Made by a program: the position numbers and the translations under genes
In this document: in pieces, positions 1-64,000 of the stretch
Layout of the letters: each line of letters starts with the position of its first letter
Numbering within the stretch: the stretch's first letter is position 1
The notes under the pieces: model-generated
Told to the model about the DNA's origin: nothing
Seen by the model: only the letters and a program-made list of their open reading frames with translations
The model's database searches: none
Sequence record: PX880103.1
Length of the DNA stretch: 64,000 nucleotides
Reading direction: 5' to 3' (one strand)
From: a phage

Positions 1-278
1 GCTTCATCACTTAAGCCTGATCCAATTAAATTCATAGCATATACAGCTGGCATGCACTCTGGAAATTGTGATAATGCATTTTCAACCATGAATTTTGAAT
101 AATCCTTTTGAGCAATAGAGCATTTAGTTTTATTATTGATAGCTCCAATTATTTCAAAAAATTCATTTTCAGCTTTTTCTTTAAAAGAATCAGCAGCGGA
201 TTGGACAGCTGTCCAATCTTTTGAATACCAAGCAACTTGATGCTCGTTTAATTGAATATCATCTTCAAATAAGCTCAT
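1..278 (-). CDS. 62: clamp loader small subunit gp62, N-terminal part (gene runs off window start)
   Basis: Reverse-strand translation from ATG at 278 gives [32 protein letters not shown]..., matching recalled T4 gp62 N-terminus; start lies 1 nt after gene 44 stop. Confidence 0.85.
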
Positions 279-279
279 A

Positions 280-1239
280 TCACTTCCACTGCATTTCACA
301 TGCTAATTGAATGAAAAGATAAACTAAATGCAATTCAGTATTAGCTGCAATACCATGATACTGATTATTTTCGCCAACAATTTCGTACATACGAATAATA
401 CTCTGTGGAGTTACACGTGAATAGATTTCTTCGGCAAGTTTACCCACGAACCACGAATAATCAGCCGCATATTTTGGTGCTAAAGCTCTGAGTTGTTTAA
501 CATCTTTATTTTTGAGAGACTCAAGAACATCATCAATAGCACCACGATCGTTAGTAACCAGTGATAAAATACCAGCATCCAAAACACCTTTAGATGAATA
601 ACTATCGAGCTCGCCAATAGTTTTACGAAAATCAGGAAAATTCTTTTTAACCAAAGCTGCTACAACTTTCATATCAGCTATAGCAATTCCTTCATGCTTA
701 CAGATTTCAGTCAATCGACGAATCATCTGCTTCATCATTTCAATTTTATCTTCATCGGTCGGTTGACCGAATGTAATAACTCGACAGCGTGACTGAAGTG
801 GTTTAATAATACCATCAATATTGTTAGCAGTAATAATAATACTACAGTTTGAACTATAAGCTTCCATAAAGGAACGAAGATGTCGCTGAGACTCTGCTAA
901 CCCTGAGCGGTCAAATTCATCAATAACGATTACTTTTTGACGACCATCAAATGAAGCGGCGCTGGCAAAATTAGTCAAAGGACCACGAACGAAATCAATT
1001 TTACAATCTGATCCATTCACAAACATCATATCAGCATTTACATCATGACACAATGCTTTTGCTACAGTTGTTTTACCTGTTCCTGGAGAAGGAGAATGAA
1101 GAATAATATGTGGAATCTTACCTTTACTTGTAATAGATTTAAAGGTTTCTTTATCAAAGGCGGGAAGAATACATTCATCGATAGTAGATGGACGATATTT
1201 CTGTTCAAGAATGTGTTCTTTTTCATTTACGGTAATCAT
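280..1239 (-). CDS. 44: clamp loader ATPase subunit gp44 (AAA+)
   Basis: Walker A GTGKTT, Walker B VIVIDEF, SRC motif; 319 aa from internal ATG (MITVNEK...), ORF-track start is a TTG extension. Confidence 0.9.
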
Positions 1240-1271
1240 AATTTCCTCATTCAAGTTTTAGTGTAAATTAT

Positions 1272-1290
1272 AAAGGGCCGAAGCCCTTTA
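1272..1290 (-). terminator. stem-loop with UUCG tetraloop between 45 and 44 (terminator/attenuator or RNA-stability hairpin)
   Basis: AAAGGGC-CGAA-GCCCTTT inverted repeat; loop reads UUCG on the transcribed strand. Confidence 0.5.
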
Positions 1291-1977
1291 TTAAAAATCG
1301 TGGGTAGAATCAGCTTCAAGAGCTACTACATAATTCGCGTGTTCACCTTCAAATTTAGCAGCACCTTGTTTACCTTTTGCCCAGAGCAGAAGTTTATAAT
1401 TTCCTGGTTGCATTTTCATATTTGCCATATTGATAATGAAATTAAATGTATTTTCACCATCATAATCACCAAGAGTCAAAGAATATTTAACACGGGTCAG
1501 AGCAGAATCTTCTACTTTATTAAAACCGTTAATTACGATTTTACCTTCTTTTACCGTGATAGCAATTGTATCAATTTGCAGACCACGAGATACACGCAAC
1601 AGTTGTTGAAGGTCTTCAGCTTTAATTTCAGTAACAACAGATGCTACTGGGAATGGAATTGGTTTATTAGGAGCAACTACTGTACTCGGATCGGCTGCTG
1701 GCCAAAAAATTGTTGAGCGGGCATCAGCAATTTTAATATTTCCATCTTCTGACTGGGAAATTTCTGCATCATCATTAACTAGAGACAGAATACCGAGAAA
1801 ACCGTTCAAATCGTAAATTGCTACATCAAAATCAATAACGTCAGAAATATTTGCTTCCGCGTAAGTTGTACCATTAACTGCGCGAGTCATAATAAATTGA
1901 CCGGATTTAAGCATAATGCCAGAGTTAATAGTAGCGAAATTTTTAAGCAGAGCAGTAGTATCTTTAGACAGTTTCAT
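1291..1977 (-). CDS. 45: sliding clamp gp45
   Basis: 228 aa, MKLSKDTTALLKNFATINSG... matches recalled T4 gp45. Confidence 0.9.
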   Translation of the reverse strand: MKLSKDTTALLKNFATINSGIMLKSGQFIMTRAVNGTTYAEANISDVIDFDVAIYDLNGFLGILSLVNDDAEISQSEDGNIKIADARSTIFWPAADPSTVVAPNKPIPFPVASVVTEIKAEDLQQLLRVSRGLQIDTIAITVKEGKIVINGFNKVEDSALTRVKYSLTLGDYDGENTFNFIINMANMKMQPGNYKLLLWAKGKQGAAKFEGEHANYVVALEADSTHDF

Positions 1978-2032
1978 GTAATTTCCTTCAATTCAAATGA
2001 GATTTAATTTTATAACTAATTTAATAAAGCAA

Positions 2033-2422
2033 TTAACGATTAAAATCAGCCGCAATTGTTTCCGCAACAATTTGAGCAGCAACAATTAGACGTTCATCTG
2101 CATTACCGCAATAATCATCTTCAAGGCGTTCACCACATGAAGTCATAATAAATTTAGCACCGGCGTTTAGGGATTCTGCAGTATGTTTGCGCATTAGTTC
2201 AATCCATTTATTACTTACTTCACGATCGATAGCTTCATAATACGCATGACGAGCAGGTGCAGATTTAATTTTGTTCTGAATAACTTCCATCGCGTTATCA
2301 GAAAGAGACAAAACCCACGCTCGACGAATTTTATTTTGGTTTTGTGGATTTGATTCAGAACGCACGTGTTTTGGCTGAATATCTTTTACATCAACAGTAT
2401 AATTCACAGTAATTTTAGTCAT
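2033..2422 (-). CDS. rpbA: RNA polymerase binding protein RpbA
   Basis: 129 aa ORF at the T4 rpbA position between 45 and 46, same length as T4 RpbA. Confidence 0.7.
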
Positions 2423-2431
2423 AATACACCT

Positions 2432-2620
2432 TTAGTCATAATAATCAGTAACAGTCCAAGCTTCATTTCTATTGGACATTATTTTTGTATATTCTGCTTT
2501 AAATGCATTCCTAAGCATAGATTCAGTAACTATATGCTCTTCATTAGAAAAATTATTTCTCAGAATATATCGTTTTATTTCAGGAATAGTTAATAGATGC
2601 TGTCCAGTTGAATATTCCAT
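2432..2620 (-). CDS. hypothetical protein (45.2-like)
   Basis: 62 aa ORF, same strand, tight packing between rpbA and 46. Confidence 0.5.
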   Translation of the reverse strand: MEYSTGQHLLTIPEIKRYILRNNFSNEEHIVTESMLRNAFKAEYTKIMSNRNEAWTVTDYYD

Positions 2621-2675
2621 GTTTTTCCTCCATAGAGATTATACTCTAATAAATTAAAGCATAATCTCTTATAAA

Positions 2676-4358
2676 TTAAACCATTACAGTAAATCGACCA
2701 ACTTTCTTCATTTGAAGATGCTGACCGTATGCTTGCGGGTCATGGTCTCTATGCGAAATAACAAAAACGTTAGTATTTTTTAAACTATCTAAAATAGTTG
2801 AAATAGCTTTTACACCTTCAACGTCGGTCGCTGAATCAAAAACTTCGTCAAGAATTAGCGTGTTTATTTTAACACCTGAAACTTTTTCAGCAATATCACG
2901 CCAAGTAAATAAAAGAGCAATATCAATTCGTGCTTTTTCACCTTGACTGAATGAAGCATAACTAAAATCTTCACGACCACGGGATTTAATTGTCTCATTA
3001 AATTCTTCATCTAATGTAAACACATAATCCGCTTCCATTATTTTAAGATAATGGTTAATCTGCTTATTAAATAATGGAATGTACTTTTTAATAATAGCAC
3101 CTTTAATACCAGAATCTTTGAGCATATCAGTCAAAATTCCTCGGTGGTATTTTTCCATTACTAAATTAGTTTTTGTCTTAACAATTTTATCAAGTTCTTC
3201 TTGAAGCAGTGCTATTTCATCAGCATGGTCAATAAACTCAGAAGATGCTTTTTCTATAGCCGCTTTAACTTTTTTAGCTTTATCTACCGTCGTGATTAGA
3301 GATTGCTTTTTATTGCGAATATCATTTGCCAACGACTGTTGGGTTTTAATATTATCTCGGTATTCATCAACAAGAACTTTTAAATTATCACGGTGTGTTG
3401 AAAGCTGTTCAAACGAATACGTACATTCAGAAACTTTATCTTTAATTTTGGAAACAACTTTATCACCGGAACTCAATTGCGACAAACAGGTTGGACATAA
3501 TCCACCTTCGTGATACATATTAATGACTTTATTATACGAGTCAATTTTTGATTTAATTAAAACTGCTTCTTGACCGATTTTATTAAATGCATCAGTCGGG
3601 TCTTCATCTAAAACAATATTAACTAATCTTTCATTAGCTTCTTCTATTTCCGATTTTAGCGTTCTAGCTTCTTTTGCCAAATCATCATACATATTTTGCA
3701 GACGAGTAAGGTTGTCACCAGTTAATTTTTTCTGGCGTTCAACATTATCATTATATATTTTAATTTGTTGGATAATACTATCTTTTTTAACATCAAGCAC
3801 TTGGTTCTGTGAATTTAATTCACGTATTAGTGCTTTGTTAAGCTTATCCATTTCAGCTAATGTTCCTACCTCAAGCAGGTCTTCCACAAGCTTTCTTCGC
3901 ACAGGGGTCGACAAACCCATGAAAGGGGTATACCCTGCTGTACCAAGGACAACAATCTGCTTGAAACTGGCATATGACATTCCGATAAGCTGTTCAAATT
4001 CTGCTTGGAAATCTTTACTGCTGGCAGATTCATTAAGACGTGTACCGTTAACGGTGATTTCGAAAACGTTTGGTTTTTGTCCTCTTTTGATATAGTACTT
4101 TTTCTCATCATATTCCATCCACAGTTCAACTAAAAGTTCTTTCTTATTTGTGCTGTTTATTAATTGACCTTTCTTTACATCACGAAATGGCTTGCCAAAA
4201 AGCCCAAATGTGATGGCTTCTAACATAGTAGACTTACCACCGCCATTTCGTCCAGTAATAAGAGTTTTTTGAACCTTATCTAATTGAATGTCAACTCCAT
4301 TTTGACCAACTGACATTATATTTTTATATTTTACTCTATTAAGTTTAAATGATTTCAT
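2676..4358 (-). CDS. 46: recombination endonuclease subunit gp46 (Rad50/SbcC-like ATPase)
   Basis: 560 aa, Walker A GRNGGGKST near N-terminus, long coiled-coil middle, signature/Walker B near C-terminus (LILDEVFDS). Confidence 0.9.
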   Translation of the reverse strand: MKSFKLNRVKYKNIMSVGQNGVDIQLDKVQKTLITGRNGGGKSTMLEAITFGLFGKPFRDVKKGQLINSTNKKELLVELWMEYDEKKYYIKRGQKPNVFEITVNGTRLNESASSKDFQAEFEQLIGMSYASFKQIVVLGTAGYTPFMGLSTPVRRKLVEDLLEVGTLAEMDKLNKALIRELNSQNQVLDVKKDSIIQQIKIYNDNVERQKKLTGDNLTRLQNMYDDLAKEARTLKSEIEEANERLVNIVLDEDPTDAFNKIGQEAVLIKSKIDSYNKVINMYHEGGLCPTCLSQLSSGDKVVSKIKDKVSECTYSFEQLSTHRDNLKVLVDEYRDNIKTQQSLANDIRNKKQSLITTVDKAKKVKAAIEKASSEFIDHADEIALLQEELDKIVKTKTNLVMEKYHRGILTDMLKDSGIKGAIIKKYIPLFNKQINHYLKIMEADYVFTLDEEFNETIKSRGREDFSYASFSQGEKARIDIALLFTWRDIAEKVSGVKINTLILDEVFDSATDVEGVKAISTILDSLKNTNVFVISHRDHDPQAYGQHLQMKKVGRFTVMV

Positions 4359-4373
4359 TTTGTATCCAATTGT

Positions 4374-5228
4374 TCACAATGAAGAAAATTCTTTAACTAA
4401 AGCCTGTAATGAAGCCTCTATTGGATATCCATTCTTAACTAACATTTTTCTAAACATCACATGTTTAGGACGATTATATGATATCCACAATTCATACAAT
4501 TTATCTTTATTATCCCAATGATAGCCTTTTCGTCGAGACGCTATATGAGCTTTTCTAATCTCCGGATTTTTCCAACTAGCAGCTACTGAATTTGATATAG
4601 CTATTTTATATTCAGGTTTTGATAAAGCAGCACGAACAGCCTTTTGGTGTTTAATTTTATTTTCTTCGTTATTAAACCATTCCCTTGAAGCCATTGAAAT
4701 TTTTTGTTTTGTTTTAAAATTATTTAATCTTTCTTTGTTATCTTTCCTATTTTTTGCTACTGAAAAATATTTTAATGCCCTTTCTCTAGCAGCATTTCTA
4801 TTTTGTGGATTTGAATAATACTGTTGAAGCCTTTTTGATATTGTGTCACTTACATCCTGTCTTATAAAACTATATTCAGCAGCTATTAAATCAACTTCGG
4901 CTAAAGATAAATTTTTATATGTTTTTCCTGACATCATTCTATTTAAAGCATTTAGCATTTTTCCATTTTTACCTTTTGCTAATAAGAAATGTGCTTTGAA
5001 ATGATTAAAATGACTTAAATTAACTAAATTCCATGTAGATTTTAAATATTCAGGAAATATTGATTTAGGAAGCACGTGGTGTGCTTCCGTTTTACCTGGA
5101 GTTTTAACAGTTGAATTCATAGAAATAAAATTAATGTAAGACTTGGCGTCTTCTTCACTCAACGCTAATTTTTCAACTAATTCCTTTATTAAAAATTCAT
5201 CATTAATATCAAGTTTAAAATTCTTCAC
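4374..5228 (-). CDS. free-standing HNH homing endonuclease (mob-like)
   Basis: 284 aa; HNH motif EAHHVLPKS...NLVNL...NHFKAH; basic C-terminal region; GTG start at 5228 with AAGGAA SD; sits between 46 and 47. Confidence 0.7.
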   Translation of the reverse strand: MKNFKLDINDEFLIKELVEKLALSEEDAKSYINFISMNSTVKTPGKTEAHHVLPKSIFPEYLKSTWNLVNLSHFNHFKAHFLLAKGKNGKMLNALNRMMSGKTYKNLSLAEVDLIAAEYSFIRQDVSDTISKRLQQYYSNPQNRNAARERALKYFSVAKNRKDNKERLNNFKTKQKISMASREWFNNEENKIKHQKAVRAALSKPEYKIAISNSVAASWKNPEIRKAHIASRRKGYHWDNKDKLYELWISYNRPKHVMFRKMLVKNGYPIEASLQALVKEFSSL

Positions 5229-5440
5229 AAAAGATTCCTTTTAATGTATCTTTTAGACCATTCTATCATATCATCATAATCTAAAAAGTATTCATCAAAT
5301 TCAGCCATGCAAACAACGCCTTGTGCTGTTTTTGATGTAATATAAATTATTCCAACATATCTAGAATCTTCTTCGGTATAATCAATGTTTGCTATGAATT
5401 CATCATTAATGTCAAATGTCGAAAACTTCACAGTATGCAT
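5225..5440 (-). CDS. hypothetical protein (46.x-like)
   Basis: ORF with internal ATG at 5440 preceded by TAAGGA; N-terminus VKFSTFDINDEF resembles start of the HNH ORF. Confidence 0.4.
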   Translation of the reverse strand: MHTVKFSTFDINDEFIANIDYTEEDSRYVGIIYITSKTAQGVVCMAEFDEYFLDYDDMIEWSKRYIKRNLL

Positions 5441-5675
5441 CCTTAATACAAGATACAGCCATATCTCGCAATGATTTAGGTGTGTCATTATCTAAAATGT
5501 TGAAGTTAAAGGATACAGCCCAGTCAGTGCAGACCGTAACTTTTTTAATACAATTATCTTCAACTTCTAGTGGTTCAAACCAGTATTCAATAATTTCTTT
5601 ATGACCAATATCATCTTTTACTTCACATTCAAAATGCTGACTCATCATAACATTTTTAAATTCATCAAAAGTCAT
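5412..5675 (-). CDS. hypothetical protein (46.x-like)
   Basis: 87 aa ORF immediately downstream of gene 47, same strand. Confidence 0.4.
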   Translation of the reverse strand: MTFDEFKNVMMSQHFECEVKDDIGHKEIIEYWFEPLEVEDNCIKKVTVCTDWAVSFNFNILDNDTPKSLRDMAVSCIKDAYCEVFDI

Positions 5676-6691
5676 TGTGTTGCCTCTACATATAACTGAT
5701 TTGCATATTGAATAAGTGCTTCACGGTCAGAATCAGTGATGTCTGGAATTGCATTAATGTATTCTTCCATCAATGTCTGAAGCGATTGAACTTCAACTTC
5801 TTCACTGTCATCTGACTCGACAGAGTTATCAATCTTTGACACAACTCGTAATGAATGCACAACTTTCTCTAGTTCAGATTCGAACTTCGTCAGATTTTTG
5901 TCTACTTCAGTTACTATAACACGTACTGATAGATTTGTAAAATCTTTATAGTCAATTTTTCCTTTAAATGGATAATGAATTCTACGATGCCAAGTAGTAT
6001 TGTTTGGAATAAATTCCATTCGTTCTGTTTCTGTATCAAACATCCAGAACCCGCGGGGGTCATTCTCGTCACCTGCAGTTAGTGTCCATGGTGTCCCAAT
6101 ATATCTGACGTTAGCAGCCTCAGAGATAGTATGGAAGTGACCAGACCACACTTCTTTGTAAGTCTTAAGGAAATCAGGTTCAAGACCGTGAGATTTCATT
6201 CCTTTATAAAAATAAAATCCATTCAGTTCCCAGTGACCGACACAATAAGAAGCAGATGAAGTTTTGATATGCTCAAGAATTTCACCAGTATTTTCTTCGC
6301 ACATCCAAGGAATCAAATCAATCAAACATCCGTCAAAATCTACTGTAGTAGGCTTATCATATACTTTAACATTAGGATATTTAGCCAAAAGCTCAGTAGA
6401 GGCATTTGGAGTTAAAGTATTTTTAAAGTGCATATCATGGTTTCCTACAACAGTATGTAGGGTAATACCAGCATCATCAAGCATTTGAACTATTTCACGG
6501 GCGAACTCCATAGTTTTATGCGTGATTGCTTTTCGCACATCAAAAATATCGCCGTATTGAATCCAGGTAGTAATTCCATTTTTCTTAGAATATTCTATCG
6601 CTTGCTTAATTCCATCCAACTGAATGGATTGAACCCACTCGTCATCGGCTTTAACGCCTAAATGCCAATCACCTAAATTTAAAATTTTCAT
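5672..6691 (-). CDS. 47: recombination endonuclease subunit gp47 (Mre11/SbcD-like phosphoesterase)
   Basis: 339 aa, MKILNLGDWHLG, metallophosphoesterase motifs GDIFD, GNHD, GHWE. Confidence 0.9.
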   Translation of the reverse strand: MKILNLGDWHLGVKADDEWVQSIQLDGIKQAIEYSKKNGITTWIQYGDIFDVRKAITHKTMEFAREIVQMLDDAGITLHTVVGNHDMHFKNTLTPNASTELLAKYPNVKVYDKPTTVDFDGCLIDLIPWMCEENTGEILEHIKTSSASYCVGHWELNGFYFYKGMKSHGLEPDFLKTYKEVWSGHFHTISEAANVRYIGTPWTLTAGDENDPRGFWMFDTETERMEFIPNNTTWHRRIHYPFKGKIDYKDFTNLSVRVIVTEVDKNLTKFESELEKVVHSLRVVSKIDNSVESDDSEEVEVQSLQTLMEEYINAIPDITDSDREALIQYANQLYVEATQ

Positions 6692-6851
6692 ATATCAAGA
6701 ACCGTCATTGAAATGCAAAATAAAATTATTGAAATAAATCCATCTGGAGTGCTAAAGAACCCAATCCAACATGCTCTAGTGAATAGATAAAATGCAAGAA
6801 AAAGTATCACATATCCAAGAAATATCATTATATCAAACTCTGTATAAAGCT

Positions 6852-6870
6852 AAAGGGCCGAAGCCCTTTA
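6852..6870 (-). terminator. stem-loop with UUCG tetraloop after a-gt
   Basis: Identical AAAGGGCCGAAGCCCTTTA element overlapping a-gt stop, A/T run follows. Confidence 0.5.
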
Positions 6871-8070
6871 TTTTGTAATAATGTCAAACTGTTCTTTAAA
6901 GCAGAAGCTTGAATCTTGATGCTGATACAAAAATTCATATGCTTTTTCTCGCTCACGGTCATAAAGAGCTCGGTCAGATGACAGTTCTTTAATACGTTCA
7001 AATGTTGATTCCATATCATTTTCATCAAACCAAATGATACCGCTATCATGCGAGGTCAAAGGAGTATTATCAACACGGAATTTTAAATTTTCGCCAGTAG
7101 ATTTCCAAAATACTGGAATTGTTCCACATGCACCAAGCTCGAGGTGAGTATATTCTAAAGAACGTTGTAGATATTTTTTATCCAACTTACTCAACTGATA
7201 ACCAAATCCGGATTTACTCATGCGTTCAAGCATTTCGCTATTTACATAGCGATCGAGAATTTGCGTTGGCAAATTAGGAGCAATTTTAATTTGGTCTACT
7301 TGATGAAGACGATAATACTCGTATGGAATTCCTTTTTCTTTAATAGGAATGAACGCTGGAGAACGTTCCAGACCTTCCATAATAGTACTTAGTCCTGCAG
7401 GTTTAAGATGTTTTTCGTGAAAATCAAACATCTGATAAAAACCTTTCCATGTAGTCGTACGACCAATCCAACGGTTGACATTCATGTTAATTTCAGAAAC
7501 ATCTTTCCAGTAGGTTGACCGAACCTTCGCAATATCCATAGGAGGCTGAAAGTTATATACTGTCGGCGCTTCTTCAATATCATCAAACAAAGAAACTGTT
7601 TCAGGATACCATTCTTTCATCAGAACTTTATTAAAATCACCATTATCAGAATGGCTAAAAATAACATCAGCTCGACGAACAGTTTCTTCTAATCCCAAAT
7701 TTCGGCGCAAAGAAAGAGAAGAATGGTCATGCTGATAAACTACAACACGAACAGAAGGTTTAATGTTATCAATAATTTTTTTATAGTTATTAATAGTGTC
7801 TTCTTCAACTGAAGTAGCAGGAACTGAATTGATAATTAGAATATCACAATCATTTACCAGCTTAAGTGTTTTATCGTATTCTTTTGCCAATAAAACCGGA
7901 ATTGAAAATGATTTATAATCATGCGCACAGTTACGAGTAAATGATTTATCTTTGGCATAAACCAAAGTTACTTCATGACCATTTTTAATAAACCAATCAC
8001 GTTGCTCAAGAGAAAATTTAGTTACACCACAACCTTCAAGACCTCGAGCCATAAAAATACATACTTTCAT
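6868..8070 (-). CDS. a-gt: DNA alpha-glucosyltransferase
   Basis: 400 aa, ...FMARGLEGCGVTKFSLEQRDWFIKNGHEVTLVYAKDKSF... matches recalled T4 alpha-gt. Confidence 0.9.
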   Translation of the reverse strand: MKVCIFMARGLEGCGVTKFSLEQRDWFIKNGHEVTLVYAKDKSFTRNCAHDYKSFSIPVLLAKEYDKTLKLVNDCDILIINSVPATSVEEDTINNYKKIIDNIKPSVRVVVYQHDHSSLSLRRNLGLEETVRRADVIFSHSDNGDFNKVLMKEWYPETVSLFDDIEEAPTVYNFQPPMDIAKVRSTYWKDVSEINMNVNRWIGRTTTWKGFYQMFDFHEKHLKPAGLSTIMEGLERSPAFIPIKEKGIPYEYYRLHQVDQIKIAPNLPTQILDRYVNSEMLERMSKSGFGYQLSKLDKKYLQRSLEYTHLELGACGTIPVFWKSTGENLKFRVDNTPLTSHDSGIIWFDENDMESTFERIKELSSDRALYDREREKAYEFLYQHQDSSFCFKEQFDIITK

Positions 8071-8120
8071 TTAATATCCTCATTGTTTTGGTTTATTTTA
8101 CCAAAAATTTATAAAGCAAT

Positions 8121-8140
8121 ATAGGAGCCGAAGCTCCTAT
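8121..8140 (-). terminator. stem-loop with UUCG tetraloop
   Basis: ATAGGAGC-CGAA-GCTCCTAT, 8-bp stem. Confidence 0.45.
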
Positions 8141-8310
8141 CCGCATAATACGCCATACAAAGGCTCATTAGAGCTTCTAAATTTTATGCGCTTATATGTT
8201 ATAGTTCCTTCTGCTTTAGCTTTATCATGAGACTCTTTAAAGCGTCTCATCATTTCCTCTTTAGAGGAACGAATTTTATTATAATCTATTTCAGAAGTCT
8301 GGGTGTTCAT
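8137..8310 (-). CDS. small hypothetical protein
   Basis: 57 aa ATG ORF (MNTQTSEIDYNK...) below ORF-track cutoff; ends in hairpin 8121-8140. Confidence 0.3.
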   Translation of the reverse strand: MNTQTSEIDYNKIRSSKEEMMRRFKESHDKAKAEGTITYKRIKFRSSNEPLYGVLCG

Positions 8311-8313
8311 CTT

Positions 8314-8520
8314 TCATAACTGCCACCATTTTTTAACTTGATAAGAATCAACCCACACTTTCATATTAGGGTCTGCTCTTACAATAGGAGGATTAACTTC
8401 TTTAATTGAACTATCATGGTATTCTTTTTCAGAAATTTTCACACAAAGATGACCATTCAAAGATTCAGTAAATCCTGCATTAATTTTAAGACGCTTGAAT
8501 TTTACGTGTGTAAGCATCAA
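8314..8520 (-). CDS. hypothetical protein
   Basis: 68 aa ORF, same-strand packing. Confidence 0.35.
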   Translation of the reverse strand: MMLTHVKFKRLKINAGFTESLNGHLCVKISEKEYHDSSIKEVNPPIVRADPNMKVWVDSYQVKKWWQL

Positions 8521-8803
8521 TCATATCCTCAATCTGCGATCTAGTAGTCTTCCAAAGAATACTGATGAGTTCATCGTTATATGGCTGTTTTAGAATATCC
8601 CGACTTTTCTTGATAGCATATTCGTATTGAGCAAAATTATTGTTTTCAGCTGCAATCTGAGCGTGCTTATAAAGACGGTTCAGTTCGCGTTTGTTTTTAG
8701 ATAATAACTTATTTGCTTTTCTTTCTGCTTCAAGACGGTTCTTTTCTTCAATAGAAGAAATAAGCTTTTCCACTTCATCATTAATTTCGGGTTTATCAGT
8801 CAT
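8486..8803 (-). CDS. hypothetical protein
   Basis: 105 aa ORF, coiled-coil-like, same-strand packing. Confidence 0.4.
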   Translation of the reverse strand: MTDKPEINDEVEKLISSIEEKNRLEAERKANKLLSKNKRELNRLYKHAQIAAENNNFAQYEYAIKKSRDILKQPYNDELISILWKTTRSQIEDMIDAYTRKIQAS

Positions 8804-8804
8804 A

Positions 8805-9023
8805 TTATTTCTCTAATATAAAATAAAAATCATCATCTGTTAAATGATACCGATAGTTTAATTCTACACCATTAGATTTAAAAGCGGTATCATACGGATT
8901 TTCTGGATCAATATCAATGTCAAGAGCTAAAACTTCCCTGAGATACATTTTAAGTAAATAGGGAATAGCTTCAACTTCAGGTATTTCTTCCAAGAATCCG
9001 GAGAGGTTAATCGTTAGCCTCAT
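8805..9023 (-). CDS. hypothetical protein
   Basis: 72 aa ORF directly downstream of gene 55. Confidence 0.4.
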
Positions 9024-9564
9024 ATAAAAAATCCAAACTAGGAGAATCGTCTACAACACTTTTCTTTTCAGCCCCCGGTGTTCTATAGGTTGATTCTTCG
9101 TAATGCGTCATTTTATCGTAGATGTCTTGAATAAAAGTTTCATCTACTAACGCAACCATATCGTCGTCACGGCTGTCATAGACATTGTGAACGAAGTAAC
9201 TATATTTCTTTGCAACTTCCTTACGTTCTTTTTTAATACGTTGGACGAATGCATTAAAACAAGCTTGAGTTATATACGCATGTGGGTTTTTATATTTCGT
9301 TTCATCAAAATTGTGAAGCCCCTTAATAGAAGCTTCTATACCATCTGCAATCATTTCTTGTTTCCAAGACTGGGTGTATCCTGAAAAGTTGAAACGTTTA
9401 GATAAGCCTTCTGCAATAAGCATAATGGCTAATCCGATAGTATCATTCTGACGAACTACTTTATTTGGGTCTTTATTATTTGCTAATTCTGTTTTCCAAT
9501 CAATAATAGCTTGTAAAAGCTCTTTATTGTTTACGTAATTATATTTAGGCTTAGTTTCTGACAT
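9007..9564 (-). CDS. 55: late promoter sigma factor gp55
   Basis: 185 aa from ATG at 9564 ([24 protein letters not shown]...), matches recalled T4 gp55; GAGGTGA SD upstream. Confidence 0.85.
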
Positions 9565-9646
9565 TTTCACCTCTTAGCTCAATTCATAGATCTATTATAT
9601 CATAATATTTGAAGATCTATCTTAAAGCACAGAGGATGAATCAATT

Positions 9647-9862
9647 TCAAGCATTCATCAGCTTAGCTGCTCCAAGAGCTGCATCTAGTGAATCAAATTG
9701 GTCAACATATTCAATCAATTCGCCGTAATTAGCATATAACCACCATTGGCTAAATTCATACTCAAGGATGAATCCGTTTCCTTCAATTTGAGTTAAACCA
9801 ATGCCATTTGTATTTACTTCATATCCAGCAAGACGTAAATCGTTAATAAGAGCTTCGTTCAT
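9647..9862 (-). CDS. hypothetical protein
   Basis: 71 aa ORF. Confidence 0.35.
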   Translation of the reverse strand: MNEALINDLRLAGYEVNTNGIGLTQIEGNGFILEYEFSQWWLYANYGELIEYVDQFDSLDAALGAAKLMNA

Positions 9863-9864
9863 AA

Positions 9865-10191
9865 TTATACCTTAGTAATTTTCAGGTCTGCAAATTTTTT
9901 CTTGCGTTGATTTTTCATGCGACGAATAGTTTTATCGGAAATTTCATGCTTTTGATAAGCTTTAGATTCTACACCAAAAGCTTTAACATCAAATTCTGAC
10001 AAGATATATTGAACCAGCAATTCACGGACAGTATTGCGTCCAATCTTCTGATCATTCTGTTTCATCATCTGATGAAGCTCTTTTTCCCATTTATCCAAAA
10101 TTTGAGGAGTTACAATATCGCCTTTTTCTAACAAAGAAACTACTTTATCATATGCGTAAGAATTGATGGCGTTTTTAATTTGAATAGTCAT
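9865..10191 (-). CDS. hypothetical protein
   Basis: 108 aa ORF. Confidence 0.4.
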   Translation of the reverse strand: MTIQIKNAINSYAYDKVVSLLEKGDIVTPQILDKWEKELHQMMKQNDQKIGRNTVRELLVQYILSEFDVKAFGVESKAYQKHEISDKTIRRMKNQRKKKFADLKITKV

Positions 10192-10229
10192 ACATTATCC
10201 TCAATTACGTTAAAATTTTATTATCCAAA

Positions 10230-10245
10230 AAGGGCCGAAGCCCTT
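10230..10245 (-). terminator. stem-loop with UUCG tetraloop
   Basis: AAGGGC-CGAA-GCCCTT after ORF 10244-10444. Confidence 0.45.
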
Positions 10246-10444
10246 AGCTAAACTTTTTGGCACCCTTCCAGCCTTCATACATCATTGCGGCTGATATTAA
10301 TATTGCTCCTGAGCAACTTGAATATTTGTGATTCCAAAACCAGTTCAGAAAAACTTCGTCATCAATACCTTGGGCTATCATATTTTCAAAGAACTGACGA
10401 CGAGCTTCAGCAATTCGCTGCGATAATTTAGATTCAGGATTCAT
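10244..10444 (-). CDS. hypothetical protein
   Basis: 66 aa ORF followed by hairpin 10230-10245. Confidence 0.35.
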   Translation of the reverse strand: MNPESKLSQRIAEARRQFFENMIAQGIDDEVFLNWFWNHKYSSCSGAILISAAMMYEGWKGAKKFS

Positions 10445-10579
10445 TTAAATTTCCCACCAATTGCCATTTTCATCAATAAATTTAATCCAGTCATTTACTG
10501 ACCACTTAGTTGTATCGCCTTTTGGAGTAACATTTAAAGTGTATAACCCTTGTTTAAAAAGCATTCGTTTAATATTCAT
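10445..10579 (-). CDS. hypothetical small protein
   Basis: 44 aa from internal ATG (MNIKRMLF...), start uncertain. Confidence 0.25.
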   Translation of the reverse strand: MNIKRMLFKQGLYTLNVTPKGDTTKWSVNDWIKFIDENGNWWEI

Positions 10580-10586
10580 ATTTTCC

Positions 10587-10880
10587 TCAGCTGTAACGAT
10601 AACACTCGTTTGATTTACGTTTAGCAACTCGTTGAGAAGTATTATAATCAAAATCATCGTCAATGTAAACTGATTTTTTCAACTTTCTTACTTCACCGCG
10701 TAATTGACGATTTAGCTCATCTTTAACTTCTGAATCAATGCCTTTCATTCTACGCCATTTATCTGAGCGAAAAATGTTTTCAACCATATCTTTATGACTT
10801 ACCCCATCAGGAGCTTTACGCTTTCCGAAATAGTCATAATCACGCACTTTTAAGTCTTTACGACGATACGTTTTACCCAT
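10587..10880 (-). CDS. hypothetical basic protein
   Basis: 97 aa from ATG at 10880 (MGKTYRRKDLK...), ATG overlaps stop of upstream small ORF. Confidence 0.35.
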   Translation of the reverse strand: MGKTYRRKDLKVRDYDYFGKRKAPDGVSHKDMVENIFRSDKWRRMKGIDSEVKDELNRQLRGEVRKLKKSVYIDDDFDYNTSQRVAKRKSNECYRYS

Positions 10881-11049
10881 GGAGTTTAATTTCCTTAGCA
10901 ACTGAACTAAATACAGCACGATCACAAATCATACGTTTGTTCCATTTAATCACAGTATAATGAACATCTAGATCATCGACTGCTGTAACAATAACGATAT
11001 GTCCGTTAACACGATAATACTGGTCAATTTTAATCTCTTTATCAACCAT
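10873..11049 (-). CDS. small hypothetical protein
   Basis: 58 aa ATG ORF (MVDKEIKIDQYYRVNGH...), translationally coupled to next ORF. Confidence 0.3.
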   Translation of the reverse strand: MVDKEIKIDQYYRVNGHIVIVTAVDDLDVHYTVIKWNKRMICDRAVFSSVAKEIKLHG

Positions 11050-11077
11050 ATCAATTCCTCAAAGGTAATTCATATGT

Positions 11078-11109
11078 TAATAATACCATAGTTTGAACTT
11101 GTTGTAAAC
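11078..11109 (-). promoter_or_regulatory. T4-type early promoter candidate
   Basis: On minus strand GTTTAC then ~18 nt then TGGTATTAT. Confidence 0.4.
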
Positions 11110-11189
11110 AACTTTGTGAAAAATATTTTAGGGAATGATAAGAAAGGAACGATAGCTTAGAATGGTAATATACAGAATGCGAGAAAGAA

Positions 11190-11205
11190 AGGCCCAGAGG
11201 GCCCG
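11190..11205 (-). terminator. GC-rich stem-loop after nrdH
   Basis: GGCCC-AGA-GGGCC hairpin just downstream of nrdH stop. Confidence 0.4.
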
Positions 11206-11207
11206 TC

Positions 11208-11516
11208 TTAATCTTCTATGATATCTCTATCATATCCAAGTGAAATGAGAGTTTCTTTGAAGTGTTTAATGTTCTTTTGTCTAGAATCATTAATGAAAAT
11301 GACTGGATAACGAATGTTAAGAGATGTGAATCCAGCGCGTTTAGCAAGAGATACAATCAGCGGACGATCATACTCAATCTTACCATTATTTGTAAGAACT
11401 TTATAGAAAGTAAAAGGAGCATTGAGCTCCTTTAGAAGTTTTGTAACTGATTGACATCCAGGACAACGACCTACTTCATCTGGAATTCCATAGACTTCAA
11501 TCTTATTTTGTTTCAC
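11208..11516 (-). CDS. nrdH: glutaredoxin-like protein NrdH
   Basis: 102 aa, CPGC redox motif near N-terminus, position beside nrdG/nrdD. Confidence 0.7.
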   Translation of the reverse strand: MKQNKIEVYGIPDEVGRCPGCQSVTKLLKELNAPFTFYKVLTNNGKIEYDRPLIVSLAKRAGFTSLNIRYPVIFINDSRQKNIKHFKETLISLGYDRDIIED

Positions 11517-11518
11517 AA

Positions 11519-11731
11519 CTATTCCTTACTAAGAGCAGCATTCAACTTGTTAGTAATTTTATCCAGACGCTCATTGAACTCGCTAGAAGATAAACCCTTT
11601 TCTGGAGAAATCAAACTAATCACGAAAAATATAGCAATAAAAGGAATAAGGAAAATAGCTCCAACTGCCATAAACAGAAAGAATGTTACAGTTGTAAGAA
11701 AATCAGCTAAACCTTTACGAAATTTATACAT
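11519..11731 (-). CDS. small membrane protein
   Basis: 70 aa with one long hydrophobic segment. Confidence 0.4.
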   Translation of the reverse strand: MYKFRKGLADFLTTVTFFLFMAVGAIFLIPFIAIFFVISLISPEKGLSSSEFNERLDKITNKLNAALSKE

Positions 11732-11849
11732 TTACATTTACCCTTAATTGATTAACCAAGCATTGATAAGCACTAAACTATACTGTGAATAAAATTCTGG
11801 ACCAAAATGAAAAATCATATCATTTATAGTATCCATAATATAATTCAAT

Positions 11850-12320
11850 TTAATCATGTTTCCACACCCCATCGGTATTTGACCAAAGTCGCTGATTATC
11901 TGATCCTCGCCACAGCTTTTTAGTCGGAAGATTTTTCTCATACTTCCCATCAATAATAACATCAACATATTTAAGCATTTCTAGTTGTTTAATATCTTCA
12001 AACTTATATCCTGTCCACAACCAAATGCTTTTATTGGGATAAAGATTTTTTACTGTTTGAACAATGCAATGAATAACATCTCGGTTATCAGGATAGAGAG
12101 GGTCTCCTCCAGTTATAGTTAATCCTTCTATATAATCATTATCCAAACATTCAATTAATTGTTCTAGTGTTTCACCGGTGAATGGAATACCATTTCTAGC
12201 ATTCCATGTTGATTTATTATAACACCCTTCGCATTTATGCAAACAACCTGTAACGAAAAGAACGACCCTGCAACCAGGGCCATTCACAAAATCGCAAGGA
12301 TAAAATCTATCATAATTCAT
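11850..12320 (-). CDS. nrdG: anaerobic ribonucleotide reductase activating protein NrdG (radical SAM)
   Basis: 156 aa, cysteine cluster CLHKCEGCYN, overlaps nrdD stop. Confidence 0.85.
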   Translation of the reverse strand: MNYDRFYPCDFVNGPGCRVVLFVTGCLHKCEGCYNKSTWNARNGIPFTGETLEQLIECLDNDYIEGLTITGGDPLYPDNRDVIHCIVQTVKNLYPNKSIWLWTGYKFEDIKQLEMLKYVDVIIDGKYEKNLPTKKLWRGSDNQRLWSNTDGVWKHD

Positions 12321-14134
12321 TGGTGTTTAACCCTATGCATGATTTCTTTATTTTTACCGAGATTAAATCCGCGCTCGTTCGGATTTCCCAAATAACCACA
12401 TGTTCTTCTTATGGTATTCATCTTTTTAGGATCAGTTTCTCCACAAATAGAACAAACAAATCCATTTTCAGTAGGAGTCATTTCATGGGTACTTCCACAT
12501 GTAAAACATTTATCTACTGGCATATTAACACCAAAATAATCTAAATGTTGTGCAGCATAATCCCATACGGCCTCAAGACCTTTTAAGTTATTTTTCATAT
12601 CAGGAAGTTCAACATAAGAAATGTGACCACCTGTCGCAATGAAATGATACGGCGCTTCACGAGAAATCTTTTCAAACGGAGTAATATTTTCTTCTACTGA
12701 AACATGGAAACTGTTAGTGTACCAGCCTTTATCGGTAACATCTTTTACACTTCCATATTTTTCTGTATCAAGTTTACAGAAGCGATAACAAAGGTTTTCA
12801 GCAGGAGTCGAATATAAACTAAAAGCAAATCCGGTTCTTTCAGTCCACTGTTTAAGATGAGCATTCATTTTAGTTAAAATTTCTCGTCCAATATCACGAC
12901 CGACAAGAATATTCAATTCGTGAATACCAATGTATCCTAAAGACACTGAACTTCTACCGTTTTTAAATAACTCAATTATGTCGTCATCAGGTTTAAGACG
13001 AACCCCGAATGCACCTTCTTGGTAAAGAATAGGAGCAACAGTTGCTTTAACTCCTTTTAAGGAACTAATTCTACACATCAAAGCTTCAAAACACAAATCC
13101 ATTCGTTCATTGAATAATTCAACAAATTTCTGTTCATTGAACTGTGTTCCAATATAAGAATCTAACGCAATGCGAGGAAGATTCAGTGTTACAACACCAA
13201 GATTATTACGTCCATCAAGAATTTCATTGCCAGTCGAATCTTTCCATACGCTCAAAAAACTACGGCAACCCATTGGAGAAACAGGAACAGATGAACCAGT
13301 GATAGCTTTATTGTTCTTAGCTGAAATAATATCAGGATACATCCTTTTGCTTGCACACTCTAGAGCAAGCTGCTTAATATCATAGTTCGGATCGTCTTTA
13401 TAAAGATTAACACCTTCTTCAACGAACATAACAAGCTTAGGGAAAATAGGAGTTATTCCATCACGACCAAGACCTTTAATACGATTTTTCAGAATTGCTT
13501 TCTGAATCATTCGTTCAGTCCAGTCAGTTCCCGTACCAAATGTAATTGTTACAAAAGGAGTCTGTCCGTTTGAACTAAAGAGAGTATTTACTTCATATTC
13601 ATAAGCTTGGAATGCATCGTATACGTCTTTTTCTGTTTTAGATTGAGCATAATTCAACGCATCAGCGATTTGCCATTTTTCTGCATCCTCAATATGTTTT
13701 GCATAGGTGCGTTTAACATAAGGAGAAAGTACTTTATCTACATTCGCAAAAGTCGTTCCGCCATATTGGTGAGAAGCAACTTGTGCAGTAATTTGTGCCA
13801 TAATTGCAGTAGCAACGCCAATTGATTTAGGAGTTTCAATCTGTGCATTACCTAGCTTAAATCCGTTCTCAAGCATTCCTTTTAAATCTACTAAACAGCA
13901 ATTAGTAAATGGAAGAGCAGGGGAATAATCAATATCATGGAAATGAATAATTCCGCTTTCATGCGCTTTCATAATAAAAGACGGGACCATATTTTTGGCA
14001 ATGTGTTTAGACACAATACCAGCCATAAGGTCCCGTTGAGTTGGAAAAACACGAGAATCTTTATTAGCATTCTCGTTTAAAAGGTCTTTATTAGTTTTAT
14101 GAATCAATCCTTCAATTTCTTTTTCAATTGTCAT
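12317..14134 (-). CDS. nrdD: anaerobic ribonucleoside-triphosphate reductase NrdD, uninterrupted
   Basis: 605 aa continuous ORF, glycyl radical motif RRTCGYLG near C-terminus, C-terminal Cys cluster. Confidence 0.9.
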   Translation of the reverse strand: MTIEKEIEGLIHKTNKDLLNENANKDSRVFPTQRDLMAGIVSKHIAKNMVPSFIMKAHESGIIHFHDIDYSPALPFTNCCLVDLKGMLENGFKLGNAQIETPKSIGVATAIMAQITAQVASHQYGGTTFANVDKVLSPYVKRTYAKHIEDAEKWQIADALNYAQSKTEKDVYDAFQAYEYEVNTLFSSNGQTPFVTITFGTGTDWTERMIQKAILKNRIKGLGRDGITPIFPKLVMFVEEGVNLYKDDPNYDIKQLALECASKRMYPDIISAKNNKAITGSSVPVSPMGCRSFLSVWKDSTGNEILDGRNNLGVVTLNLPRIALDSYIGTQFNEQKFVELFNERMDLCFEALMCRISSLKGVKATVAPILYQEGAFGVRLKPDDDIIELFKNGRSSVSLGYIGIHELNILVGRDIGREILTKMNAHLKQWTERTGFAFSLYSTPAENLCYRFCKLDTEKYGSVKDVTDKGWYTNSFHVSVEENITPFEKISREAPYHFIATGGHISYVELPDMKNNLKGLEAVWDYAAQHLDYFGVNMPVDKCFTCGSTHEMTPTENGFVCSICGETDPKKMNTIRRTCGYLGNPNERGFNLGKNKEIMHRVKHQ

Positions 14135-14604
14135 TTTAAACTCTTTCTAAGCTGCTTCTTAAATGAAGCTATTAACTGTGTTTTGGTGTCAGATTCATTA
14201 TATTCAAATCCTCTTTGAAGCATCTCGGCCATCATTTCCTCTTTTCCTAAACGAGAAAATTCCTTTGATTTATCTCCAACAAAGTTAGGGTGAATATTAT
14301 TTTGGGTGTAATCGGATTTTAAATAAGTAAGTAAATTTTCTAACCATTCAAGATAATCAACACCTTGTCCCTTTAAGCCAGAACGATTAAATTTGTGCTT
14401 CATTTGACCTTCTGCAGCATTGCAGAGATTACAAAGCAATCCACGCACCTTTCCTGCTTTTGGTCCATTTAATTCATGGTCATGGTCGAGGTGATTAGCT
14501 TGAACATCAGGATTTAGTTCTCGTTGGCAAATTAAGCATTTACCGTTTTGTGCATCATAAAATTTCTGTTTTTCTTCTTTATATAATTTGCCAGTCAATA
14601 ACAT
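14131..14604 (-). CDS. 49: endonuclease VII (Holliday junction resolvase) gp49
   Basis: 157 aa, MLLTGKLYKEEKQKFYDAQNGKCLICQRELNPDVQANHLDHDHELNGPKAG... matches recalled T4 EndoVII. Confidence 0.9.
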   Translation of the reverse strand: MLLTGKLYKEEKQKFYDAQNGKCLICQRELNPDVQANHLDHDHELNGPKAGKVRGLLCNLCNAAEGQMKHKFNRSGLKGQGVDYLEWLENLLTYLKSDYTQNNIHPNFVGDKSKEFSRLGKEEMMAEMLQRGFEYNESDTKTQLIASFKKQLRKSLK

Positions 14605-14645
14605 AATAAACCCTTACCTTAAATAGATAAGGGTATTTATTATTT

Positions 14646-15131
14646 TCAAGTATTGTAAAACATTTGATGCAATCGCTTATATTGCCGAATCTTTTGGTCA
14701 GAAAAAGAAATTTGAGTTTCAAGCCATTCAATGTACTCTGCGGCAGCTTGCATCAGGTTACCTTCATAGCCATCGTTATTTTCTTGTGCAGCTAATTTAG
14801 CTAATGCGTATGAAATGCGTTCACCTTGAAAATCGGCTTTAGGCTTCTGAACAACTTGATTAGTTCGCTCTACAACTTCTTCAATTTCGCCATTTTCGAC
14901 TGATTCAGTATTCCACAAACACCAGTACGTAATTGGCTTATCGTAGATGTTAATAATCTTTCCGTCGGAAAGTTCAATTTCAATAATTCCAGTGTCAGGC
15001 TCTATATCATCTTCGCATTCTTTTGCAAGTTCACGAACTTTAAAGACAGTACCTGCACTAAGTTCTGGCCAGTAATTACACAGCCCTGTATCAACACGAT
15101 TAATTCTAAACCACTTATCTACTGTAATCAT
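14646..15131 (-). CDS. hypothetical protein, possible protease inhibitor Pin
   Basis: 161 aa from internal ATG (MITVDKW...); length and position between 49 and nrdC fit T4 pin, sequence not verified. Confidence 0.4.
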   Translation of the reverse strand: MITVDKWFRINRVDTGLCNYWPELSAGTVFKVRELAKECEDDIEPDTGIIEIELSDGKIINIYDKPITYWCLWNTESVENGEIEEVVERTNQVVQKPKADFQGERISYALAKLAAQENNDGYEGNLMQAAAEYIEWLETQISFSDQKIRQYKRLHQMFYNT

Positions 15132-15254
15132 GTCCCATCTCCATATCAATTAAGTCATTTATCGTTGGTTCATTATATACTGTTTCTTCATCAGTGTAAA
15201 CCGGTTCTTCCGGCTCTGGCTCTACAGTTTCCCATCTAGCCGCCCACCAAGGTT

Positions 15255-15575
15255 TTATAGCGTAATCCATTCTCGTACTGTCTGAGTTACTACACGTTCT
15301 CGAAGCTCAACCAGTTCAACGGTAGGAACTGCATAATACCAGTCAGAATGATAAGAACCTGAGCGAGATTCATTTACAGCCACATGTACATTATGTTTTG
15401 GACTAAAATAAACACACTGACGATATTGGCATTTACCATCTTGCACCCAGTCTTCTATTTCGATAGGTTTAAGATAATCGGAAAAATCGAAATCATAGTT
15501 TTCTGAAAATGCATCGTGGTCTTCGATGATTTCGCTCAGAACTGCATCAACATCTAATTTATTTTCAATAGTCAT
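15255..15575 (-). CDS. hypothetical protein
   Basis: 106 aa acidic ORF. Confidence 0.4.
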   Translation of the reverse strand: MTIENKLDVDAVLSEIIEDHDAFSENYDFDFSDYLKPIEIEDWVQDGKCQYRQCVYFSPKHNVHVAVNESRSGSYHSDWYYAVPTVELVELRERVVTQTVREWITL

Positions 15576-15586
15576 TTTTTCACCAA

Positions 15587-15796
15587 TTAATTTCGCAATT
15601 TATTAAGTTCTTCATAATCAATCCAGGATTCTAATCCTGATGGCAAATCAGATTCAATTTCCCAAAGAAGTTCTTCAATTTTATGAAGACGATCTAGTTC
15701 TTCAGCTGGAATAGTAACCATTGATGGAGTTCTTGATACACTAATATCGTAAATCATATTTACCCCAGTTTGACCATACAATCGCCGTATTTCCAC
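15587..15796 (-). CDS. hypothetical protein
   Basis: 69 aa ORF. Confidence 0.35.
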   Translation of the reverse strand: MEIRRLYGQTGVNMIYDISVSRTPSMVTIPAEELDRLHKIEELLWEIESDLPSGLESWIDYEELNKLRN

Positions 15797-15975
15797 TTAG
15801 AAATAGACTTTTCGCCATTAGAATAATAAACTTCAAGTTTAGCACGGTTATTTTTAATTTGAATAACCTTTGCTGTCATCAAAGTTCCATACCCATAATA
15901 AACTGCAACTTCATCACCTACATATACCGCGCTTCCGCGGTAGTCATGGATATAATCAGTTCCTTCGAGCATCAT
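15760..15975 (-). CDS. hypothetical protein
   Basis: 71 aa ORF overlapping nrdC stop. Confidence 0.35.
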   Translation of the reverse strand: MMLEGTDYIHDYRGSAVYVGDEVAVYYGYGTLMTAKVIQIKNNRAKLEVYYSNGEKSISKWKYGDCMVKLG

Positions 15976-16235
15976 TTAAAGTATTCCCGCAATTGGTCAA
16001 ATCCACCAATATGACTTCCATCAGGAGCAAATACCTGAGGCATTGTCAAGCCGATTTGAGTATCACGACCTAGTTTAGTCAGAAGCTCAGCGATTTTTTC
16101 ATCATCAAAAACACCTTTTTCCGGCATAATGTTGATAAATTCAAACGGCTGTTTCTTCACGGTCAAAAGACGTTTTGCATTATCACAATACACACATTTA
16201 TGGATGTTGCTATCATAACCATATACTTTAAACAT
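15972..16235 (-). CDS. nrdC: thioredoxin/glutaredoxin NrdC
   Basis: 87 aa, MFKVYGYDSNIHKCVYCDNAKRLL..., CVYC active site, matches recalled T4 thioredoxin. Confidence 0.85.
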   Translation of the reverse strand: MFKVYGYDSNIHKCVYCDNAKRLLTVKKQPFEFINIMPEKGVFDDEKIAELLTKLGRDTQIGLTMPQVFAPDGSHIGGFDQLREYFK

Positions 16236-16236
16236 A

Positions 16237-16479
16237 TTATTCCTTAATTCCTAGTACTTGTTTAAAAGTCTCATCGTAATCAAGACTTTGGCCCGTCTGT
16301 TCTTTATGTTTGTATATAATATCACTTACTTCTGATAGCATATTTTTATATGAACGAGTTAAAGCAGATTTAAGCACGCTGTATCTATCAGGAAATTTAC
16401 CATGTTCATTATAATACGCTATTGCTAATTCACGGACTGCCTTTTCAGCAGTCTCCATATATTCTTTACGCTTTGTCAT
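16237..16479 (-). CDS. hypothetical protein (nrdC.x-like)
   Basis: ORF; ATG start either 16479 or 16458, ORF-track start is an upstream extension. Confidence 0.35.
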
Positions 16480-16780
16480 TTTCTTCTCGGTCAAATCGGT
16501 GTTTACAATGGCGGCATTTATAACGAAGATTACTAGTCTGCCAATGGACCAATTGCACCTGTTCAGTTCCACATTCAGGGCAATTAGGAACGTTTTTAGA
16601 AGCACGTTCGCGACGTTCAACCATAACCATTACAGAATCCCAATTAACAGGAGGGCTATAATCATCACAACCATGAATCTTTCCACGCATTTCCAGATCG
16701 TCTTCTTCACCAGCCATAATAATTTTAATTAGACTAGAATTACTTGAAGCTGCAATGTCTTCTAATAAACGCTTTTTCAT
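16466..16780 (-). CDS. zinc-ribbon protein
   Basis: 104 aa, CPECG...CRHCKH four-Cys ribbon. Confidence 0.45.
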
Positions 16781-17703
16781 TTCAATACCTCAATAGCATT
16801 ACGTAAACCATTTGCTTTGGCGGTTAAAGCCTTGAGAACTTTAGTATGCTCTTCAATTTGTTTTTCAACTTCAACCAAACGAGCATTGAGATATTCGCGT
16901 TCTTCTTTCATAGTATCATTCCCATGATTGGATTTTGGCGTAGGTTTAAATTCACTAGGGTCCTTTAACTTAATAACAAATTTAGTTTCAAACAGTGAAA
17001 GACCATAATTCGTATTATCATCAAAGGATTTGACTACATCCATATCAGATAATAACACGCGCAAATTATAAGCCAAAGAACTAATAGTTTCATTGTGTTT
17101 ATTAGCTTCGCGGGGTTTCATATACGGAAGATTTTTATATATCTCGTGCGGAGCGCAAATTATAATTGACAATTCAAATTGCCCATTCTGGGACGATGGA
17201 GTGAATTTAGCTGTAACCCAGTCTTTTACATTCACATTAATAGTACGGTTATCACCATGACAAAACAGTCTACGAGAATGCTTAAAAAGCATATTCACGT
17301 TATTATTGAATTCGTGTGAAAATTCACTAGCAAATTTTTCTTTACTATCTTTAGAAAACCATTCTTCTAAATAAGTTCTTTTCACGTCGTTAATAATATT
17401 AAATGTAACAACACTAGCATTTGATACATTAGTCTCAATGTAGCTTGGATACATAAATTTTTTAACATTATTAACAGCTATCACAGAAGATAGTAATCGG
17501 GAACGTTTGAACCACTCGAGCAAAGAACCAAGAGAATGTGAATACGCATTTTGTGTATCTTTACAAATATGGTTTTCCCATCCAATATAGTCTAAAAAAT
17601 CACGAAGAATATTATTGATTACTGCTCTGTGTCCTATCTGATAATTACGATGTTTAGTAATAAGACTGTCAAAATAATCAATATAATGTTTACGAGTTTT
17701 CAT
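16777..17703 (-). CDS. hypothetical protein with C-terminal coiled coil (paralog 1)
   Basis: 308 aa, C-terminal heptad-like segment ...[31 protein letters not shown]. Confidence 0.5.
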   Translation of the reverse strand: MKTRKHYIDYFDSLITKHRNYQIGHRAVINNILRDFLDYIGWENHICKDTQNAYSHSLGSLLEWFKRSRLLSSVIAVNNVKKFMYPSYIETNVSNASVVTFNIINDVKRTYLEEWFSKDSKEKFASEFSHEFNNNVNMLFKHSRRLFCHGDNRTINVNVKDWVTAKFTPSSQNGQFELSIIICAPHEIYKNLPYMKPREANKHNETISSLAYNLRVLLSDMDVVKSFDDNTNYGLSLFETKFVIKLKDPSEFKPTPKSNHGNDTMKEEREYLNARLVEVEKQIEEHTKVLKALTAKANGLRNAIEVLK

Positions 17704-17754
17704 GTTCTTCTCACTTGTTAATGATTTATACTCCGAGCCATCCTTGGCTTTAAA

Positions 17755-18756
17755 TTACTTAATTAACTGTAAAGCTTGTTCAAGACGATCCAAGCGATTA
17801 ACAGATTCTTCCCAAATCCTTTTAGCCTGCTCATATTCTTTCTGCGCTTTATTAGAAATTTCTAGAACTTCTTTATAAGCTTTTTCTAGTGCAATAACTT
17901 CTGGACGAATTTCTACCGATTCAGGTGAATCGTCAAGACATTCCATTAGTTCCTCAAGGGTAGTTTCTTCTTTAGGAGTATTCACAATTTCATCACATTT
18001 TTGTTGATAAATTTCTTTATCAGTAGGTGAGTACGCGCACTTTACTTCACGAAGACTAATTACAATTTTATATCCTTCCCAACCGCATATATTCTTAAAA
18101 GGATATGTATGAATATTTTCTACTGTTTCCATACAAAGTAATGCGGTCTCTAATTGACGAGTTATAGTGCTAGCAATTGAGAAAAATTTATTAATATTCT
18201 TTTGGTTAGTTTCTGGTGTAAAAAATCCATAATTCACAAAAATAGCTACTTTATTTTTATCAAGCTCATATTCTTTTATGATAATCATATCAGAAGCCAA
18301 AGGATGAATTTGACGATAATCGCCATAACATAATTTAGAAGCTGATTTTAGAATTTGCTTCTTAAAAAGTCTGAAATTACTAATCCAACGACGAGTAAAA
18401 ATATTCTCAGGGTCTTCTTTGACATTAAGATGATAAGAATTAACATCACCGAACCAATTATATCCTACTACATCTTTGGTTCGTTTAATTTCTTTCCCAA
18501 AATTACCAAGAATATCCCGATTAACCAAATATGAAAGAAGACGAGACTCTTTAAAGGTTTTCTTGATATTATCTTTATCTACACGGCTAGAAATTTTACG
18601 AATTTCATGAATAAATTTAGCAGAAGAAACAATACCTGCATCAACACTATTGAGCCATTGATTGATAATAGAAAGAACGCTATTTTGGCCAAACATCGGT
18701 ATAGCTTTATCATCAATAACGCTATTGAATGATTTGATATATTCGTTACGAGTCAT
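17755..18756 (-). CDS. hypothetical protein with C-terminal coiled coil (paralog 2)
   Basis: 333 aa from ATG (MTRNEYIKSF...); early-promoter motif lies inside the ORF-track N-terminal extension. Confidence 0.5.
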   Translation of the reverse strand: MTRNEYIKSFNSVIDDKAIPMFGQNSVLSIINQWLNSVDAGIVSSAKFIHEIRKISSRVDKDNIKKTFKESRLLSYLVNRDILGNFGKEIKRTKDVVGYNWFGDVNSYHLNVKEDPENIFTRRWISNFRLFKKQILKSASKLCYGDYRQIHPLASDMIIIKEYELDKNKVAIFVNYGFFTPETNQKNINKFFSIASTITRQLETALLCMETVENIHTYPFKNICGWEGYKIVISLREVKCAYSPTDKEIYQQKCDEIVNTPKEETTLEELMECLDDSPESVEIRPEVIALEKAYKEVLEISNKAQKEYEQAKRIWEESVNRLDRLEQALQLIK

Positions 18757-18784
18757 AATAATCTCCTCAGTAGAAAGTAAGAAC

Positions 18785-18814
18785 ATTATACCACATCCTT
18801 GTGGCAAAGTAAAC
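18785..18814 (-). promoter_or_regulatory. T4-type early promoter candidate
   Basis: Minus strand GTTTAC-N18-TGGTATAAT (extended -10), upstream of ATG at 18756. Confidence 0.5.
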
Positions 18815-19833
18815 TAGTTCAGTGCATTTAGTGCATTGTTCAGTTTAGAACGTTGCTTTGTCAGATTTTGAACCCTTGACTGAGCTTGTTCTAACACCTT
18901 TTCAGCTTCTAGCACTTCATTGGTCGCTTTAATGAGTTCAGCATCTACTGCCTTAAGAGACTTCTCAATCGCGTCAGCGTGCCATTTTTCTACAGGTTTA
19001 AAATTTGAATTTTCAGTAGGAAGAAAACTCACTTTATTAAGTTTACATGCATCTATATTGCTTGAGCTATACATCCAAAATTTAGGATCGTTTGATGAGT
19101 AATTGGATAAATTTAAGATATCTTGCACTTCCTGCTTTTTCTCTCGCGGGACTTCGTCCTTTCTCAAAAAATCGTATTTAAATGAAACGATCATATCAAG
19201 TTCATATGTTGTTGTGTCTAATTTAAATCGCTCAAAACGAGGTAAAATCTTAGACTGAACAGCGGCAACAACATCCATATACTTAAATGCTTCTGTCAAC
19301 TGCGATTTAAGGCATTCGCAAATTGAAAGAGAATTTTTTGTATTAGGTTTAAAGCTAATTCGTGCAGTTCTGTTATTTTCTTTTAATGGTCTTACTTCCA
19401 TCTGAAGAGTATAACCATCAAATTTCAGATTCTTTAAGTTAATATCAGAACCTTTTAATCGACTAGCCGTCGACAAAATTTGCTTTAATTGTTTACGGAA
19501 TAGAGCAATAAATCTCCATTCAATACGATAATGATTTGGATTGAAAAATCCAGATGATAAATCGACCTTACTCTGACCAACACCTTGAACAAATAGAGGA
19601 TTTTTATAATCAATAGTTTTACAGAAATCAACGAGCTGCTCACGAGCCGTCATTTGTGTAATATACCCTGCTTCGTTAAAATGACGTAACCATTCACTGC
19701 TATTCATATACTTAAAGTGAATGGAACTATTAACTCTATCAGGGTCTAAATTATTTTCACACAAAAATGTCATAACATCACGAGTATAACTGGCATTACG
19801 AACCATATCTTCAATTTGAGAACGAGTTTTCAT
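18814..19833 (-). CDS. hypothetical protein with C-terminal coiled coil (paralog 3)
   Basis: 339 aa, C-terminal ...EAEKVLEQAQSRVQNLTKQRSKLNNALNALN. Confidence 0.5.
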   Translation of the reverse strand: MKTRSQIEDMVRNASYTRDVMTFLCENNLDPDRVNSSIHFKYMNSSEWLRHFNEAGYITQMTAREQLVDFCKTIDYKNPLFVQGVGQSKVDLSSGFFNPNHYRIEWRFIALFRKQLKQILSTASRLKGSDINLKNLKFDGYTLQMEVRPLKENNRTARISFKPNTKNSLSICECLKSQLTEAFKYMDVVAAVQSKILPRFERFKLDTTTYELDMIVSFKYDFLRKDEVPREKKQEVQDILNLSNYSSNDPKFWMYSSSNIDACKLNKVSFLPTENSNFKPVEKWHADAIEKSLKAVDAELIKATNEVLEAEKVLEQAQSRVQNLTKQRSKLNNALNALN

Positions 19834-19841
19834 GGTGTTCC

Positions 19842-20756
19842 TTAAGATTTAAGTAAATCAACAATTTTAATTAACTTTTCACGCTCAGATTTAGCTTTAC
19901 TACTCAGTCCAGATAGTCTGAAAATTTCATCATCATATTGCTGAATAGAAATATTCAGCTCTTCAATCTGCTTATTAAAATAATCAATTTGTTCAGAATG
20001 TTTTTCGTTACTACGAAATGGTACAGGTTTTGTAGGCAATTTAGTTAAACTGGATTCATCCGGGCGATAAATTAAAATACAATTTGAACCAATCGGGCAT
20101 TTTGCCCCAGATGAATATTCTAATGTTCCAGCTTCTTTTAAAATTTCAAAAGCTAAACAGAGATGATGCCCCATATTAACATAATCTGTAGAGTGAGCTC
20201 TGACGTAATAATCATCTCCACGAGTGCTAAATTTAAAGCATTTAAGGTCTTCTGTATTATTGGTCTTAAAAATCATTTGTTTATCTAGACCTTTAGCTAA
20301 TCGAGCGCCTAATGCTAATAATCGTCGTTGATTTTCCCACAAATCCGCAATCATTTGATCGAATGATAATTTCGGCATTAGTCGACCATAAAGGTCATAT
20401 CCTTTATTATAATTGCGAAGGATTTCACTCGCATTAATACGAGACAACGCTCCAATTTTATTAAGGGCTTTCATGATGCGATTAGATAAACTCATTCCAG
20501 ACCCATTTGTTCGCTGTAAATGTTTTTCTAATCCAAATCCAATATCAACTTTAAATTTATCTAAAATTTTGGCATGAACATCTCTGTCAATAACATTCAA
20601 ATCCAAAGTTGGGTTAAATCTATGAAAAAATTTATCTGGCTCTCCACGACGAAGTACAGTCCATTCATTCATCATTTTTTTATTAACTAAGGATTTAATT
20701 ACTGCATTGACATTATTAATTACTACTGACATATTTTCCTCACTCAATTTTACCAA
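19842..20756 (-). CDS. hypothetical protein with C-terminal coiled coil (paralog 4)
   Basis: 304 aa, C-terminal ...IEELNISIQQYDDEIFRLSGLSSKAKSEREKLIKIVDLLKS. Confidence 0.5.
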   Translation of the reverse strand: MVKLSEENMSVVINNVNAVIKSLVNKKMMNEWTVLRRGEPDKFFHRFNPTLDLNVIDRDVHAKILDKFKVDIGFGLEKHLQRTNGSGMSLSNRIMKALNKIGALSRINASEILRNYNKGYDLYGRLMPKLSFDQMIADLWENQRRLLALGARLAKGLDKQMIFKTNNTEDLKCFKFSTRGDDYYVRAHSTDYVNMGHHLCLAFEILKEAGTLEYSSGAKCPIGSNCILIYRPDESSLTKLPTKPVPFRSNEKHSEQIDYFNKQIEELNISIQQYDDEIFRLSGLSSKAKSEREKLIKIVDLLKS

Positions 20757-21141
20757 TTACGCGGAATAAGATTGAACAAACTATATAAGTACCACATATA
20801 GATTGAACTAATGCCATTCCAAAGAACCAAACAATATTATCAAACCATGTCTGTTTTACGTCGAAAGGACGTAAACTTACAGTAATATTATCGCCTTTTT
20901 CTATTGAAGAATACATCTCCGGTGAAATATATTCGCTAAATCTATAACCGTCTTTGAGTTCATATACAGCAATAAACGATAAACTAGACCCCTTTCCTTG
21001 AGTTCCTGTAAGGGTATTAACTACAGTAACATCATAATCTTTATAATGCATATAATCATTAATAGCATAATAACCATATGCAACTACTATACATAAACAA
21101 CATATCAATAAATTCAATCTTTTAATTATCAACTGTTTCAT
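20740..21141 (-). CDS. membrane protein
   Basis: 133 aa, N-terminal and C-terminal hydrophobic helices. Confidence 0.45.
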   Translation of the reverse strand: MKQLIIKRLNLLICCLCIVVAYGYYAINDYMHYKDYDVTVVNTLTGTQGKGSSLSFIAVYELKDGYRFSEYISPEMYSSIEKGDNITVSLRPFDVKQTWFDNIVWFFGMALVQSICGTYIVCSILFRVIGKIE

Positions 21142-21196
21142 AATAATCTCAATTAAAAGGGCTTAGAACCATTATACCATCCTTGGTATAAAGCGG

Positions 21197-21724
21197 TTAT
21201 GCGAGTACCGTCTTTAACCGTTCTTCAAACTTCCGAAGAGTATTCTGGCGTTCAGCTCTTTGCTTTTTGTAAGTTTCAATACGCTCTGAAATGAGAGTGT
21301 ATCGTTCATTTACTGATTCTTTCATAAAATCAGGAATTTCACGAGAAGCTTTAATCTCATCAAATTTATCAATAACAGCTTGCTCTTCAGCAATTAAGTT
21401 ATCATACATCAAAATATCTTTCTTGATGAACTCAATATCTTCTTGAGTTACACGAGATAATTTAGATGCTTTATCCTTTTTGTACTGTTCGTTAGTATCA
21501 CGAGACCAGTGTAATGTACGATTTTTATTCGTATTCTTGTAAATTTCTACAATACCAATCTCATCAATAATAACGATCCAATTCCAACGGGATTTGTAAA
21601 TTTGTCCTCCATCAACCGTGATTTCACCTCCGATTGAGATGTCATTAAAGAACTTGCTTTGTGCTTCTGATTTAAATTTACCATCGTTGTAATTTACCAG
21701 GTTGAAAATATCTTTAGCGTTCAT
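21197..21724 (-). CDS. hypothetical protein
   Basis: 175 aa from ATG (MNAKDIFNLV...); upstream extension is promoter sequence. Confidence 0.45.
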   Translation of the reverse strand: MNAKDIFNLVNYNDGKFKSEAQSKFFNDISIGGEITVDGGQIYKSRWNWIVIIDEIGIVEIYKNTNKNRTLHWSRDTNEQYKKDKASKLSRVTQEDIEFIKKDILMYDNLIAEEQAVIDKFDEIKASREIPDFMKESVNERYTLISERIETYKKQRAERQNTLRKFEERLKTVLA

Positions 21725-21744
21725 TTTGTGTTCCTCCGTAGTTG

Positions 21745-21781
21745 ATAGTTGTATAGTACCACAGAGGAACGGTCTTGTAAA
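21745..21781 (-). promoter_or_regulatory. T4-type early promoter candidate (repeated cassette)
   Basis: Minus strand GTTTAC ... TGGTACTATACAACTATCAAC; same cassette recurs at 23175, 26737, 37908. Confidence 0.45.
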
Positions 21782-21784
21782 CAA

Positions 21785-22099
21785 CTAAAAGAAACTTCTT
21801 TCACAATTTTTTCCACTGAACCACGCGCTCACTGCTTTCTTAGTCTCAGGAGCAGTGTTATCCATAAACCATTCAAAAGCAGCCTTTTTATGATTCTGGA
21901 GGGCTTCTCGGGCTTTAATCTGCTCACGGTCTATTAACACTAACATATGAGCCTTTCTTGTCACCAGGGGCTTCTTATGATTTTTTGAATACTCCCAATC
22001 ATTTGTCCATCGCATCGTTGTTGCGAATTGAAGTACAGCTTCTTTAATCTTAGTTTCGTAAATTTCACGAGCCTTTGAGTATAACATCATTACCTCCAT
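21785..22099 (-). CDS. hypothetical protein
   Basis: 104 aa ORF. Confidence 0.4.
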   Translation of the reverse strand: MEVMMLYSKAREIYETKIKEAVLQFATTMRWTNDWEYSKNHKKPLVTRKAHMLVLIDREQIKAREALQNHKKAAFEWFMDNTAPETKKAVSAWFSGKNCERSFF

Positions 22100-22188
22100 T
22101 TACCAGTTTAATTTTAGTCATCTTTTTGATGGCAGTCCATATAATCTATTTCTGAACTGCCTTTTTGTCATAGAAGTCCTCTTATGAA

Positions 22189-23157
22189 TTATTTCAGAAG
22201 AGTAACCTCAGCAATTTCTTCCCAACCGTTTTTGTCGGTCATAATAAAGTCAGCAAGATAAAGAGCGGTACGCAGTGAAACATTGCGTAAACGGTTAACA
22301 TTGACTTTCATCCATGATAATGCTTTATAAGTTTCTTCATCAGAAAGACCGCGCTTTTGCATCATGTCGGTTGAAAGAATAACATCTTCAACCCTGACCA
22401 TAATTTCTTCATTAGTGTGAACACCCAAATCTAAATAAACTGAGCGGGACACTAATGCTTGTAAATGTGGAGCAAGTTTAGTACCACGGTCTAATTCGCG
22501 GTCAATATCAACGTTTGTGATAAAAACAATTGTTCCTTTAAATTCAAACTCACGATCAATGCCTTTTTCTTCTAAGTAAGAAGATGCAGTGCTCCAGCAG
22601 ACTTTACGGGTCTCTCCAGTGTCCAGAGCAGCTTTCAGAAGATTAAGAATGTCCATATCAGAAAAAACATCCACATCATCAATCAAAAGGACAGAATTCT
22701 CTTCACGATTATTCCAAAGCTGCTCATAAAGACCGATACCAGAGATTTTACCATTAATGCTTTTATACTCAATGTATCCAATATCATTTGCTTTATTCAA
22801 AGCTTTATCTAAAGAATACGTTTTACCAATACCCGCCGCACCAGAGATAATTAATGAACGAATATTTCCGTTAATAATACCATTCGTCATCATTCCCATA
22901 ACATTAAATCTTTTATTAATGCGGGTTTTCATATCTTCATATGATTCTTTAACTTCTTCAACTTTTACACCATCATATGAAATGTCTGATTTATAAACCC
23001 AAACACCGCGACGTTTACCATCAATTTCAACAAAAACTTTACCGTCTCCTTGTGCATCTACCGGAGCATTATCTGGGAACCATTCGCCTAAGAGTTCAAA
23101 GGTTCCAGAGATTTCTTTACCGAAGTAGATACCCTTATTGATAGTTACAGTTTTCAT
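22189..23157 (-). CDS. P-loop ATPase (AAA-like)
   Basis: Walker A GAAGIGKT, Walker B VLLIDDVD; ATG start MKTVTINKG at 23157. Confidence 0.6.
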   Translation of the reverse strand: MKTVTINKGIYFGKEISGTFELLGEWFPDNAPVDAQGDGKVFVEIDGKRRGVWVYKSDISYDGVKVEEVKESYEDMKTRINKRFNVMGMMTNGIINGNIRSLIISGAAGIGKTYSLDKALNKANDIGYIEYKSINGKISGIGLYEQLWNNREENSVLLIDDVDVFSDMDILNLLKAALDTGETRKVCWSTASSYLEEKGIDREFEFKGTIVFITNVDIDRELDRGTKLAPHLQALVSRSVYLDLGVHTNEEIMVRVEDVILSTDMMQKRGLSDEETYKALSWMKVNVNRLRNVSLRTALYLADFIMTDKNGWEEIAEVTLLK

Positions 23158-23174
23158 TTTATTCTCCAAATCCG

Positions 23175-23211
23175 TATCAGTTGATAGTTGTATAGTACCA
23201 TAAAGCTTTAT
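23175..23211 (-). promoter_or_regulatory. T4-type early promoter candidate (repeated cassette)
   Basis: Minus strand TTTCACAAAGTTGTTTAC ... TGGTACTATACAACTATCAA. Confidence 0.45.
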
Positions 23212-23250
23212 GCTTGTAAACAACTTTGTGAAAAATTTTTGAAATAAAAA

Positions 23251-23270
23251 AGGGAGCCCGAAGGCTCCCT
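23251..23270 (-). terminator. stem-loop with UUCG tetraloop
   Basis: AGGGAGCC-CGAA-GGCTCCCT after nucleotidyltransferase-like ORF, A run upstream on plus strand. Confidence 0.5.
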
Positions 23271-23271
23271 A

Positions 23272-24285
23272 TCATTTATAATAACTTCGATGGTTTTCAA
23301 GATAGACCTTCTCAAGGAAGTCATCCCAGAAACTCATGTCTACTTTTTGCTGCATACCGTTCTTAGAAGCTTCAGTAGATGCTGCTTCTACTTGATCGAC
23401 CACATCTTCCAAAAACTCTTGAACCGTTTTAAATGGATGTTTACCCAACTTCACGTCGAGAATAAATGGAGCATCTTGGAGTGGATAAATCAAGTCGCCA
23501 GTTTTGTAAATTTCCAATAGTTGGAGTCCACCACGACAAGCATGGCTCAGAGCTTTCCAGTCAATACCTTCGTTGGCTTCGGCCTTACGAGCACGTTCAC
23601 CATATTCAGCATCTAATTTGTTCAGTGACTGCTTAAGCTCAATAAGAGAAAGCGTTGTCTGATATTTACGACCCAACACAGTGTAGAACGTTTGTGGGCC
23701 TGTTTTCTCATGATTATGGAACACCCATTCACAGAATTCGTTTTCTGGAAGACGATGCTTAATATCTTCAACTTTAGTGCGACGCTGCTTAATAGAACCA
23801 TCTTCTTGGTAATCAACCCATTGCTCAGGGATTTGATTAACTACTTTCAATACATCACGTAATGCAGCCAAACGAGAACCCTTGACACCGTATTTAGAAG
23901 CTTGCTTGCGGACATATCCTAAATATGATTTCATGTTAGTCGTATAAAAACGAGAACGGTTGTCTTGAATAAACTTCCACACATCAGGCAAATCAGATTT
24001 AACCACTAGTTCAGGTGGAGTGTGAAGCATATCTAATGCTACGGTTTCACCATCTGCTGCTAATTTAAAGAAATATTTAAGACTGTATAGTTCATGGTCA
24101 ATATCATCTTTAGTGTTTTTAGATGATGTGTTGTTAGTGTTTTTACTCATGTGCTCTTTGACATTTCCGATAAGAATATCACGAGCAGGAGGAACAAAAA
24201 TTTCTTTAAAATCTACATCAGATTCTGGGGTAGAAGTTCCATAAAGATGACTACCAAAATAGCTTTTCATTACTGTTTTCATCAT
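23272..24285 (-). CDS. Pol-beta superfamily nucleotidyltransferase-like protein
   Basis: 337 aa, N-terminal motif GSHLYGTSTPESDVDF (G[GS]x(9-13)DxD) plus downstream acidic residues (DIDHE, LDML). Confidence 0.5.
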   Translation of the reverse strand: MMKTVMKSYFGSHLYGTSTPESDVDFKEIFVPPARDILIGNVKEHMSKNTNNTSSKNTKDDIDHELYSLKYFFKLAADGETVALDMLHTPPELVVKSDLPDVWKFIQDNRSRFYTTNMKSYLGYVRKQASKYGVKGSRLAALRDVLKVVNQIPEQWVDYQEDGSIKQRRTKVEDIKHRLPENEFCEWVFHNHEKTGPQTFYTVLGRKYQTTLSLIELKQSLNKLDAEYGERARKAEANEGIDWKALSHACRGGLQLLEIYKTGDLIYPLQDAPFILDVKLGKHPFKTVQEFLEDVVDQVEAASTEASKNGMQQKVDMSFWDDFLEKVYLENHRSYYK

Positions 24286-24743
24286 TCAGCCTTATATTCA
24301 ATAACAGGACATACTTTAGCTTTACGAGCTTTTAAAAATTCGACGATAATCGATTTCTTGGGTTGAATAGGAGGTAAACCTTTATACGCTCTATCAATAT
24401 TTTCTACGTGTAAAGCATAATCCTTTTTCCATTTATAATCTTTATATTTTTCATGCAAATGTGCAGGAATAACAAATGAACCGATAATAAGTAAAACAAC
24501 CAAAAGCGCAAGTATAAATGCCGATGGAAGAAGAGTCCATAAACTACCGAAAATAAGCCAACGTTGTAGGCTTTCTGCACAAATAATTGTTAGCCCTACG
24601 AGTATAGCACATCCAAAAATAGAAACGAAAAATGTAGGAATGGCAATAGACCAAAAATATGCGCATAGTGTCTTAGGTCGTTGCCATTCATCGTTAAACA
24701 ATTTGAATAATTTATAATGCCAAGAGTTTTCATTAATAATCAT
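24282..24743 (-). CDS. membrane protein
   Basis: 153 aa, three hydrophobic segments. Confidence 0.45.
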   Translation of the reverse strand: MIINENSWHYKLFKLFNDEWQRPKTLCAYFWSIAIPTFFVSIFGCAILVGLTIICAESLQRWLIFGSLWTLLPSAFILALLVVLLIIGSFVIPAHLHEKYKDYKWKKDYALHVENIDRAYKGLPPIQPKKSIIVEFLKARKAKVCPVIEYKAE

Positions 24744-24745
24744 AA

Positions 24746-25267
24746 TTATCCTTTCATTGAAGGCGTAACGGTTGTTAAATACTTAATCATAGCTTCAGCT
24801 TCTGATTTTGATAATGAAATTTCTCCATTGTTTTGACGAATAGAAATAAAATCCGGATGACGGTCACCACCAGCTTTTAAAACACACATATAAGTATCAG
24901 TTTCACCTTCAATATTTGAAATGATTGAAGCAGTTCCACATGAATGCGGTTTTTGATAAATCAATGCAGCTTTTCTTCCGCCATTTGACTGCTCATAGGC
25001 TTTTAATACATCAAGCAAATCAGTTCTTTTATCAATAGCTAAAATGTTATTTTCATCTTCAATGTTAAATCCTTCGGATACTTCATAAAGTGTTACCCAT
25101 AAATCACTAATGTCAATAACAGCATTTACTTTTCCACGGCTTTCAAGAGTATGACAAATTTTCTTGATTTCGTCATAACTCATTTTAATAATATCATCTC
25201 CTTGACTAAGGAAGATGTCATTTTTAAATTCAACACGAATTAAACCGCTTCCACTTGAAATAAACAT
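24746..25267 (-). CDS. hypothetical protein (tandem paralog A)
   Basis: 173 aa; C-terminus SKSEAEAMIKYLTTVTPSM resembles C-terminus of next ORF. Confidence 0.45.
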   Translation of the reverse strand: MFISSGSGLIRVEFKNDIFLSQGDDIIKMSYDEIKKICHTLESRGKVNAVIDISDLWVTLYEVSEGFNIEDENNILAIDKRTDLLDVLKAYEQSNGGRKAALIYQKPHSCGTASIISNIEGETDTYMCVLKAGGDRHPDFISIRQNNGEISLSKSEAEAMIKYLTTVTPSMKG

Positions 25268-25273
25268 ATTTCC

Positions 25274-25819
25274 TCACTTTGAAATCATAGTTGGAATAAC
25301 AGAATCAAGATAAGTTTTTAGTGCAATAGCTTCGTCTTTGGTAAATGTGACAATATGTGCTCGAAAATCGTCAATTTGACGAATAGTTAAGACATCTCCA
25401 TCTTCATAACATTTTGATACGTTTAAAACAGTTTCATCATTCTGATTGCAAGCGTTAGTAATAATAGCATTGCAATTTTTAAACCATTTTAAACTATGTT
25501 TTCTTTCATTAGAATAATAAAAATATTTAATCTTATCTATAAAACTATCCCAATGGATAACTGATAAGCATATTGACTCGCTTTCAATATTAAATCCTGG
25601 GCATGAAGAATAAAAATGAATTTTATGCTCATCATTAATGCTTACAATTTTATCAGTATAAGGATTTTCAATTTTGGTTAAATGAATGATTTCACTAGGC
25701 GTAAAATACAGCATATCGTCTTCTTGTGTCAAACGATACATATTATTTACTTTTTCTATAGCCAATTCACCAAAAAGTGAACTAACTTCTAATACTAATC
25801 GTTTCGCCGCTACCGTCAT
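25274..25819 (-). CDS. hypothetical protein (tandem paralog B)
   Basis: 181 aa; C-terminus TKDEAIALKTYLDSVIPTM. Confidence 0.45.
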   Translation of the reverse strand: MTVAAKRLVLEVSSLFGELAIEKVNNMYRLTQEDDMLYFTPSEIIHLTKIENPYTDKIVSINDEHKIHFYSSCPGFNIESESICLSVIHWDSFIDKIKYFYYSNERKHSLKWFKNCNAIITNACNQNDETVLNVSKCYEDGDVLTIRQIDDFRAHIVTFTKDEAIALKTYLDSVIPTMISK

Positions 25820-25949
25820 TACATACTCCTCTGAATCATATCAATAATGTTGTTCACCAAATTATAAGTAAACATTGGGTAATTATATTGAATCATCACA
25901 TACACAACAAACAAAACTTTCATTCTCTTCTCCTTGGCAGTTGACAAGA

Positions 25950-25981
25950 TTACTATATCATAACCTTGCCAACTTGTAAAC
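25950..25981 (-). promoter_or_regulatory. T4-type early promoter candidate
   Basis: Minus strand GTTTAC-N18-TATAGT. Confidence 0.35.
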
Positions 25982-25983
25982 CA

Positions 25984-26157
25984 TTAAATGACGTTTTCAA
26001 TAAAATTCTGAAGCTTTGTGTGAGCATCAACCATGATTTTCATTTCTTCTTTGGCGAAAGCTGTACCTCTTTCCCGAGAAGAACATTCATAGTCAGAAAC
26101 TGCGTTAGCATATTCTTCAATTAGTTTCATTAAAAACATCTGCTTTTCAGTTTTCAT
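25984..26157 (-). CDS. small hypothetical protein
   Basis: 57 aa ATG ORF (MKTEKQMFLMK...), below ORF-track cutoff. Confidence 0.25.
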   Translation of the reverse strand: MKTEKQMFLMKLIEEYANAVSDYECSSRERGTAFAKEEMKIMVDAHTKLQNFIENVI

Positions 26158-26341
26158 TATTCCACCTAATCATTTCAAGATATTGAACTAACTTAGCTTT
26201 AGATTTATCCAAATCCTTTTTAGCTGCTTCTATACCGTCGTATGAATATCCTTCACAATGCTCAACTGCTAATTGATATGAATCTATTTCAATATCACGT
26301 GCTAATTTAATGATTTTTTCAAACTGTTCGCGTGTTAGCAT
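26147..26341 (-). CDS. hypothetical protein
   Basis: 64 aa ORF. Confidence 0.35.
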   Translation of the reverse strand: MLTREQFEKIIKLARDIEIDSYQLAVEHCEGYSYDGIEAAKKDLDKSKAKLVQYLEMIRWNNEN

Positions 26342-26343
26342 AC

Positions 26344-26562
26344 TTAAACTCTCGTATTATGATCGATAATTTCATCAAGAAACATATCTAACGCTTCTAA
26401 AGCATTATCAACTTTAGCTTCAAATTCTTCAATACCTGATAAGGCAAAGTTAATGCGCTCCTCATCTGCTTTACGAATTAAAGCTACCAATTCCTTAATT
26501 TTATCAGCTTGTTCGATACTAATCATTATTCCACCACATATGAAAGAGAGAATATTGCACAC
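26344..26562 (-). CDS. hypothetical protein
   Basis: 72 aa acidic ORF. Confidence 0.35.
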
Positions 26563-26714
26563 GCCATGTGAGTTGCAACTTCATCACACATATTATAACG
26601 TTTCTTAAGAAGTTCTACAAGTTCTTCACTAGTAACTTCATCCATGTCGACGAAAAAATCACCATTAATGATGACGTAGATATTTCCTTCTTGATTGAGT
26701 GCTTCAATTTTCAT
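26526..26714 (-). CDS. hypothetical protein
   Basis: 62 aa from ATG ([10 protein letters not shown]...); extension overlaps promoter motif. Confidence 0.35.
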
Positions 26715-26736
26715 GATGTTCTCCTCTTTATCCGAT

Positions 26737-26772
26737 GGTTGTATAGTACCACAGCTCAAACGGAAAGTAAAC
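26737..26772 (-). promoter_or_regulatory. T4-type early promoter candidate (repeated cassette)
   Basis: Minus strand GTTTAC ... TGGTACTATACAACC. Confidence 0.4.
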
Positions 26773-26787
26773 CGGTAAAATGAAAAA

Positions 26788-26805
26788 AGTCTCCCGAAGG
26801 AGACT
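26788..26805 (-). terminator. stem-loop with UUCG tetraloop
   Basis: AGTCTCC-CGAA-GGAGACT after ORF 26810-27196. Confidence 0.5.
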
Positions 26806-26809
26806 AATG

Positions 26810-27196
26810 TTATTCGAGGGAAAGAAGATACTTACTCTGGTAAAACATTCCAGTAATATCATCTATCGTGCTTTGGATGGCTGGAGGCATTTCTTTATAA
26901 ATGCTGTTAGATTGGTCTAGTATGCGATCAATCATTTTAATTGTGTCGGTAGGAAGTTTACTGGCATCTGGAATTGAAGGTGTGTATTTTCGACCAGAAT
27001 ACCCCAAATATTGCTCACCAAATTTATCAATCAAATCTGGCAACTCGGAGAAAATAAAATCGTATGCTTTGTGTCTAGCATAACTTTTAGTTTCAAAATG
27101 TGCAGAATGAAAATAAGCTTGTGCAGCCATTAATAAACCTAAGTATTCATCTGCCTTTGAAGGTTTTCCACTTTGTGAAAAGTCGCTGAATTTCAT
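26810..27196 (-). CDS. hypothetical protein (rI.-1-like)
   Basis: 128 aa ORF directly downstream of rI. Confidence 0.45.
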
Positions 27197-27486
27197 TCAG
27201 TCTCCAATTTAATGTTCATAATTCTAGCGTATGATTGTGCCATCTCCGCGCCTCGTTCTATACATTCAAAATCAGAAGAGCACGGGTCATTTTTATAGGT
27301 CGTTCTCATAAAACTATAGAATTGTTCAGACGATTCTACGCTTTTATTTTCAAAAAGTGTATAAACGTGCCTAATACCAGATTCCATAAATTTATCAAAA
27401 TGAGGATCGACATTCGCTTCAATTGATGGAGATAAAACAAATGACAATCCTAGCATGGCAAAAAGTGCCGTTGCTTTTAAGGCCAT
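27193..27486 (-). CDS. rI: lysis inhibition regulator RI
   Basis: 97 aa, MALKATALFAMLGLSFVLSPSIEANVDPHFDKFMESGIRHVY..., signal-anchor N-terminus, matches recalled T4 RI. Confidence 0.85.
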   Translation of the reverse strand: MALKATALFAMLGLSFVLSPSIEANVDPHFDKFMESGIRHVYTLFENKSVESSEQFYSFMRTTYKNDPCSSDFECIERGAEMAQSYARIMNIKLETE

Positions 27487-27498
27487 AAAGGCCTCCTA

Positions 27499-27711
27499 TC
27501 ATTTTTGTCCTGTATTTACTTTATGCCGATGCACGGCCTTAACTTTATCAAGGTATTTTTCAAAATTTCGCAATCTAGTATAGTCTGCCAGAGATTGGTT
27601 GAGTGATACTTCTCGACGCAAAGCTGAAATGATATTTCCAACTTCCCTACGAATTTCATCTAATTGAAGCACAGTAAGATTGCGAAGTTGCTTTTCAGTT
27701 AATTGTAGCAT
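27499..27711 (-). CDS. hypothetical protein (rI.1-like)
   Basis: 70 aa ORF. Confidence 0.4.
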
Positions 27712-27739
27712 ATATACCCCTTTAGTTAGATAAACCTAT

Positions 27740-28336
27740 TTATAACTTTTGCACTAACCGAGTTTTTTTAGTTAATTCATTCCAATGTTTTCTACACAAA
27801 GAAACATAAATTTCATCACCAATACAGATTTGATTACCTTCTTTAACAGGTGTTCCATCTTCCATTAATCGAGCTGTCATAATCGCTTTTTTACCGCAAT
27901 GACAAACCGCCTTTAGTTCAATAAGTTTATCTGCAATCGCTAAAAGTTCTTTAGAACCTTCAAACAATTTTCCAGCGAAATCAGTCCTTAATCCATAAGC
28001 CATAACAGGAACATTATATGTATCAACAATTCGGCTCAATTGATGCACTTGTTCAGTTTTTAAAAACTGAGCTTCATCTACAAATACGCAATGAATATCT
28101 TTTTGTGCTTCAGCCCATTTATAGAACTCGAAAATATCCATATCATCTGTAATAATATTCGCTTCCTGCTTAATTCCAATGCGAGAAACGACTTCACAGA
28201 CAGAATCGCGAGTATCAATAGCAGGCTTAAGAACTAATACACTCATTCCACGTTCTTTATAATTATGTGCAGCAGTCAAAAGAGAAGCAGATTTTCCAGC
28301 ATTCATTGCTGCATAAGTAAAAATTAAACTCGCCAT
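27740..28336 (-). CDS. tk: thymidine kinase
   Basis: 198 aa, P-loop AMNAGKSASLL, C-terminal Zn cysteines CHCGKKA...C..H. Confidence 0.9.
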   Translation of the reverse strand: MASLIFTYAAMNAGKSASLLTAAHNYKERGMSVLVLKPAIDTRDSVCEVVSRIGIKQEANIITDDMDIFEFYKWAEAQKDIHCVFVDEAQFLKTEQVHQLSRIVDTYNVPVMAYGLRTDFAGKLFEGSKELLAIADKLIELKAVCHCGKKAIMTARLMEDGTPVKEGNQICIGDEIYVSLCRKHWNELTKKTRLVQKL

Positions 28337-28337
28337 C

Positions 28338-28526
28338 TTAGTCCTTAGTTAAATTTTCTAAATATGTTTCTAAATCATTTTCAGCTTTATCGATAGATTT
28401 TACTAATTCGTAATATGTTTCGGCATCTCCATAATCAGAAGATAATTCAAAAGACAAATCCTTTTCTAAACTAACAATTTCACCAACTAAAAATAATATT
28501 TCGTTCTTTTGTTCGCGAGTAATCAT
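28338..28526 (-). CDS. hypothetical protein (tk.1-like)
   Basis: 62 aa acidic ORF. Confidence 0.35.
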   Translation of the reverse strand: MITREQKNEILFLVGEIVSLEKDLSFELSSDYGDAETYYELVKSIDKAENDLETYLENLTKD

Positions 28527-28714
28527 AAGGAATTTATATAATTAATAAGTTCTTGTTCTTTATTATCGAATTCTTTAGAAAGTTCTTCGTATTCATTTAC
28601 GTTAAAAGGACCGCATTCATTACAAACTCTTTCTAATTCACTATTTTTATCCATAACTTCGTGGATAAGAGAAAAGAGTTTGTCTTTTTGTTCTTTACTT
28701 AAACTCATAACCAT
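28523..28714 (-). CDS. hypothetical protein (tk.2-like)
   Basis: 63 aa acidic ORF. Confidence 0.35.
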   Translation of the reverse strand: MVMSLSKEQKDKLFSLIHEVMDKNSELERVCNECGPFNVNEYEELSKEFDNKEQELINYINSL

Positions 28715-28932
28715 GTCACCTTTAAGCAGTATTCTTCTACATGCTGTTTACGACCTTTCTTATCAATAAAGGTATATTCAACGAATGTTCCAATGTAGTC
28801 TTTATCTACATCATGTGGACTATTAATTGGACATTTAGTACGGCAAATGCGTTCCCATTGACGAATAATTACTGCCTTATTCTTTGGGTCATATGGATGT
28901 GGATAATGTATATTCATAATAACGGTTCCCAA
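28705..28932 (-). CDS. hypothetical protein (tk.3-like)
   Basis: 75 aa ORF. Confidence 0.35.
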   Translation of the reverse strand: MGTVIMNIHYPHPYDPKNKAVIIRQWERICRTKCPINSPHDVDKDYIGTFVEYTFIDKKGRKQHVEEYCLKVTWL

Positions 28933-29381
28933 TCAACAATCACAATTTCTAATTTAGAGGAATACGTATCTAAAATATCTTCAATAATATCCCAGTTCCC
29001 TTTACCTATGCCTGCACCAATCCTAGGCATATAGATTGTAGGTTTAATCAGTTTATTTTCACCAAACTCATTTAATTCTAACATACAATTCATTAAAGCG
29101 GAATACTCAAAATTTGGCCCTGGTTGAAATTGAGTATAAAGGTTGAAGCAATACGCTTTATGAGTCCTAAAGTATTTTTCATAGACTGAGTAAGAACCGA
29201 GTTTAGTTACATCACCCCATTCAGTCTGTAATTTATCAGCTTCCAAAATTTTAGGGAAAGCTTTGGTTAATTGACCCGCTACGCCTGAACCCATAGTATG
29301 AAAACAATTGCATCCATGCGCAATATTTTTACCTTCAGCGAAAAGGGCGACAATATCGCCCTTGATATATTTTACAATCAT
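28914..29381 (-). CDS. macro-domain protein (ADP-ribose binding/processing)
   Basis: 155 aa; GDIVALFAEGKNIAHGCNCFHTMGSGVAGQL and PRIGAGIGKGNW fit macro-domain N-terminal and C-terminal glycine-rich signatures. Confidence 0.55.
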   Translation of the reverse strand: MIVKYIKGDIVALFAEGKNIAHGCNCFHTMGSGVAGQLTKAFPKILEADKLQTEWGDVTKLGSYSVYEKYFRTHKAYCFNLYTQFQPGPNFEYSALMNCMLELNEFGENKLIKPTIYMPRIGAGIGKGNWDIIEDILDTYSSKLEIVIVDWEPLL

Positions 29382-29725
29382 CTAGTACTCAATCCTCGAT
29401 TATAAGAATCTACCAAACGGTCAACCATTGAATGACAAGCGGCTTTATCTTTCTCCTCCGCAACTGAACATTCTAAAGTATTCCACTTTTTAGCATATCG
29501 TTTTAACAATGTATAGTTTTTGTATCTGCTTGATTTATCCCTTTCTCCGTCTTTATATGCATATATTAATTTCTGTGCAAATTCAGCTTGGCATGCTTTA
29601 TTTTTCCCACAATAATCTGCCGCAGTGCGGTTTACATATTCTCTAATTTCAGTATATGATGTATCTGCTGACGCAGAAGCAGAAAATGAAATTAATCCTA
29701 TACATAAAACCAAAATTTTAGTCAT
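29378..29725 (-). CDS. vs: Vs valyl-tRNA synthetase modifier-like secreted protein
   Basis: 115 aa with N-terminal signal peptide, at the T4 vs position next to regB. Confidence 0.6.
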   Translation of the reverse strand: MTKILVLCIGLISFSASASADTSYTEIREYVNRTAADYCGKNKACQAEFAQKLIYAYKDGERDKSSRYKNYTLLKRYAKKWNTLECSVAEEKDKAACHSMVDRLVDSYNRGLSTR

Positions 29726-30263
29726 TTACTATTTCCAAAAGTTTATTATTTTTAAGGTAATTAGCCTTTTCTAGGACTTCAGAAGCATATTTAGAACCTG
29801 CTTTAACATTCCATCCCGAATTATAAGAGGATATTGCTTTTCTTATATCGCCCTTATGTATATTTAACCAATAAGAAAGTTCAATGTACGCCCAGGAAGC
29901 TGAATTGGATCGTTTATTCAACATTCTTTTTATTTCAGCATCGGTCATATTATAACCAAGTTCCTTAACTCTTGCTCGCATAGTAGGCAAATAATTTTGG
30001 AACATTCCGTAGGCGTGATGCTTTGGTTTAGATTTTAAATTAACTCCGCCAGAGCTTTCTTGCCATAAAATGGCTGCCATTATATGACCTAATCCGCTCT
30101 TGTGGATATTTTTATGTGTTTTATATTTTCCATCCTTAGAAAATTGTTCCCCGAATTGATACGCGTAACGCATGTTATCGAGTTGGACATTACTGAAAGT
30201 ATGCTCGGAGCTATGTGCCATCATTGAAATGGCCAATAGACCAGCGAGTAGTGCTTTTCTCAT
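29718..30263 (-). CDS. lytic transglycosylase-like secreted protein (vs.1-like)
   Basis: 181 aa, signal peptide, SLT-like motifs WQESSGG, YGMFQN, SYNSG. Confidence 0.5.
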   Translation of the reverse strand: MRKALLAGLLAISMMAHSSEHTFSNVQLDNMRYAYQFGEQFSKDGKYKTHKNIHKSGLGHIMAAILWQESSGGVNLKSKPKHHAYGMFQNYLPTMRARVKELGYNMTDAEIKRMLNKRSNSASWAYIELSYWLNIHKGDIRKAISSYNSGWNVKAGSKYASEVLEKANYLKNNKLLEIVND

Positions 30264-30270
30264 GCTTACC

Positions 30271-30732
30271 TCATTGAGTTTTAATTACTGCTTTAGAAGC
30301 CTTTCCTGGTAAACGACGACTGTTAATAATTGCCATCCTACATTGAAGTGACGGGTCTTTGAACTTCTCGTTAGGTTTACAAACTGTAAATCCGAGCCAA
30401 AGATTTCCATCTGTGATTTCTAAACGTCCAGGACGATATTCAACCCCATCAATAAAATCCTCGTCAATGTCAGGACGCGGAGGCATACTCAGGAATTCAT
30501 TAACTTCTAAAACATGGTCTTTTATTTTATGGAATAATTCAAAAACGTATGTCTCATCAATCTCCCGTTGAATTGCACGATCAAGAAGATGTTGAGAATA
30601 TTTTAGATGAAACGATGAGACCCCTGCTGCTTTTGATGCCTCACGAATCTCATTGTTAATTTGACGAAACTCCGACTCAAAGTGACGACGAAGCTTATTT
30701 CGACGGATAAAAACTTCAGTGTTGATAGTCAT
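30271..30732 (-). CDS. regB: RegB site-specific endoribonuclease
   Basis: 153 aa, MTINTEVFIRRNKLRRHFESEFRQINNEIREASK... matches recalled T4 RegB. Confidence 0.85.
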   Translation of the reverse strand: MTINTEVFIRRNKLRRHFESEFRQINNEIREASKAAGVSSFHLKYSQHLLDRAIQREIDETYVFELFHKIKDHVLEVNEFLSMPPRPDIDEDFIDGVEYRPGRLEITDGNLWLGFTVCKPNEKFKDPSLQCRMAIINSRRLPGKASKAVIKTQ

Positions 30733-30754
30733 GTTATTCTCCTCTTAACTGATA

Positions 30755-30789
30755 GAAAAATTATACCACAGTCAAGAGGAAAAGTAAAC
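30755..30789 (-). promoter_or_regulatory. T4-type early promoter candidate upstream of regB
   Basis: Minus strand GTTTAC ... TGGTATAAT. Confidence 0.45.
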
Positions 30790-30791
30790 AG

Positions 30792-31070
30792 TTATTCTTT
30801 AAATCTAATCAATTTATTCATAGACTTTGAAACTTCTGCACGGACCTCATGTAGGTTTTTAAGTTGTTCAAGACGTTGCTCATAGTAAGCAATTTCATCT
30901 TCTTCGAGACAGTCCTGCGAATCTTCTTTAAGATACCGTGCATAGTCCTGGAAAGCGTTACGGACTACTTCCTGGAAGTCATCAAGACTTTGAATTTTCT
31001 TAGGAGCAACAGATACACGACGAGGGGCAGTATAATACTCGTAACCAAACCCTGCGCTTAATTGAGCCAT
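30792..31070 (-). CDS. hypothetical protein (vs.x-like)
   Basis: 92 aa from ATG ([13 protein letters not shown]...); ATG overlaps upstream stop. Confidence 0.4.
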
Positions 31071-31372
31071 TAGTATTTTTCCTCTGGTTGGAACACTGCA
31101 CGACAAGCCCACATACTGGCTTCTTTGAGTTTCGTTTTAGCAATAGTTAACTGATCGAGGCTTTCAGCATAATTCTTCGCGAATTCACAGTCTTCACAAT
31201 TATCTAGTGCTTCCCAGAATTCATCATATAAAGCATCAAAGATAAGTCCTAAACGAACTTCAGCGTCTTTGATAGCATTTACTTTACCGATTTTCTCTTC
31301 AGTATGTGGCTTATAACCCTTAATATCTTCAATCATATTTGACTTCCTCACCAGTACATAAATCATATTCAA
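31070..31372 (-). CDS. hypothetical protein (vs.x-like)
   Basis: 100 aa acidic ORF. Confidence 0.4.
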
Positions 31373-31550
31373 CTAAACGAATGGGTTCATGAATGCCATA
31401 TCCCTGAACAGAAATTTCTGTTGTAGGATAAATTCCATCAATATCACCCATATTCCACGCTTCATTAAATTGCTGTTCGCCTGAATTACTAAACCACTCG
31501 GCGAAAGCATTTAGCACATCTTCAGAACCTTCAATAATTATCTTTGCCAT
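31329..31550 (-). CDS. hypothetical protein (vs.x-like)
   Basis: 73 aa acidic ORF. Confidence 0.35.
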   Translation of the reverse strand: MAKIIIEGSEDVLNAFAEWFSNSGEQQFNEAWNMGDIDGIYPTTEISVQGYGIHEPIRLVEYDLCTGEEVKYD

Positions 31551-31912
31551 TACAAACTCTCGGTAAAGGTACGAGCGATAACGTCGCGCTGCTGTTCCGG
31601 AGTCAGAGAGTTAAAGCGAACTGCATAACCGGATACACGGATGGTCAGCTGCGGATATTTTTCCGGATGCTTAACTGCATCTTCCAGAGTTTCACGACGC
31701 AGAACGTTAACGTTCAGGTGTTGACCACCTTCAATTTTAACTGTAGGTTGTGTTTCAATTTCAATTTCACGGGCATGCAAACCATAGAAAATTTCTGGGT
31801 CTACAAAAGAGTCCTCTTTAAAGGTTTTAGAAACAATAATTCGCGCTTGAATACCATCTTCAAAATAAATAGTACCTTTATGCGTGCCTTCAAGAATTTG
31901 ATATGCTTTCAT
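31550..31912 (-). CDS. autonomous glycyl radical cofactor GrcA/YfiD-like protein
   Basis: 120 aa; C-terminal ~60 aa [61 protein letters not shown] with glycyl radical motif RVSGYA, matching recalled E. coli GrcA C-terminus. Confidence 0.75.
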
Positions 31913-31918
31913 ATAACC

Positions 31919-32248
31919 TCAATTAGAAAATAAATTTATCCAAGATTGTTCTTTAATTAAAAATGGCTCAGAATCATATGCCATTAAACTTTGGGTGATT
32001 AGTCCTTTAAAAGGCCCATCAATAAATTCCATGGTAAAATATGGAATTTTATTCATTAACTTTGCATTAGGAGCAGTACACAAAACTCTACATCCTTTGA
32101 ATACACCTTTTTGTAATTTGTATTGCTTAGGATAAAATTCGCTCAAGACGTTGTTATTTGCCAAAATTTCAAAATGATTCACCAATTTATTTTTAATAGT
32201 TTTTGGCGAAAAATAAAGATATTCGAAAAGTTGTGTGTCTGTCATCAT
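31919..32248 (-). CDS. hypothetical protein
   Basis: 109 aa ORF. Confidence 0.4.
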   Translation of the reverse strand: MMTDTQLFEYLYFSPKTIKNKLVNHFEILANNNVLSEFYPKQYKLQKGVFKGCRVLCTAPNAKLMNKIPYFTMEFIDGPFKGLITQSLMAYDSEPFLIKEQSWINLFSN

Positions 32249-32832
32249 TGCATTCCAATTACGAAAAACTGTGGACGAGTAATACCATCAATGCAACATT
32301 TACTGTTGCAGCAGTGTTGTACAGTTTCAATATGAATATCGTAAATTTTATCCATATCAGGAGATTTAACAGGCTCATCGATTATATACAAAATCCGCGA
32401 AAGCGATAAACCTCTGAACTTGCTACCTCTATTACCAACAAAACTACGGACAGAATCAGTAAATAAACGGAATCGAATATCATCGCTAGAATAACGAGAA
32501 AATTCTTTTTTAATGTTGCCAGCAGAAATTTTAGCATAAGCTGAAGTATTAGAAAGAACAATAACTGTTCCGCCGTCATACAGCCAATTAGCAGCGAAGT
32601 TAGTCACAGCAGTTGATTTACCAGATTGACGTCCACCATCTAGTCGAAGTGTGCAATACTGCTTAAGTAAGTCTTCAAATGGCGGGATATAATCATTTTT
32701 ACAAATTTCTTCTACTCTAGCATCAGAATGGTGTGTAAAAGCATTCATCAGGGATAGATAAGGACCAGTTAAAAATGTTCTCATTTTGTTCTCTCTAAAT
32801 TTGGGCCATTCCGTGGCGCATGAATTGTCCAT
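32245..32832 (-). CDS. small P-loop NTPase
   Basis: Walker A GGRQSGKST, Walker B-like ILYIIDE; start uncertain (internal ATG MRTFLTG possible). Confidence 0.45.
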   Translation of the reverse strand: MDNSCATEWPKFRENKMRTFLTGPYLSLMNAFTHHSDARVEEICKNDYIPPFEDLLKQYCTLRLDGGRQSGKSTAVTNFAANWLYDGGTVIVLSNTSAYAKISAGNIKKEFSRYSSDDIRFRLFTDSVRSFVGNRGSKFRGLSLSRILYIIDEPVKSPDMDKIYDIHIETVQHCCNSKCCIDGITRPQFFVIGMQ

Positions 32833-33017
32833 TTCTGTATTTACCCATTACCGCACTTGGGCTCGACCTTATTACAGGTTGGCGGGAATCCCTCACAGAA
32901 TCATGAGGTCCAGCTTGTTCCCATGTTATTTGAATGTAAATATTTTTGCCTTAATACTTATACCAGTGTGGCTTCATTAAAATTTTTTCATCGAGTCATT
33001 TTACCTCTCCAAGTAAT

Positions 33018-33053
33018 TATGAATATACTATCACAATTTTAGGAGAAAGTAAA
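33018..33053 (-). promoter_or_regulatory. T4-type early promoter candidate
   Basis: Minus strand GTTTAC-N18-TAGTATAT; near-identical copy at 34362-34397. Confidence 0.4.
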
Positions 33054-33056
33054 CTG

Positions 33057-33359
33057 TTATTTACCTTTAATTACTTTAGCTGCTTCGATAGCCGCTTGCT
33101 GAAGGTCATCCATAGACATACCGAATTTAGAAGCAAAGTTATCAATTTTCTTTTCGACAGCATTCAAAGGCTTGGCCTGTTTACCTTCATTAGCGCCAGG
33201 AAGAGCGAGAATACGCTCTTTGTCAATATAAAGGCTTACAAGTTTCTTACGGTCTTTATCGGACAAATCATGAAATGAATGGGCCTTTTTATTTATAGCG
33301 GCTTCTAATTTACCTGCACTCACTCGCGCTTCAGTAATAAATTCTTGATATGTTTTCAT
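33057..33359 (-). CDS. ipII: internal protein II-like (capsid-targeted)
   Basis: 100 aa, N-terminal capsid targeting sequence MKTYQEFITE with ITE protease site. Confidence 0.6.
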   Translation of the reverse strand: MKTYQEFITEARVSAGKLEAAINKKAHSFHDLSDKDRKKLVSLYIDKERILALPGANEGKQAKPLNAVEKKIDNFASKFGMSMDDLQQAAIEAAKVIKGK

Positions 33360-33400
33360 ATGTTTCCTTTAAATGTAAATAGGCCTAAGTATCGGCCTTA

Positions 33401-33979
33401 TTAATTACCACGGGCTGCATTAGCAACGGCATAAGCGTACTGAACATTAGCGTCCTTAAACGTACCTTTAGAGGTATCTATTTCTGCCTTAAAGCCGCCT
33501 TTAGCCATAACATCGGCAAATTCTTTACGGAAAGCCATTGCATCAAGACCTTTCCATGATGATTTGTGCTTGGCGAATTCAAGACCAGCGTAGTTGACAG
33601 CCTTAGCTAATTTATTATCAATGACCCATTTACCGGCTTTAGGCACAAACTTCGGACCTTTTTGTTTAGAGAACAGTTTTAAATTCCAGCGACGAAGATC
33701 ACTGTCGGCTTTAACAAAAGCTGCGTCTAAGTTACTAGCAACAACATCTTCAATATGAGCAAATTTAAGTCCGTCAACTTCAATATTTAAATCGGTACGC
33801 CAGCGAAGTCCTTCCCAAGCGAAAGCTTTAAAATCGGAAGCTTTTGTAGCTAAGTATCGTTCAATAGGGGCTGTTTTAGGGTCAAAGCCGTTTCCACCAC
33901 GATAGTTCCACTCATCTTTATTAATGCCTTTGGCCTTTACTACAGAAGCTTCAGCGATAAATTCTTTATACGTTTTCAT
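33401..33979 (-). CDS. ipIII: internal protein III-like (capsid-targeted)
   Basis: 192 aa, N-terminal MKTYKEFIAE CTS. Confidence 0.6.
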   Translation of the reverse strand: MKTYKEFIAEASVVKAKGINKDEWNYRGGNGFDPKTAPIERYLATKASDFKAFAWEGLRWRTDLNIEVDGLKFAHIEDVVASNLDAAFVKADSDLRRWNLKLFSKQKGPKFVPKAGKWVIDNKLAKAVNYAGLEFAKHKSSWKGLDAMAFRKEFADVMAKGGFKAEIDTSKGTFKDANVQYAYAVANAARGN

Positions 33980-33995
33980 GTGTTTCCTTTAATTT

Positions 33996-34313
33996 TTATT
34001 CTTTAGGGAAGTTTTTAGAATATGCATCATAAAGCTTATTTCCAATACGGCGGAAAACTCTAGCCGCAAAACGATTTTCTGGGTTTTTAATCATGATTTG
34101 CATCATATAAGTACCCGCGTCAGAAAGAGCTTCTTCATAGTACCCGTTAATTTCTTTAAGAGTCCTACGTTTACCACCAGGACCATCAACAGTGATTTTC
34201 CATTTACCCGTAGAAGTGCGACTTGGCGGCTCAACTTGTTCAATCCAGATATAACCGCCTTCTACACGTTGTCCTGCAGCAGATTCTGCAATAAATTCTT
34301 GATATGTTTTCAT
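33996..34313 (-). CDS. additional CTS-bearing internal-protein candidate
   Basis: 105 aa, N-terminal MKTYQEFIAE CTS; lies between e and ipIII. Confidence 0.5.
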   Translation of the reverse strand: MKTYQEFIAESAAGQRVEGGYIWIEQVEPPSRTSTGKWKITVDGPGGKRRTLKEINGYYEEALSDAGTYMMQIMIKNPENRFAARVFRRIGNKLYDAYSKNFPKE

Positions 34314-34361
34314 GTGTTTCCTTTAAATATTTTAATTAGTAATTTATCTATTCAAGTAACT

Positions 34362-34397
34362 GTGAATATACTATCACAATTCCAAGAGAAAGTAAAC
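34362..34397 (-). promoter_or_regulatory. T4-type early promoter candidate
   Basis: Minus strand GCTGTTTACTTTCTCTTGGAATTGTGATAGTATATTCAC. Confidence 0.4.
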
Positions 34398-34401
34398 AGC
34401 T

Positions 34402-35370
<969 letters not shown>

Positions 35371-35389
<19 letters not shown>

Positions 35390-35733
35390 TCACTCACAAA
35401 CTCTTTCATTGACTCATTTTCAATATAAGACATGTAGCTATTATATTCCTTTAATTGTATTTTGTAATCCTTTTTTCTTTGCCAATTTATTTTAAAATTA
35501 TCATAATGAAAATATAAAATGATACCAAAGAATGAAAACAATGAAATAATTTTAGTATAACAAAGCTCACTCCAAACTTCTGTTATATTTACTGTGCCGT
35601 CGATGTTTAAAATAAGACAGTCAATTAACAATCCAAAAAGACTACCCGCAAGAGCTGCAGCCAACGCCACAGCAAAAATTAAAAATGACTCAGGAAACGA
35701 ATATTTGACTTTATTTAGTTTTGGCTTTTGCAT
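35371..35733 (-). CDS. membrane protein (e.x-like)
   Basis: 120 aa, two hydrophobic helices. Confidence 0.4.
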
Positions 35734-36128
35734 CGTGATTCCTTAACAAATTTCATAATTTCATCAAATTCATACGCAGCAAGTTTAAGCTGATGTTCCT
35801 TTTTAATCTTTTTACACTGTGCTTTCCAATCACATACGCGTTTACGATAATGTCTTCCTTGATACCAGTATCCTACCCAATTTACGGGTACTAATAAAAG
35901 TGGAACTATTAATGGAAGAATTAGCATTAACACAAGTATTTCGCCAGAATCAATATCAGTCATAACATCTAAAACACCTCCAATAATCAATAGAATTACA
36001 AATGATATAAGTATAACAGGACCTATTAATACATCAGTAGAAATTATCTGACGCTTTAATTCATACTTCAACGGTTTACTTGGAAGGTATAGTGATGGTT
36101 TTGACATATTCTCTACATTCCTTAACAA
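35715..36128 (-). CDS. membrane protein (e.x-like)
   Basis: 137 aa, two hydrophobic helices. Confidence 0.4.
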   Translation of the reverse strand: MLRNVENMSKPSLYLPSKPLKYELKRQIISTDVLIGPVILISFVILLIIGGVLDVMTDIDSGEILVLMLILPLIVPLLLVPVNWVGYWYQGRHYRKRVCDWKAQCKKIKKEHQLKLAAYEFDEIMKFVKESRCKSQN

Positions 36129-36684
36129 ATTTTTCTAGTAATAAATCACTTTCAAAATTAGGATTTTCCACTAATTTATCAAAAAGATCATCAACAATAT
36201 TCAAGATATTTCTTTTACTAAGAATACGTTTATTTTCATGCTTCGTTTCAGAATCAACTATAAGAGTAAAGAAATATTTCTTTCCCTGAAATTTTACTGT
36301 AGTATCAATATAGAATAAATTTGACTTTTGTAAATTACGTTTAAACCATGCGTCACTTAAACTATAAACACCGAGATAATCAAAATCGTCGTTTAAATAA
36401 CATACTGTCCATTCAGGAGAAATGAAATCAGTAAATTCAACATCAAAATCACATGTCAATGAATAAATTGATTCAATACTGTTAATAAGTATTCCAGGAC
36501 GTATTAAAGACTTTTTACCTCTGGAAAATCTTCCAGAAAGACTTTCATCAGTTTCATATGAAGAACCCCAATAATAATTACGTCCTTCTGCCATACGTTT
36601 AAGAGCATTTAATAATTGGTCTGGAACATCAACCTGTCTTTGGAACTCTTCAAACATTGAATTGAAATCACTTTGCATTTTCAT
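36076..36684 (-). CDS. hypothetical protein (e.x-like)
   Basis: 202 aa ORF. Confidence 0.4.
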   Translation of the reverse strand: MKMQSDFNSMFEEFQRQVDVPDQLLNALKRMAEGRNYYWGSSYETDESLSGRFSRGKKSLIRPGILINSIESIYSLTCDFDVEFTDFISPEWTVCYLNDDFDYLGVYSLSDAWFKRNLQKSNLFYIDTTVKFQGKKYFFTLIVDSETKHENKRILSKRNILNIVDDLFDKLVENPNFESDLLLEKFVKECREYVKTITIPSK

Positions 36685-36704
36685 TCCTATTTACTCCAAG
36701 TAAT

Positions 36705-36720
36705 AGGGGCCGAAGCCCCT
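36705..36720 (-). terminator. stem-loop with UUCG tetraloop
   Basis: AGGGGC-CGAA-GCCCCT after ORF 36726-37319. Confidence 0.45.
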
Positions 36721-36725
36721 TATCA

Positions 36726-37319
36726 TTATTTCAGAGAATTAATGTATTCCTGAACATCGGCAGAGGTAGTTTCAACCCCAGAAATATTACCATTAAAGGT
36801 TTCAACTCGAGCAAGAGTATCTTCAATATCAACCTTAGTCAGCGCTGCAATTTCAACTACATCATCGGCAGTACTAATTCCAAGGGCATTTGCTGCACGA
36901 GTTTCACGGATATATTCCAATTTAACTGCAAGTTCTTGGCGAGCATCATCTAACTCAACTACTTTCTTAGCGATTTCAATTCGCATTTCAGCATACCCAT
37001 CAGCTTTAGTAGTCAGCTGTTCAGCTGTTCGACGATATAGCAAACCGAGTTTAGCATGCATTGTTACATCTTGACCTTCGGAAAGAAGCTTGCGAATTTC
37101 ACGCTCTTTTGATTCGGCCTGTTTATTCTTTTCAATAACAAGTTCACGAATACGTTTTTCTTCATTAATAGATTTAATAGAAGCAGTTTTTAGATCTTTA
37201 ATTTTATCAAGTAGTTTTGCTGCCGCAGCAGTATACTGTTCTTCAACAGATAGATTTTTAGCCATAGCAGAACCGAGTTTAGTGCGAATAAACTCAACAA
37301 TTTTCTTCAGTGTGTTCAT
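36726..37319 (-). CDS. coiled-coil protein (e.x-like)
   Basis: 197 aa, largely helical/coiled-coil composition. Confidence 0.4.
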
Positions 37320-37362
37320 AGTATTTCCTTAGGTTAATTAAGATTTAAAATCCATGAGAGTA

Positions 37363-37539
37363 TTATACTCCGGATAGTTTGTAAACTATTTCAACATCGC
37401 CTTTTGCTGCTTTATAACCTTCAGCCCAAGATACAACCGAGTTTTTATCTGAAGATTCAAATTCTGGCATTGGGCTTTCTCCAATGTTCACGCAGTATGT
37501 TTCTTCATTTTCGTCGAACCAAATAATTAAAGTAGTCAT
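37363..37539 (-). CDS. small hypothetical protein
   Basis: 58 aa ATG ORF (MTTLIIWFDENEETY...), below ORF-track cutoff. Confidence 0.25.
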   Translation of the reverse strand: MTTLIIWFDENEETYCVNIGESPMPEFESSDKNSVVSWAEGYKAAKGDVEIVYKLSGV

Positions 37540-37607
37540 TTATTTCTCCGTTTCTGTATTTGTTTTGATAAGTCTATAATAACACCGTCCTTGGTGTTTG
37601 TACACAA

Positions 37608-37883
37608 TTATTTCATATTATTGAAATATTCTTCTGCGATTTCGTCATTATCATGGTAAACTTTAGAAGACAGTTTAACATAACCTTCTGCCGTGAACAT
37701 ATTAATCACAACCTTTACAGTATACCACTGACCATCTTCATTACCCATTACTGCGTAAGTTTCAAACATCGGATGGTCAGGACCGATAACTTTAATATCA
37801 TTCACTGTACGACCAAAATCTTCTGAAACGCATTTCATAAAGAAGTTGAACAGTTCGCCGTAATTATCCATTTTATTCTCCAA
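37608..37883 (-). CDS. hypothetical protein (e.x-like)
   Basis: 91 aa ORF with early-promoter motif upstream. Confidence 0.4.
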   Translation of the reverse strand: MENKMDNYGELFNFFMKCVSEDFGRTVNDIKVIGPDHPMFETYAVMGNEDGQWYTVKVVINMFTAEGYVKLSSKVYHDNDEIAEEYFNNMK

Positions 37884-37907
37884 GTTGTTTTCTGTATCAG
37901 TAGTTGA

Positions 37908-37944
37908 TAGTTTTATAGTACCATGGAAGAACAGGGATGTAAAC
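37908..37944 (-). promoter_or_regulatory. T4-type early promoter candidate (repeated cassette)
   Basis: Minus strand AAAACTGTTTAC ... TGGTACTATAAAACTATCAAC. Confidence 0.45.
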
Positions 37945-38100
37945 AGTTTTGTGAAAAATTTTTAGGGAATTCTAGGGGCAGGGAGGGGCAATTAAAAGAT
38001 AGGATAATATATTATAAAGGGTATAAACTAAATGATGCCTAGAGAGGTCTGGAAAGGCCTAGATACCAAAAATCCCTATCATTTAGATAGGGATTTAAAA

Positions 38101-38664
38101 TTATTTACCTAGTTTAGTTATTATAGCTTCGGCAGCAGCTTTTAGCTTAGATGCAGTGTTAATACGATTTTTAATTTCAGTATAAGCATCGCCAAGAACA
38201 TCAAGGCTATCAGAATAAACACTTACACTATTGCGTTCGCTATTTGAAATAGAACCTTTAGTTTTACGATCAAAATCAGTGTACACATCTTGAAGATCGC
38301 GGGCTGCCTTCTTTGCATCATCTAACGCATCAAGAGCTTTATTCAAAGCATTGACATATTTTTTAGTATCAAACATATTCTTAGAAATTTTGACAGGTGC
38401 GCGTTCAGGAGTAGCTAAGGCAGATTTAGGAACCTGAGCGCCTGATGCTAATTTCTTAGAAATTTTGAAAAATGCTTTATTGAATTTATTTTCTTGACTC
38501 ATCGTAAAAGAACTATTATCAATGTTATACATTTCAATAGCTTTAGCTTTCCACTTAAGAAAATCGCCACGGTCTTTTGGGTCCAATTGGAAGAATACTT
38601 TAGTAAGATCTGCTTCAGATGGTAATTTTGCTGCTTCGGTTAAAAATTCGGCATAGGTTTTCAT
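38101..38664 (-). CDS. CTS-bearing protein (e.8-like), possible internal protein
   Basis: 187 aa, N-terminus MKTYAEFLTEAAKL resembles capsid targeting sequence. Confidence 0.45.
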   Translation of the reverse strand: MKTYAEFLTEAAKLPSEADLTKVFFQLDPKDRGDFLKWKAKAIEMYNIDNSSFTMSQENKFNKAFFKISKKLASGAQVPKSALATPERAPVKISKNMFDTKKYVNALNKALDALDDAKKAARDLQDVYTDFDRKTKGSISNSERNSVSVYSDSLDVLGDAYTEIKNRINTASKLKAAAEAIITKLGK

Positions 38665-38751
38665 TTAAAATCCTTGAAATAATTTATCGGTTGGTTATTA
38701 ATTATTTATTACTTTGTTATTATCCGTAACAGCATTCTCTATGTGATTCAA

Positions 38752-38780
38752 ACTAAAAAGCCCCAACCTTTCGGTCGGGG
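38752..38780 (-). terminator. rho-independent terminator downstream of tRNA region
   Basis: Minus strand CCCCGACC-GAAA-GGTTGGGG followed by CTTTTTAGTTT. Confidence 0.55.
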
Positions 38781-39098
38781 CTAAGCCTTGCGGCAACCTT
38801 GTCGGGGTTCCACCTGCTAAGGCAAGTGTTTGTACGAAACGCCGGGATTCGAACCCGGTTATTAAGCAGTTGACGCTACTCAATATTTTTAAAAGGCCAT
38901 ATCTCGACCATATCCGAACGTTCCGTCAAAAACGCTACTCGGCTTACGGCAAAGATATTTCCTCGAATCGATAATTCTGTGCGCCGTTTCTGCTGTGATG
39001 TAAGGGGACATTAACAGATCGTAAAGATTTGATAATGTCAGTCCTTACTCAGGGAACATCAGTCCGACGACTTACCGGTAGCGACCCGGTTTCTTGTT

Positions 39099-39174
39099 TG
39101 GTCGAGGCAGTAGGGATCGAACCTACGACCTAGGACTTAGAAGGTCCTTGCTCTTCCTTCTGAGCTATGCCTCG
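39099..39174 (-). tRNA. tRNA-Arg: tRNA-Arg (anticodon TCT)
   Basis: Hand-folded cloverleaf: acceptor CGAGGCA/TGCCTCG, anticodon loop CTTCTAA, T-arm GTAGG-TTCGATC-CCTAC, encoded CCA. Confidence 0.8.
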
Positions 39175-39178
39175 GATT

Positions 39179-39252
39179 TGGCGGACGTGATAGGATTCGA
39201 ACCTATAACCAATCGCTTAACAGGCGATCGCTCTGCCATTGAGCTACACATC
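39179..39252 (-). tRNA. tRNA-Asn: tRNA-Asn (anticodon GTT)
   Basis: Hand-folded: acceptor GGATGTG/CACGTCC, anticodon stem ATCGC/GCGAT with loop CTGTTAA, T-loop TTCGAAT, encoded CCA. Confidence 0.7.
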
Positions 39253-39257
39253 CAAAT

Positions 39258-39344
39258 TGGTGGGGAGTGATGGAGTCGAACCACCCGAGTCGCAATGACA
39301 ATGGATTTACAGTCCACACCGCTACCTCTACGGGATAACTCCCC
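39258..39344 (-). tRNA. tRNA-Tyr: tRNA-Tyr (anticodon GTA), long variable arm
   Basis: Hand-folded: acceptor GGGGAGT/ACTCCCC, anticodon loop CTGTAAA, long variable arm, T-loop TTCGACT, encoded CCA. Confidence 0.65.
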
Positions 39345-39353
39345 AAATTAATT

Positions 39354-39428
39354 TGGTGGCCCTGGGTGGAATTGAACCACCATCTGGCGATTATGAGTCG
39401 CTTGCTTGAACCTTCCAGCTACAGGGCC
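39354..39428 (-). tRNA. tRNA-Met/Ile: tRNA with CAT anticodon (Met or lysidine-modified Ile)
   Basis: Hand-folded: acceptor GGCCCTG/CAGGGCC, anticodon loop CTCATAA, T-arm GGTGG-TTCAATT-CCACC, encoded CCA. Confidence 0.7.
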
Positions 39429-39436
39429 AAATTTTC

Positions 39437-39919
39437 TTATTTTATGTAATATTTATTTAAAAACTTTCTAGCTTGAGTATGGCTAACATTTATAGCGTTT
39501 GCATAATTTTTAATAAAACCTCGTTCATCCATATTAAAATTTTCTAATATTTTTAATCGTCTAGTTATCTCATCTTGACTTAAGGTACTTGCATTATTTT
39601 TAGAAATTTTTTCTAAGGACTGTGCCGAGTGTTTTCGACCATTAAAATTAAAATTTTTAGATTTTGGAGGAAATCTAGCATTTAATCTCGCATCTTTTGT
39701 ATTTTGATTATTAGTTGCGCAATATATGTTATTTAATGAATATGGTCCTTTATCGCCGAAACGGCACATGCAGTATTCATGACCCTTTCTTCCACGCTTA
39801 TCATAATTTCCCGTTGATTTCCACCAATGCAACCATTCATCAAAAGTTAAATTCCATTCAATGTTTCTACGTATAGCAGAATTCCGCTGAGAAATATATT
39901 TTGCATAATCTTCTTTCAT
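39437..39919 (-). CDS. endonuclease-like protein inside the tRNA cluster (degenerate HNH_3-like, with C-terminal DNA-binding-like region)
   Basis: 160 aa from ATG; segment GHEYCMCRFGDKGPYSLNNIYCATNNQN loosely resembles HNH_3 core (H..DGN..NN...NL..T..N); basic C-terminus. Confidence 0.4.
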   Translation of the reverse strand: MKEDYAKYISQRNSAIRRNIEWNLTFDEWLHWWKSTGNYDKRGRKGHEYCMCRFGDKGPYSLNNIYCATNNQNTKDARLNARFPPKSKNFNFNGRKHSAQSLEKISKNNASTLSQDEITRRLKILENFNMDERGFIKNYANAINVSHTQARKFLNKYYIK

Positions 39920-39966
39920 CACAAATTTCTCTACTTATTCAATACACTGAGCTAAATCAGCAAAAC

Positions 39967-40056
39967 TGGCGGAGGCGATAGGATTTGAACCTATGAGTCG
40001 CCGGAGCGACTGCCGGTTTTCAAGACCGGTGCATTAAACCACTCTGCCACGCCTCC
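39967..40056 (-). tRNA. tRNA-Ser: tRNA-Ser (anticodon TGA), long variable arm
   Basis: Hand-folded: acceptor GGAGGCG/CGCCTCC, anticodon loop CTTGAAA, long variable arm, T-loop TTCAAAT, encoded CCA. Confidence 0.8.
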
Positions 40057-40058
40057 AG

Positions 40059-40132
40059 TCTCCGTGGCAGGATTTGAACCTACGACATTCTGCTCCCAAA
40101 GCAGACGCTCTACCAAACTGAGCTACACGGAG
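40059..40132 (-). tRNA. tRNA-Pro: tRNA-Pro (anticodon TGG)
   Basis: Hand-folded: acceptor CTCCGTG/CACGGAG, anticodon loop TTTGGGA, T-loop TTCAAAT; CCA not encoded; 2 nt from tRNA-Ser. Confidence 0.8.
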
Positions 40133-40142
40133 TAAATTAAAT

Positions 40143-40216
<74 letters not shown>

Positions 40217-40221
40217 AAATT

Positions 40222-40309
40222 TGGTGCGAGAAGTGGGACTCGAACCCACAAGGAAATCATTCCGCAGCATTTTAAGTGCTGTGCCTTTACCAATTTGACC
40301 ATTCTCGCG
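40222..40309 (-). tRNA. tRNA-Leu: tRNA-Leu (anticodon TAA), long variable arm
   Basis: Hand-folded: acceptor GCGAGAA/TTCTCGC, anticodon stem CAGCA/TGCTG loop CTTAAAA, long variable arm, T-arm GTGGG-TTCGAGT-CCCAC, encoded CCA. Confidence 0.8.
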
Positions 40310-40314
40310 CTATA

Positions 40315-40923
40315 TTATTTATTACGTGAAAAAGACTGTTCTATCAATTCTGGACACTTTCGTTCTATCCATTTTCTAGCTTTTTGTGGGCTTATACCTA
40401 TTATTTTAGCAGCTTTACTAACCCATCCAAATTTAGAATAATCGATTTTAACTAATTCTTCGTAAATTTCATCAGTTAAAATCTTTTCATTAATATTTAC
40501 CAGTAAATGATATAATTTATTATCATTAGCAATTTTAATGAATCTTTTATAGTTTCCGCCTTTACTTAAACCTAATGAAGTAATTGCAGATGATATAGTA
40601 GCCGAATTTAATAGCGCGTTTAAAATTTCTTCATCACTAACATTATAACGCTTTTTATTATTTTTAATATTTTTACCAGCAAAAGTATCAGTTTGCGAAT
40701 GGCAGTTTGGACATAATAATCTTAAATTAGATTTAAGATGATTTTTGTTATTTCCATCAATATGGTCTAATTGCAGAACAATATGCTTATTTTGCCATTT
40801 TGAAATTTTACAAATTGCACACTCATATGGAAAAATATTTTCTTTTATTATTTTGTCTTTCAGCTTTCCTGTACTAAAATTTGGATGTTTTCCTTCAAAA
40901 ATTTCAGCTAATTTAGTATCCAT
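40315..40923 (-). CDS. free-standing HNH homing endonuclease
   Basis: HNH motif CAICKISKWQNKHIVLQLDHIDGNNKNHLKSNLRLLCPNCHSQTD; ends 6 nt from tRNA-Leu; ATG start at 40923 (track start is TTG). Confidence 0.75.
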   Translation of the reverse strand: MDTKLAEIFEGKHPNFSTGKLKDKIIKENIFPYECAICKISKWQNKHIVLQLDHIDGNNKNHLKSNLRLLCPNCHSQTDTFAGKNIKNNKKRYNVSDEEILNALLNSATISSAITSLGLSKGGNYKRFIKIANDNKLYHLLVNINEKILTDEIYEELVKIDYSKFGWVSKAAKIIGISPQKARKWIERKCPELIEQSFSRNK

Positions 40924-41033
40924 AATATAATTCCCAATTATTAACAAAGGCTCTCAAACAAGAACCCTTGATGATAGAGGGTATTAATCAGTGCGGTATG
41001 AGTTAATAATAACAAATAATTCTTAAAGCATAT

Positions 41034-41321
41034 TTACCATTTATGATGATACGTATTTACGATACATTCAAAACCCAAAGGATTCTTGAAAATATCATAT
41101 TCAAGAGGACCTTTTTCTGTTTCAATAAAGAAATCAAAATTTACTGTATTAAATTTACGGTCTTCCTTCACTAATTTAACCTGAGAAGATGAACGGTCAA
41201 TGTAAACCTTTTCAACTTCAAAACATGTTAAAATGCCATAATCATCAATCAAGGCTTTAGCTGCTTCTTGATCATATTTATATCCATTTTCAATGGATGA
41301 TACTTTAGCATAAAGAATCAT
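41034..41321 (-). CDS. hypothetical protein (ipI-locus)
   Basis: 95 aa ORF. Confidence 0.4.
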   Translation of the reverse strand: MILYAKVSSIENGYKYDQEAAKALIDDYGILTCFEVEKVYIDRSSSQVKLVKEDRKFNTVNFDFFIETEKGPLEYDIFKNPLGFECIVNTYHHKW

Positions 41322-41323
41322 TA

Positions 41324-41734
41324 TCAGCCTCTATCAACAATAGCATGAGTATGGGCATTTACGATTTGCCACCAGTCGAAACGATTGGAACCATAATCTG
41401 GTTTATTTTCATTTTCTTTAATGATATCACGCAGTTTATCTTCTGTTTCAGCATACGCAATTAAATCATCATATCCACCACAAGGATAATAATTATCACC
41501 TGCGAATAAAAGAAAATTTACCTTAGATGGATTTACGTAATAATGGTCTTTAGGATATTTAGTTCCTCTCCAATCAGTTACTTCAACATAACGATAAGAA
41601 AATCCATTTTTACTTTCAATCCAACTCCACGCTTCAAAAGGAGTATTAAAAACTTTATCAGGTATTAAATTACCTTCAAAATGAGAAGGATTTGCATAAT
41701 CCCCGGCATAAACATAATATTCGTTAATACTCAT
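41324..41734 (-). CDS. hypothetical protein (ipI-locus)
   Basis: 136 aa ORF, aromatic-rich. Confidence 0.4.
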   Translation of the reverse strand: MSINEYYVYAGDYANPSHFEGNLIPDKVFNTPFEAWSWIESKNGFSYRYVEVTDWRGTKYPKDHYYVNPSKVNFLLFAGDNYYPCGGYDDLIAYAETEDKLRDIIKENENKPDYGSNRFDWWQIVNAHTHAIVDRG

Positions 41735-41920
41735 TTATTCACCTTTAGAAATTTTATCCATAACGATAGCGATTAAACCAATTAAAAATGCTACTACAAG
41801 TGAAAACACATTTTCTGCTGTAGTTAATAATCCGCATATAAATCCAACAAACATTGAAAAACTAAAAGCGGAAGCAGAAATTGCAATAGCAACATTTCGA
41901 ATTAATTCACAGCGTTTCAT
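41735..41920 (-). CDS. small membrane protein (ipI-locus)
   Basis: 61 aa, two hydrophobic segments; early-promoter motif upstream. Confidence 0.4.
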   Translation of the reverse strand: MKRCELIRNVAIAISASAFSFSMFVGFICGLLTTAENVFSLVVAFLIGLIAIVMDKISKGE

Positions 41921-41942
41921 TTTATTCTCCTCAGTAGTTGAT

Positions 41943-41977
41943 AGGGTAATAGTATCACAACTAAAACCCTATGTAAA
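41943..41977 (-). promoter_or_regulatory. T4-type early promoter candidate
   Basis: Minus strand TTTCACAAAGTTGTTTAC ... GTGATACTATTACCC. Confidence 0.45.
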
Positions 41978-41990
41978 CAACTTTGTGAAA

Positions 41991-42248
41991 TTATTTTAAA
42001 TCTTCTAATCGTTTCTTCATCTTAGAACCGTTCTTAGCGATTTCGCCTGCATCAGAGCATAATGCTAAAAGTGCTTTAACTTTAGTTTGGTCTCCTTTAA
42101 AAGATGAAGGATCAACAGCAGCAGCAAGTTCTTTAATACGAGAGAAAAGACGCTCAGCTTCAGCTAAAGCCATTCCAAGCTTTACTTCCATACCGTGGGA
42201 AGATTCAGTGATAGTAGTTTTTGTAGCAAACTCTTTGAAAGTTTTCAT
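41991..42248 (-). CDS. CTS-bearing small protein at ipI position (internal protein candidate)
   Basis: 85 aa, N-terminus MKTFKEFATKTTITE resembles CTS with ITE cleavage site; adjacent to 57B as ipI is in T4; early promoter upstream. Confidence 0.45.
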   Translation of the reverse strand: MKTFKEFATKTTITESSHGMEVKLGMALAEAERLFSRIKELAAAVDPSSFKGDQTKVKALLALCSDAGEIAKNGSKMKKRLEDLK

Positions 42249-42274
42249 TTTTATTTTCCTAATTAATTCTGATG

Positions 42275-42309
42275 AGATAATAGTATCACTACCTCATCAG
42301 TATGTAAAC
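42275..42309 (-). promoter_or_regulatory. T4-type early promoter candidate upstream of ipI-locus gene
   Basis: Minus strand TTTCACAAAGTTGTTTAC ... GTGATACTATTATC. Confidence 0.45.
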
Positions 42310-42321
42310 AACTTTGTGAAA

Positions 42322-43018
<697 letters not shown>

Positions 43019-43019
<1 letters not shown>

Positions 43020-43744
43020 TATAGTACCTTTAGTGTATTTTTAATTTTAGAAAAAAGTTCTTCAAGAGAACCATCGTTTGTAATTACTAAATCGCCATCA
43101 CGAATTGGCAATCCAGCTTCTGTAATATGTGTATCATTGGATTTTTGACCAGGACGAACTACATGAATTACCGTAGCACCCATCGCCCTAGCCGCATCCA
43201 TTTCATGATCTTGACGGGTATCAGGAACGATATAATAATCATAACCTGAGTTAAATTTATCAAGATAATCTAAAGCAAATAATTTTACCCAGTACATGCG
43301 GTCGAAGTTATTAACAATCAAATCCGTACCTAGGGCTTGCATCAGACGACGGACTGACCATTGATCTTCAATATTATTTATAACGTCAGTAATCTTATTA
43401 AATGCTACGAAATTAACTGATTCTTTTCCTTCGTCATCAAAAACAAACACACCTTTAATTGGGCTTTTACCATTAAGATAGCAAAATGCTTGTTCCATAA
43501 TCGTGATTACTTCTAATTTAGTCAGATTTAAATTAGTCTCACGATCATAGTCAATTCCTTCAAACTCTTTACGAGTTAAGCAAGGATAATCGGTGTTTGC
43601 TGCAAATACTCCCCATGCATAAGCCAATGCATCCTTAATAGGACCAGCAAGTTGGTATTTAATTGCAGAATAATTGCTCATGATAAAATCAGCAGTAGTA
43701 TCTTTTCCACTACGCTTTACACCGCTTAAAAAGATTAGTTTCAT
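43019..43744 (-). CDS. 1: deoxynucleoside monophosphate kinase gp1
   Basis: 241 aa from ATG (MKLIFLSGVKRSGKDTTADF...), P-loop GVKRSGKDT. Confidence 0.85.
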
Positions 43745-43793
43745 GTGTTTCTCCTCAAATTTAATTAAGATTATAACACACAAAACTGAAGCA

Positions 43794-44324
43794 TTAAACT
43801 TCTGCTATAATTTTTCCATCTTTTTCTACTTGAAAATAGGTGTAAGGAATCGTTGCTGTACATACTAAAGCCGGGTCTGAATCTTCCGTGTAGCTAAATT
43901 CTACTTCAGACAGGTCAGAAACCCAAGGCTTATAAAAATTTATTGACATCACGATTTCAGTTTTGCTATTATCTAAGATGTAAAGCGTAATGTACTCAGG
44001 ACCTGTTTTTTGGGCAGTATTTTCACCTGTAAGATAGTTGCTAGTTCCTAGCATCCATTCATACATTCCTATCCACGACTTAAGTTCTTCATCAACTATA
44101 AATCTCACGATGAGTGGATCGTACTCAAATGTAGCACCTGGACGTTGTGCTCGGCCCAGTCCAAACGGCCCAGTCACGGTATCAGTAACAGGTATTCTAA
44201 TTCCTGGAATAGGAACTGACTGAGCATTTAAAGTAAAAGCAGATGTAGTATTACTATGTGGTATTGATACTACAAAGTTAGTTGTATTTGCTTGGTTAAA
44301 AATTTGTTGCAGAGCTTGCGACAT
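43794..44324 (-). CDS. 3: tail completion/sheath stabilizer gp3
   Basis: 176 aa from internal ATG (MSQALQQIF...), length and position match T4 gp3. Confidence 0.7.
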   Translation of the reverse strand: MSQALQQIFNQANTTNFVVSIPHSNTTSAFTLNAQSVPIPGIRIPVTDTVTGPFGLGRAQRPGATFEYDPLIVRFIVDEELKSWIGMYEWMLGTSNYLTGENTAQKTGPEYITLYILDNSKTEIVMSINFYKPWVSDLSEVEFSYTEDSDPALVCTATIPYTYFQVEKDGKIIAEV

Positions 44325-44430
44325 ATATTCCTCATAATGCTTTATAACTGTTGGTGGTATAATGGGTCTAAGTCCCTTCCATTCAATTCCATTTAGAACA
44401 AACAACAGAAAAGAATGGAAGATAATAGAA

Positions 44431-45255
44431 TTAGATATTTGACCAGACTTTGTTTGCAGAGAAACGTTTTCCTTTTGAAACGAACTGCTGAAGTGGCATT
44501 AACACAACGTTCGCCCAGTCTTTCGGGGCGATTTCAACAAGGCTACCCATAATATTACCAGGTATATATGCCTTAATCATTTGGTCTGCACCCCTAAATC
44601 CTTTCACTTGACTCCAATCAATTTTTAATTTCGTTTTATTAGTAATAGTAGGTGTATTTGAATATTGCTTTAAAAGCTCTTCTAGAAACTGCTGACGAGC
44701 TTTAGGTGGAATATAGTGCAAGTTTAATCCGTACATTAAATTATGCTTACCTAAACCAAGGTAAATTATCAAAGGAAATTTATCCCAGTAAGGAAGAGTT
44801 TCCTTGTGTTTAGCATCATAAGCAAAAGCATATATTCGTCCCGGCTGCGGGCGAACAACTTTATGTCCTTTTACTTGCTTAATAGTTTCAGCAAACCACT
44901 TTCTGGTTTTATTATTAATTGCTGCACCTTCATTACGAATTTTATCACGCAATGTTTGTCTGAATGAATTTATCATAAGCAGTTGTCTTTCTTGCTTATT
45001 GAGTTTATTCATTGGTTTTGATTCAAGCTTTTGAATCTTTTCAGCCGTTTTAATTCCTGAAGCATATTTTGACATTGCTGAAGTAAACGTAGAGTATTTG
45101 ATTCCTCTTTCTTCAGCAAATTGCTTTCCTGTCATTCCTTTTGCTTTGGCCTTTTTATATTCAAGACCTATCTGAATCCATTTCTTTTCGTTTAATGATT
45201 GCTTAACCTTTGGAACTTGGGGAGTGCTTTCATTAATTATTTGAAAAATAGCCAT
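44431..45255 (-). CDS. 2: DNA end protector gp2
   Basis: 274 aa, same length and position as T4 gp2. Confidence 0.75.
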
Positions 45256-45707
45256 TATGCCCCCTTAAAGCCAAGAGCTCGTAATCCATCTTCTGTTAGA
45301 ATTCTAAATTTTATTCCACGCTTTTCAGCTAAAGATTGTGCTGCTTTCCATTTATCAGTGTTCACAGACCAGGTATAAATTTCATTCATAAATCTTTTCT
45401 TCGCTGCGGTTGTTAGATGTGCTGGTTTAACTGGTGGTTGTGTTTCTTTTTTAGGTTTTATTTCAATAAAAAATTCTTGTCCAGAAGAATCTTTCATCCA
45501 AATATCCATGAAGTATCTACGTTTTTTCCCTTCTGCATTACAAAAATAAGGAATTACTGCTGTTTCACTACCCCATGCAATAATTTCTGGATTTTTATCT
45601 AACCATTCAAAAAAGAATTTTTCCCAATTTGATCTATACGTAATTTTTTTAGGGTCACCTCTATATTTTGATATATTTTTAGGAACCCATTTTCCAGAAT
45701 ATGCCAT
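45255..45707 (-). CDS. 4: head completion protein gp4
   Basis: 150 aa, same length and position as T4 gp4; ATGA-type overlap with gene 2. Confidence 0.75.
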
Positions 45708-45718
45708 TGGATTCTCCT

Positions 45719-45726
45719 TATAAATA
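45719..45726 (+). promoter_or_regulatory. late promoter -10 box for gene 53 operon
   Basis: TATAAATA about 29 nt upstream of gene 53 ATG. Confidence 0.6.
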
Positions 45727-45733
45727 GATAATA

Positions 45734-45741
45734 TATTTATA
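45734..45741 (-). promoter_or_regulatory. late promoter -10 box for gene 4 (divergent)
   Basis: TATTTATA on plus strand (TATAAATA on minus) about 27 nt upstream of gene 4 start. Confidence 0.55.
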
Positions 45742-45754
45742 AACAGGAGGGCCC

Positions 45755-46345
45755 ATGCTCTTTACATTTTTTGATCCGATTGAATATGCGGCCAAAACGG
45801 TGAATAAAAACGCGCCGACTATTCCTATGACAGATATTTTTAGAAACTATAAAGACTATTTTAAACGCGCTCTTGCGGGATACCGCTTACGTACTTATTA
45901 TATCAAAGGTTCACCACGTCCGGAAGAATTAGCAAATACTATATATGGAAATCCACAGCTGTATTGGGTTTTATTGATGTGTAATGATAATTATGATCCA
46001 TATTATGGATGGATTACTTCGCAAGAAGCTGCTTATCAAGCATCTATACAAAAATATAAAAATATAGGTGGAGACCAAATAGTATATCATGTGAATGAGA
46101 ACGGTGAAAAATTTTATAACTTAATATCATACGATGATAATCCACATATTTGGTACGATAAAGGTGATAAAGCTAGAAAATATCCTCAATATGAAGGAGC
46201 ACTTGCTGCGGTCGATACGTATGAAGCGGCTGTTCTTGAAAATGAAAAACTTCGTCAAATAAAAATAATAGCAAAATCAGACATCAATTCATTTATGAAC
46301 GACCTTATACGTATAATGGAGAAATCTTATGGAAATGATAAGTAA
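45755..46345 (+). CDS. 53: baseplate wedge protein gp53
   Basis: 196 aa, late promoter TATAAATA upstream. Confidence 0.85.
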   Translation: MLFTFFDPIEYAAKTVNKNAPTIPMTDIFRNYKDYFKRALAGYRLRTYYIKGSPRPEELANTIYGNPQLYWVLLMCNDNYDPYYGWITSQEAAYQASIQKYKNIGGDQIVYHVNENGEKFYNLISYDDNPHIWYDKGDKARKYPQYEGALAAVDTYEAAVLENEKLRQIKIIAKSDINSFMNDLIRIMEKSYGNDK

Positions 46346-48056
46346 TAACCTCAATTGGTTTGTTGGTGTTGTTGAAGATAGAATGGACCCATTAAAATTA
46401 GGTCGTGTTCGTGTTCGTGTGGTTGGTCTGCATCCACCTCAAAGAGCACAAGGTGATGTAATGGGTATTCCAACTGAAAAATTACCATGGATGTCAGTTA
46501 TTCAACCTATAACTTCTGCAGCAATGTCTGGAATTGGAGGCTCCGTTACTGGTCCGGTAGAAGGAACTAGAGTTTATGGTCATTTTTTGGACAAATGGAA
46601 AACTAATGGAATTGTCCTTGGCACGTATGGTGGAATAGTTCGCGAAAAACCGAATAGACTTGAAGGATTTTCTGACCCAACTGGACAGTATCCTAGACGT
46701 CTAGGAAATGATACTAACGTATTAAACCAAGGCGGAGAAGTAGGATATGATTCCTCTTCTAATATTATCCAAGATAGTAATCTAGACACTGCAATAAATC
46801 CCGATGATAGACCACTATCAGAAATTCCAACTGATGATAATCCAAATATGTCAATGGCTGAAATGCTTCGCCGTGATGAAGGATTAAGACTAAAAGTTTA
46901 TTGGGATACCGAAGGATATCCGACAATTGGTATTGGTCATCTTATCATGAAGCAGCCAGTTCGTGATATGGCTCAAATTAATAAAGTTTTATCAAAACAA
47001 GTTGGTCGTGAAATTACAGGAAATCCAGGTTCTATTACAATGGAAGAAGCGACAGCTTTATTTGAGCGTGATTTGGCTGATATGCAACGTGACATTAAAT
47101 CACATTCTAAAGTAGGACCAGTCTGGCAAGCTGTCAACCGTTCTCGTCAAATGGCGTTAGAAAATATGGCATTTCAGATGGGTGTTGGTGGTGTAGCTAA
47201 ATTTAACACAATGTTAACTGCTATGTTAGCCGGAGATTGGGAAAAAGCATATAAAGCCGGTCGTGATTCATTGTGGTATCAACAAACAAAAGGTCGTGCA
47301 TCCCGTGTTACCATGATTATTCTTACAGGGAATTTGGAATCATATGGTGTTGAAGTGAAAACCCCAGCTAGGTCTCTATCAGCAATGGCTGCTACTATAG
47401 CTAAATCTTCTGACCCGGCTGACCCTCCTATTCCGAATGATTCGAGAATTTTATTCAAAGAACCTGTTTCTTCATATAAAGGTGAATATCCGTATGTTCA
47501 CACAATGGAAACTGAAAGCGGTCATATTCAAGAATTTGATGATACCCCTGGGCAAGAACGATACAGATTAGTTCATCCGACAGGAACATATGAGGAAGTA
47601 TCACCGTCAGGAAGAAGAACAAGAAAAACTGTTGATAATTTGTATGATATAACCAACGCTGATGGTAATTTTTTGGTAGCCGGTGATAAAAAGACTAACG
47701 TCGGTGGATCAGAAATTTATTACAACATGGATAGTCGTCTTCACCAGATAGATGGAAGCAATACAATATTTGTACGTGGCGATGAAACTAAAACGGTTGA
47801 AGGTAATGGAACTATCCTAGTTAAAGGTAATGTTACTATTGTAGTTGAAGGTAATGCTGACATCACAGTTAAAGGAGATGCTACCACTTTAGTTGAAGGA
47901 AATCAAACTAATACAGTAAATGGAAATCTTTCTTGGAAAGTTGCTGGGACAGTTGATTGGGACGTTGGTGGTGATTGGACAGAAAAAATGGCATCTATGA
48001 GTTCTATTTCATCTGGTCAATACACAATTGATGGATCGAGGATTGACATTGGCTAA
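46329..48056 (+). CDS. 5: baseplate hub and tail lysozyme gp5
   Basis: 575 aa; MEMISNNLNWFVGVVEDRMDPL...; internal lysozyme domain (EMLRRDEGLRLKVYWDTEGYPTIGIGHL); C-terminal VEGN beta-helix repeats. Confidence 0.9.
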   Translation: MEMISNNLNWFVGVVEDRMDPLKLGRVRVRVVGLHPPQRAQGDVMGIPTEKLPWMSVIQPITSAAMSGIGGSVTGPVEGTRVYGHFLDKWKTNGIVLGTYGGIVREKPNRLEGFSDPTGQYPRRLGNDTNVLNQGGEVGYDSSSNIIQDSNLDTAINPDDRPLSEIPTDDNPNMSMAEMLRRDEGLRLKVYWDTEGYPTIGIGHLIMKQPVRDMAQINKVLSKQVGREITGNPGSITMEEATALFERDLADMQRDIKSHSKVGPVWQAVNRSRQMALENMAFQMGVGGVAKFNTMLTAMLAGDWEKAYKAGRDSLWYQQTKGRASRVTMIILTGNLESYGVEVKTPARSLSAMAATIAKSSDPADPPIPNDSRILFKEPVSSYKGEYPYVHTMETESGHIQEFDDTPGQERYRLVHPTGTYEEVSPSGRRTRKTVDNLYDITNADGNFLVAGDKKTNVGGSEIYYNMDSRLHQIDGSNTIFVRGDETKTVEGNGTILVKGNVTIVVEGNADITVKGDATTLVEGNQTNTVNGNLSWKVAGTVDWDVGGDWTEKMASMSSISSGQYTIDGSRIDIG

Positions 48057-48066
48057 TATACTTCCA

Positions 48067-48585
48067 ATGAGCGCTGATTTAGGAGAATCCATGGAAGGTT
48101 CTTCTATCGACGTCACCTTTACCGCTCAATTAGAAATAGGTGAAACGTTAGTATCTATAAATATAACTAGTTACGAAGAAACTCCTGGGGTTTTAGTAGA
48201 AGAAAATCGCTTATATGGAACATATGAATCTGTGTTTGGTTTCGGAAATGATGCATTGAAATATCGTTTAGGCGATGAATTTAAAACTGCTGCTTCATGG
48301 GAAGAACTTCCTACTGATTCTAACACTCAGTTGTATTTGTGGAAAGCTCCTCAAAATCTCCAGAAGACATTCACTTACGAAGTAACATTAATATATGACT
48401 ACCAAGAACAAAGTGAATCTGGAGGTTCTGGTAGTAATTCTAGGTCATCTTCTGATACTACTGAACCGACGGATCCTCCTGCTCCAGTAAGAAAAACTCT
48501 AGTTAAAAATTACACAAAAACTATAGTTGGAAATTGGAGTCGTTGGGCTAATAAATTGAGAAGCTATGTGTATGAGAGGCCATAA
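48067..48585 (+). CDS. 5.1: gp5.1-like protein
   Basis: ORF downstream of gene 5; start uncertain (ATG at 48067 chosen to avoid overlap). Confidence 0.45.
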
Positions 48586-48879
48586 ATGTCAGGATTAAGT
48601 TATGATAAGTGTGTTACTGCTGGCCATGAAGCGTGGCCTCCAACAGTTGTGAATGCCACACAAAGTAAAGTATTCACCGGAGGAATTGCTGTTCTCGTAG
48701 CAGGTGATCCAATTACAGAACACACAGAAATTAAAAAGCCATATGAAACACATGGCGGAGTGACACAACCTAGAACTTCTAAGGTATATGTCACTGGAAA
48801 GAAAGCTGTTCAAATGGCTGATCCAATATCATGCGGTGATACTGTGGCTCAGGCATCATCTAAAGTATTCATTAAATAG
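48586..48879 (+). CDS. 5.4: gp5.4 PAAR-repeat spike tip protein
   Basis: 97 aa, same size and position as T4 gp5.4. Confidence 0.7.
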
Positions 48880-48887
48880 GATTTAAA

Positions 48888-50870
48888 ATGGCAAATACCC
48901 CTGTAAATTATCAATTAACAAGAACAGCAAATGCTATTCCCGAGATATTCGTCGGGGGTACGTTTGCTGAAATAAAGCAAAATCTCATTGAATGGCTTAA
49001 TGGCCAAAATGAATTTTTGGATTATGATTTTGAAGGCTCAAGATTAAACGTTCTGTGTGACCTTTTAGCTTATAATACGCTGTACATTCAACAGTTTGGT
49101 AATGCTGCTGTGTATGAGAGCTTTATGCGTACTGCTAACTTACGAAGTTCAGTTGTTCAAGCTGCACAAGATAACGGATATTTACCTACTTCAAAATCAG
49201 CTGCTCAAACTGAAATTATGCTAACTTGTACAGACGCGTTGAATAGAAATTACATTACAATTCCTCGTGGTACTCGCTTCTTAGCATACGCAAAGGATAC
49301 TTCTGTTAATCCATACAACTTCGTTTCTACCGAAGACGTTATTGCTATTCGTGATAAAAATAACCAATATTTTCCGCGTTTAAAATTGGCTCAGGGACGT
49401 ATAGTAAGAACTGAAATCATTTATGATAAATTAACGCCTATTATCATTTATGATAAAAATATTGATAGAAACCAGGTTAAATTATATGTTGATGGAGCGG
49501 AATGGATTAACTGGACGAGAAAGTCAATGGTTCATGCTGGTTCAACATCAACGATTTACTATATGCGTGAAACTATTGATGGAAACACTGAATTCTATTT
49601 TGGTGAAGGTGAAATTTCTGTTAATGCTTCTGAAGGAGCTTTGACCGCTAATTATATCGGAGGTCTTAAACCTACTCAGAACTCTACGATTGTTATTGAG
49701 TACATTAGTACTAATGGCGCGGATGCGAACGGAGCAGTTGGATTTTCATACGCAGATACATTAACAAATATAACTATCATCAATATTAATGAAAATCCAA
49801 ACGATGACCCAGATTTTGTTGGGGCAGATGGCGGCGGTGATCCAGAAGATATTGAGCGTATTCGCGAATTGGGTACTATTAAACGCGAAACACAACAACG
49901 ATGCGTAACTGCGACTGACTACGATACATTCGTTTCAGAGAGATTTGGTTCTATTATTCAAGCAGTTCAGACTTTCACTGATTCTACTAAACCTGGGTAT
50001 GCATTTATTGCTGCTAAACCTAAATCAGGTCTGTATCTAACTACTGTACAACGTGAAGATATTAAAAATTATCTCAAAGACTATAATTTAGCTCCTATTA
50101 CGCCATCAATTATTTCTCCTAATTATCTTTTTATTAAGACTAATTTAAAAGTCACATATGCTTTAAATAAGCTGCAAGAATCCGAACAGTGGCTTGAAGG
50201 TCAAATAATTGATAAAATTGATCGCTATTATACCGAAGATGTAGAAATTTTTAACTCGTCTTTTGCCAAGTCTAAGATGTTGACATATGTAGATGATGCA
50301 GATCATTCTATAATTGGCTCATCGGCGACAATTCAAATGGTACGTGAAGTACAAAACTTCTATAAAACGCCTGAAGCAGGTATTAAATACAATAATCAAA
50401 TAAAAGATCGTTCTATGGAATCTAATACGTTTTCATTTAATTCTGGACGAAAGGTTGTAAATCCTGATACTGGTTTAGAAGAAGATGTATTATATGGCGT
50501 TCGTATAGTATCAACAGACCGAGATTCTAAAGGAATTGGTAAAGTTATTATTGGTCCATTTGCTTCTGGCGATGTTACAGAAAATGAAAACATTCAGCCA
50601 TATACAGGCAATGATTTTAATAAATTAGCAAATTCTGATGGACGCGACAAATACTATGTTATCGGTGAAATAAATTATCCGGCTGACATGATTTATTGGA
50701 ATATCGCTAAAATTAATTTAACATCTGAAAAATTTGAGGTTCAGACTATTGAATTATATTCTGACCCAACCGATGATGTTATCTTTACTCGCGATGGTTC
50801 ACTGATTGTATTTGAAAATGACTTACGTCCACAATACTTAACTATCGATTTGGAGCCTATATCACAATGA
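48888..50870 (+). CDS. 6: baseplate wedge protein gp6
   Basis: 660 aa, MANTPVNYQLTRTANAIPEIFVGG... Confidence 0.9.
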   Translation: MANTPVNYQLTRTANAIPEIFVGGTFAEIKQNLIEWLNGQNEFLDYDFEGSRLNVLCDLLAYNTLYIQQFGNAAVYESFMRTANLRSSVVQAAQDNGYLPTSKSAAQTEIMLTCTDALNRNYITIPRGTRFLAYAKDTSVNPYNFVSTEDVIAIRDKNNQYFPRLKLAQGRIVRTEIIYDKLTPIIIYDKNIDRNQVKLYVDGAEWINWTRKSMVHAGSTSTIYYMRETIDGNTEFYFGEGEISVNASEGALTANYIGGLKPTQNSTIVIEYISTNGADANGAVGFSYADTLTNITIININENPNDDPDFVGADGGGDPEDIERIRELGTIKRETQQRCVTATDYDTFVSERFGSIIQAVQTFTDSTKPGYAFIAAKPKSGLYLTTVQREDIKNYLKDYNLAPITPSIISPNYLFIKTNLKVTYALNKLQESEQWLEGQIIDKIDRYYTEDVEIFNSSFAKSKMLTYVDDADHSIIGSSATIQMVREVQNFYKTPEAGIKYNNQIKDRSMESNTFSFNSGRKVVNPDTGLEEDVLYGVRIVSTDRDSKGIGKVIIGPFASGDVTENENIQPYTGNDFNKLANSDGRDKYYVIGEINYPADMIYWNIAKINLTSEKFEVQTIELYSDPTDDVIFTRDGSLIVFENDLRPQYLTIDLEPISQ

Positions 50871-53800
50871 CAGTAAAAGCACCTTCAGTCACTAGTCTCA
50901 GAATTTCCAAGTTATCCGCAAATCAGGTGCAAGTACGCTGGGATGACGTTGGTGCTAATTTCTACTATTTTGTAGAAATCGCTGAGACAAAAACAGACTC
51001 GGGGGAAAATCTCTCGAGCGATCAATATCGTTGGATTAATTTAGGGTATACAGCAAATAATAGTTTCTTTTTTGATGATGCTGATCCACTAACATCATAC
51101 ATCATTAGAGTAGCTACAGCTGCGCAAGATTTTGAGCAATCTGATTGGGTTTATACAGAAGAGTTTGAAACTTTTGCTACGAATGCTTACACATTTCAAA
51201 ACATGATTGAAATGCAATTAGCCAATAAATTCATTCAGGAAAAATTTACTCTTAACAATTCTAATTATGTCAATTTTAATAATGACACTATAATGGCTGC
51301 ATTGATGAATGAATCGTTCCAATTCAGCCCATCATATGTTGATGTTTCATCAATAAGTAATTTTATTATTGGTGAAAATGAGTATCATGAAATACAAGGT
51401 TCTATTCAACAAGTATGTAAGGATATTAACCGTGTTTATTTGATGGAATCAGAAGGGATTCTATATCTTTTTGAGCGCTATCAACCCGTAGTTAAAGTAT
51501 CTAATGATAAAGGACAAACCTGGAAAGCTGTAAAGCTCTTCAATGACCGTGTAGGATATCCTTTATCTAAGACAGTATATTACCAATCTGCAAACACAAC
51601 ATACGTTCTAGGATACGACAAGATTTTCTACGGCCGTAAATCTACTGATGTTAGATGGTCAGCTGATGATGTCAGATTTAGTTCACAGGATATAACATTT
51701 GCTAAACTTGGTGACCAATTGCATCTAGGATTTGATGTAGAAATTTTTGCCACTTATGCGACTTTACCGGCGAATATATATCGCATTGCAGAAGCTATTA
51801 CTTGCACCGATGATTACATTTACGTTGTCGCCAGAGACAAAGTTAGATACATAAAAACGAATAATGCACCTATAGATTCTGATCCATTATCTCCAACATA
51901 TTCGGAAAGACTTTTTGAACCTGATACCATGACTATAACTGGAAATCCCAAAGCAGTATGCTATAAAATGGATTCTATCGGTGATAAAGTTTTTGCTCTT
52001 ATTATTGGTGAAGTTGAAACATTAAATGCTAATCCGAGGACTTCAAAAATAATTGATTCCGCTGATAAAGGAATATATGTTTTAAATCATGACGAAAAAA
52101 CATGGAAAAGAGTTTTCGGTAATACCGAAGAAGAAAGAAGACGTATTCAACCCGGATATGCGAATATGTCAACTGACGGTAAATTAGTTTCTCTATCTTC
52201 GAGTAATTTTAAATTTTTAAGTGATAACATTGTTAATGACCCTGAAACTGCAGCAAAATATCAGTTAATCGGTGCTGTTAAATATGAATTTCCTCGTGAA
52301 TGGTTAGCTGATAAGCATTATCATATGATGGCATTTATAGCGGATGAAAAATCCGATTGGGAGACTTTTACTCCTCAACCAATGAAATACTACGCAGAAC
52401 CGTTCTTTAACTGGTCTAAAAAATCTAACACGCGTTGTTGGATAAACAACTCTGATAGAGCTGTTGTAGTTTATGCTGATTTAAAATACACCAAAGTTAT
52501 AGAAAATATTCCGGAAACATCACCAGATAGATTAGTTCATGAATACTGGGATGATGGTGATTGCACTATAGTAATGCCAAATGTTAAATTCACTGGATTT
52601 AAAAAATACGCATCTGGGATGCTTTTCTATAAAGCCTCCGGTGAAATAATTTCTTACTATGATTTTAACTATCGTGTTAGAGATACAGTAGAAATTATTT
52701 GGAAGCCAACTGAAGTATTTTTAAAAGCATTTTTACAAAACCAAGAGCATGAGACTCCTTGGTCACCAGAAGAAGAGCGTGGATTAGCTGACCCTGATTT
52801 AAGACCATTAATTGGCACAATGATGCCTGATTCTTATTTGTTACAGGATTCGAATTTTGAGGCATTTTGCGAAGCATATATTCAATATCTTTCTGATGGA
52901 TATGGAACTCAGTATAACAATTTACGAAATTTAATTCGTAACCAATATCCACGAGAAGAGCATGCGTGGGAATATTTGTGGTCAGAGATATATAAAAGAA
53001 ACATTTATTTAAATGCTGACAAACGCGATGCTGTTGCAAGATTTTTTGAATCACGTAGCTATGATTTTTATTCTACTAAAGGAATTGAAGCATCATACAA
53101 GTTTCTTTTTAAAGTTCTTTATAATGAAGAAGTTGAAATTGAAATTGAATCTGGGGCTGGTACTGAATATGACATAATCGTTCAATCTGATTCTTTGACT
53201 GAAGACTTAGTAGGACAAACGATTTATACGGCAACAGGAAGATGTAATGTTACTTATATAGAAAGAAGCTATTCTAACGGTAAATTGCAATGGACCGTAA
53301 CTATTCATAATCTTTTGGGAAGATTAATTGCTGGCCAAGAAGTTAAAGCAGAAAGACTTCCTAGTTTTGAAGGCGAAATTATTCGTGGGGTTAAAGGAAA
53401 GGATTTGCTTCAAAACAATATAGACTATATTAATAGAAGTAGATCATACTATGTAATGAAAATTAAATCCAATTTACCTTCTTCTCGTTGGAAATCTGAC
53501 GTTATTCGTTTTGTTCATCCAGTAGGATTTGGATTTATAGCAATTACTCTTTTAACGATGTTTATTAATGTTGGTTTAACTCTTAAACATACAGAGACTA
53601 TAATTAATAAATACAAAAACTATAAATGGGATTCTGGATTGCCTACTGAATATGCCGATAGAGTAGCTAAATTGACTCCAACTGGTGAAATTGAGCATGA
53701 TTCAGTAACAGGCGAAGCAATTTATGAGCCTGGCCCAATGGCTGGTGTAAAATATCCTCTTCCTGATGACTATAATGCTGAAAATAATAATTCAATATTT

Positions 53801-53965
53801 CAAGGTCAATTGCCGTCTGAGCGACGTAAATTAATGAGTCCTTTATTTGATGCATCTGGAACAACATTTGCGCAATTTAGGGATTTAGTTAATAAACGTC
53901 TAAAAGATAATATAGGAAATCCAAGAGACCCTGAAAATCCAACACAGGTTAAAATAGATGAATGA
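50867..53965 (+). CDS. 7: baseplate wedge protein gp7
   Basis: 1032 aa, MTVKAPSVTSLRISKLSANQVQVRWDDV... Confidence 0.9.
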   Translation: MTVKAPSVTSLRISKLSANQVQVRWDDVGANFYYFVEIAETKTDSGENLSSDQYRWINLGYTANNSFFFDDADPLTSYIIRVATAAQDFEQSDWVYTEEFETFATNAYTFQNMIEMQLANKFIQEKFTLNNSNYVNFNNDTIMAALMNESFQFSPSYVDVSSISNFIIGENEYHEIQGSIQQVCKDINRVYLMESEGILYLFERYQPVVKVSNDKGQTWKAVKLFNDRVGYPLSKTVYYQSANTTYVLGYDKIFYGRKSTDVRWSADDVRFSSQDITFAKLGDQLHLGFDVEIFATYATLPANIYRIAEAITCTDDYIYVVARDKVRYIKTNNAPIDSDPLSPTYSERLFEPDTMTITGNPKAVCYKMDSIGDKVFALIIGEVETLNANPRTSKIIDSADKGIYVLNHDEKTWKRVFGNTEEERRRIQPGYANMSTDGKLVSLSSSNFKFLSDNIVNDPETAAKYQLIGAVKYEFPREWLADKHYHMMAFIADEKSDWETFTPQPMKYYAEPFFNWSKKSNTRCWINNSDRAVVVYADLKYTKVIENIPETSPDRLVHEYWDDGDCTIVMPNVKFTGFKKYASGMLFYKASGEIISYYDFNYRVRDTVEIIWKPTEVFLKAFLQNQEHETPWSPEEERGLADPDLRPLIGTMMPDSYLLQDSNFEAFCEAYIQYLSDGYGTQYNNLRNLIRNQYPREEHAWEYLWSEIYKRNIYLNADKRDAVARFFESRSYDFYSTKGIEASYKFLFKVLYNEEVEIEIESGAGTEYDIIVQSDSLTEDLVGQTIYTATGRCNVTYIERSYSNGKLQWTVTIHNLLGRLIAGQEVKAERLPSFEGEIIRGVKGKDLLQNNIDYINRSRSYYVMKIKSNLPSSRWKSDVIRFVHPVGFGFIAITLLTMFINVGLTLKHTETIINKYKNYKWDSGLPTEYADRVAKLTPTGEIEHDSVTGEAIYEPGPMAGVKYPLPDDYNAENNNSIFQGQLPSERRKLMSPLFDASGTTFAQFRDLVNKRLKDNIGNPRDPENPTQVKIDE

Positions 53966-54962
53966 TTCAAGTGTTATCTATCGTGCGATAGTTACTTCAA
54001 AATTTAGAACAGAAAAAATGTTGAATTTTTATAATTCAATTGGAAGTGGTCCGGATAAAAACACTATCTTTATCACATTTGGAAGATCAGAACCGTGGTC
54101 ATCAAATGAAAATGAGGTGGGCTTTGCCCCACCTTATCCAACCGATTCTGTATTAGGCGTAACTGACATGTGGACGCATATGATGGGAACAGTAAAAGTT
54201 CTTCCATCAATGCTTGATGCAGTTATTCCTCGTAGAGATTGGGGAGATACTCGACATCCTGACCCATACACATTTAGAATTAATGACATTGTAGTATGTA
54301 ACTCAGCTCCTTACAACGCTACTGAATCCGGCGCAGGCTGGTTAGTATATCGTTGTTTAGACGTTCCTGATACTGGAATGTGCTCAATAGCATCTTTAAC
54401 TGATAAGGATGAATGCCTTAAATTAGGCGGAAAATGGACACCTTCTGTTAGATCAATAACTCCTCCTGAAGGTCGAGGAGATGCTGAAGGAACAATTGAA
54501 CCCGGAGACGGGTATGTGTGGGAATATCTATTTGAGATTCCGCCTGATGTATCTATAAATAGATGCACGAATGAATATATCGTGGTTCCTTGGCCTGAGG
54601 AATTAAAAGAAGACCCGACTAGATGGGGGTATGAAGATAATCTCACTTGGCAACAAGATGATTTTGGATTAATTTACCGTGTTAAGGCAAATACTATCCG
54701 TTTTAAAGCATATTTAGATTCAGTTTATTTTCCTGAAGCTGCATTGCCAGGAAATAAAGGATTTAGACAAATATCAATAATCACGAATCCTCTTGAAGCT
54801 AAAGCTCATCCAAATGACCCAAACGTTAAAGCTGAAAAGGATTATTATGACCCGGAAGATTTAATGAGGCATTCGGGTGAAATGATTTATATGGAAAATA
54901 GGCCACCTATTATTATGGCAATGGATCAAACAGAAGAAATCAATATTCTGTTTACATTTTAA
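53958..54962 (+). CDS. 8: baseplate wedge protein gp8
   Basis: 334 aa. Confidence 0.9.
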   Translation: MNDSSVIYRAIVTSKFRTEKMLNFYNSIGSGPDKNTIFITFGRSEPWSSNENEVGFAPPYPTDSVLGVTDMWTHMMGTVKVLPSMLDAVIPRRDWGDTRHPDPYTFRINDIVVCNSAPYNATESGAGWLVYRCLDVPDTGMCSIASLTDKDECLKLGGKWTPSVRSITPPEGRGDAEGTIEPGDGYVWEYLFEIPPDVSINRCTNEYIVVPWPEELKEDPTRWGYEDNLTWQQDDFGLIYRVKANTIRFKAYLDSVYFPEAALPGNKGFRQISIITNPLEAKAHPNDPNVKAEKDYYDPEDLMRHSGEMIYMENRPPIIMAMDQTEEINILFTF

Positions 54963-54967
54963 ATTAA

Positions 54968-54990
54968 GGGAGCCCATGGGCTCCCTTTTT
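54968..54990 (+). terminator. rho-independent terminator after gene 8
   Basis: Palindrome GGGAGCCCATGGGCTCCC followed by TTTTTC. Confidence 0.6.
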
Positions 54991-54993
54991 CTT

Positions 54994-55001
54994 TATAAAT
55001 A
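54994..55001 (+). promoter_or_regulatory. late promoter -10 box for gene 9
   Basis: TATAAATA about 25 nt upstream of gene 9 ATG. Confidence 0.6.
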
Positions 55002-55025
55002 CTATAAACTCATAAGGAAACCGCT

Positions 55026-55892
55026 ATGTTCATTCAAGAACCAAAGAAATTGATTGATACCGGCGAAATTGGTAACGCTTCTACTGGTGATATCTTATTC
55101 GACGGTGGTAATAAAATTAATAGTGATTTTAACGCAATTTATAATGCGTTTGGCGATCAGCGTAAAATGGCAGTAGCAAATGGCACTGGAGCAGATGGTC
55201 AAATTATCCATGCTACTGGATATTATCAAAAACACTCTATTACAGAGTACGCAACTCCAGTGAAAGTTGGCACTAGACATGATATTGATACCTCTACTGT
55301 AGGTGTTAAAGTTATCATTGAAAGAGGCGAACTCGGCGATTGTGTTGAATTCATTAACTCTAATGGATCAATATCAGTTACTAATCCTTTGACAATTCAA
55401 GCTATTGATTCAATTAAAGGTGTTTCAGGTAATTTAGTAGTAACTAGCCCATATAGTAAAGTTACTTTACGCTGTATTTCATCTGATAATTCTACGTCGG
55501 TTTGGAATTATTCTATTGAAAGTATGTTTGGACAAAAGGAATCACCAGCTGAAGGTACATGGAATATTTCTACATCCGGATCAGTTGATATTCCACTATT
55601 TCATCGCACTGAATATAATATGGCTAAATTGCTAGTTACGTGTCAATCGGTAGATGGAAGAAAAATTAAAACAGCAGAAATAAATATTCTTGTGGATACT
55701 GTTAATTCAGAGGTAATTTCTTCTGAATATGCTGTCATGCGAGTTGGGAATGAAACCGAAGAAGACGAAATCGCTAATATTGCATTTAGTATTAAAGAAA
55801 ATTATGTAACGGCGACTATAAGTTCTTCAACTGTCGGTATGAGAGCAGCAGTTAAAGTTATCGCTACGCAGAAAATCGGGGTGGCTCAATAA
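55026..55892 (+). CDS. 9: baseplate protein gp9 (long tail fiber socket)
   Basis: 288 aa; late promoter and hairpin upstream. Confidence 0.9.
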   Translation: MFIQEPKKLIDTGEIGNASTGDILFDGGNKINSDFNAIYNAFGDQRKMAVANGTGADGQIIHATGYYQKHSITEYATPVKVGTRHDIDTSTVGVKVIIERGELGDCVEFINSNGSISVTNPLTIQAIDSIKGVSGNLVVTSPYSKVTLRCISSDNSTSVWNYSIESMFGQKESPAEGTWNISTSGSVDIPLFHRTEYNMAKLLVTCQSVDGRKIKTAEINILVDTVNSEVISSEYAVMRVGNETEEDEIANIAFSIKENYVTATISSSTVGMRAAVKVIATQKIGVAQ

Positions 55893-57700
55893 TGAAACAA
55901 AATATTAATATCGGTAATGTTGTAGATGATGGTACCGGTGACTACCTGCGTAAAGGTGGTATAAAAATAAATGAAAACTTTGATGAGCTTTATTATGAAC
56001 TTGGTGATGGTGATGTTCCATATTCAGCCGGTGCCTGGAAAACTTATAATGCTTCATCAGGACAAACATTAACAGCAGAATGGGGAAAATCATACGCTAT
56101 TAATACATCTTCTGGAAGAGTGACTATAAATCTTCCAAAGGGTACAGTTAATGATTACAACAAGGTAATTAGAGCCAGAGACGTATTTGCTACATGGAAC
56201 GTTAATCCAGTTACACTAGTAGCTGCTTCCGGCGATACGATTAAAGGGTCTGCAGTACCAGTTGAAATTAATGTTCAATTCAGCGATTTAGAACTAGTGT
56301 ATTGTGCCCCAGGACGTTGGGAATATGTCAAAAATAAACAAATTGACAAAATTACCAGTTCAGACATTAGTAATGTAGCTCGTAAAGAATTTTTAGTTGA
56401 AGTTCAAGGACAAACGGACTTTTTAGATGTTTTCCGTGGAACTAGTTATAATGTAAACAACATCAGAGTAAAACACCGCGGTAACGAATTGTATTACGGT
56501 GATGTATTTAGCGAAAACAGCGATTTTGGCTCTCCGGGCGAAAATGAAGGAGAACTAGTTCCTCTTGATGGATTTAATATTCGATTAAGACAGCCTTGTA
56601 ATATTGGTGACACTGTTCAAATTGAAACATTTATGGATGGTGTATCACAGTGGAGAAGTTCATATACAAGACGTCAAATTAGATTGTTAGATTCAAAATT
56701 AACGTCAAAAACTTCTTTAGAAGGAAGCATTTACGTTACTGATTTATCAACAATGAAATCAATTCCATTTTCTGCTTTTGGATTAATTCCAGGAGAACCT
56801 ATTAATCCTAACTCTCTTGAGGTTCGTTTTAACGGGATTTTGCAGGAATTGGCTGGCACAGTTGGAATGCCATTATTTCATTGTGTTGGTGCCGATTCAG
56901 ACGATGAAGTAGAATGCTCTGTTTTAGGTGGAACTTGGGAACAATCTCATACCGATTATTCAGTTGAAACTGATGAAAACGGCATACCGGAAATTTTACA
57001 TTTCGATAGAGTATTTGAGCATGGTGACATTATCAATATCACATGGTTTAATAATGATTTGGGTACATTATTAACAAAAGATGAGATTATTGATGAAACT
57101 GATAATCTTTATGTATCGCAAGGACCGGGAGTAGATATTTCTGGTGATGTAAATTTAACAGACTTCGATAAAATTGGTTGGCCAAATGTAGAAGCAGTTC
57201 AATCTTATCAACGCGAATTTAATGCTGTTTCAAATATCTTTGATACGATTTATCCTATTGGAACTATATATGAAAACGCTGTTAATCCAAACAACCCTGT
57301 TACATATATGGGATTCGGCTCATGGAAATTATTTGGGCAAGGAAAAGTTTTAGTTGGATGGAATGAAGATATTTCGGACCCTAACTTTGCTCTAAATAAC
57401 AACGATTTAGATTCCGGTGGAAATCCTTCGCATACTGCAGGTGGAACAGGTGGTTCTACTTCTGTTACATTGGAAAATGCTAATCTTCCTGCAACTGAAA
57501 CAGATGAAGAAGTTCTAATAGTTGATGAAAATGGATCAGTCATTGTTGGTGGATGTCAATACGATCCAGATGAATCCGGTCCAATTTACACTAAATACCG
57601 TGAAGCTAAAGCATCTACTAACTCTACTCACACTCCGCCAACATCAATAACTAACATTCAACCATATATTACAGTTTATCGTTGGATAAGGATTGCATAA
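55892..57700 (+). CDS. 10: baseplate wedge protein gp10
   Basis: 602 aa. Confidence 0.9.
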
Positions 57701-58355
57701 TGAGTTTACTTAATAATAAAGCGGGAGTTATTTCCCGCTTAGCCGATTTTCTTGGTTTTAGACCTAAAGCTGGTAATATAGATGTAATGAATCATCAATC
57801 AGTTGGGTCAGTGACAATTTCTCAATTAGCGAAAGGATTTTATGAACCAAACGTAGAATCAGCTATTAATGACGTTCATAATTTTTCTATAAAAGACGTT
57901 GGTACAATTATTACTAATAAAACTGGTGTTTCTCCTGAGGGTGTTTCTCAAACTGATTATTGGGCATTTTCTGGAACTGTAACAGACGATTCTCTTCCTC
58001 CGGGTTCTCCTGTTACGGTATTAGTATTTGGTCTTCCAGTTTCAGCAACTACTGGAATGACGGCAATTGAGTTTGTTGCAAAAGTTCGTGTTGCCCTTCA
58101 AGAAGCTATTGCGTCATTTACTGCTATCAACTCATATAAAGACCATCCAACAGATGGTAGTAAATTAGAAGTTACTTATTTAGATAATCAAAAACATGTA
58201 TTAAGCACATATTCTACATATGGAATAACTATTTCGCAGGAAATTATTTCTGAGTCTAAACCTGGCTACGGTACATGGAATTTATTGGGCGCACAAACAG
58301 TAACTTTAGATAATCAGCAGACTCCTACAGTATTTTATCATTTTGAGAGAATAGC

Positions 58356-58359
<4 letters not shown>
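57700..58359 (+). CDS. 11: baseplate wedge protein gp11
   Basis: 219 aa from ATG overlapping gp10 stop (TAATG); [23 protein letters not shown]... Confidence 0.85.
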
Positions 58360-61399
<3,040 letters not shown>

Positions 61400-61401
61400 C
61401 A

Positions 61402-61417
61402 TGGGGCCGCAAGGCCC
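61402..61417 (+). terminator. stem-loop after wac (GNRA-type loop)
   Basis: GGGGCC-GCAA-GGCCCC immediately after fibritin stop; no strong T run. Confidence 0.4.
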
Positions 61418-61430
61418 CAAAGGATTTTAA

Positions 61431-63132
<1,702 letters not shown>

Positions 63133-63173
63133 TAAATATTATAAACTAATTAAAGCCCAGATTAGGAGAAATC

Positions 63174-63992
63174 ATGTTTGGTTATTTTTATAATTCGTCT
63201 TTTAGACGATATGCTACCTTGATGGGCGATTTGTTTTCAAATATCCAAATCAAACGTCAGTTAGAATCTGGTGATAAGTTTATACGTGTTCCTATTACGT
63301 ATGCATCAAAGGAACACTTCATGATGAAATTAAATAAATGGACATCAATAAATTCACAAGAAGATGTAGCTAAAGTTGAAACTATTCTACCTCGTATAAA
63401 TTTACATTTAGTTGATTTTAGCTATAATGCTCCATTTAAAACAAACATTTTAAATCAGAATTTACTACAAAAAGGCGCAACTTCTGTAGTATCGCAGTAT
63501 AATCCATCTCCTATTAAAATGATTTATGAATTGAGTATCTTTACTCGCTACGAAGATGATATGTTTCAAATAGTTGAACAGATTCTTCCATATTTTCAAC
63601 CTCATTTTAATACAACTATGTACGAACAGTTCGGAAATGATATTCCATTTAAAAGGGATATCAAAATTGTATTAATGTCTGCTGCTATAGACGAAGCTAT
63701 AGATGGGGATAATTTATCTCGTCGTAGAATTGAATGGTCATTAACATTTGAAGTAAATGGATGGATGTATCCTCCAGTAGATGATGCAGAAGGATTAATT
63801 CGTACTACTTATACAGATTTTCATTCTAATACAAGAGATTTGCCTGATGGCGAAGGCGTTTTTGAATCTGTCGATAGCGAAGTTGTTCCTCGAGATATTG
63901 ACCCAGAAGACTGGGATGGAACAGTAAAACAAACTTTCACTAGTAATGTAAATAGACCAACACCGCCAGAACCTCCTGGCCCAAGAACATAG
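63174..63992 (+). CDS. 15: tail sheath stabilizer/terminator gp15
   Basis: 272 aa. Confidence 0.85.
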   Translation: MFGYFYNSSFRRYATLMGDLFSNIQIKRQLESGDKFIRVPITYASKEHFMMKLNKWTSINSQEDVAKVETILPRINLHLVDFSYNAPFKTNILNQNLLQKGATSVVSQYNPSPIKMIYELSIFTRYEDDMFQIVEQILPYFQPHFNTTMYEQFGNDIPFKRDIKIVLMSAAIDEAIDGDNLSRRRIEWSLTFEVNGWMYPPVDDAEGLIRTTYTDFHSNTRDLPDGEGVFESVDSEVVPRDIDPEDWDGTVKQTFTSNVNRPTPPEPPGPRT

Positions 63993-64000
63993 AGGTTATT

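Follow-up and report, generated by a model that had tools for sequence, protein, structure and literature searches.

The region downstream of ipII was analysed within a 64-kb stretch of phage DNA (hereafter the window), which represents part of a genome of roughly 165 kb. Along the minus strand this region exhibits a promoter-like site, a remnant of denV, a conserved structured RNA and an ORF with P-loop motifs (Table 1). A preliminary description of this DNA had reported an ORF of about 190 aa carrying GGRQSGKST and ILYIIDE. This ORF is present and is 195 aa long from its ATG; a conserved internal start makes the protein 179 aa. The same description had reported a gap of about 220 bp. The gap, between the P-loop ORF and the ipII stop codon, is indeed 224 bp long (32833-33056), but it is not featureless: it contains the denV scar, then the RNA, and also three short ORFs, one of 33 aa that starts with GTG and is on the gene strand, and two on the plus strand with 61 and 64 aa. 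Overall, the interval very probably represents the normal T4 order vs.8-denV-ipII, in which denV has been knocked out in place and the leader is a conserved structured RNA.

Table 1. Coordinates of the features at the locus (window positions unless an accession is given)
Feature	Position	Strand	Description
P-loop ORF	32245..32832	-	195 aa from ATG; contains LDGGRQSGKST and ILYIIDE
vs.8 ortholog	32245..32784	-	predicted 179-aa stand-alone ASCE P-loop ATPase; Walker A DGGRQSGKS, Walker B ILYIIDEP
Codons 1-16 of the 195-aa P-loop ORF	32785..32832	-	overlap the 3' part of the RNA leader
RNA 3' motif	32803..32834	-	AUGGA..AUGYGCCANGGAAUGGCCC; conserved in the T4-like phages examined
Conserved pseudoknotted RNA core (~95 nt)	32835..32928	-	between the denV scar and the vs.8 start
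RNA P1	32922-32918 with 32888-32884	-	
RNA P1a	32908-32903 with 32896-32891	-	
RNA P2	32883-32881 with 32845-32843	-	
RNA Pa	32879-32876 with 32869-32866	-	
RNA invariant junction	32865-32846	-	
RNA pseudoknot	32913-32911 with 32837-32835	-	
RNA core in T4	NC_000866 complement 64,853-64,944; 3' motif down to about 64,830		
denV remnant	32930..32999	-	ATGACTCG fused to the last 62 nt of denV; reads M-T-R-stop
Orphaned denV early-promoter-like site and Shine-Dalgarno GGAGAGG	33004..33054	-	read from the sequence; homology
ipII (internal head protein II), upstream neighbour	33057..33359	-	phrog_7857 (4.5e-55) and T4 synteny

The P-loop ORF and gene vs.8

A homology search identifies the P-loop protein with T4 Vs.8 (87% identity over 195 aa, tblastn), which is recorded as Y06M_BPT4, an [quoted passage not shown], and belongs to phrog_1488. 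The phrog_1488 profile matches the window protein over profile positions 2-177 of 177 (2e-78). Homologues of Vs.8 are found in 1010 phage records. The gene order vs.6-vs.7-vs.8 (vs.6 being GrcA) is the same in the window and in T4, and, as on the T4 map, vs.8 follows the IP/denV region and precedes vs.7 and vs.6. By sequence and synteny the P-loop ORF is the ortholog of an ordinary T4 gene, vs.8, sharing with it the neighbours vs.6/GrcA and vs.7 and the invariant Walker A/B motifs. The preliminary description had placed this ORF in the position of denV. A novel gene that replaced denV would fit an ORF that abuts the expected denV position and matches no Pfam or NCBIfam family. However, vs.8 and denV are side by side in T4 (vs.6, vs.7, vs.8, denV, ipII), and in the window the start and the end of denV persist beside the ORF. 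The T4 synteny, the identity with Vs.8 and the denV scar refute the replacement, which we regard as almost certainly wrong.

The ATG at 32784 (Met17 of the ORF) corresponds to the start in all 18 aligned homologues, which begin with M(R/K/N)(T)FLT, and the phrog_1488 profile begins at the same residue. Thus this ATG is taken as the real vs.8 start, giving a protein of 179 aa and an untranslated interval of 272 bp (32785-33056); codons 1 to 16 of the 195-aa ORF are probably not translated. The annotated T4 Vs.8 is 219 aa long, with 41 extra N-terminal codons overlying the RNA. In the window the region of this extension is in a different frame and contains a stop, so that the 219-aa frame is broken whereas the 179-aa protein is conserved. 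This implies that the T4 reference Vs.8 is about 41 codons too long.

In the alignment of the 18 Vs.8 members, DGGRQSGK, IIDEP, R113 and R124 are invariant, and the family motifs DGGRQSGK(S/T) and L..IIDEP are invariant or nearly so. An AlphaFold model predicts one RecA-like domain (pLDDT 81), for which Foldseek returns weak matches to helicase and terminase ATPase domains. Vs.8 resembles the large terminase subunit TerL in the form of its Walker A (R-Q-x-G-K-S/T) and Walker B (hydrophobic-DE) motifs; we take the T4 gp17 motifs SRQLGKT and MIYIDE to be comparable. The phrog_2 (TerL) profile gives a weak match (3e-6), and the P74-26 and phi29 packaging ATPases match the model weakly (E-value about 5e-3, TM 0.45-0.49), with helicase domains (SLFN11, RecD) scoring equally well or better. 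Pfam Terminase_6N reaches 14.5 bits, below its gathering threshold of 22. Unlike TerL, Vs.8 is only 179 aa long, with a single-domain model and no C-terminal RNase H-like nuclease domain. Searches against NCBIfam, PADLOC and PDB sequences gave nothing informative, the best hits being PtuA (E-value 0.01) and a TraD-like coupling protein (E-value 0.07). A profile search of 1.84 billion representatives yielded 50 clusters only, all of small stand-alone proteins, so that remote homology offers no functional lead for Vs.8.

The denV remnant and its putative orphaned promoter

In agreement with the preliminary description, which had found no denV-like translation in the window and none at the T4 position, tblastn with the T4 and W143 DenV sequences recovers from the 64 kb only a 20-aa C-terminal remnant (32995..32936, 70% identity, E-value 7e-5) with one in-frame stop. 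The locus has no intact DenV ORF, which would span about 138 aa and comprise the N-terminal catalytic region. A three-way alignment and alignments to the intact denV alleles of L007 and vB_VIPECOOM01 define a deletion of 347 bp. It is bounded by two GACTCG repeats, which occupy nt 3-8 and 350-355 of the 417 nt of denV. The flanks of the intact vB_VIPECOOM01 denV match the window except for a few bases. The deletion retained the promoter-like hexamers, the ribosome-binding site, ATG-ACT-CGA-TGA and the last 62 nt of the gene; as the start codon and this 3' end were spared, the frame reads Met-Thr-Arg-stop. The source allele of the remnant is 77-78% identical to T4 denV. The body of denV would have been lost by replication slippage or microhomology recombination, for which 6-bp direct repeats are the expected signature. 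Seventeen database records from about 15 phages contain the identical junction as one continuous piece, W143, HX01, SF, PHB12 and SP1 being among them.

The early-promoter cassette mentioned in the preliminary description can be read upstream of the remnant: GTTTAC (33054-33049), an 18-nt spacer and TAGTAT (33030-33025), followed by GGAGAGG (33010-33004) and the ATG at 32999. For T4 early promoters, GTTTAC at -35 and a TATAAT-like -10 hexamer spaced by 17-18 nt are expected. The stretch in the window differs by one base from that preceding the intact vB_VIPECOOM01 denV. On the other hand, a generic sigma-70 consensus scan calls no promoter here on the gene strand, so that the putative promoter is based on homology and on the T4-early form of its -35 hexamer rather than on a consensus score. 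Transcripts from this putative orphaned promoter would cross the scar into the RNA and the vs.8 leader.

We also considered whether an intact denV resides in the part of the genome outside the window, leaving the phage proficient in UV repair. The position of denV varies among T4-like phages, and W143 combines the same scar with an intact denV between ipIII and e, a cassette absent from the window. However, in the relatives examined (T4, W143, SP18, Kc304 and Karam-like phages) denV is always located between e and vs.8, alternative positions included, and this interval lies wholly inside the window without an intact denV. SH7, a complete relative of 164,870 bp that is 87-98% identical across the window, exhibits no DenV genome-wide, and the Escherichia and Shigella records contain more Vs.8 (551 and 79) than DenV (479 and 65). 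An intact copy elsewhere is thus unlikely. With the e-to-vs.8 interval covered and SH7 free of DenV, DenV is probably absent from this phage, as it is from the e-to-vs.8 interval of the T2 record. We infer from these sequences that the phage does not make endonuclease V. Its UV sensitivity would be expected to be about that of T4 denV mutants or T2, and repair would rest on host excision repair, photoreactivation and phage recombination repair. Reportedly, Streisinger and Harm found T2 to be more UV-sensitive than T4 because it lacks the v-gene function.

Among T-even phages, the loss of denV function is a classical natural polymorphism, which this phage probably shares with T2. In SH7 and T2 the whole denV cassette is missing, whereas the window exhibits a recent and precisely definable 347-bp microhomology deletion that kept the expression signals. 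That vs.8 is a standard T4 gene, and that denV is naturally lost in T-even phages, has been known, the latter since the work on the UV sensitivity of T2 and T4. What the present phage and its about 15 sequenced relatives provide is a clean and datable denV knockout, which bears on the UV inactivation of therapeutic and environmental T4-like phages.

A structured RNA in the vs.8 leader

The block between the denV scar and vs.8 is conserved in 1117 phage records. It is 76-83% identical across genera in which the Vs.8 protein is only about 40% identical. A covariance model (R1) scores 97.5 bits at 32835-32928, the sole copy in the window, with none in the tRNA region. At the gathering threshold, the only Rfam 15 matches in the window are tRNAs, and 32795-32928 has no match at E<=10. 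Candidates suggested by eye (twister, tetraloop receptor, cobalamin, FMN, TPP and ykkC) were dropped, as no model matches and the covariation contradicts the required pairings.

By comparative evidence, the vs.8 leader forms a compact RNA comprising P1 (bearing P1a), P2, Pa and a pseudoknot between the internal loop of P1 and the tail after P2. In P1 and P2, all eight variable pairs exhibit compensatory changes, and 94-96% of the alignment cells are paired, against about 53% when the partners are slid by one column. P1a occurs as CCUCAU/AUGAGG, CCUUAU/AUAAGG, CACAU/AUGUG and GGGU/ACCC. Pa exhibits one compensatory change from A-U to G-C, in a tandem copy. The pseudoknot occurs in about ten co-varying versions, and cognate partners pair better than shuffled ones in 20000 of 20000 permutations, in a control that ignores relatedness. 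This pairing was tested by script, because a MAFFT alignment mixing T4-type and SP18-type copies placed P1 in different columns. The G-U pairs are consistent with the vs.8 strand. The junction of roughly 20 nt is nearly invariant (CGAGCCNAAGYGCGGUAA).

The structural support is comparative only, since the block, folded as a single sequence, does not exceed shuffled sequences in stability (z +0.9; other strand +0.4), and the covariance-model alignment is biased towards the structure of the model itself. There are about seven sequence types, so that independent compensatory events are modest in number. P2 has only 3 bp, as has the pseudoknot in T4-type copies, and Pa and the junction are too nearly invariant to be informative on pairing. 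In the window, 18 nt separate the 3' motif from the vs.8 ATG downstream of it, and the spacing is similarly short in relatives; the predicted GCCA/UGGC hairpin of the motif exhibits no covariation in the nine T4-like leaders aligned. CsrA sites at the two GGA motifs of the 3' region were also considered: the SP18 type fits well (AUACAUGGAUGA) but the T4 type does not, and this reading was therefore not advanced.

Could the block be conserved as protein or as DNA? As a coding sequence it would be either the N-terminal extension of the 219-aa T4 Vs.8 or a small separate ORF, and the frame is indeed open from a GTG into vs.8 in T4 and SH7, while the window has the 33-aa GTG ORF. Against this, an indel and a stop interrupt that frame in both W143 and the window, and the P1 loop differs by 17, 21, 24, 29 or 31 nt between types, so that no reading frame is common to all of them. 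The invariant core reads UAA-UAA in one frame, substitutions are paired across helices rather than placed at third codon positions, and in most non-T4 genera the block lies in unannotated DNA. A coding function is highly improbable. It also appears very unlikely that the block is a DNA-level element, whether it binds a protein or anchors recombination at the border of the hyperplastic internal-protein region. Such an element would agree with the break of the window/SH7 homology at 32934, a few bases off the 5' end of the RNA, with the chimeric second copy in pzk-kv19, which flanks an inserted internal-protein gene, and with cassette shuffling, known in T4-type phages (the promoter-early stem-loop cassette model). 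However, a site in duplex DNA would not be expected to show compensatory changes that include strand-specific G-U pairs, nor a co-varying pseudoknot, and the same core is found in unrelated genomes without internal-protein cassettes.

Distribution and possible roles of the RNA

The RNA is carried by T4 and other Tevenvirinae, rV5-like phages (Vequintavirus), a 45-kb coliphage and 46-kb contigs, some from human gut. The isolated carriers are phages of Enterobacteriaceae; the others are metagenomic contigs. The RNA directly precedes the vs.8 start in most of the Tevenvirinae loci examined, among them a divergent one. Karam-like phages contain tandem copies ahead of one gene, and in L013 and copy 1 of pzk-kv19 the RNA precedes an internal-protein gene instead of vs.8. 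In a Vequintavirus and the 46-kb contigs it adjoins tRNA genes on the same strand, within or next to tRNA clusters, and in such contexts it is bracketed by an outer 8-bp stem with compensatory changes. The proteins flanking it in Vequintavirus obtained no functional assignment. In coliphage Ivi the RNA stands alone; promoter-like sites lie on either side of it, and a terminator follows after about 110 nt. At the most distant Vs.8 loci (L170-L176) it was undetectable, also with the filters off. Its 23-base core pattern is absent from 185,579 bacterial species genomes, and 5,426 E. coli genomes exhibit no copy, complementarity or similarity. A scan of viral contigs with a 14-base pattern gave mostly chance matches, the RNA model being positive in 10 of 100 fetched loci. 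We found no description of the element in the literature on vs.8, T4 non-coding RNAs and phage RNA motifs.

Fold and core are kept in groups without vs.8 downstream. The RNA is thus most likely, as far as sequence comparison can tell, an autonomous folded domain, whose binding partner would be a small ligand or a factor of host or phage. We infer that in T4-like phages it doubles as the 5' leader of vs.8, and its placement right before this gene in the Tevenvirinae examined could reflect a cis-regulatory role. One specific form of such a role is a riboswitch-like regulator of vs.8, with a ligand-binding aptamer and the 3' motif as expression platform. It would account for the position before vs.8, the tandem copies of Karam-like phages and the pseudoknotted fold with its invariant junction, and the helix order is presumably that of the ZTP aptamer. 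But outside Tevenvirinae the RNA is unlinked to vs.8: the outer stem encloses it in tRNA clusters, or a promoter-like site comes after it, and even some Tevenvirinae copies precede an internal-protein gene. Neither an alternative pairing nor a terminator was found, and covariation is lacking in the 3' hairpin. A structured aptamer-like fold and an invariant core are thus present, while a consistent 5' UTR placement by related genes is not, and we consider a riboswitch possible but rather doubtful.

That the RNA is released from longer transcripts by processing and, as a stable species, acts in trans by binding or decoying a host or phage factor, perhaps in an anti-defence or tRNA-related role, comes close to an even chance in our estimation. 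The same-strand vicinity of tRNA genes, the outer stem in these contexts, the Ivi copy with its promoter-like sites and terminator, and the confinement to phages, with Enterobacteriaceae phages as the isolated carriers, all agree with it, whereas the lack of detected complementarity or similarity to E. coli sequence and the conserved position relative to vs.8 in T4-like phages do not. A new self-cleaving ribozyme separating transcripts is distinctly unlikely, despite a few short helices with a pseudoknot and a nearly invariant core, polycistronic and tRNA contexts, and a crossing-helix order that we take to resemble that of HDV-like ribozymes. No Rfam ribozyme model matches; moreover, the invariant part falls in the equivalent of P4, which is variable in HDV-like ribozymes, and the equivalent of P3 (P1a), obligatory in those ribozymes, which are nested double pseudoknots with a conserved L3/J4-2 core, is missing in the gut-phage type. 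The likeness to ZTP (pfl) and HDV-like RNAs is one of topology only: the helix order a b (hairpin) a' c (hairpin) c' b' is common to them, and presumably in those folds, too, an internal-loop stem pairs with the tail after the second, 3' stem. No sequence or model match accompanies it, the conserved nucleotides differ and lie inside the 3' stem, and the gene associations differ.

Other structured RNAs are encoded by T4. The pseudoknot in the 5' leader of the gene 32 mRNA is a translational operator. RNAC and RNAD are small stable RNAs of unknown role from the tRNA region (2010 review). The present RNA is likewise T4-encoded and structured, but it exhibits no sequence relation to any of these and is shared with non-T4 phage groups. 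According to the 2010 review of post-transcriptional control in T4, neither a riboswitch nor a trans-acting regulatory RNA of T4 had been characterised functionally. We tentatively propose that the ~95-nt RNA may represent a new functional class in virulent enterobacterial phages (a ligand-sensing aptamer, a ribozyme, a decoy or an anti-defence RNA), unannotated in T4, where it is hidden under an over-extended vs.8, and horizontally shared by Tevenvirinae, Vequintavirus, a T1-sized coliphage and tRNA-rich 46-kb contigs. An RNA that is more conserved than the neighbouring proteins, co-varies, crosses the boundaries of phage families and lies near tRNA genes in two other groups is thereby directly testable in the best-developed phage system.

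Deletion of denV beside an ordinary vs.8

All genes around the P-loop ORF lie on the minus strand in the order of the T4 map, and megablast assigns the region to Tequatrovirus (94-97% identity). The preliminary description placed this ORF in the position of denV. That assignment is refuted: the ORF exhibits 87% identity to T4 Vs.8 over its whole length (tblastn) and matches phrog_1488 (2e-78, PHROGs). Since vs.8 adjoins denV in T4 (vs.6, vs.7, vs.8, denV, ipII), it is a standard neighbour of denV, not a substitute. The observation that denV is missing beside the ORF is confirmed. The only tblastn match to DenV in the window covers residues 118-137, so no other denV-like translation is present, and the interval from e to vs.8, wholly inside the window, contains no denV.

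Features of the vs.8-e region and the tRNA genes
Feature	Position	Strand	Remark
vs.6 (GrcA-like glycyl-radical protein)	31550-31912	-	matches T4 map
vs.7	31919-32248	-	matches T4 map
P-loop ORF (vs.8)	32245-32832	-	matches T4 map
Conserved vs.8 start, ATG	32784	-	Met17 of the mechanical ORF
Conserved RNA	32837-32928	-	single copy, 97.5 bits with covariance model R1
DenV remnant	32995..32936		residues 118-137
denV ATG	32999	-	retained signal
GGAGAGG	33010-33004	-	retained denV signal
TAGTAT	33030-33025	-	retained denV signal
GTTTAC (-35)	33054-33049	-	retained denV signal
ipII	33057-33359	-	matches T4 map
ipIII	33401-33979	-	matches T4 map
Internal-protein-like ORF, 105 aa	33996-34313	-	phrog_3966; MKTYQEFIAE targeting motif; between ipIII and e
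e	34402-34896	-	matches T4 map; nudE also present
Eight tRNA genes (Arg, Asn, Tyr, Met, Ser, Pro, Gly, Leu)	39099-40308	-	two blocks; presumably not the same set as in T4; about 6 kb upstream of the conserved RNA in the direction of transcription

In an alignment with T4 and phage W143, ipII is followed by an intergenic stretch, by ATGACTCG and by the 3' end of denV. An intact denV allele of the same lineage occurs in a metagenomic T4-like contig and in phage vB_VIPECOOM01, the latter differing from the window by one base in the upstream 57 nt and by few in the downstream flank. This 417-nt denV carries GACTCG at nt 3-8 and nt 350-355. Exactly one copy is left in the remnant of the window, indicating that 347 bp were lost in place between the 6-bp direct repeats. 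The remnant frame now reads ATG ACT CGA TGA. A generic promoter scan did not call the GTTTAC/TAGTAT site, the promoter status of which thus rests on homology. In 17 database records, from about 15 phages (PHB12, W143, NHEP29, HX01, SF and SP1 among them), the same junction is matched without a break. This rules out an assembly artefact and makes the scar an inherited lineage marker.

denV adjoins e in SP18 and Kc304, and lies directly ahead of the vs.8 leader in T4 and the Karam-like phages. W143 carries the same scar, yet possesses an intact denV between ipIII and e. The complete genome of Shigella phage SH7 (164,870 bp) exhibits no DenV-like sequence. The T2 record has no denV in its e-to-vs.8 interval, which fits the classical lack of v-gene function in T2. 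Among Escherichia and Shigella phage records, Vs.8 is found more often (551 and 79) than DenV (479 and 65). The window phage very probably lacks a functional DenV.

SH7 is 87-98% identical to the window over 64 kb, and 98.9% at the ipIII-side junction with e. The homology ends at 32934, within a few bases of the 5' end of the conserved RNA, and the break (32934-33948, about 1 kb; SH7 locus L164 20649-21083) spans exactly the scar, ipII and ipIII, in place of which SH7 carries another internal-protein gene, encoding 157 aa. This is a hyperplastic internal-protein region, with the RNA forming one boundary. T4 differs in having no gene at the position of the 105-aa ORF, and W143 in having its extra denV cassette between the counterpart of that ORF and e. 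Four other segments without SH7 counterpart by megablast (4349-5212, 16918-17214, 38076-38746 and 59065-59781) are probably insertions or variable cassettes.

The Vs.8 protein

A common start, M(R/K/N)(T)FLT, is aligned in 18/18 Vs.8 homologues (41-91% identity), in which DGGRQSGK, L..IIDEP, R113 and R124-G125 are invariant. The annotated T4 Vs.8 (219 aa) is 41 N-terminal codons longer. In the window those codons lie in another frame that hits a stop, and W143 too has them out of frame or interrupted; the T4 reference annotation is thus probably too long, judging from these sequences. In the T2 record (LC348380, L177 5768-6443), vs.8 is split over three frames, by real mutations or sequencing errors.

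The family is very small and confined to phages (27 clusters at 90% identity; 50 clusters in a profile search of 1.84 billion representatives), with no sequence relative in Pfam, NCBIfam or PDB and a marginal PtuA match in PADLOC. Its AlphaFold model is a single RecA-like α/β domain (pLDDT 81, pTM 0.82), which Foldseek matches weakly (TM about 0.4-0.5) to helicase domain 1 of SLFN11, RecD and RadD and to the P74-26 and phi29 packaging ATPases. The Walker A (R-Q-x-G-K-S/T) and Walker B (hhhhDE) motifs presumably resemble those of T4 gp17, with which a weak phrog_2 match (3e-6) agrees. Neither its score nor its domain content qualifies it as a member of the terminase family. Vs.8 is predicted to be a conserved stand-alone ASCE ATPase.

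A conserved pseudoknotted RNA in the gap

The gap is more than plain non-coding DNA. Besides the scar, it contains a GC-rich block of 130 nt ahead of the vs.8 ATG, near-identical in T4, W143 and the window and present in 1117 phage records (sensitive BLAST). In other Tevenvirinae genera the block is 76-83% identical, against only about 40% for the Vs.8 protein. A 43-nt core (86-95% identity) occurs in rV5-like phages, and a shorter one in Kosakonia, Enterobacter and a 45-kb coliphage; in most of these records the block lies in unannotated DNA. Further copies came from pattern scans of IMG/VR and metagenomes; those in 46-kb phage contigs, part of which derive from human-gut samples, form a distinct type. 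A search of 185,579 bacterial and archaeal species genomes for a 23-base core pattern was negative, as was BLAST of the block against 5,426 complete E. coli genomes.

A good alignment of seven sequence types reveals the helices of a folded RNA. Helix P1 varies as GGGAA/UUCCC, GGGAG/CUCCC, AAAGG/CCUUU, AAAGC/GCUUU, GGGG/CCCC, GAGGG/CCCUC, GAAUG/CAUUC and GAGUG/CACUC; the co-varying hairpin P1a within it as CCUCAU/AUGAGG, CCUUAU/AUAAGG, CACAU/AUGUG and GGGU/ACCC; and P2 as GCC/GGU, ACC/GGU, CUGG/CCAG, AGCC/GGCU, GCG/CGU and ACU/AGU. The junction CGAGCCNAAGYGCGGUAA is nearly invariant and hairpin Pa (ACCU-GUAAYA-AGGU) invariant. Across 17 sequences 96% of cells are paired, with both-side change in 8/8 variable pairs; none of 500 shuffles matched the observed pairing, doubly changed cells or covariation score, a control that ignores phylogeny and rests on few sequence types. 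Sliding the partners by one column lowers pairing to 52-55%. In all types, the internal loop of P1 is complementary on its 5' side to the tail just after P2 (CUG/CAG, CCG(A)/(U)CGG, CGC/GCG, CACAC/GUGUG, CCUGA/UCAGG, ACCA/UGGU, CGGA/UCCG, CCAG/CUGG, CUCCGG/CCGGAG), forming a pseudoknot with a mean of 4.4 paired units for cognate against 3.2 for non-cognate sides (0/20000 permutations, again ignoring phylogeny). The covariance model R1 aligned 64 copies, 49 distinct, with 94% pairing; in Pa a single pair is changed from A-U to G-C, in a tandem copy. G-U pairs assign the RNA to the vs.8 strand. The single-sequence MFE of the block is not significant, and no Rfam model matches.

In T4 the first helix starts right after the denV stop codon; the first 41 or so annotated Vs.8 codons overlap the RNA (NC_000866 64,853-64,944; L001 2846-2937, minus strand). 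Hairpin Pa of the T2 record has a mismatch (AGGU to AUGU), a real mutation or sequencing error.

Genomic settings and possible roles

A riboswitch-like leader of vs.8 is possible, if rather unlikely, for an element that in the Tevenvirinae examined ends 15-30 nt ahead of the vs.8 start. A conserved 3' motif without covariation (AUGGA..AUGYGCCANGGAAUGGCCC) comes after it there. Karam-like phages have two tandem copies between denV and vs.8 (L159 8962-9182, L118 5090-5309), the second with an altered junction CAGCCCGCGGCGGUAA and, in L118, the compensatory Pa change. In a Jiaodavirus, Klebsiella phage pzk-kv19 (L023 1468-1576 and 2008-2101), an intact copy stands ahead of an inserted internal-protein gene, and the copy ahead of vs.8 is chimeric and degenerate. 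It looks as if a cassette had been inserted there through recombination inside the element.

We tentatively regard the element as an autonomous RNA, probably trans-acting or processed. In Vequintavirus nimi the tRNA cluster lies about 560 nt downstream of it, and a TTGACA/TAAAAT site follows it; in coliphage Ivi it follows the endolysin terminator, between promoter-like sites and about 110 nt before a terminator. In the 46-kb contigs it lies within or beside tRNA genes of the same strand, bracketed by an 8-bp outer stem with a compensatory change (GUUGUGAC/GUCACAAC to GUUGUGAA/UUCACAAC). There, about 1.2 kb of non-coding sequence that includes tRNA genes (L075 8300-9560, minus strand; also L024, L030, L054 and L141) repeats the motif (A/C)AGUGCUCUUAUCGUUGUG ahead of several stem-bracketed units, the RNA being one, a layout that could reflect a series of processed small RNAs. 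A DNA-level or coding element, taken jointly, is improbable for a block with such paired changes. A self-cleaving ribozyme is very improbable. The helix order presumably resembles that of the ZTP aptamer and HDV-like ribozymes, but the element's own conserved nucleotides are placed differently.

No description of the element was found in the searchable literature, and according to a 2010 review T4 had yielded no functionally characterised riboswitch or trans-acting RNA. Of the original reading, the loss of denV stands, by in-place deletion beside an ordinary vs.8; as written that finding is low in novelty, and it is the conserved RNA in the gap that raises its interest.

Follow-up and report, generated by a model that had tools for sequence, protein, structure and literature searches.

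The lysozyme-proximal internal protein locus of a T4-like phage: ip10, ipIII and ipII cassettes behind a common leader block

The stretch analyzed here, which we refer to as the window, comprises 64,000 nt of phage DNA (record PX880103.1). The upstream anchor of the locus is the lysozyme gene e (34402-34896, minus strand), whose product is identical to T4 e at 157 of 164 residues; the same position is annotated as e in both T4 and PP01. Directly downstream, all on the minus strand, lie three genes coding for small precursors: ip10 (33996-34313; 105 aa, starting MKTYQEFIAE), ipIII (33401-33979; 192 aa, starting MKTYKEFIAE) and ipII (33057-33359; 100 aa, starting MKTYQEFITE). The first-pass annotation had matched the 192-aa and 100-aa products to T4 IpIII and IpII, and both assignments are borne out. 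IpIII is identical to its T4 counterpart at 182 of 193 positions (94.3%; phrog_5341, E = 1.8e-117) and IpII at 93 of 100 (93.0%; phrog_7857, E = 4.5e-55), both PHROG matches being labeled 'internal virion protein'. GenBank X04567 treats the T4 proteins as precursors from which residues -10 to -1 are removed, IpIII running from -10 to 183. The predicted mature forms in the window are a 182-aa IpIII (20.2 kDa, pI 9.65) and a 90-aa IpII (9.8 kDa, pI 9.66). The two genes thus have the same position, the same order and the same 10-residue leader as in T4, but the window copies carry 11 (IpIII) and 7 (IpII) substitutions. A weak terminator-like hairpin with a 5-bp stem (33381-33398, minus strand) lies between them. 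The region after ipII also differs: the full denV gene, which sits between ipII and vs.8 in T4, is reduced in the window to a relic of its last ~20 codons (32936-32995, minus strand; tblastn against T4 DenV residues 118-137, 70% identity).

The 105-aa product is 100% identical to the PP01 'Ip10 internal head protein' (phrog_3966, E = 2.7e-34). At 90% identity it clusters with 'Ip10 [Enterobacteria phage Pol]' (CAA84455.1), and it is annotated as ip10 in PP01, VR25 and SP18; the window ORF is the same protein as Ip10 of these phages. This ORF had been singled out at first as extra relative to T4. T4 does lack a third gene here, but the ORF is a named protein and hence not an unexpected one. The name Ip10 dates from 1994, when it was given in phage Pol. 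Because Ip10 was named long ago and an anti-defence role of internal proteins (IPs) is established, the three-gene finding itself is already known: ip10, ipIII and ipII are described T-even internal proteins.

The presence of Ip10 varies among close relatives, as is typical of a non-essential accessory gene: it is absent from T4, RB32, fD1 and Bas37 and present in PP01, W143 and Bas45. Its leader, MKTYQEFIAE, is identical to the T4 IpII/IpIII leaders, with the (I/L)xE site formed by I8-A9-E10, and the predicted mature protein starts at Ser11 (SAAGQR...; 95 aa, 10.8 kDa, pI 9.6). A small ORF that has no Pfam family and is labeled 'hypothetical protein' in many records might be dismissed as a chance ORF or as the remains of a gene that has lost its function. 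We consider this hardly credible, since the ORF is intact in 190 phage records (with at least 95% identity in 132), shares its ribosome-binding site (RBS) with ipII and ipIII, and has been named by specialists. Moreover, divergent homologs (50-72% identity) in phages of other host genera, namely Enterobacter, Klebsiella and Cronobacter, keep both the ORF and the leader and retain 27 invariant positions.

The 5' ends of the three genes form a three-copy family of 58-nt repeats (76-84% identical in a repeat search) on the minus strand, consisting of RBS and leader-coding DNA. The copies span 34274-34331 (ip10), 33940-33997 (ipIII) and 33320-33377 (ipII), and in the first, collinearity with the region between e and ipIII of T4 extends ~40 nt into the coding sequence. 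All three ORFs are preceded by TTAAAGGAAACA(C/T)ATG, which on the plus strand reads ...TGTTTCCTTTAA, and the 21-nt pattern TTAAAGGAAACAYATGAAAAC occurs three times in the window compared with 0.00 occurrences expected from 100 shuffles. When all six frames of the 64 kb were scanned for starts of the type M[KR][TS][YFW].[ED][FLY], only five ORFs were found: ip10, ipIII, ipII, a 187-aa ORF at 38101-38664 (MKTYAEFLTE) and an 85-aa ORF at 41991-42248 (MKTFKEFATKTTITE). Earlier statements that the three tandem ORFs begin with the T4 capsid targeting sequence and its (I/L)xE site, that they have their upstream nucleotides and ribosome-binding region in common, and that the latter two ORFs carry similar N-termini are all upheld by these data; in the tandem ORFs the site lies at residues 8-10, and one of the two further ORFs turned out to be the known Ip5. 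The motif (I/L)xE is the established cleavage site of the T4 head protease gp21. Beyond residue 10 we detected no similarity among the five proteins (local alignment scores 22-34); therefore, the leader alone is common to them. The same partitioning is seen more widely, as 69 distinct leader-bearing proteins from 21 sources fall into 16 unrelated cargo families. All 69 have M1, K2 and F7, and 64 of them have E10.

Comparison with other phages revealed a composite structure. In the compared segment of the window, counted from its own first nucleotide, 1-515 matches PP01 at 97.3%, 471-1471 matches T4 at 92%, and the overlap (471-515) lies inside the leader block at the start of ipIII, the PP01 match ending ~32 nt into this second gene. 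Judged by these matches, the locus is a mosaic, in which PP01-type e-ip10 is joined to T4-type ipIII-ipII within a ~45-nt stretch of RBS and leader. The ip10-ipIII junction is present in 16 phage records. The content of the locus differs from phage to phage: T4 has e-ipIII-ipII; PP01 and RB32 have e-(ip10)-ip4, ip10 itself being absent from RB32; W143 has e-93aa-denV-86aa-ip10-ipIII-ipII, that is, five genes between e and vs.8 besides denV; and Bas37 has e-denV with no IP gene. Thus Ip10 of the window, although the same protein, differs in its neighborhood from that of PP01 and RB32-type genomes, where ip4 comes next instead of ipIII-ipII. Observed directly here are the identities of the genes, the leader block that they have in common, the mosaic junction and the variation in gene content. 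These observations also bear on the origin of the three genes. Being adjacent, in the same orientation and near-identical at their 5' ends, ip10, ipIII and ipII might be tandem paralogs that arose by local duplication and divergence. However, such paralogs would not be expected to lose all similarity past residue 10, to occur singly or in other combinations elsewhere among phages, or to be joined at a PP01-type/T4-type junction within the leader block. We regard local duplication as very unlikely and favor independently acquired cassettes.

The whole ip cluster is flanked by 69-nt direct repeats, the upstream copy at 34343-34411 being 80% identical to the downstream copy at 33000-33068; ip10 therefore has both the e-proximal position and the repeat flank in addition to the leader block. 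Within the upstream repeat, GTTTAC...TAGTAT is similar to an early promoter and was not called on that strand by the promoter scan. Elements based on early promoters have been described at IP loci as PeSL-like (Arbiol 2010). The cassettes of RB49/phi1 are bounded by such repeated promoter/stem-loop recombination elements (PeSLs), and their counterparts in the window are the 69-nt and 68-nt flanking repeats together with hairpin repeats at a slot near e.8 discussed below. There are two differences: Arbiol et al. (2010) call the T-even elements analogs and not homologs, and the e-proximal crossover of the window is located in the leader-coding block and not in a promoter element. As for late transcription, two exact T4 late-promoter motifs TATAAATA were found upstream of e (34910-34917 and 34923-34930, minus strand). 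A motif scan found no exact TATAAATA directly upstream of ip10, and the search for terminator-like sites gave no call in the e-ip10 interval. Since ip10 has no exact late promoter of its own, its late expression would have to come from the two motifs upstream of e, which presumably also drive late ip10-ipIII-ipII transcription.

Taken together, we are highly confident that positions 33057-34313 represent, in a T4-like phage of the genus Tequatrovirus, the polymorphic IP locus next to e, with ip10, ipIII and ipII as cassettes, and that the locus works along the following lines. The first 10 residues of each precursor (MKTY.EFI.E) would act as a capsid targeting sequence (CTS) that brings the precursor into the prohead's scaffolding core, and the prohead protease gp21 would cut after Glu10 at (I/L)xE. 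The basic mature protein would stay amid the packaged DNA, be ejected into the cell along with it, and disable a first-line, modification-dependent defence. Homologous recombination in the 45-58 nt of RBS and leader and in the 69-nt flanking repeats would swap unrelated cargo between phages. In this scheme packaging, processing, injection and the targets of Ip1-3 are taken from the literature. A head holds ~1000 IP molecules, and a CTS is all that a foreign protein requires for encapsidation (PMC3012670). On ECOR17 the phage requires IpIII, which is active without the CTS when made in the host cell (PMC9391042). Ip1, Ip2 and Ip3 were reported in 2025 to inhibit each a different GmrSD type IV restriction enzyme, with T4 IpII acting on GmrSD(ECOR21) and T4 IpIII on GmrSD(ECOR17), while ip4-10 gave no reproducible inhibition against 15 GmrSD groups (PMC12373910; Silas et al., Supplementary Fig. 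9). The CTS protein Bas37_0260 inhibits a different enzyme, McrBC (bioRxiv 10.1101/2025.11.20.689424).

By orthology, IpII of the window should block a GmrSD enzyme such as that of ECOR21, and IpIII one such as that of ECOR17. Because they differ from the T4 proteins at 6-7% of residues and the specificity of the inhibitors is reportedly narrow, their targets may nevertheless differ. For Ip10 we infer an anti-defence function as well. In view of the GmrSD screen, a GmrSD enzyme is only a possible target of Ip10; most likely the protein acts on another type IV or DNA-entry defence. The suggestion in the first-pass annotation that the extra members are candidate injected anti-defence effectors agrees with the accepted view of Ip1-3 as GmrSD inhibitors; yet it is not new, and ip4-10 had no reproducible effect in the GmrSD screen. 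That screen result could also mean that Ip10, and IPs generally, are mainly basic counter-ions or packing proteins for condensed DNA, with Ip10 having no specific host target. All five predicted mature leader-bearing proteins of the window are indeed basic (pI 8.8-9.7), and within the head the phosphates of the DNA are in contact with IP lysines (PMC3012670). However, every IP with an assigned function (Ip1, Ip2, Ip3 and Bas37_0260) is a specific inhibitor of type IV restriction, and Bas37 does without any gene in the e-proximal slot. In addition, the cargo families are unrelated and are freely gained and lost, which is the pattern of an arms race and not that of a generic structural role. A mainly structural function thus seems unlikely, and we prefer to view Ip10 as an injected effector. 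The locus illustrates in textbook fashion how cassettes of injected anti-restriction proteins are shuffled. Ip10 and, from the other IP locus, Ip5 stand as orphan effectors so far screened against GmrSD enzymes only; with Bas37_0260 known to inhibit McrBC, further type IV systems are worth trying for both.

Searches of Pfam, NCBIfam and PDB sequences with all five leader proteins returned nothing significant, and matches to CsgH, filamin and cytochrome b562 (E = 0.005-0.4) were discarded as sub-threshold noise. The AlphaFold2 model of Ip10, built from a 4-sequence alignment, is of moderate confidence (mean pLDDT 61.9; ~78 for the core, residues 20-76). A Foldseek search of this model against PDB gave no significant match (best E = 0.066) and no fold could be assigned, and the sole match in BFVD was the Ip10 homolog of Cronobacter phage Pet-CM3-4. 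T4 IPI*, the injected inhibitor of the GmrSD from E. coli CT596, resembles Ip10 in its small size and in the delivery predicted for Ip10, by way of a leader, gp21 processing and co-injection with DNA. In contrast, the two proteins show no sequence similarity, and the Ip10 model disclosed no resemblance. The IPI leader is also longer than that of Ip10 and is cleaved at a later ITE, as is probable for Ip5 too.

The ip5 gene (41991-42248, minus strand; 85 aa, phrog_3499 'internal head protein') occupies the 57B-proximal IP locus. Its product is 100% identical to Ip5 of RB15 (Z35082) and RB32 and is probably cleaved after the ITE at residue 15. The gene is flanked by 68-nt direct repeats (41939-42006 and 42270-42337) with a promoter-like TTTACA-17-TACTAT. 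We considered whether Ip5 might be the McrBC inhibitor Bas37_0260 and rejected this, as Ip5 corresponds to bas37_0261, while Bas37_0260 is a neighboring 77-aa gene absent from the window. This CTS protein of the HIDEN-SEQ preprint has the same leader and lies in the IP locus beside Ip5 in Bas37, and it indicates that IP targets extend beyond GmrSD, but as to the window only its leader matches. On CFT073, the Bas37 HIDEN-SEQ data show a depletion of insertions in Ip5 (bas37_0261; log2FC -2.09, with the adjusted p value given as 0.00000).

The fifth leader-bearing gene, orf187 (38101-38664, minus strand; 187 aa), lies between rnaC/tRNA-Arg and e.8, which is outside both classical IP loci. It starts with MKTYAEFLTE and has LTE at residues 8-10, and the leader is kept in 31-34% identical homologs (MKTYNEFLNE, MITFNEFLNE). 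The predicted mature protein starts at residue 11 (AAKLPSEADLTK; 177 aa, 19.6 kDa, pI 9.5). The gene is bounded by hairpins at 38759-38782 and 38070-38096. Upstream of it only AATAAATA and GATAAATT were found and no exact TATAAATA. More than 30 IP variants are reportedly known, a count said to come from Repoila (1994) and Comeau (2007). The accessible literature on T-even phages has two IP loci only, next to e and next to 57B, and IP genes are stated to be absent elsewhere (Arbiol 2010). As an internal-protein candidate, orf187 is new.

Two families occupy this e.8-proximal slot. The first, C1 (153-157 aa, RB32ORF133c type), is present in 512 phage records, and its predicted mature start is AVLNEASSTEIQAVAK (residue 11), or ASSTEIQ... 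after a second LNE. The second, C2, comprises orf187, present in 165 phage records, and its 204/205-aa relatives. Both have the leader MK[TS]Y.[EQ]FL.E and are basic and largely helical, and all the rows and source names listed for them, including those for orf187, read 'hypothetical', except for one evidently spurious label. When their profiles were compared, C1 and C2 matched across the C-terminal helices (76% probability, E = 2e-5), which hints at distant homology but is too little to merge the families. One apparent homolog of orf187, PP01_137, was rejected: although annotated as 187 aa, it belongs to the 157-aa family and has its start called too far upstream. The C1 gene RB32ORF133c has an exact TATAAATA upstream, and g140 of fD1, identical to its product at 154 of 157 positions, has been listed as particle-associated, in a proteome that covers 113 of the 277 gene products, dNMP kinase among them. 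The fPS-2/65/90 paper contains no proteome of virions.

The e.8-proximal slot is empty in T4 and holds one or two genes in 18 of the 18 other genomes and contigs examined. The window arrangement corresponds to the two-gene arrangement without its C1 cassette, and the slot may be remodeled by recombination between copies of a 34-nt terminator hairpin. On balance, we lean towards the view that T-even phages have a third, apparently unrecognized IP locus between the rnaC terminator hairpin and e.8, and that C1 and C2 proteins are packaged, cleaved behind residue 10 and injected in the manner of Ip1-10. That the slot is empty in T4 would explain why such a locus has been missed. If the slot does encode packaged proteins, the IP repertoire of most T4-like coliphages, therapeutic phages included, is larger than annotated, and two widespread families, a large added set of effector candidates, become directly testable as injected counter-defence factors, with the tractable phage Bas37 already having a transposon library.

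The model of orf187 consists of helices throughout, with residues 80-98 as a disordered linker, and its confidence (mean pLDDT 61) was too low for a fold search. Among 1.84 billion representative proteins, an exhaustive orf187 search yielded only one distant full-length relative (31% identity) and an unrelated repeat protein. In the Bas37 transposon library, the homolog of orf187 (bas37_0243, 185 of 187 residues identical) has insertions at 1 of 48 TA sites, while its neighbors tolerate insertions freely.

Directly downstream of lysozyme e (34402-34896, minus strand), three consecutive ORFs were found on the minus strand: ip10 (33996-34313, 105 aa), ipIII (33401-33979, 192 aa) and ipII (33057-33359, 100 aa). 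Their products begin with MKTYQEFIAE, MKTYKEFIAE and MKTYQEFITE, respectively, the capsid targeting sequence (leader) with its (I/L)xE site for the gp21 prohead protease. The tandem trio proposed in the first-pass annotation is thus real, with agreeing coordinates. The string TTAAAGGAAACA(C/T)ATG stands at each of the three starts, and the 5' ends share a 58-nt block (76-84% identity). The claim that the ribosome-binding region is shared is borne out by a 21-nt pattern, TTAAAGGAAACAYATGAAAAC, which occurs three times in the window and never in 100 shuffles. Scanning all 64 kb in six frames for M[KR][TS][YFW].[ED][FLY] at ORF starts, we recovered only five leader-bearing ORFs: these three, orf187 (38101-38664, minus strand, 187 aa) and ip5 (41991-42248, minus strand, 85 aa), the last two being the ORFs already noted for similar N-termini. 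Past residue 10, no relatedness was detected among the five proteins (local alignment scores 22-34).

The segment belongs to the Tequatrovirus (T4-like) group, and 785 phage records match the locus. IpIII and IpII, correctly named from the outset, are identical to their T4 counterparts at 182/193 and 93/100 positions; GenBank X04567 annotates these T4 proteins as precursors shedding residues -10 to -1. The 105-aa ORF is 100% identical to a PP01 gene annotated "ip10, Ip10 internal head protein", copies in VR25 and SP18 are also named ip10, and its 90%-identity cluster includes "Ip10 [Enterobacteria phage Pol]". The Pol entry, CAA84455.1, reportedly stems from a 1994 survey of T-even polymorphism. 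We assign the 105-aa protein to Ip10 and, given 100% identity to Ip5 of RB15 and RB32, the 85-aa protein to Ip5. Reading the tandem ORFs as internal proteins was therefore correct, and the gene described as one more than expected is extra with respect to T4 (ipIII-ipII-denV downstream of e) alone, since it is the already named Ip10. In short, the tandem-gene finding is real, yet already known. Ip10 was found in 190 phage records, with homologues of 50-72% identity in Enterobacter, Klebsiella and Cronobacter phages. Database labels within the family vary ('internal head protein III' in phage SH7, 'IpII internal head protein' in UniRef, hypothetical). RB69ORF124c (90 aa) aligns with the family in two separate tblastn segments, pointing to a frameshift or an error in the RB69 sequence.

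The arrangement of the window is that of a classical IP cassette locus. From the end of e to ~32 nt inside the second gene (ipIII) it matches PP01 at 97.3% identity; from the ipIII ribosome-binding site onwards it is of the T4 ipIII-ipII type (92%). By these matches the locus is a PP01-type/T4-type mosaic, and because the two overlap within a ~45-nt block covering the ribosome-binding site and leader-coding sequence, we place the crossover there. Up to the end of the leader, the e-ip10 intergenic region of the window lines up with the e-ipIII one of T4, so that ip10 behaves as a single inserted 334-nt unit. Direct repeats bracket both the whole ip10-ipIII-ipII cluster (69 nt, 34343-34411 and 33000-33068, 80% identical) and ip5 (68 nt, 42270-42337 and 41939-42006, 84% identical). 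The latter pair contains TTTACA-17-TACTAT, which resembles a promoter and has a TG upstream. Gene content downstream of e varies widely: ip10-ip4 in PP01, ip4 in RB32, 93aa-denV-86aa-ip10-ipIII-ipII in W143 and denV only in Bas37, next to the T4 order; the ip10-to-ipIII junction occurs in 16 records. The pattern is that of the cassette shuffling attributed to Repoila et al. (1994) and described again by Arbiol et al. Across 21 sources, we collected 69 distinct leader-bearing proteins, whose cargo falls into 16 unrelated families. All of them share M1, K2 and F7 of the leader, and 64/69 have E10. In some relatives, a 93-aa leader gene (MKTYSEFLSE) begins 2-3 nt past the e stop codon (L006:14102-14383, L008:13280-13561, L009:17719-18000). 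Its product is homologous (~48% identity) to Ip5, a protein otherwise encoded at the 57B-proximal locus, so one cargo family is present at both classical loci. The endonuclease V gene, denV, is deleted in the window except for a remnant of the final ~20 codons (32936-32995, minus strand), located between ipII and a vs.8 homologue (32245-32832).

In the T4 head, the leader steers internal proteins to the scaffolding core, ~1000 molecules of them sit within the packaged DNA, and the leader by itself suffices to encapsidate foreign proteins (PMC3012670). Here, gp21 would cut Ip10, IpIII, IpII and orf187 after (I/L)xE at residues 8-10, and Ip5 after ITE at residue 15; once processed, all five should be basic (pI 8.8-9.7). 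Late expression of the tandem genes is suggested by two exact copies of TATAAATA upstream of e. The idea of injected anti-defence effectors is the current consensus, established for the relatives. IpIII is required for T4 growth on ECOR17 and does not need its leader to act in the cytoplasm (PMC9391042), Ip1, Ip2 and Ip3 are inhibitors of one GmrSD type IV restriction enzyme each, without cross-protection (PMC12373910), and Bas37_0260, a further leader-bearing protein, inhibits McrBC (bioRxiv 10.1101/2025.11.20.689424). For Ip10 itself such a role would follow by analogy; a published screen of ip4-10, Ip10 included, against 15 GmrSD groups found no reproducible inhibition (PMC12373910). Of the homology and structure prediction proposed earlier for the 105-aa and 85-aa proteins, sequence homology named both. 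No Ip10 relatives were found in Pfam, NCBIfam or PDB, and a moderately confident model (mean pLDDT 61.9), with three strands and a helix at residues 21-76, had no significant structural neighbours at this modest confidence.

The remaining leader-bearing ORF, orf187 (MKTYAEFLTE), lies outside both classical IP loci, between the rnaC terminator hairpin/tRNA-Arg and e.8, where T4 has 285 nt without a gene. We surveyed this slot in the window, PP01, RB32, fD1, ten IMG/VR contigs and four BASEL phages. T4 aside, one or two leader-bearing ORFs occupy it in each genome surveyed (e.g. L003:5619-6092, L004:4943-5416, L022:7029-8191), and none of these genomes has any outside this slot and the two classical loci. 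The occupants form two families. C1 (153-157 aa, 512 phage records) includes RB32ORF133c, fD1 g140 and bas37_0244, with starts such as MKSYAQFLNE and MKTYNEFLTE. C2 (187 and 204/205 aa) comprises orf187, with 165 records, and relatives of 204/205 aa that are 31-34% identical to it and keep the leader (MKTYNEFLNE, MITFNEFLNE). In BLASTP, C1 and orf187 have only the first 11 residues in common; profile comparison (76% probability, E = 2e-5) hints at distant homology of their C-terminal helices. PP01_137 (L001:5479-6042), annotated as a 187-aa CDS, is actually a 157-aa C1 protein with its start called 90 nt too far upstream of the leader-type start (L001:5569).

At the nucleotide level, the slot is modular. 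The order is hairpin, TATAAATA, C1, hairpin in RB32, followed by orf187 and a second, different hairpin in L015 and Bas37; the window has the latter order minus the C1 unit, with the junction within a 34-nt hairpin repeat. All C1 and C2 annotations and source names seen read "hypothetical protein", bar one evidently spurious label, and the N-terminal strings of the two families do not occur in the literature searched, which did not cover Repoila 1994 and Comeau 2007. Arbiol et al. (2010) place IP genes at the two classical loci and nowhere else. The C1 protein fD1 g140 is listed among the particle-associated products of a virion proteome in which many non-structural proteins appear as well; it lends weak support to packaging of the slot proteins. 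We consider the chances of a third IP locus between rnaC/tRNA-Arg and e.8 slightly better than even.

In the tables of HIDEN-SEQ, a transposon-library study of Bas37 (MZ501089; bioRxiv 10.1101/2025.11.20.689424), bas37_0243 (L022:7029-7592; 185/187 identical to orf187) was hit at 1/48 TA sites and called "Essential", a call passed over in the text; e.8 (23/23), C1 (29/34), Bas37_0260 (15/15) and Ip5 (18/18) were non-essential. True essentiality would be odd for a gene missing from T4 and many relatives. According to the same authors, hoc, inh, wac, uvsW, segC and segE also look essential for unclear, possibly locus-dependent reasons, and the bas37_0243 call could be a similar artefact. We therefore treat it as a lead and not a result. 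Ip5 (bas37_0261), of which the window has an identical copy, showed a depletion of insertions on UPEC CFT073 relative to K-12 (log2FC -2.09, with the adjusted p given as 0.00000), which hints at a host-specific role; depletion in e.6 (bas37_0240) was far stronger (log2FC -6.49).

The tRNA cluster of the window (39099-40308) encodes Arg, Asn, Tyr, Met/Ile-CAU, Ser, Pro, Gly and Leu tRNAs, a set unlike that of T4. A 161-aa ORF (39437-39922, minus strand) lies within it and a 210-aa ORF (40315-40947, minus strand) just past tRNA-Leu. Neither has a Pfam match at E <= 0.001; by eye, the 210-aa product contains an HNH-like motif (DHIDGNNKNH...CPNCH), and both are likely homing endonucleases.

Follow-up and report, generated by a model that had tools for sequence, protein, structure and literature searches.

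The tRNA-like domain of tmRNA, the 3' tRNA-like structures of plant viruses and the bacterial Y-RNA-like YrlA RNAs all combine an acceptor/T-arm mimic with modules that are not derived from tRNA. Phage T4 carries two small RNA genes next to its tRNAs, rnaC (species 1 RNA or band C) and rnaD (species 2 RNA or band D), and species 1 RNA was reportedly found to be processed by RNase P in work of the 1970s-80s. In the T4 record NC_000866, which we used as the annotation reference, rnaD (71053-71171) stands directly after tRNA-Arg and is labelled "small, stable RNA; species 2 RNA", and rnaC (70908-71046) follows 6 nt further as "species 1 RNA". Both RNAs accumulate late, and RNAC, the one that was probed by northern blot, is a stable, late-accumulating RNA of about 140 nt in T4 (PMC9697503). 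The roles of both have been stated as unknown (PMC3014915), and a convergent SNP in rnaD has been described in a T4-like phage adapting to a semi-permissive host (PMC12685909).

The gene pair described below is therefore already known from T4, where rnaC and rnaD are textbook features, and finding it is not new. The value of the comparison lies in annotation that is missing from Shigella phage pSs-1 and most Tequatrovirus records, in the missing Rfam families, in a tRNA-like fold of rnaC backed by covariation, and in the modularity of rnaC and rnaD. A tested structure with natural variants eases the design of mutational and defence-system screens.

rnaD and rnaC at the end of a tRNA cluster

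The window, by which we mean the whole 64,000-nt stretch of phage DNA analysed here (sequence record PX880103.1), belongs to Tequatrovirus according to megablast, and its minus strand carries a cluster of eight tRNAs called by ARAGORN and confirmed by Rfam. Between the end of tRNA-Arg (39099, minus strand) and the terminator stem (38782..38759) lies a non-coding stretch of about 316 nt, in line with the roughly 300 nt given in the earlier note. pSs-1 is 100% identical over this stretch, and about 800 phage records match it, some of them annotated with rnaC or rnaD. Alignment to T4 showed the region to be orthologous to rnaD plus rnaC, with the same order and strand after tRNA-Arg, which bears out the earlier suggestion of a counterpart to the species 1 and species 2 RNAs of T4.

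The window rnaC is identical to T4 rnaC at 137 of 139 positions over its full length, and its strand, its place after tRNA-Arg and rnaD and its terminator context are all shared. Of the two substitutions, one falls in an unpaired bulge and the other turns a U-A pair of arm 2 into U.G; nothing functionally distinct sets the two copies apart. The window rnaD starts 2 nt past the CCA of tRNA-Arg, immediately 3' of that gene as in T4, and its 5' half and 3' end are identical to the T4 copy, whereas towards the apex of its long hairpin it has another sequence variant, which folds into a hairpin all the same. The ends of both RNAs in this phage are transferred from the T4 annotation (Table 1).

Table 1. 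Features of the rnaD-rnaC region, in window coordinates
Feature	Position	Strand	Basis or remark
rnaD (T4 species 2 RNA) ortholog, about 120 nt	39097..38978	minus	T4 alignment; ends inferred from T4 annotation
rnaD-rnaC spacer, 6 nt, GAAUUA	38977..38972	minus	equals the 6-nt gap between the T4 features
rnaC (T4 species 1 RNA) ortholog, 139 nt, tRNA-like four-way junction	38971..38833	minus	T4 homology, covariance model, covariation
rnaC acceptor-like stem, 5' strand, CGAUUCG, RNA positions 2-8	38970..38964	minus	pairs with 38841..38835
rnaC arm 1, long, segmented 70-nt hairpin where a tRNA has its D-arm, RNA positions 9-78	38963..38894	minus	covariation
rnaC arm-1 apical loop, UUGACG	38929..38924	minus	complementary to arm-2 loop
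rnaC arm 2, 10-bp stem with 6-nt loop, RNA positions 87-112	38885..38860	minus	covariation
rnaC arm-2 loop, CGUCAA	38875..38870	minus	complementary to arm-1 loop
rnaC T-arm, CCGGG UUCGAAU CCCGG	38858..38842	minus	pattern and covariation
rnaC acceptor-like stem, 3' strand, CGUUUCG, RNA positions 131-137	38841..38835	minus	directly 3' of T-stem
Conserved 3' trailer with small hairpins	38832..38783	minus	folding z-score and conservation
Intrinsic terminator, 10-bp stem, GAAA loop, U run	38782..38753	minus	hairpin; annotated terminator in phage G9062

The perfect T-arm (CCGGG-TTCGAAT-CCCGG) that had first drawn attention to the stretch lies within rnaC; the motif is as reported, but the range then given, 38837-38858 (minus), includes 5 surplus bases at the 3' side. 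A chance match is excluded, because the window contains 7 copies of the T-loop core GGTTCRANTCC where shuffles predict 0.19, and the other six matches all lie inside called tRNA genes of the same minus-strand cluster.

Taken together, we are confident that the stretch holds this phage's copies of rnaD and rnaC at the 3' end of the minus-strand tRNA cluster, with a trailer and an intrinsic terminator behind them, and that rnaC, which contains the T-arm, adopts a tRNA-like four-way junction with complementary arm loops; co-transcription, tRNA-type excision and stability conferred by the fold would be part of the same picture.

The two RNAs are separable modules with different phylogenetic distributions, because some genera carry one alone. 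RB69 and other Mosigviruses have both rnaC and rnaD, and Karam-, Kanagawa-, Winkler- and Moonviruses have rnaC without rnaD. In KaAlpha (Karamvirus) and Kc304 (Winklervirus), rnaC has tRNA genes as its immediate neighbours on both sides, the kind of position that a tRNA would occupy. The reverse case is Dhakavirus CLBP2, in which rnaD, trailer and terminator are kept and rnaC is precisely absent, with no match to R1, the rnaC covariance model described below. In Kanagawavirus phages of Enterobacter, rnaC retains 84-87% identity while its flanks are no longer alignable.

Homologs of rnaC were obtained with an exact-pattern scan of a viral collection. The gapped pattern TTCGAGGAN{95,125}CCNGGCGTTYCGT, applied to metagenome and genome contigs, gave mostly chance matches in G+C-rich genomes among the matches listed; nhmmer on these gapped-pattern matches identified four as real, again among the matches listed, all on T4-like contigs (L041, L072, L080 and L101). 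In the bacterial and archaeal genome set, the same pattern followed by nhmmer yielded no real rnaC homolog among the matches listed, a result from a pattern that is too permissive and that leaves room for cellular homologs. A blastn search with rnaC against 5,426 complete E. coli genomes returned no match, and on these two results a host homolog was set aside as a reading.

The tRNA-like fold of rnaC and its comparative support

Single-sequence folding of rnaC gave a minimum free energy of -50.2 kcal/mol (z = -4.55), and RNAfold predicted a shared architecture in nine divergent homologs. The earlier note had found no acceptor or anticodon stem around the T-arm. This holds locally, since the partner strand lies 130 nt upstream, at the 5' end of rnaC; it does not hold for the RNA as a whole, in which that strand closes a 7-bp acceptor-like stem made of 5 Watson-Crick pairs and 2 U.U pairs in mid-stem. 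Between the two acceptor strands lie arm 1, an 8-nt A/U-rich linker, arm 2 and the T-arm. Behind the 3' acceptor strand come U and A and then, encoded in the genome, CAA in place of the CCA of a tRNA, and this CAA is found at the same position in every rnaC homolog; the annotated 3' end of T4 rnaC corresponds to the discriminator-like position. The topology is that of a cloverleaf without a D-arm and without an anticodon loop.

The likeness to a canonical tRNA (RF00005) thus consists in the cloverleaf, in the 7-bp acceptor-type stem beside a 5-bp T-stem with a UUCGAAU loop, and in the site within a tRNA cluster. In contrast to a tRNA, rnaC is 139 nt long, has no 7-nt anticodon loop and no D-arm, carries two U.U pairs in the acceptor stem and an 8-nt linker, and has CAA rather than CCA in the DNA. 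Searched with RF00005, the interval 38790-39098 gave no match even at E<=10, and ARAGORN made no call there. The outcome that software would fold the stretch into a canonical tRNA was likewise not obtained, the tRNA-Sec model reaching 16.6 bits against a gathering score of 47. ARAGORN called no tmRNA, and the Rfam tmRNA_permuted model scored 10.1 bits against a gathering score of 47. Over the whole window, the 8 tRNAs and nothing else passed at gathering score, and the covariance-model check proposed earlier accordingly returned no family for the region at gathering score and none that was credible at E<=10. Canonical tRNA, tmRNA and Y-RNA-like RNA were rejected as identities on these grounds, the absence of an ARAGORN call and of a significant Rfam match. 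In contrast to tmRNA, plant-virus tRNA-like structures and YrlA, rnaC has no significant Rfam match, no YrlA match, no tag ORF and no G3.U70. Rfam 15 appears to hold neither an rnaC nor an rnaD family.

To compare the fold, 26 distinct sequences of rnaC were assembled, which span at least seven genera of Tevenvirinae; the sources were Tequatrovirus, Mosigvirus, Karamvirus, Kanagawavirus, Winklervirus, Moonvirus, unclassified Klebsiella and Enterobacter phages and metagenomic contigs. From a simple MAFFT alignment, RNAalifold derived the cloverleaf, with compensatory changes in 17 of 37 pairs. Arm 1 occurs in two sequence types that share the same fold and are mutually non-alignable by MAFFT, and the covariance model R1 was for this reason built from the 20 T4-type sequences, after which all 26 were aligned to it; the window rnaC scores 166.5 bits with R1. 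In the R1-fitted alignment, which is biased towards the structure of the model (R1 has no part in the MAFFT-only result or in the single-sequence folds), 97.6% of cells are standard pairs, compared with 38-46% when partners are slid by 1-3 columns, changes on both sides occur in 30 of 51 pairs, and none of 500 shuffles reaches any observed measure.

The compensatory changes extend over all parts of the cloverleaf. Both the acceptor-like stem and the T-stem contain a compensatory pair: 11 sequences have A-U and 15 have G-C as the third acceptor pair, and the middle pair of the T-stem is G-C in 13, U-A in 12 and A-U in 1. The two U.U pairs of the acceptor stem are invariant. In arm 1, 19 of the 22 pairs of the outer and apical helices 3 and 4 are compensatory, and helix 2, the three basal pairs, shows no variation; in arm 2, the figure is 8 of 10 stem pairs. 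The complementarity of the loops UUGACG and CGUCAA is perfect in 26/26 sequences, and one clade of 4 sequences has UUGGCG/CGCCAA, an A-U to G-C exchange. On the strength of this one compensatory event in one clade, a contact between the arm-1 and arm-2 loops may be put forward as a candidate.

The T-loop itself is more variable. In the CIP9-like Kanagawaviruses and Winklervirus Kc304 (L003, L016, L019) it reads UGCAUGC or UGCAUUC in place of UUCGAAU, and the stem is kept, so T-loop-specific recognition is not universal. Within Kanagawavirus, CIP9 (L003) and PEi20 (L005) are near-identical just 3' of rnaC, yet carry different, non-alignable arm-1 types, a sequence pattern that would imply recombination inside the rnaC gene.

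rnaD is a structured RNA separate from rnaC. It is built from two hairpins, the first at the 5' end with a 5-bp stem and the 7-nt loop GUCGCUA, the second long and irregular, and folds with z = -3.4. Of the 23 pairs in the consensus fold, 5 show compensatory changes, and the closing pair of the 5' hairpin covaries between A-U, G-C and G.U. In the 21 distinct sequences compared, the 5' half and the 3' end hardly vary, and the apical 45-50 nt exist in at least four unrelated sequence versions, each of which forms a hairpin; identity to one T4 record (H216) is 86.9%, with the differences concentrated in the apical part of the long hairpin. This apical part (window 38998-39050, minus; compared in L001, L006, L275 and L276) behaves like an exchangeable cassette. 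On the plus strand, a terminator-like match at 39074-39090 coincides with the rnaD 5' hairpin read from the opposite strand plus a T-rich run, and is probably not a real terminator.

Proposed processing, possible roles and competing readings

We propose that rnaC and rnaD would be co-transcribed with the tRNAs up to the terminator, and that host tRNA-processing enzymes would excise rnaC by way of its acceptor/T-arm minihelix, a proposal made because this minihelix resembles an RNase P substrate. RNase P would cut at the 5' end, the 3' end would be trimmed down to the discriminator position, and the compact fold would then account for a stable RNA.

Our preferred guess for what such an RNA does, and a weakly supported one, is that rnaC, as a non-decoding mimic of tRNA, engages a host or phage factor that binds tRNA. 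The main rival to the mimic is a purely cis-acting role, in which rnaC and rnaD are processing and stability modules alone, a tRNA-like punctuation and a 3' protective structure with no function in trans. The location of both RNAs at the 3' end of a tRNA operon fits such a role, as do the acceptor/T-arm minihelix, which is a classic RNase P determinant, the position of Karamvirus rnaC between tRNAs, and 50 years in which no function was found. Against it, covariation keeps arm 1, arm 2 and the complementary loops well beyond what a minihelix needs, the RNAs accumulate stably in T4 (PMC9697503), Dhakavirus retains the operon end without rnaC, and the convergent rnaD SNP arose in adaptation to a semi-permissive host (PMC12685909). 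We regard a role confined to cis as possible but unlikely. The mimic can also be stated in a stronger form, in which rnaC is a dedicated non-decoding tRNA mimic, its minihelix locked by the loop-loop contact; it would be kept across at least seven genera of Tevenvirinae, and its target in trans would be a tRNA-binding factor. It might, for example, be a sponge or decoy that draws off a host defence nuclease directed at tRNAs, or an enzyme that processes or modifies tRNAs. rnaD would then be an independent host-specific module, a part suggested by the hypervariability of its apical cassette and by the convergent adaptive SNP in a T4-like phage. Taken with all its parts, this proposal is improbable.

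A different acceptor partner for the T-arm was also considered, the internal segment ACGGAACG (38926..38919), which would form an 8-bp stem and leave a tRNA-Sec-like molecule of about 93 nt. Rfam's weak tRNA-Sec alignment pairs the strands in this way, and the pairing is perfect in the T4-type sequences, with 89.9% of cells paired overall, but there are zero compensatory changes, half of the sequences (13 of 26) break the fourth pair, 500 of 500 shuffles reach or exceed the observed values, and the segment already belongs to the covariation-supported arm-1 hairpin. Such a molecule is very improbable, and the pairing of positions 46-53 with 131-138 was rejected as the acceptor of the main fold, having no covariation and doing no better than shuffles.

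The earlier note had also offered a decayed tRNA, which would make the T-arm the remnant of a pseudogene drifting without function. The site within a tRNA cluster, the silence of the tRNA finders, the weak tRNA-Sec match (16.6 bits) and the label 'tRNA-OTHER ???' in one GenBank record are what such a remnant might leave. A pseudogene would, however, lose its pairing, and the compensatory changes in 30/51 pairs keep the fold; the near-identity to T4 (137/139), the 84-87% identity in Kanagawavirus phages despite flanks that do not align, the presence in further genera and the stable RNA seen by northern blot in T4 (PMC9697503) all count against decay, which we consider highly implausible.

Equally hard to credit is that the stretch encodes small proteins, as the hypothetical proteins annotated here in many GenBank records and two minus-strand ORFs of 40 aa (38889..39011) and 61 aa (38698..38883, TTG start) might suggest, given that the 61-aa ORF crosses the intrinsic terminator, substitutions track base-pairing and not codons, close relatives differ by 1-nt indels in the linker (138, 139 and 140 nt), and the curated records of T4, RB3, ATK47/48 and T2L annotate RNAs at this stretch. 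The stretch is unannotated in pSs-1, and most Tequatrovirus records either leave it unannotated or carry spurious hypothetical proteins there.

Trailer, terminator and neighbouring genes

The trailer contains the hairpin CACUUGC/GCAGGUG and others, and trailer plus terminator fold with z = -4.1. The trailer, including AGCAGGUGGAACCCCGACAAGGUU, is strongly conserved, also in Dhakavirus CLBP2, which has no rnaC, and could be a processing site. The terminator would close the transcription unit of the tRNAs and small RNAs. Between 38700 and 41200 there is no match to the T4 late-promoter consensus (TATAAATA), and one MotA-box-like site stands at about 41032.

Among the eight tRNAs, tRNA-Tyr (window 39258-39344, minus) scores 30.2 bits with the Rfam tRNA model, for which the gathering score is 29, and the other seven score 59-74 bits. 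tRNA-Gln and tRNA-Thr are absent from the window. A 161-aa ORF without a Pfam match (39437-39922, minus) separates two tRNA subclusters at the place where T4 has the homing endonuclease segB. Directly upstream of tRNA-Leu lies a 210-aa ORF (40315-40947, minus), where T4 and G9062 have tRNA-Gln; it matched HNH at 17.2 bits, short of the cut-off of 21.4. Pfam searches of the neighbouring and inserted ORFs gave nothing over the cut-offs. This arrangement suggests mobile endonuclease traffic reshaping the tRNA cluster.

Two further differences among relatives concern the borders of the small-RNA genes. Directly before rnaD, where the window has only 2 nt, RB69 (L274, 62-406), KMB38, HY01 and CHD94UKE2 (also L276, L277 and L278) have an annotated ORF; that of RB69, behind tRNA-Arg, is 345 nt long, RB69ORF150c-like and without a Pfam match. 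Just past the terminator, at about 38755 in the window, an insertion of 555 bp is present in many relatives (e.g. phage G9062, L002, 1547-2141) and missing here. It holds a 157-aa ORF with no Pfam match between duplicated 40-nt copies of the terminator that are 95% identical, and the start region of this ORF is 74% identical to the start of the next gene, so that the insertion looks like a diverged tandem paralog module.

Follow-up and report, generated by a model that had tools for sequence, protein, structure and literature searches.

An ip5 allele in the 57B-trna.4 slot of a phage genome and its possible role as an injected anti-defence protein

Introduction

Four small reading frames of the phage sequence PX880103.1 (analysed as a window of 64,000 nucleotides) stand between an HNH endonuclease gene and gene 57B, and they raise the question whether all of them are ipI-locus genes with host-range or anti-restriction functions, as was proposed in the original prediction. 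Anti-restriction is the function of the known proteins of the Ip class (PMC12373910; HIDEN-SEQ preprint 10.1101/2025.11.20.689424): the T4 proteins Ip1, Ip2 and Ip3 inhibit three different GmrSD enzymes, one apiece, and the Ip6-like protein Bas37_0260, whose gene adjoins an Ip5 gene in phage Bas37, blocks McrBC (preprint 10.1101/2025.11.20.689424). The Ip allele of a T-even phage helps to predict which wild E. coli strains can be infected and thereby matters for the choice of therapeutic phages. The genes discussed below are already known, and descriptions of them, of their names, of the leader, of the promoter/stem-loop repeats and of the hypervariable nature of the slot have appeared from 1994 onward.

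Results

Gene content of the region

The four reading frames of 95, 136, 61 and 85 aa were all found on the minus strand in the list of open reading frames, as originally predicted, and all four are previously named T-even phage genes that are already known; we regard their identity as practically certain. They are ip5 (41991-42248, 85 aa, with the start MKTFKEFATKTTITE), trna.4 (41735-41920, 61 aa, a predicted two-helix membrane protein), trna.3 (41324-41734, 136 aa, two small alpha/beta domains) and trna.2 (41034-41321, 95 aa, an acidic soluble protein), and the exact proteins are found in hundreds of sequenced phages. Matching genomes number ~690. The upstream neighbour on the same strand (42322-42780, 152 aa) is 57B, the Acb1 anti-CBASS phosphodiesterase, which matches Pfam Acb1 in a profile search (E 2.7e-60) and is identical to T4 57B in 152 of 152 residues. 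The downstream neighbour (40315-40947, 210 aa, minus strand) matches the HNH endonuclease family phrog_14736 in a PHROG profile search (E 6e-124) and shares 94.8 % identity with Bas37_0256, a 'putative homing endonuclease'. Judged by its sequence, the region corresponds to the block 57B, Ip slot, trna.4, trna.3 and trna.2 of T4, and the slot holds ip5 in place of T4 ipI. A further difference from T4 is that the HNH endonuclease gene 3' of trna.2 occupies the place of the tRNA-Gln, which is present in T4 and missing from the tRNA list of the present phage.

Ip5 and its leader

The 85-aa protein is identical in 85 of 85 residues to Ip5 of RB15, RB14 and Bas37 (Bas37_0261). The name dates from 1994, with phage RB15 as the type, and Ip5 is present also in T2, T6, RB14, RB32 and Bas37. 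The start of the protein, MKTFKEF, is that of T4 IPI, and its leader spans residues 1-15 (42204-42248) and ends with ITE. When the window protein is aligned with four family members, the residues M1, T3 and F7 are invariant, and MKT[FY]..F together with [IL]xE immediately ahead of the conserved body is kept in all of them; I13-T14-E15 of Ip5 adjoins this body, where the variants show ITE or LAE with a differing leader length. The cleavage consensus of the head protease gp21, which acts in T4 head maturation, is (L/I)-x-E. Ip5 therefore combines the features by which T-even internal proteins are recognised, that is the MKT(Y/F)xEF leader, the (L/I)-x-E motif and the position in the IP locus between repeats, and the role of such leaders in the packaging of internal proteins has been described (PMC3012670, PMC12373910). 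The protein that had been called CTS-like is indeed an alternative allele of the ipI slot and carries a capsid-targeting leader, and the remark that it does not resemble T4 IPI beyond its start was borne out as well: the global identity is 27 % and is confined to MKTFKEF and TITE.

The predicted mature part of Ip5 (residues 16-85) has a mass of 7.5 kDa and a pI of 9.2, with 13 K+R against 10 D+E. Invariant motifs of Ip5 are KLGxAL..EAE and EIAKNG. The model of Ip5, which was built from the single sequence with a pTM of 0.49, is an all-helical hairpin. The Foldseek comparison of this model with the PDB returned generic helical hairpins only, none at E <= 1e-3, and the comparison with BFVD returned uncharacterised phage proteins only. 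A sequence search against the PDB gave nothing at E < 0.7, and HMMER found only the own family of mature Ip5, in 2 clusters, among 1.8 billion representatives. None of the four proteins of the locus had a match in PADLOC or anything near the cutoff in Pfam and NCBIfam. Ip5 thus shares with IPI only the leader (MKTFKEF…ITE↓S), and its remainder is an orphan, a predicted helical hairpin.

Promoter/stem-loop cassettes and the hypervariable slot

Early-promoter cassettes had been predicted before each gene cluster, and the repeat and promoter scans confirmed two copies. Cassette A (42249-42321, minus strand, between 57B and ip5; repeat, promoter and fold) lies 5' of ip5, and cassette B (41921-41990, minus strand, between ip5 and trna.4; repeat arm, promoter scan and fold) lies 5' of the trna.4-trna.3-trna.2 block. 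They are related by a 68-nt direct repeat (41939-42006 and 42270-42337, 84 % identical), both copies of which contain TTTACA-17 nt-TACTAT with a TG extension. With <=2 mismatches allowed, the window contains 5 occurrences of the 18-nt left arm of the repeat, TTTCACAAAGTTGTTTAC, compared with 0.01 expected by chance. The order within each cassette of ~70 nt is: stop codon, TTTCACAAAGTT, the -35 element GTTTACA, a stem-loop around the extended -10 element TGATACTAT, ribosome-binding site and ATG. In cassette A the -35 element is at 42303-42308 and the -10 element at 42280-42285, the latter enclosed by a 14-bp stem-loop (42269-42300), and the fold has -20.6 kcal/mol (z -4.0; 0 of 200 shuffles equally stable). 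The corresponding elements of cassette B are at 41972-41977 and 41949-41954, the stem-loop is at about 41941-41972 and is followed by the ribosome-binding site GAGGAG, and the fold has -19.3 kcal/mol (z -2.5). The stems of the two cassettes differ in sequence, with the pairing retained.

Cassette B is also found in T4, RB14, PP01, Bas37 and JK23, cassette A is nearly identical to the T4 57B/ipI cassette, and T4 ipI is bracketed by the same cassette pair as ip5. In RB14 the cassette that separates ip5 from ipI is chimeric, with its breakpoint in the -10 loop, in agreement with recombination inside the cassette. Single Ip genes are probably swapped into and out of the slot by recombination between cassettes; cassette A would serve the early transcription of ip5, and cassette B the transcription of trna.4-trna.3-trna.2.

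The suggested comparison with the ipI-locus alleles of other phages was carried out, and it shows that the content of the slot changes among unrelated Ip genes. Among 20 IMG/VR loci the 57B-trna.4 interval contains 0-4 leader-bearing genes, and sequence matches across the slot fall into multiple pieces, in line with hypervariability. The predicted hypervariability of the ipI region thus holds for this interval, but not for trna.2-4, the order of which is conserved. Ip5 is the sole slot gene in the present phage and likewise in PP01, Shfl2 and pSs-1; the matches of Shfl2, pSs-1 and PP01 run in one piece with 100 % coverage, and PP01 is annotated with a single Ip5. In contrast, the RB14 slot has ip5 plus ipI, and the slots of JK23 and Bas37 hold Ip5 plus an Ip6-like gene. 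The present phage therefore has Ip5 at the ipI slot without IPI and without an Ip6-like McrBC inhibitor. When it is compared with the named Ip5 of other phages, the sequence, the 57B-trna.4 slot and the flanking cassettes are the same and nothing of substance is different.

Host-specific depletion of ip5 insertions

Public transposon data are available for Bas37_0261, which encodes the identical Ip5. Insertions in this gene are neutral on K-12 (18 of 18 TA sites hit) and are depleted on the uropathogenic E. coli CFT073 (log2FC -2.09, adjusted p 0.00000, 17 TA sites in a single pooled experiment), while they are unchanged on CFE299 (-0.01), CFE303 (-0.01), CFE331 (-0.13) and CFE336 (+0.26). This previously unreported CFT073-specific depletion is a hint where Ip5 matters. 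The immigration control region of CFT073 carries GmrSD/DUF262 genes. CFT073 genes of this type are C_RS30460-C_RS30465 (a DUF262 fragment and a GmrSD-domain protein) and C_RS25630 (a DUF262 protein). We tentatively propose, at somewhat less than an even chance, that Ip5, once injected, inhibits a defence that acts in CFT073 and is absent or inactive in K-12 and the four other clinical strains; the candidate targets would be those GmrSD/DUF262 genes of the immigration control region that flank its type I R-M system.

One would argue that the depletion is technical or indirect, caused by polarity, by altered transcription of a neighbour after loss of the cassette terminator, or by sampling noise. 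The single pooled experiment with its few sites speaks for this, the effect was neither reported nor validated by the authors of the data, and 57B, the next gene upstream, shows depletion on CFT073 as well (-1.56, adjusted p 0.003), which leaves some room for local effects. However, insertions in ip5 cannot be polar on 57B, because 57B is located upstream of ip5. The downstream genes bas37_0260, 0259, 0258 and 0257 gave +5.04, +0.06, -0.06 and -0.13 on CFT073; none of them is depleted, and polarity on downstream genes is therefore ruled out as the cause of the defect. In the same library, moreover, ip5 insertions had no effect on four other strains. An artefact of this kind thus seems unlikely to us.

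A different objection is that Ip5 has no specific host target and belongs to the generic internal proteins of the head: it would be packaged and ejected but serve only to fill space or neutralise charge as a basic, DNA-associated protein, or as a core component. The basic character of mature Ip5 and its simple hairpin of helices, for which the fold comparison gave no informative match, agree with such a role, as does the fact that ip5 is dispensable on K-12 and four clinical strains; in addition, ip4-10 showed no reproducible inhibition of any GmrSD variant tried (Silas et al.). A filler, however, predicts no host-specific defect, yet there is a 4-fold depletion of the insertions that is confined to CFT073. 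The rapid turnover of the slot among unrelated proteins is the pattern of an arms race and not of a structural component, and 4 of 4 functionally tested proteins of the class are defence inhibitors. We therefore find it rather unlikely that Ip5 has a purely structural role.

The trna.2, trna.3 and trna.4 genes

Of the four genes assigned to the ipI locus in the original prediction only the 85-aa reading frame belongs there; the other three are T4 trna.2 (93 of 95 residues, 97.9 %), trna.3 (136 of 136, 100 %) and trna.4 (61 of 61, 100 %), and their order and spacing after the Ip slot are unchanged relative to T4. PHROG profile searches placed trna.2 in phrog_2023 (E 1e-47) and trna.4 in phrog_1692 (E 6e-35), and precomputed Pfam labels give PF27001 for trna.2 and PF26894 for trna.3. 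The homologues of trna.2 come from T4-like phages or unnamed entries and no others. The hydropathy analysis confirmed the suggested membrane character of the 61-aa protein, since two stretches of trna.4 are hydrophobic, their Kyte-Doolittle means over 19 residues reaching 2.03 and 2.35; its relatives, down to 38 % identity, are still placed after 57B and the Ip slot. The relatives of trna.3 show 37-100 % overall identity, with a C-terminal domain (about residues 73-136) that forms a conserved unit and an N-terminal half that is highly variable; a PDB sequence search with the trna.3 profile gave no match. A literature search on the three genes found nothing.

Within Tequatrovirus trna.2 and trna.4 are nearly invariant, and the trna.2-trna.3-trna.4 order is kept from one T-even phage to another, in contrast to the Ip slot. 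The trna.2 gene is non-essential in T4 and Bas37, and transposon insertions in the trna.2-4 orthologues have no fitness effect on K-12 or five uropathogenic strains (|log2FC| <= 0.25 on CFT073, CFE299, CFE303, CFE331 and CFE336 relative to K-12). The capsid-targeting leader is absent from all three proteins. The genes trna.2, trna.3 and trna.4 are conserved, non-essential early genes outside the hypervariable slot, and the soluble, acidic trna.2 and trna.3 and the two-helix membrane protein trna.4 are accessory proteins of this kind. The host-range and anti-restriction functions ascribed to the region stand for the known members of the Ip class, but are not supported for trna.2-4, whose insertions were neutral. 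The T4 homologues of trna.2-4 have no known function, so a known non-defence role does not literally contradict the original prediction; the novelty that it implied is still absent. That all four genes nevertheless serve host range or anti-restriction is very unlikely: they are small, early and non-essential and have known counter-defence neighbours in Acb1 and the Ip slot, trna.3 varies strongly in its N-terminal half and many similar T4 accessory genes proved to be anti-defence factors, but the near-invariance of trna.2 and trna.4, the fixed gene order, the missing leader, the unaffected insertions and the zero matches in PADLOC and NCBIfam, with no Pfam match at cutoff, argue against it.

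Discussion

The best explanation of the locus, which we consider probable as a whole, is a T4 gene block into which ip5 was swapped and whose Ip5 product is injected and acts against a host defence. The 15-residue leader (MKTFKEFATKTTITE) would target Ip5 to the prohead core, gp21 would cleave it after ITE15, and the remaining basic helical hairpin of 70 residues would be ejected together with the DNA. We are fairly confident that Ip5 is packaged and injected. In the cell it would most likely bind and block a host defence peculiar to certain strains, probably a modification-dependent nuclease, with a target distinct from those of T4 Ip1-3 and of the Bas37 Ip6-like protein; the chances that Ip5 is an anti-defence inhibitor are, in our judgement, about evenly balanced. 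If a defence of CFT073 is the target, Ip5 would bring the number of internal proteins with an assigned target to five, and its helical-hairpin fold would be unlike that of IPI*.

The flanking cassettes resemble the PeSL elements of RB49 and phi1 (PMC2839356), which are also repeated intergenic units of ~70 nt with an early promoter plus a stem-loop that flank a single non-essential ORF; a stem-loop overlapping the -10 element, as seen here, is one described PeSL subclass. The layout of PeSLs, that is an early promoter plus stem-loop in a repeated unit flanking an ORFan, is present in both cassettes (z -4.0 and -2.5). However, the stems (CTGATGAGGTAGTG/..., ATAGGGT/...) contain no GGGG...CCCC, and a sigma-70-like promoter of the RB49 type with G/C-tract stems, which would indicate homology to PeSLs, was not found. 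Promoter/stem-loop repeats of the IP locus were described by Repoila 1994, as cited in PMC2839356, and Arbiol et al. (PMC2839356) regard the T-even IP-locus elements as analogues and not homologues of PeSLs: they have T4 early promoters, and their stems are weaker and AT-richer, without GGGG/CCCC. The present stems (CTGATGAG..., ATAGGG...) match this published description.

A close comparison for Ip5 itself is T4 IPI/IPI*, which inhibits GmrSD, the type IV restriction enzyme of CT596. Both share the locus, the flanking cassettes, MKTFKEF and ITE, and their mature parts are similar in length (70 versus 76 residues) and pI (9.2 versus 9.0). In contrast, no sequence similarity is detectable between the mature parts, and the global identity, being confined to the leader, gives no support for homology of mature Ip5 with IPI*. 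The folds differ too: Ip5 is a predicted all-helical hairpin, whereas IPI* consists of two beta sheets flanked by helices (PMC3012670). T2 and T6 carry Ip5, yet they are restricted by the GmrSD of CT596, UTI89, ECOR21 and ECOR17; therefore Ip5 does not block these four enzymes, and, as T2 is restricted by the CT596 GmrSD despite Ip5, its target differs from that of IPI. Another known system is Bas37_0260, likewise a small orphan protein of the same slot and leader class, which is unrelated in sequence to Ip5 (24.7 % global identity) and absent from the window. Ip5 was rejected as the McrBC inhibitor of Bas37, which is this neighbouring 77-aa Ip6-like gene. Finally, the mutant phenotypes set the two apart, as that of Bas37_0260 appears on K-12 (McrBC) and the Ip5 signal on CFT073.

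Gene content of the block between the HNH gene and 57B

The arrangement is real and correctly located, yet it has already been described. The ORF listing together with PHROG and Pfam matches confirmed the four-ORF layout of the original prediction: on the minus strand, ORFs of 95 aa (41034-41321), 136 aa (41324-41734), 61 aa (41735-41920) and 85 aa (41991-42248, starting MKTFKEFATKTTITE) are situated between the downstream gene for a 210-aa HNH endonuclease (40315-40947, minus strand; PHROG HNH endonuclease families, E 6e-124) and the upstream 57B (42322-42780, minus strand, 152 aa; Pfam Acb1, E 2.7e-60). Farther upstream of 57B there are ORFs positioned as 57A, gene 1, gene 3 and gene 2 in annotated relatives. 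A megablast of 40950-42330 returned 691 phage records, almost all of them T-even (Escherichia, Shigella and Yersinia hosts), and 299 of the 691 cover at least 80 % of the query in a single place. These genes are annotated as trna.2, trna.3, trna.4 and Ip5 in RB14 and PP01, and T4 has trna.2, trna.3, trna.4 and ipI at the same block. Pairwise comparison with T4 gave 93/95 identical residues for trna.2, 136/136 for trna.3, 61/61 for trna.4 and 152/152 for 57B. The 85-aa protein (Ip5) had been suspected to be unlike T4 IPI past its start, and indeed the two have only MKTFKEF and TITE in common (27 % identity). Judging from the annotated relatives and the identities to T4, T4 genes account for three of the four ORFs; the remaining one encodes an alternative internal protein that was named long ago.

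The tRNA cluster of the window lacks tRNA-Gln and tRNA-Thr compared with T4. The HNH gene (40315-40947) is found at T4's tRNA-Gln position and a 161-aa ORF (39437-39922; phrog_16521, function not annotated) at the tRNA-Thr position. One-piece matches to the whole 39437-40947 stretch come from Lutter, pSe_SNUABM_01 and four other phages; phage Bas37 (MZ501089) has the HNH gene only, without the 161-aa ORF.

Variability of the locus

The block was expected to belong to the hypervariable ipI locus. This holds for Ip5 and for the slot between 57B and trna.4, where T4 has ipI, but not for trna.2, trna.3 and trna.4, which are T4 genes in conserved order; the label fits the 57B-trna.4 interval only. 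Twenty IMG/VR loci surrounding trna.4 relatives were annotated by BLAST, with the proteins of the window as reference: the order 57A-57B-slot-trna.4 is kept throughout, down to 38 % trna.4 identity, trna.3 comes next after trna.4 in 19 of the 20 loci, usually followed by trna.2, and the slot holds 0 to 4 ORFs, most of which start with MKT(F/Y)xEF. In GenBank, Shfl2, pSs-1 and PP01 are one-piece full-length matches with the single-Ip5 layout of the window, and matches in several pieces correspond to additional Ip genes in the slot: ipI and ip5 in RB14, an Ip6-like gene and ip5 in JK23 and Bas37, and Ip7 and Ip9 besides Ip5 in RB32.

Comparison with T4 and Bas37 showed very little variation of trna.2 and trna.4 within Tequatrovirus. 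The suggestion of a membrane protein for the 61-aa trna.4 agrees with a predicted two-helix membrane topology. The product of trna.3 (41324-41734) has two domains, a variable N-terminal half, in place of which many T-even phages have unrelated sequence, and a conserved C-terminal part of ~64 residues (NFLLFAGDNYYP.GGY...FDWWQIV), which occurs alone as uncharacterised proteins of ~60-80 aa in other, distant phages. The three genes are non-essential in T4 (saturation 0.92-0.98), and so are their Bas37 orthologues, which change by at most 0.25 log2 units on each of five clinical strains. PADLOC and NCBIfam gave no matches for them and Pfam none at its cutoff; an anti-defence role of these genes is possible but unsupported.

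The Ip5 protein

The window Ip5 and four family members all retain the leader and, immediately ahead of the conserved body, an (I/L)-x-E motif, whether the leader has 10 or 15 residues. The invariant blocks of the alignment are KLGxAL.EAE.L..RI.ELA and EIAKNG...K.RLE, and the predicted mature protein has 70 residues, 7.5 kDa and a pI of 9.2. An AlphaFold2 model from the single sequence (mean pLDDT 79, pTM 0.49) is a hairpin of two antiparallel helices (H3-44 and H54-84), in contrast to IPI*, for which two beta sheets with flanking helices are described and which is unrelated to Ip5. Foldseek of the model against the PDB returned generic hairpins only, none at E <= 1e-3, a PDB sequence search found nothing below E 0.7, and HMMER among 1.8 billion representatives yielded two clusters only, both Ip5-type. 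By these searches Ip5 is a T-even-restricted orphan.

Four more ORFs of the window have the MKTY.EF capsid-targeting start (33057-33359, 33401-33979, 33996-34313 and 38101-38664). For two of them the PHROG matches are 'internal virion protein' families (phrog_7857, phrog_5341); another is of 105 aa (phrog_3966, function not annotated), and the gene for the remaining one, of 187 aa (phrog_2280), is located immediately ahead of the tRNA cluster, in neither of the two classical IP loci.

Restriction targets and the CFT073 lead

Internal proteins are directed to packaging by an N-terminal signal and injected along with the DNA; T4 Ip1, Ip2 and Ip3 are inhibitors of three different GmrSD type IV restriction enzymes, one each, without cross-protection, and no reproducible inhibition of GmrSD variants was seen for ip4-10 (PMC12373910). 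T2 and T6 both carry Ip5 and are restricted by UTI89_C2960, GmrSD-ECOR21 and GmrSD-ECOR17, T2 also by CT596 GmrSD. Therefore, Ip5 does not block any of these enzymes.

Bas37_0260, a product of the ipI locus, is an inhibitor of McrBC (HIDEN-SEQ transposon-insertion preprint, 10.1101/2025.11.20.689424); it is a 77-aa Ip6-like protein with no counterpart in the window. The adjoining Bas37_0261 is 100 % identical to the window Ip5. According to Extended Data Table 7 of the preprint, Bas37_0261 is dispensable on K-12 (18/18 TA sites hit). With K-12 as the reference for log2 fold changes, it is one of 14 significant genes on E. coli CFT073 (-2.09, adjusted p 0.00000), and has values of -0.01 on CFE299, -0.01 on CFE303, -0.13 on CFE331 and +0.26 on CFE336; the authors do not discuss the CFT073 result (10.1101/2025.11.20.689424). 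Polarity does not explain this depletion, since the downstream 0260, 0259, 0258 and 0257 are not depleted on CFT073. The upstream bas37_0262 (57B/acb1) has -1.56 on CFT073 (adjusted p 0.003; sheet S3) and only -0.83, not significant, on the CBASS-carrying CFE331; its depletion on CFT073 could reflect a cyclic-nucleotide defence in that strain or 57B insertions polar on ip5.

CFT073 is listed as a GmrSD-homologue carrier (c5421), and its immigration control region (RefSeq NC_004431) has GmrSD/DUF262 genes around a type I R-M system. The order there is a truncated DUF262 pseudogene and a 387-aa GmrSD-domain protein, SymE and the type I R-M system, and last another DUF262 protein, of 550 aa (27679-29772 and 36396-38048 of the fetched region). 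These GmrSD/DUF262 proteins are candidate Ip5 targets. A strain-specific target is plausible because the depletion is seen on CFT073 only and CFT073 has such genes. The residual interest lies in the public data in which an identical Ip5 is needed specifically on CFT073, a testable lead to the target.

Promoter/stem-loop cassettes

The early-promoter cassettes predicted before the gene clusters are supported by a 68-nt direct repeat (41939-42006 and 42270-42337, 84 % identical), both copies of which carry a TTTACA-17 nt-TACTAT promoter with a preceding TG. Alignment on the -35 element of the intergenic regions from the window, T4, RB14, JK23, Bas37 and PP01 revealed a mostly common design: stop codon, TTTCACAAAGTT, GTTTACA, left stem arm, GTGATACTAT, right stem arm, ribosome-binding site and ATG. 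JK23 and Bas37 each have a shorter ip6|trna.4 spacer with no TTTCACAAAGTT arm. The -10 element lies inside the stem-loop, with folds of -20.6 kcal/mol (z -4.0) for cassette A, between 57B and ip5, and -19.3 kcal/mol (z -2.5) for cassette B, between ip5 and trna.4; the stem sequences are unlike (CTGATGAGGTAGTG versus ATAGGGT), and pairing is kept in both. The T4 trna ORFs are said, after Broida and Abelson in 1985, to lie within the leader of a transcript running on into the tRNA cluster, so cassette B would be the early promoter of that unit.

The 18-nt left arm TTTCACAAAGTTGTTTAC is also present on the minus strand at 11104-11121, 23216-23233 and 37939-37956, where the three extra copies precede promoter-like sequences and ATG starts; the window has 5 copies in all versus 0.01 expected by chance.

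The window's cassette pair is essentially that flanking ipI in T4, with the ip5 ORF cleanly in place of the ipI ORF. The RB14 ip5/ipI cassette (3836-3907 of the fetched sequence) is chimeric: it combines a 'GGGTTTTAG'-type left stem arm with a 'CTCATCA...AATTAATTAGG'-type right arm and has the junction in the -10 loop, as would be expected of recombination between cassettes within the loop. Such promoter/stem-loop elements were described by Arbiol et al. (PMC2839356), who credit Repoila et al. 1994 with their first sighting at IP loci. The T-even IP-locus elements and the PeSLs of RB49 are, according to Arbiol et al. (PMC2839356), analogues and not homologues.
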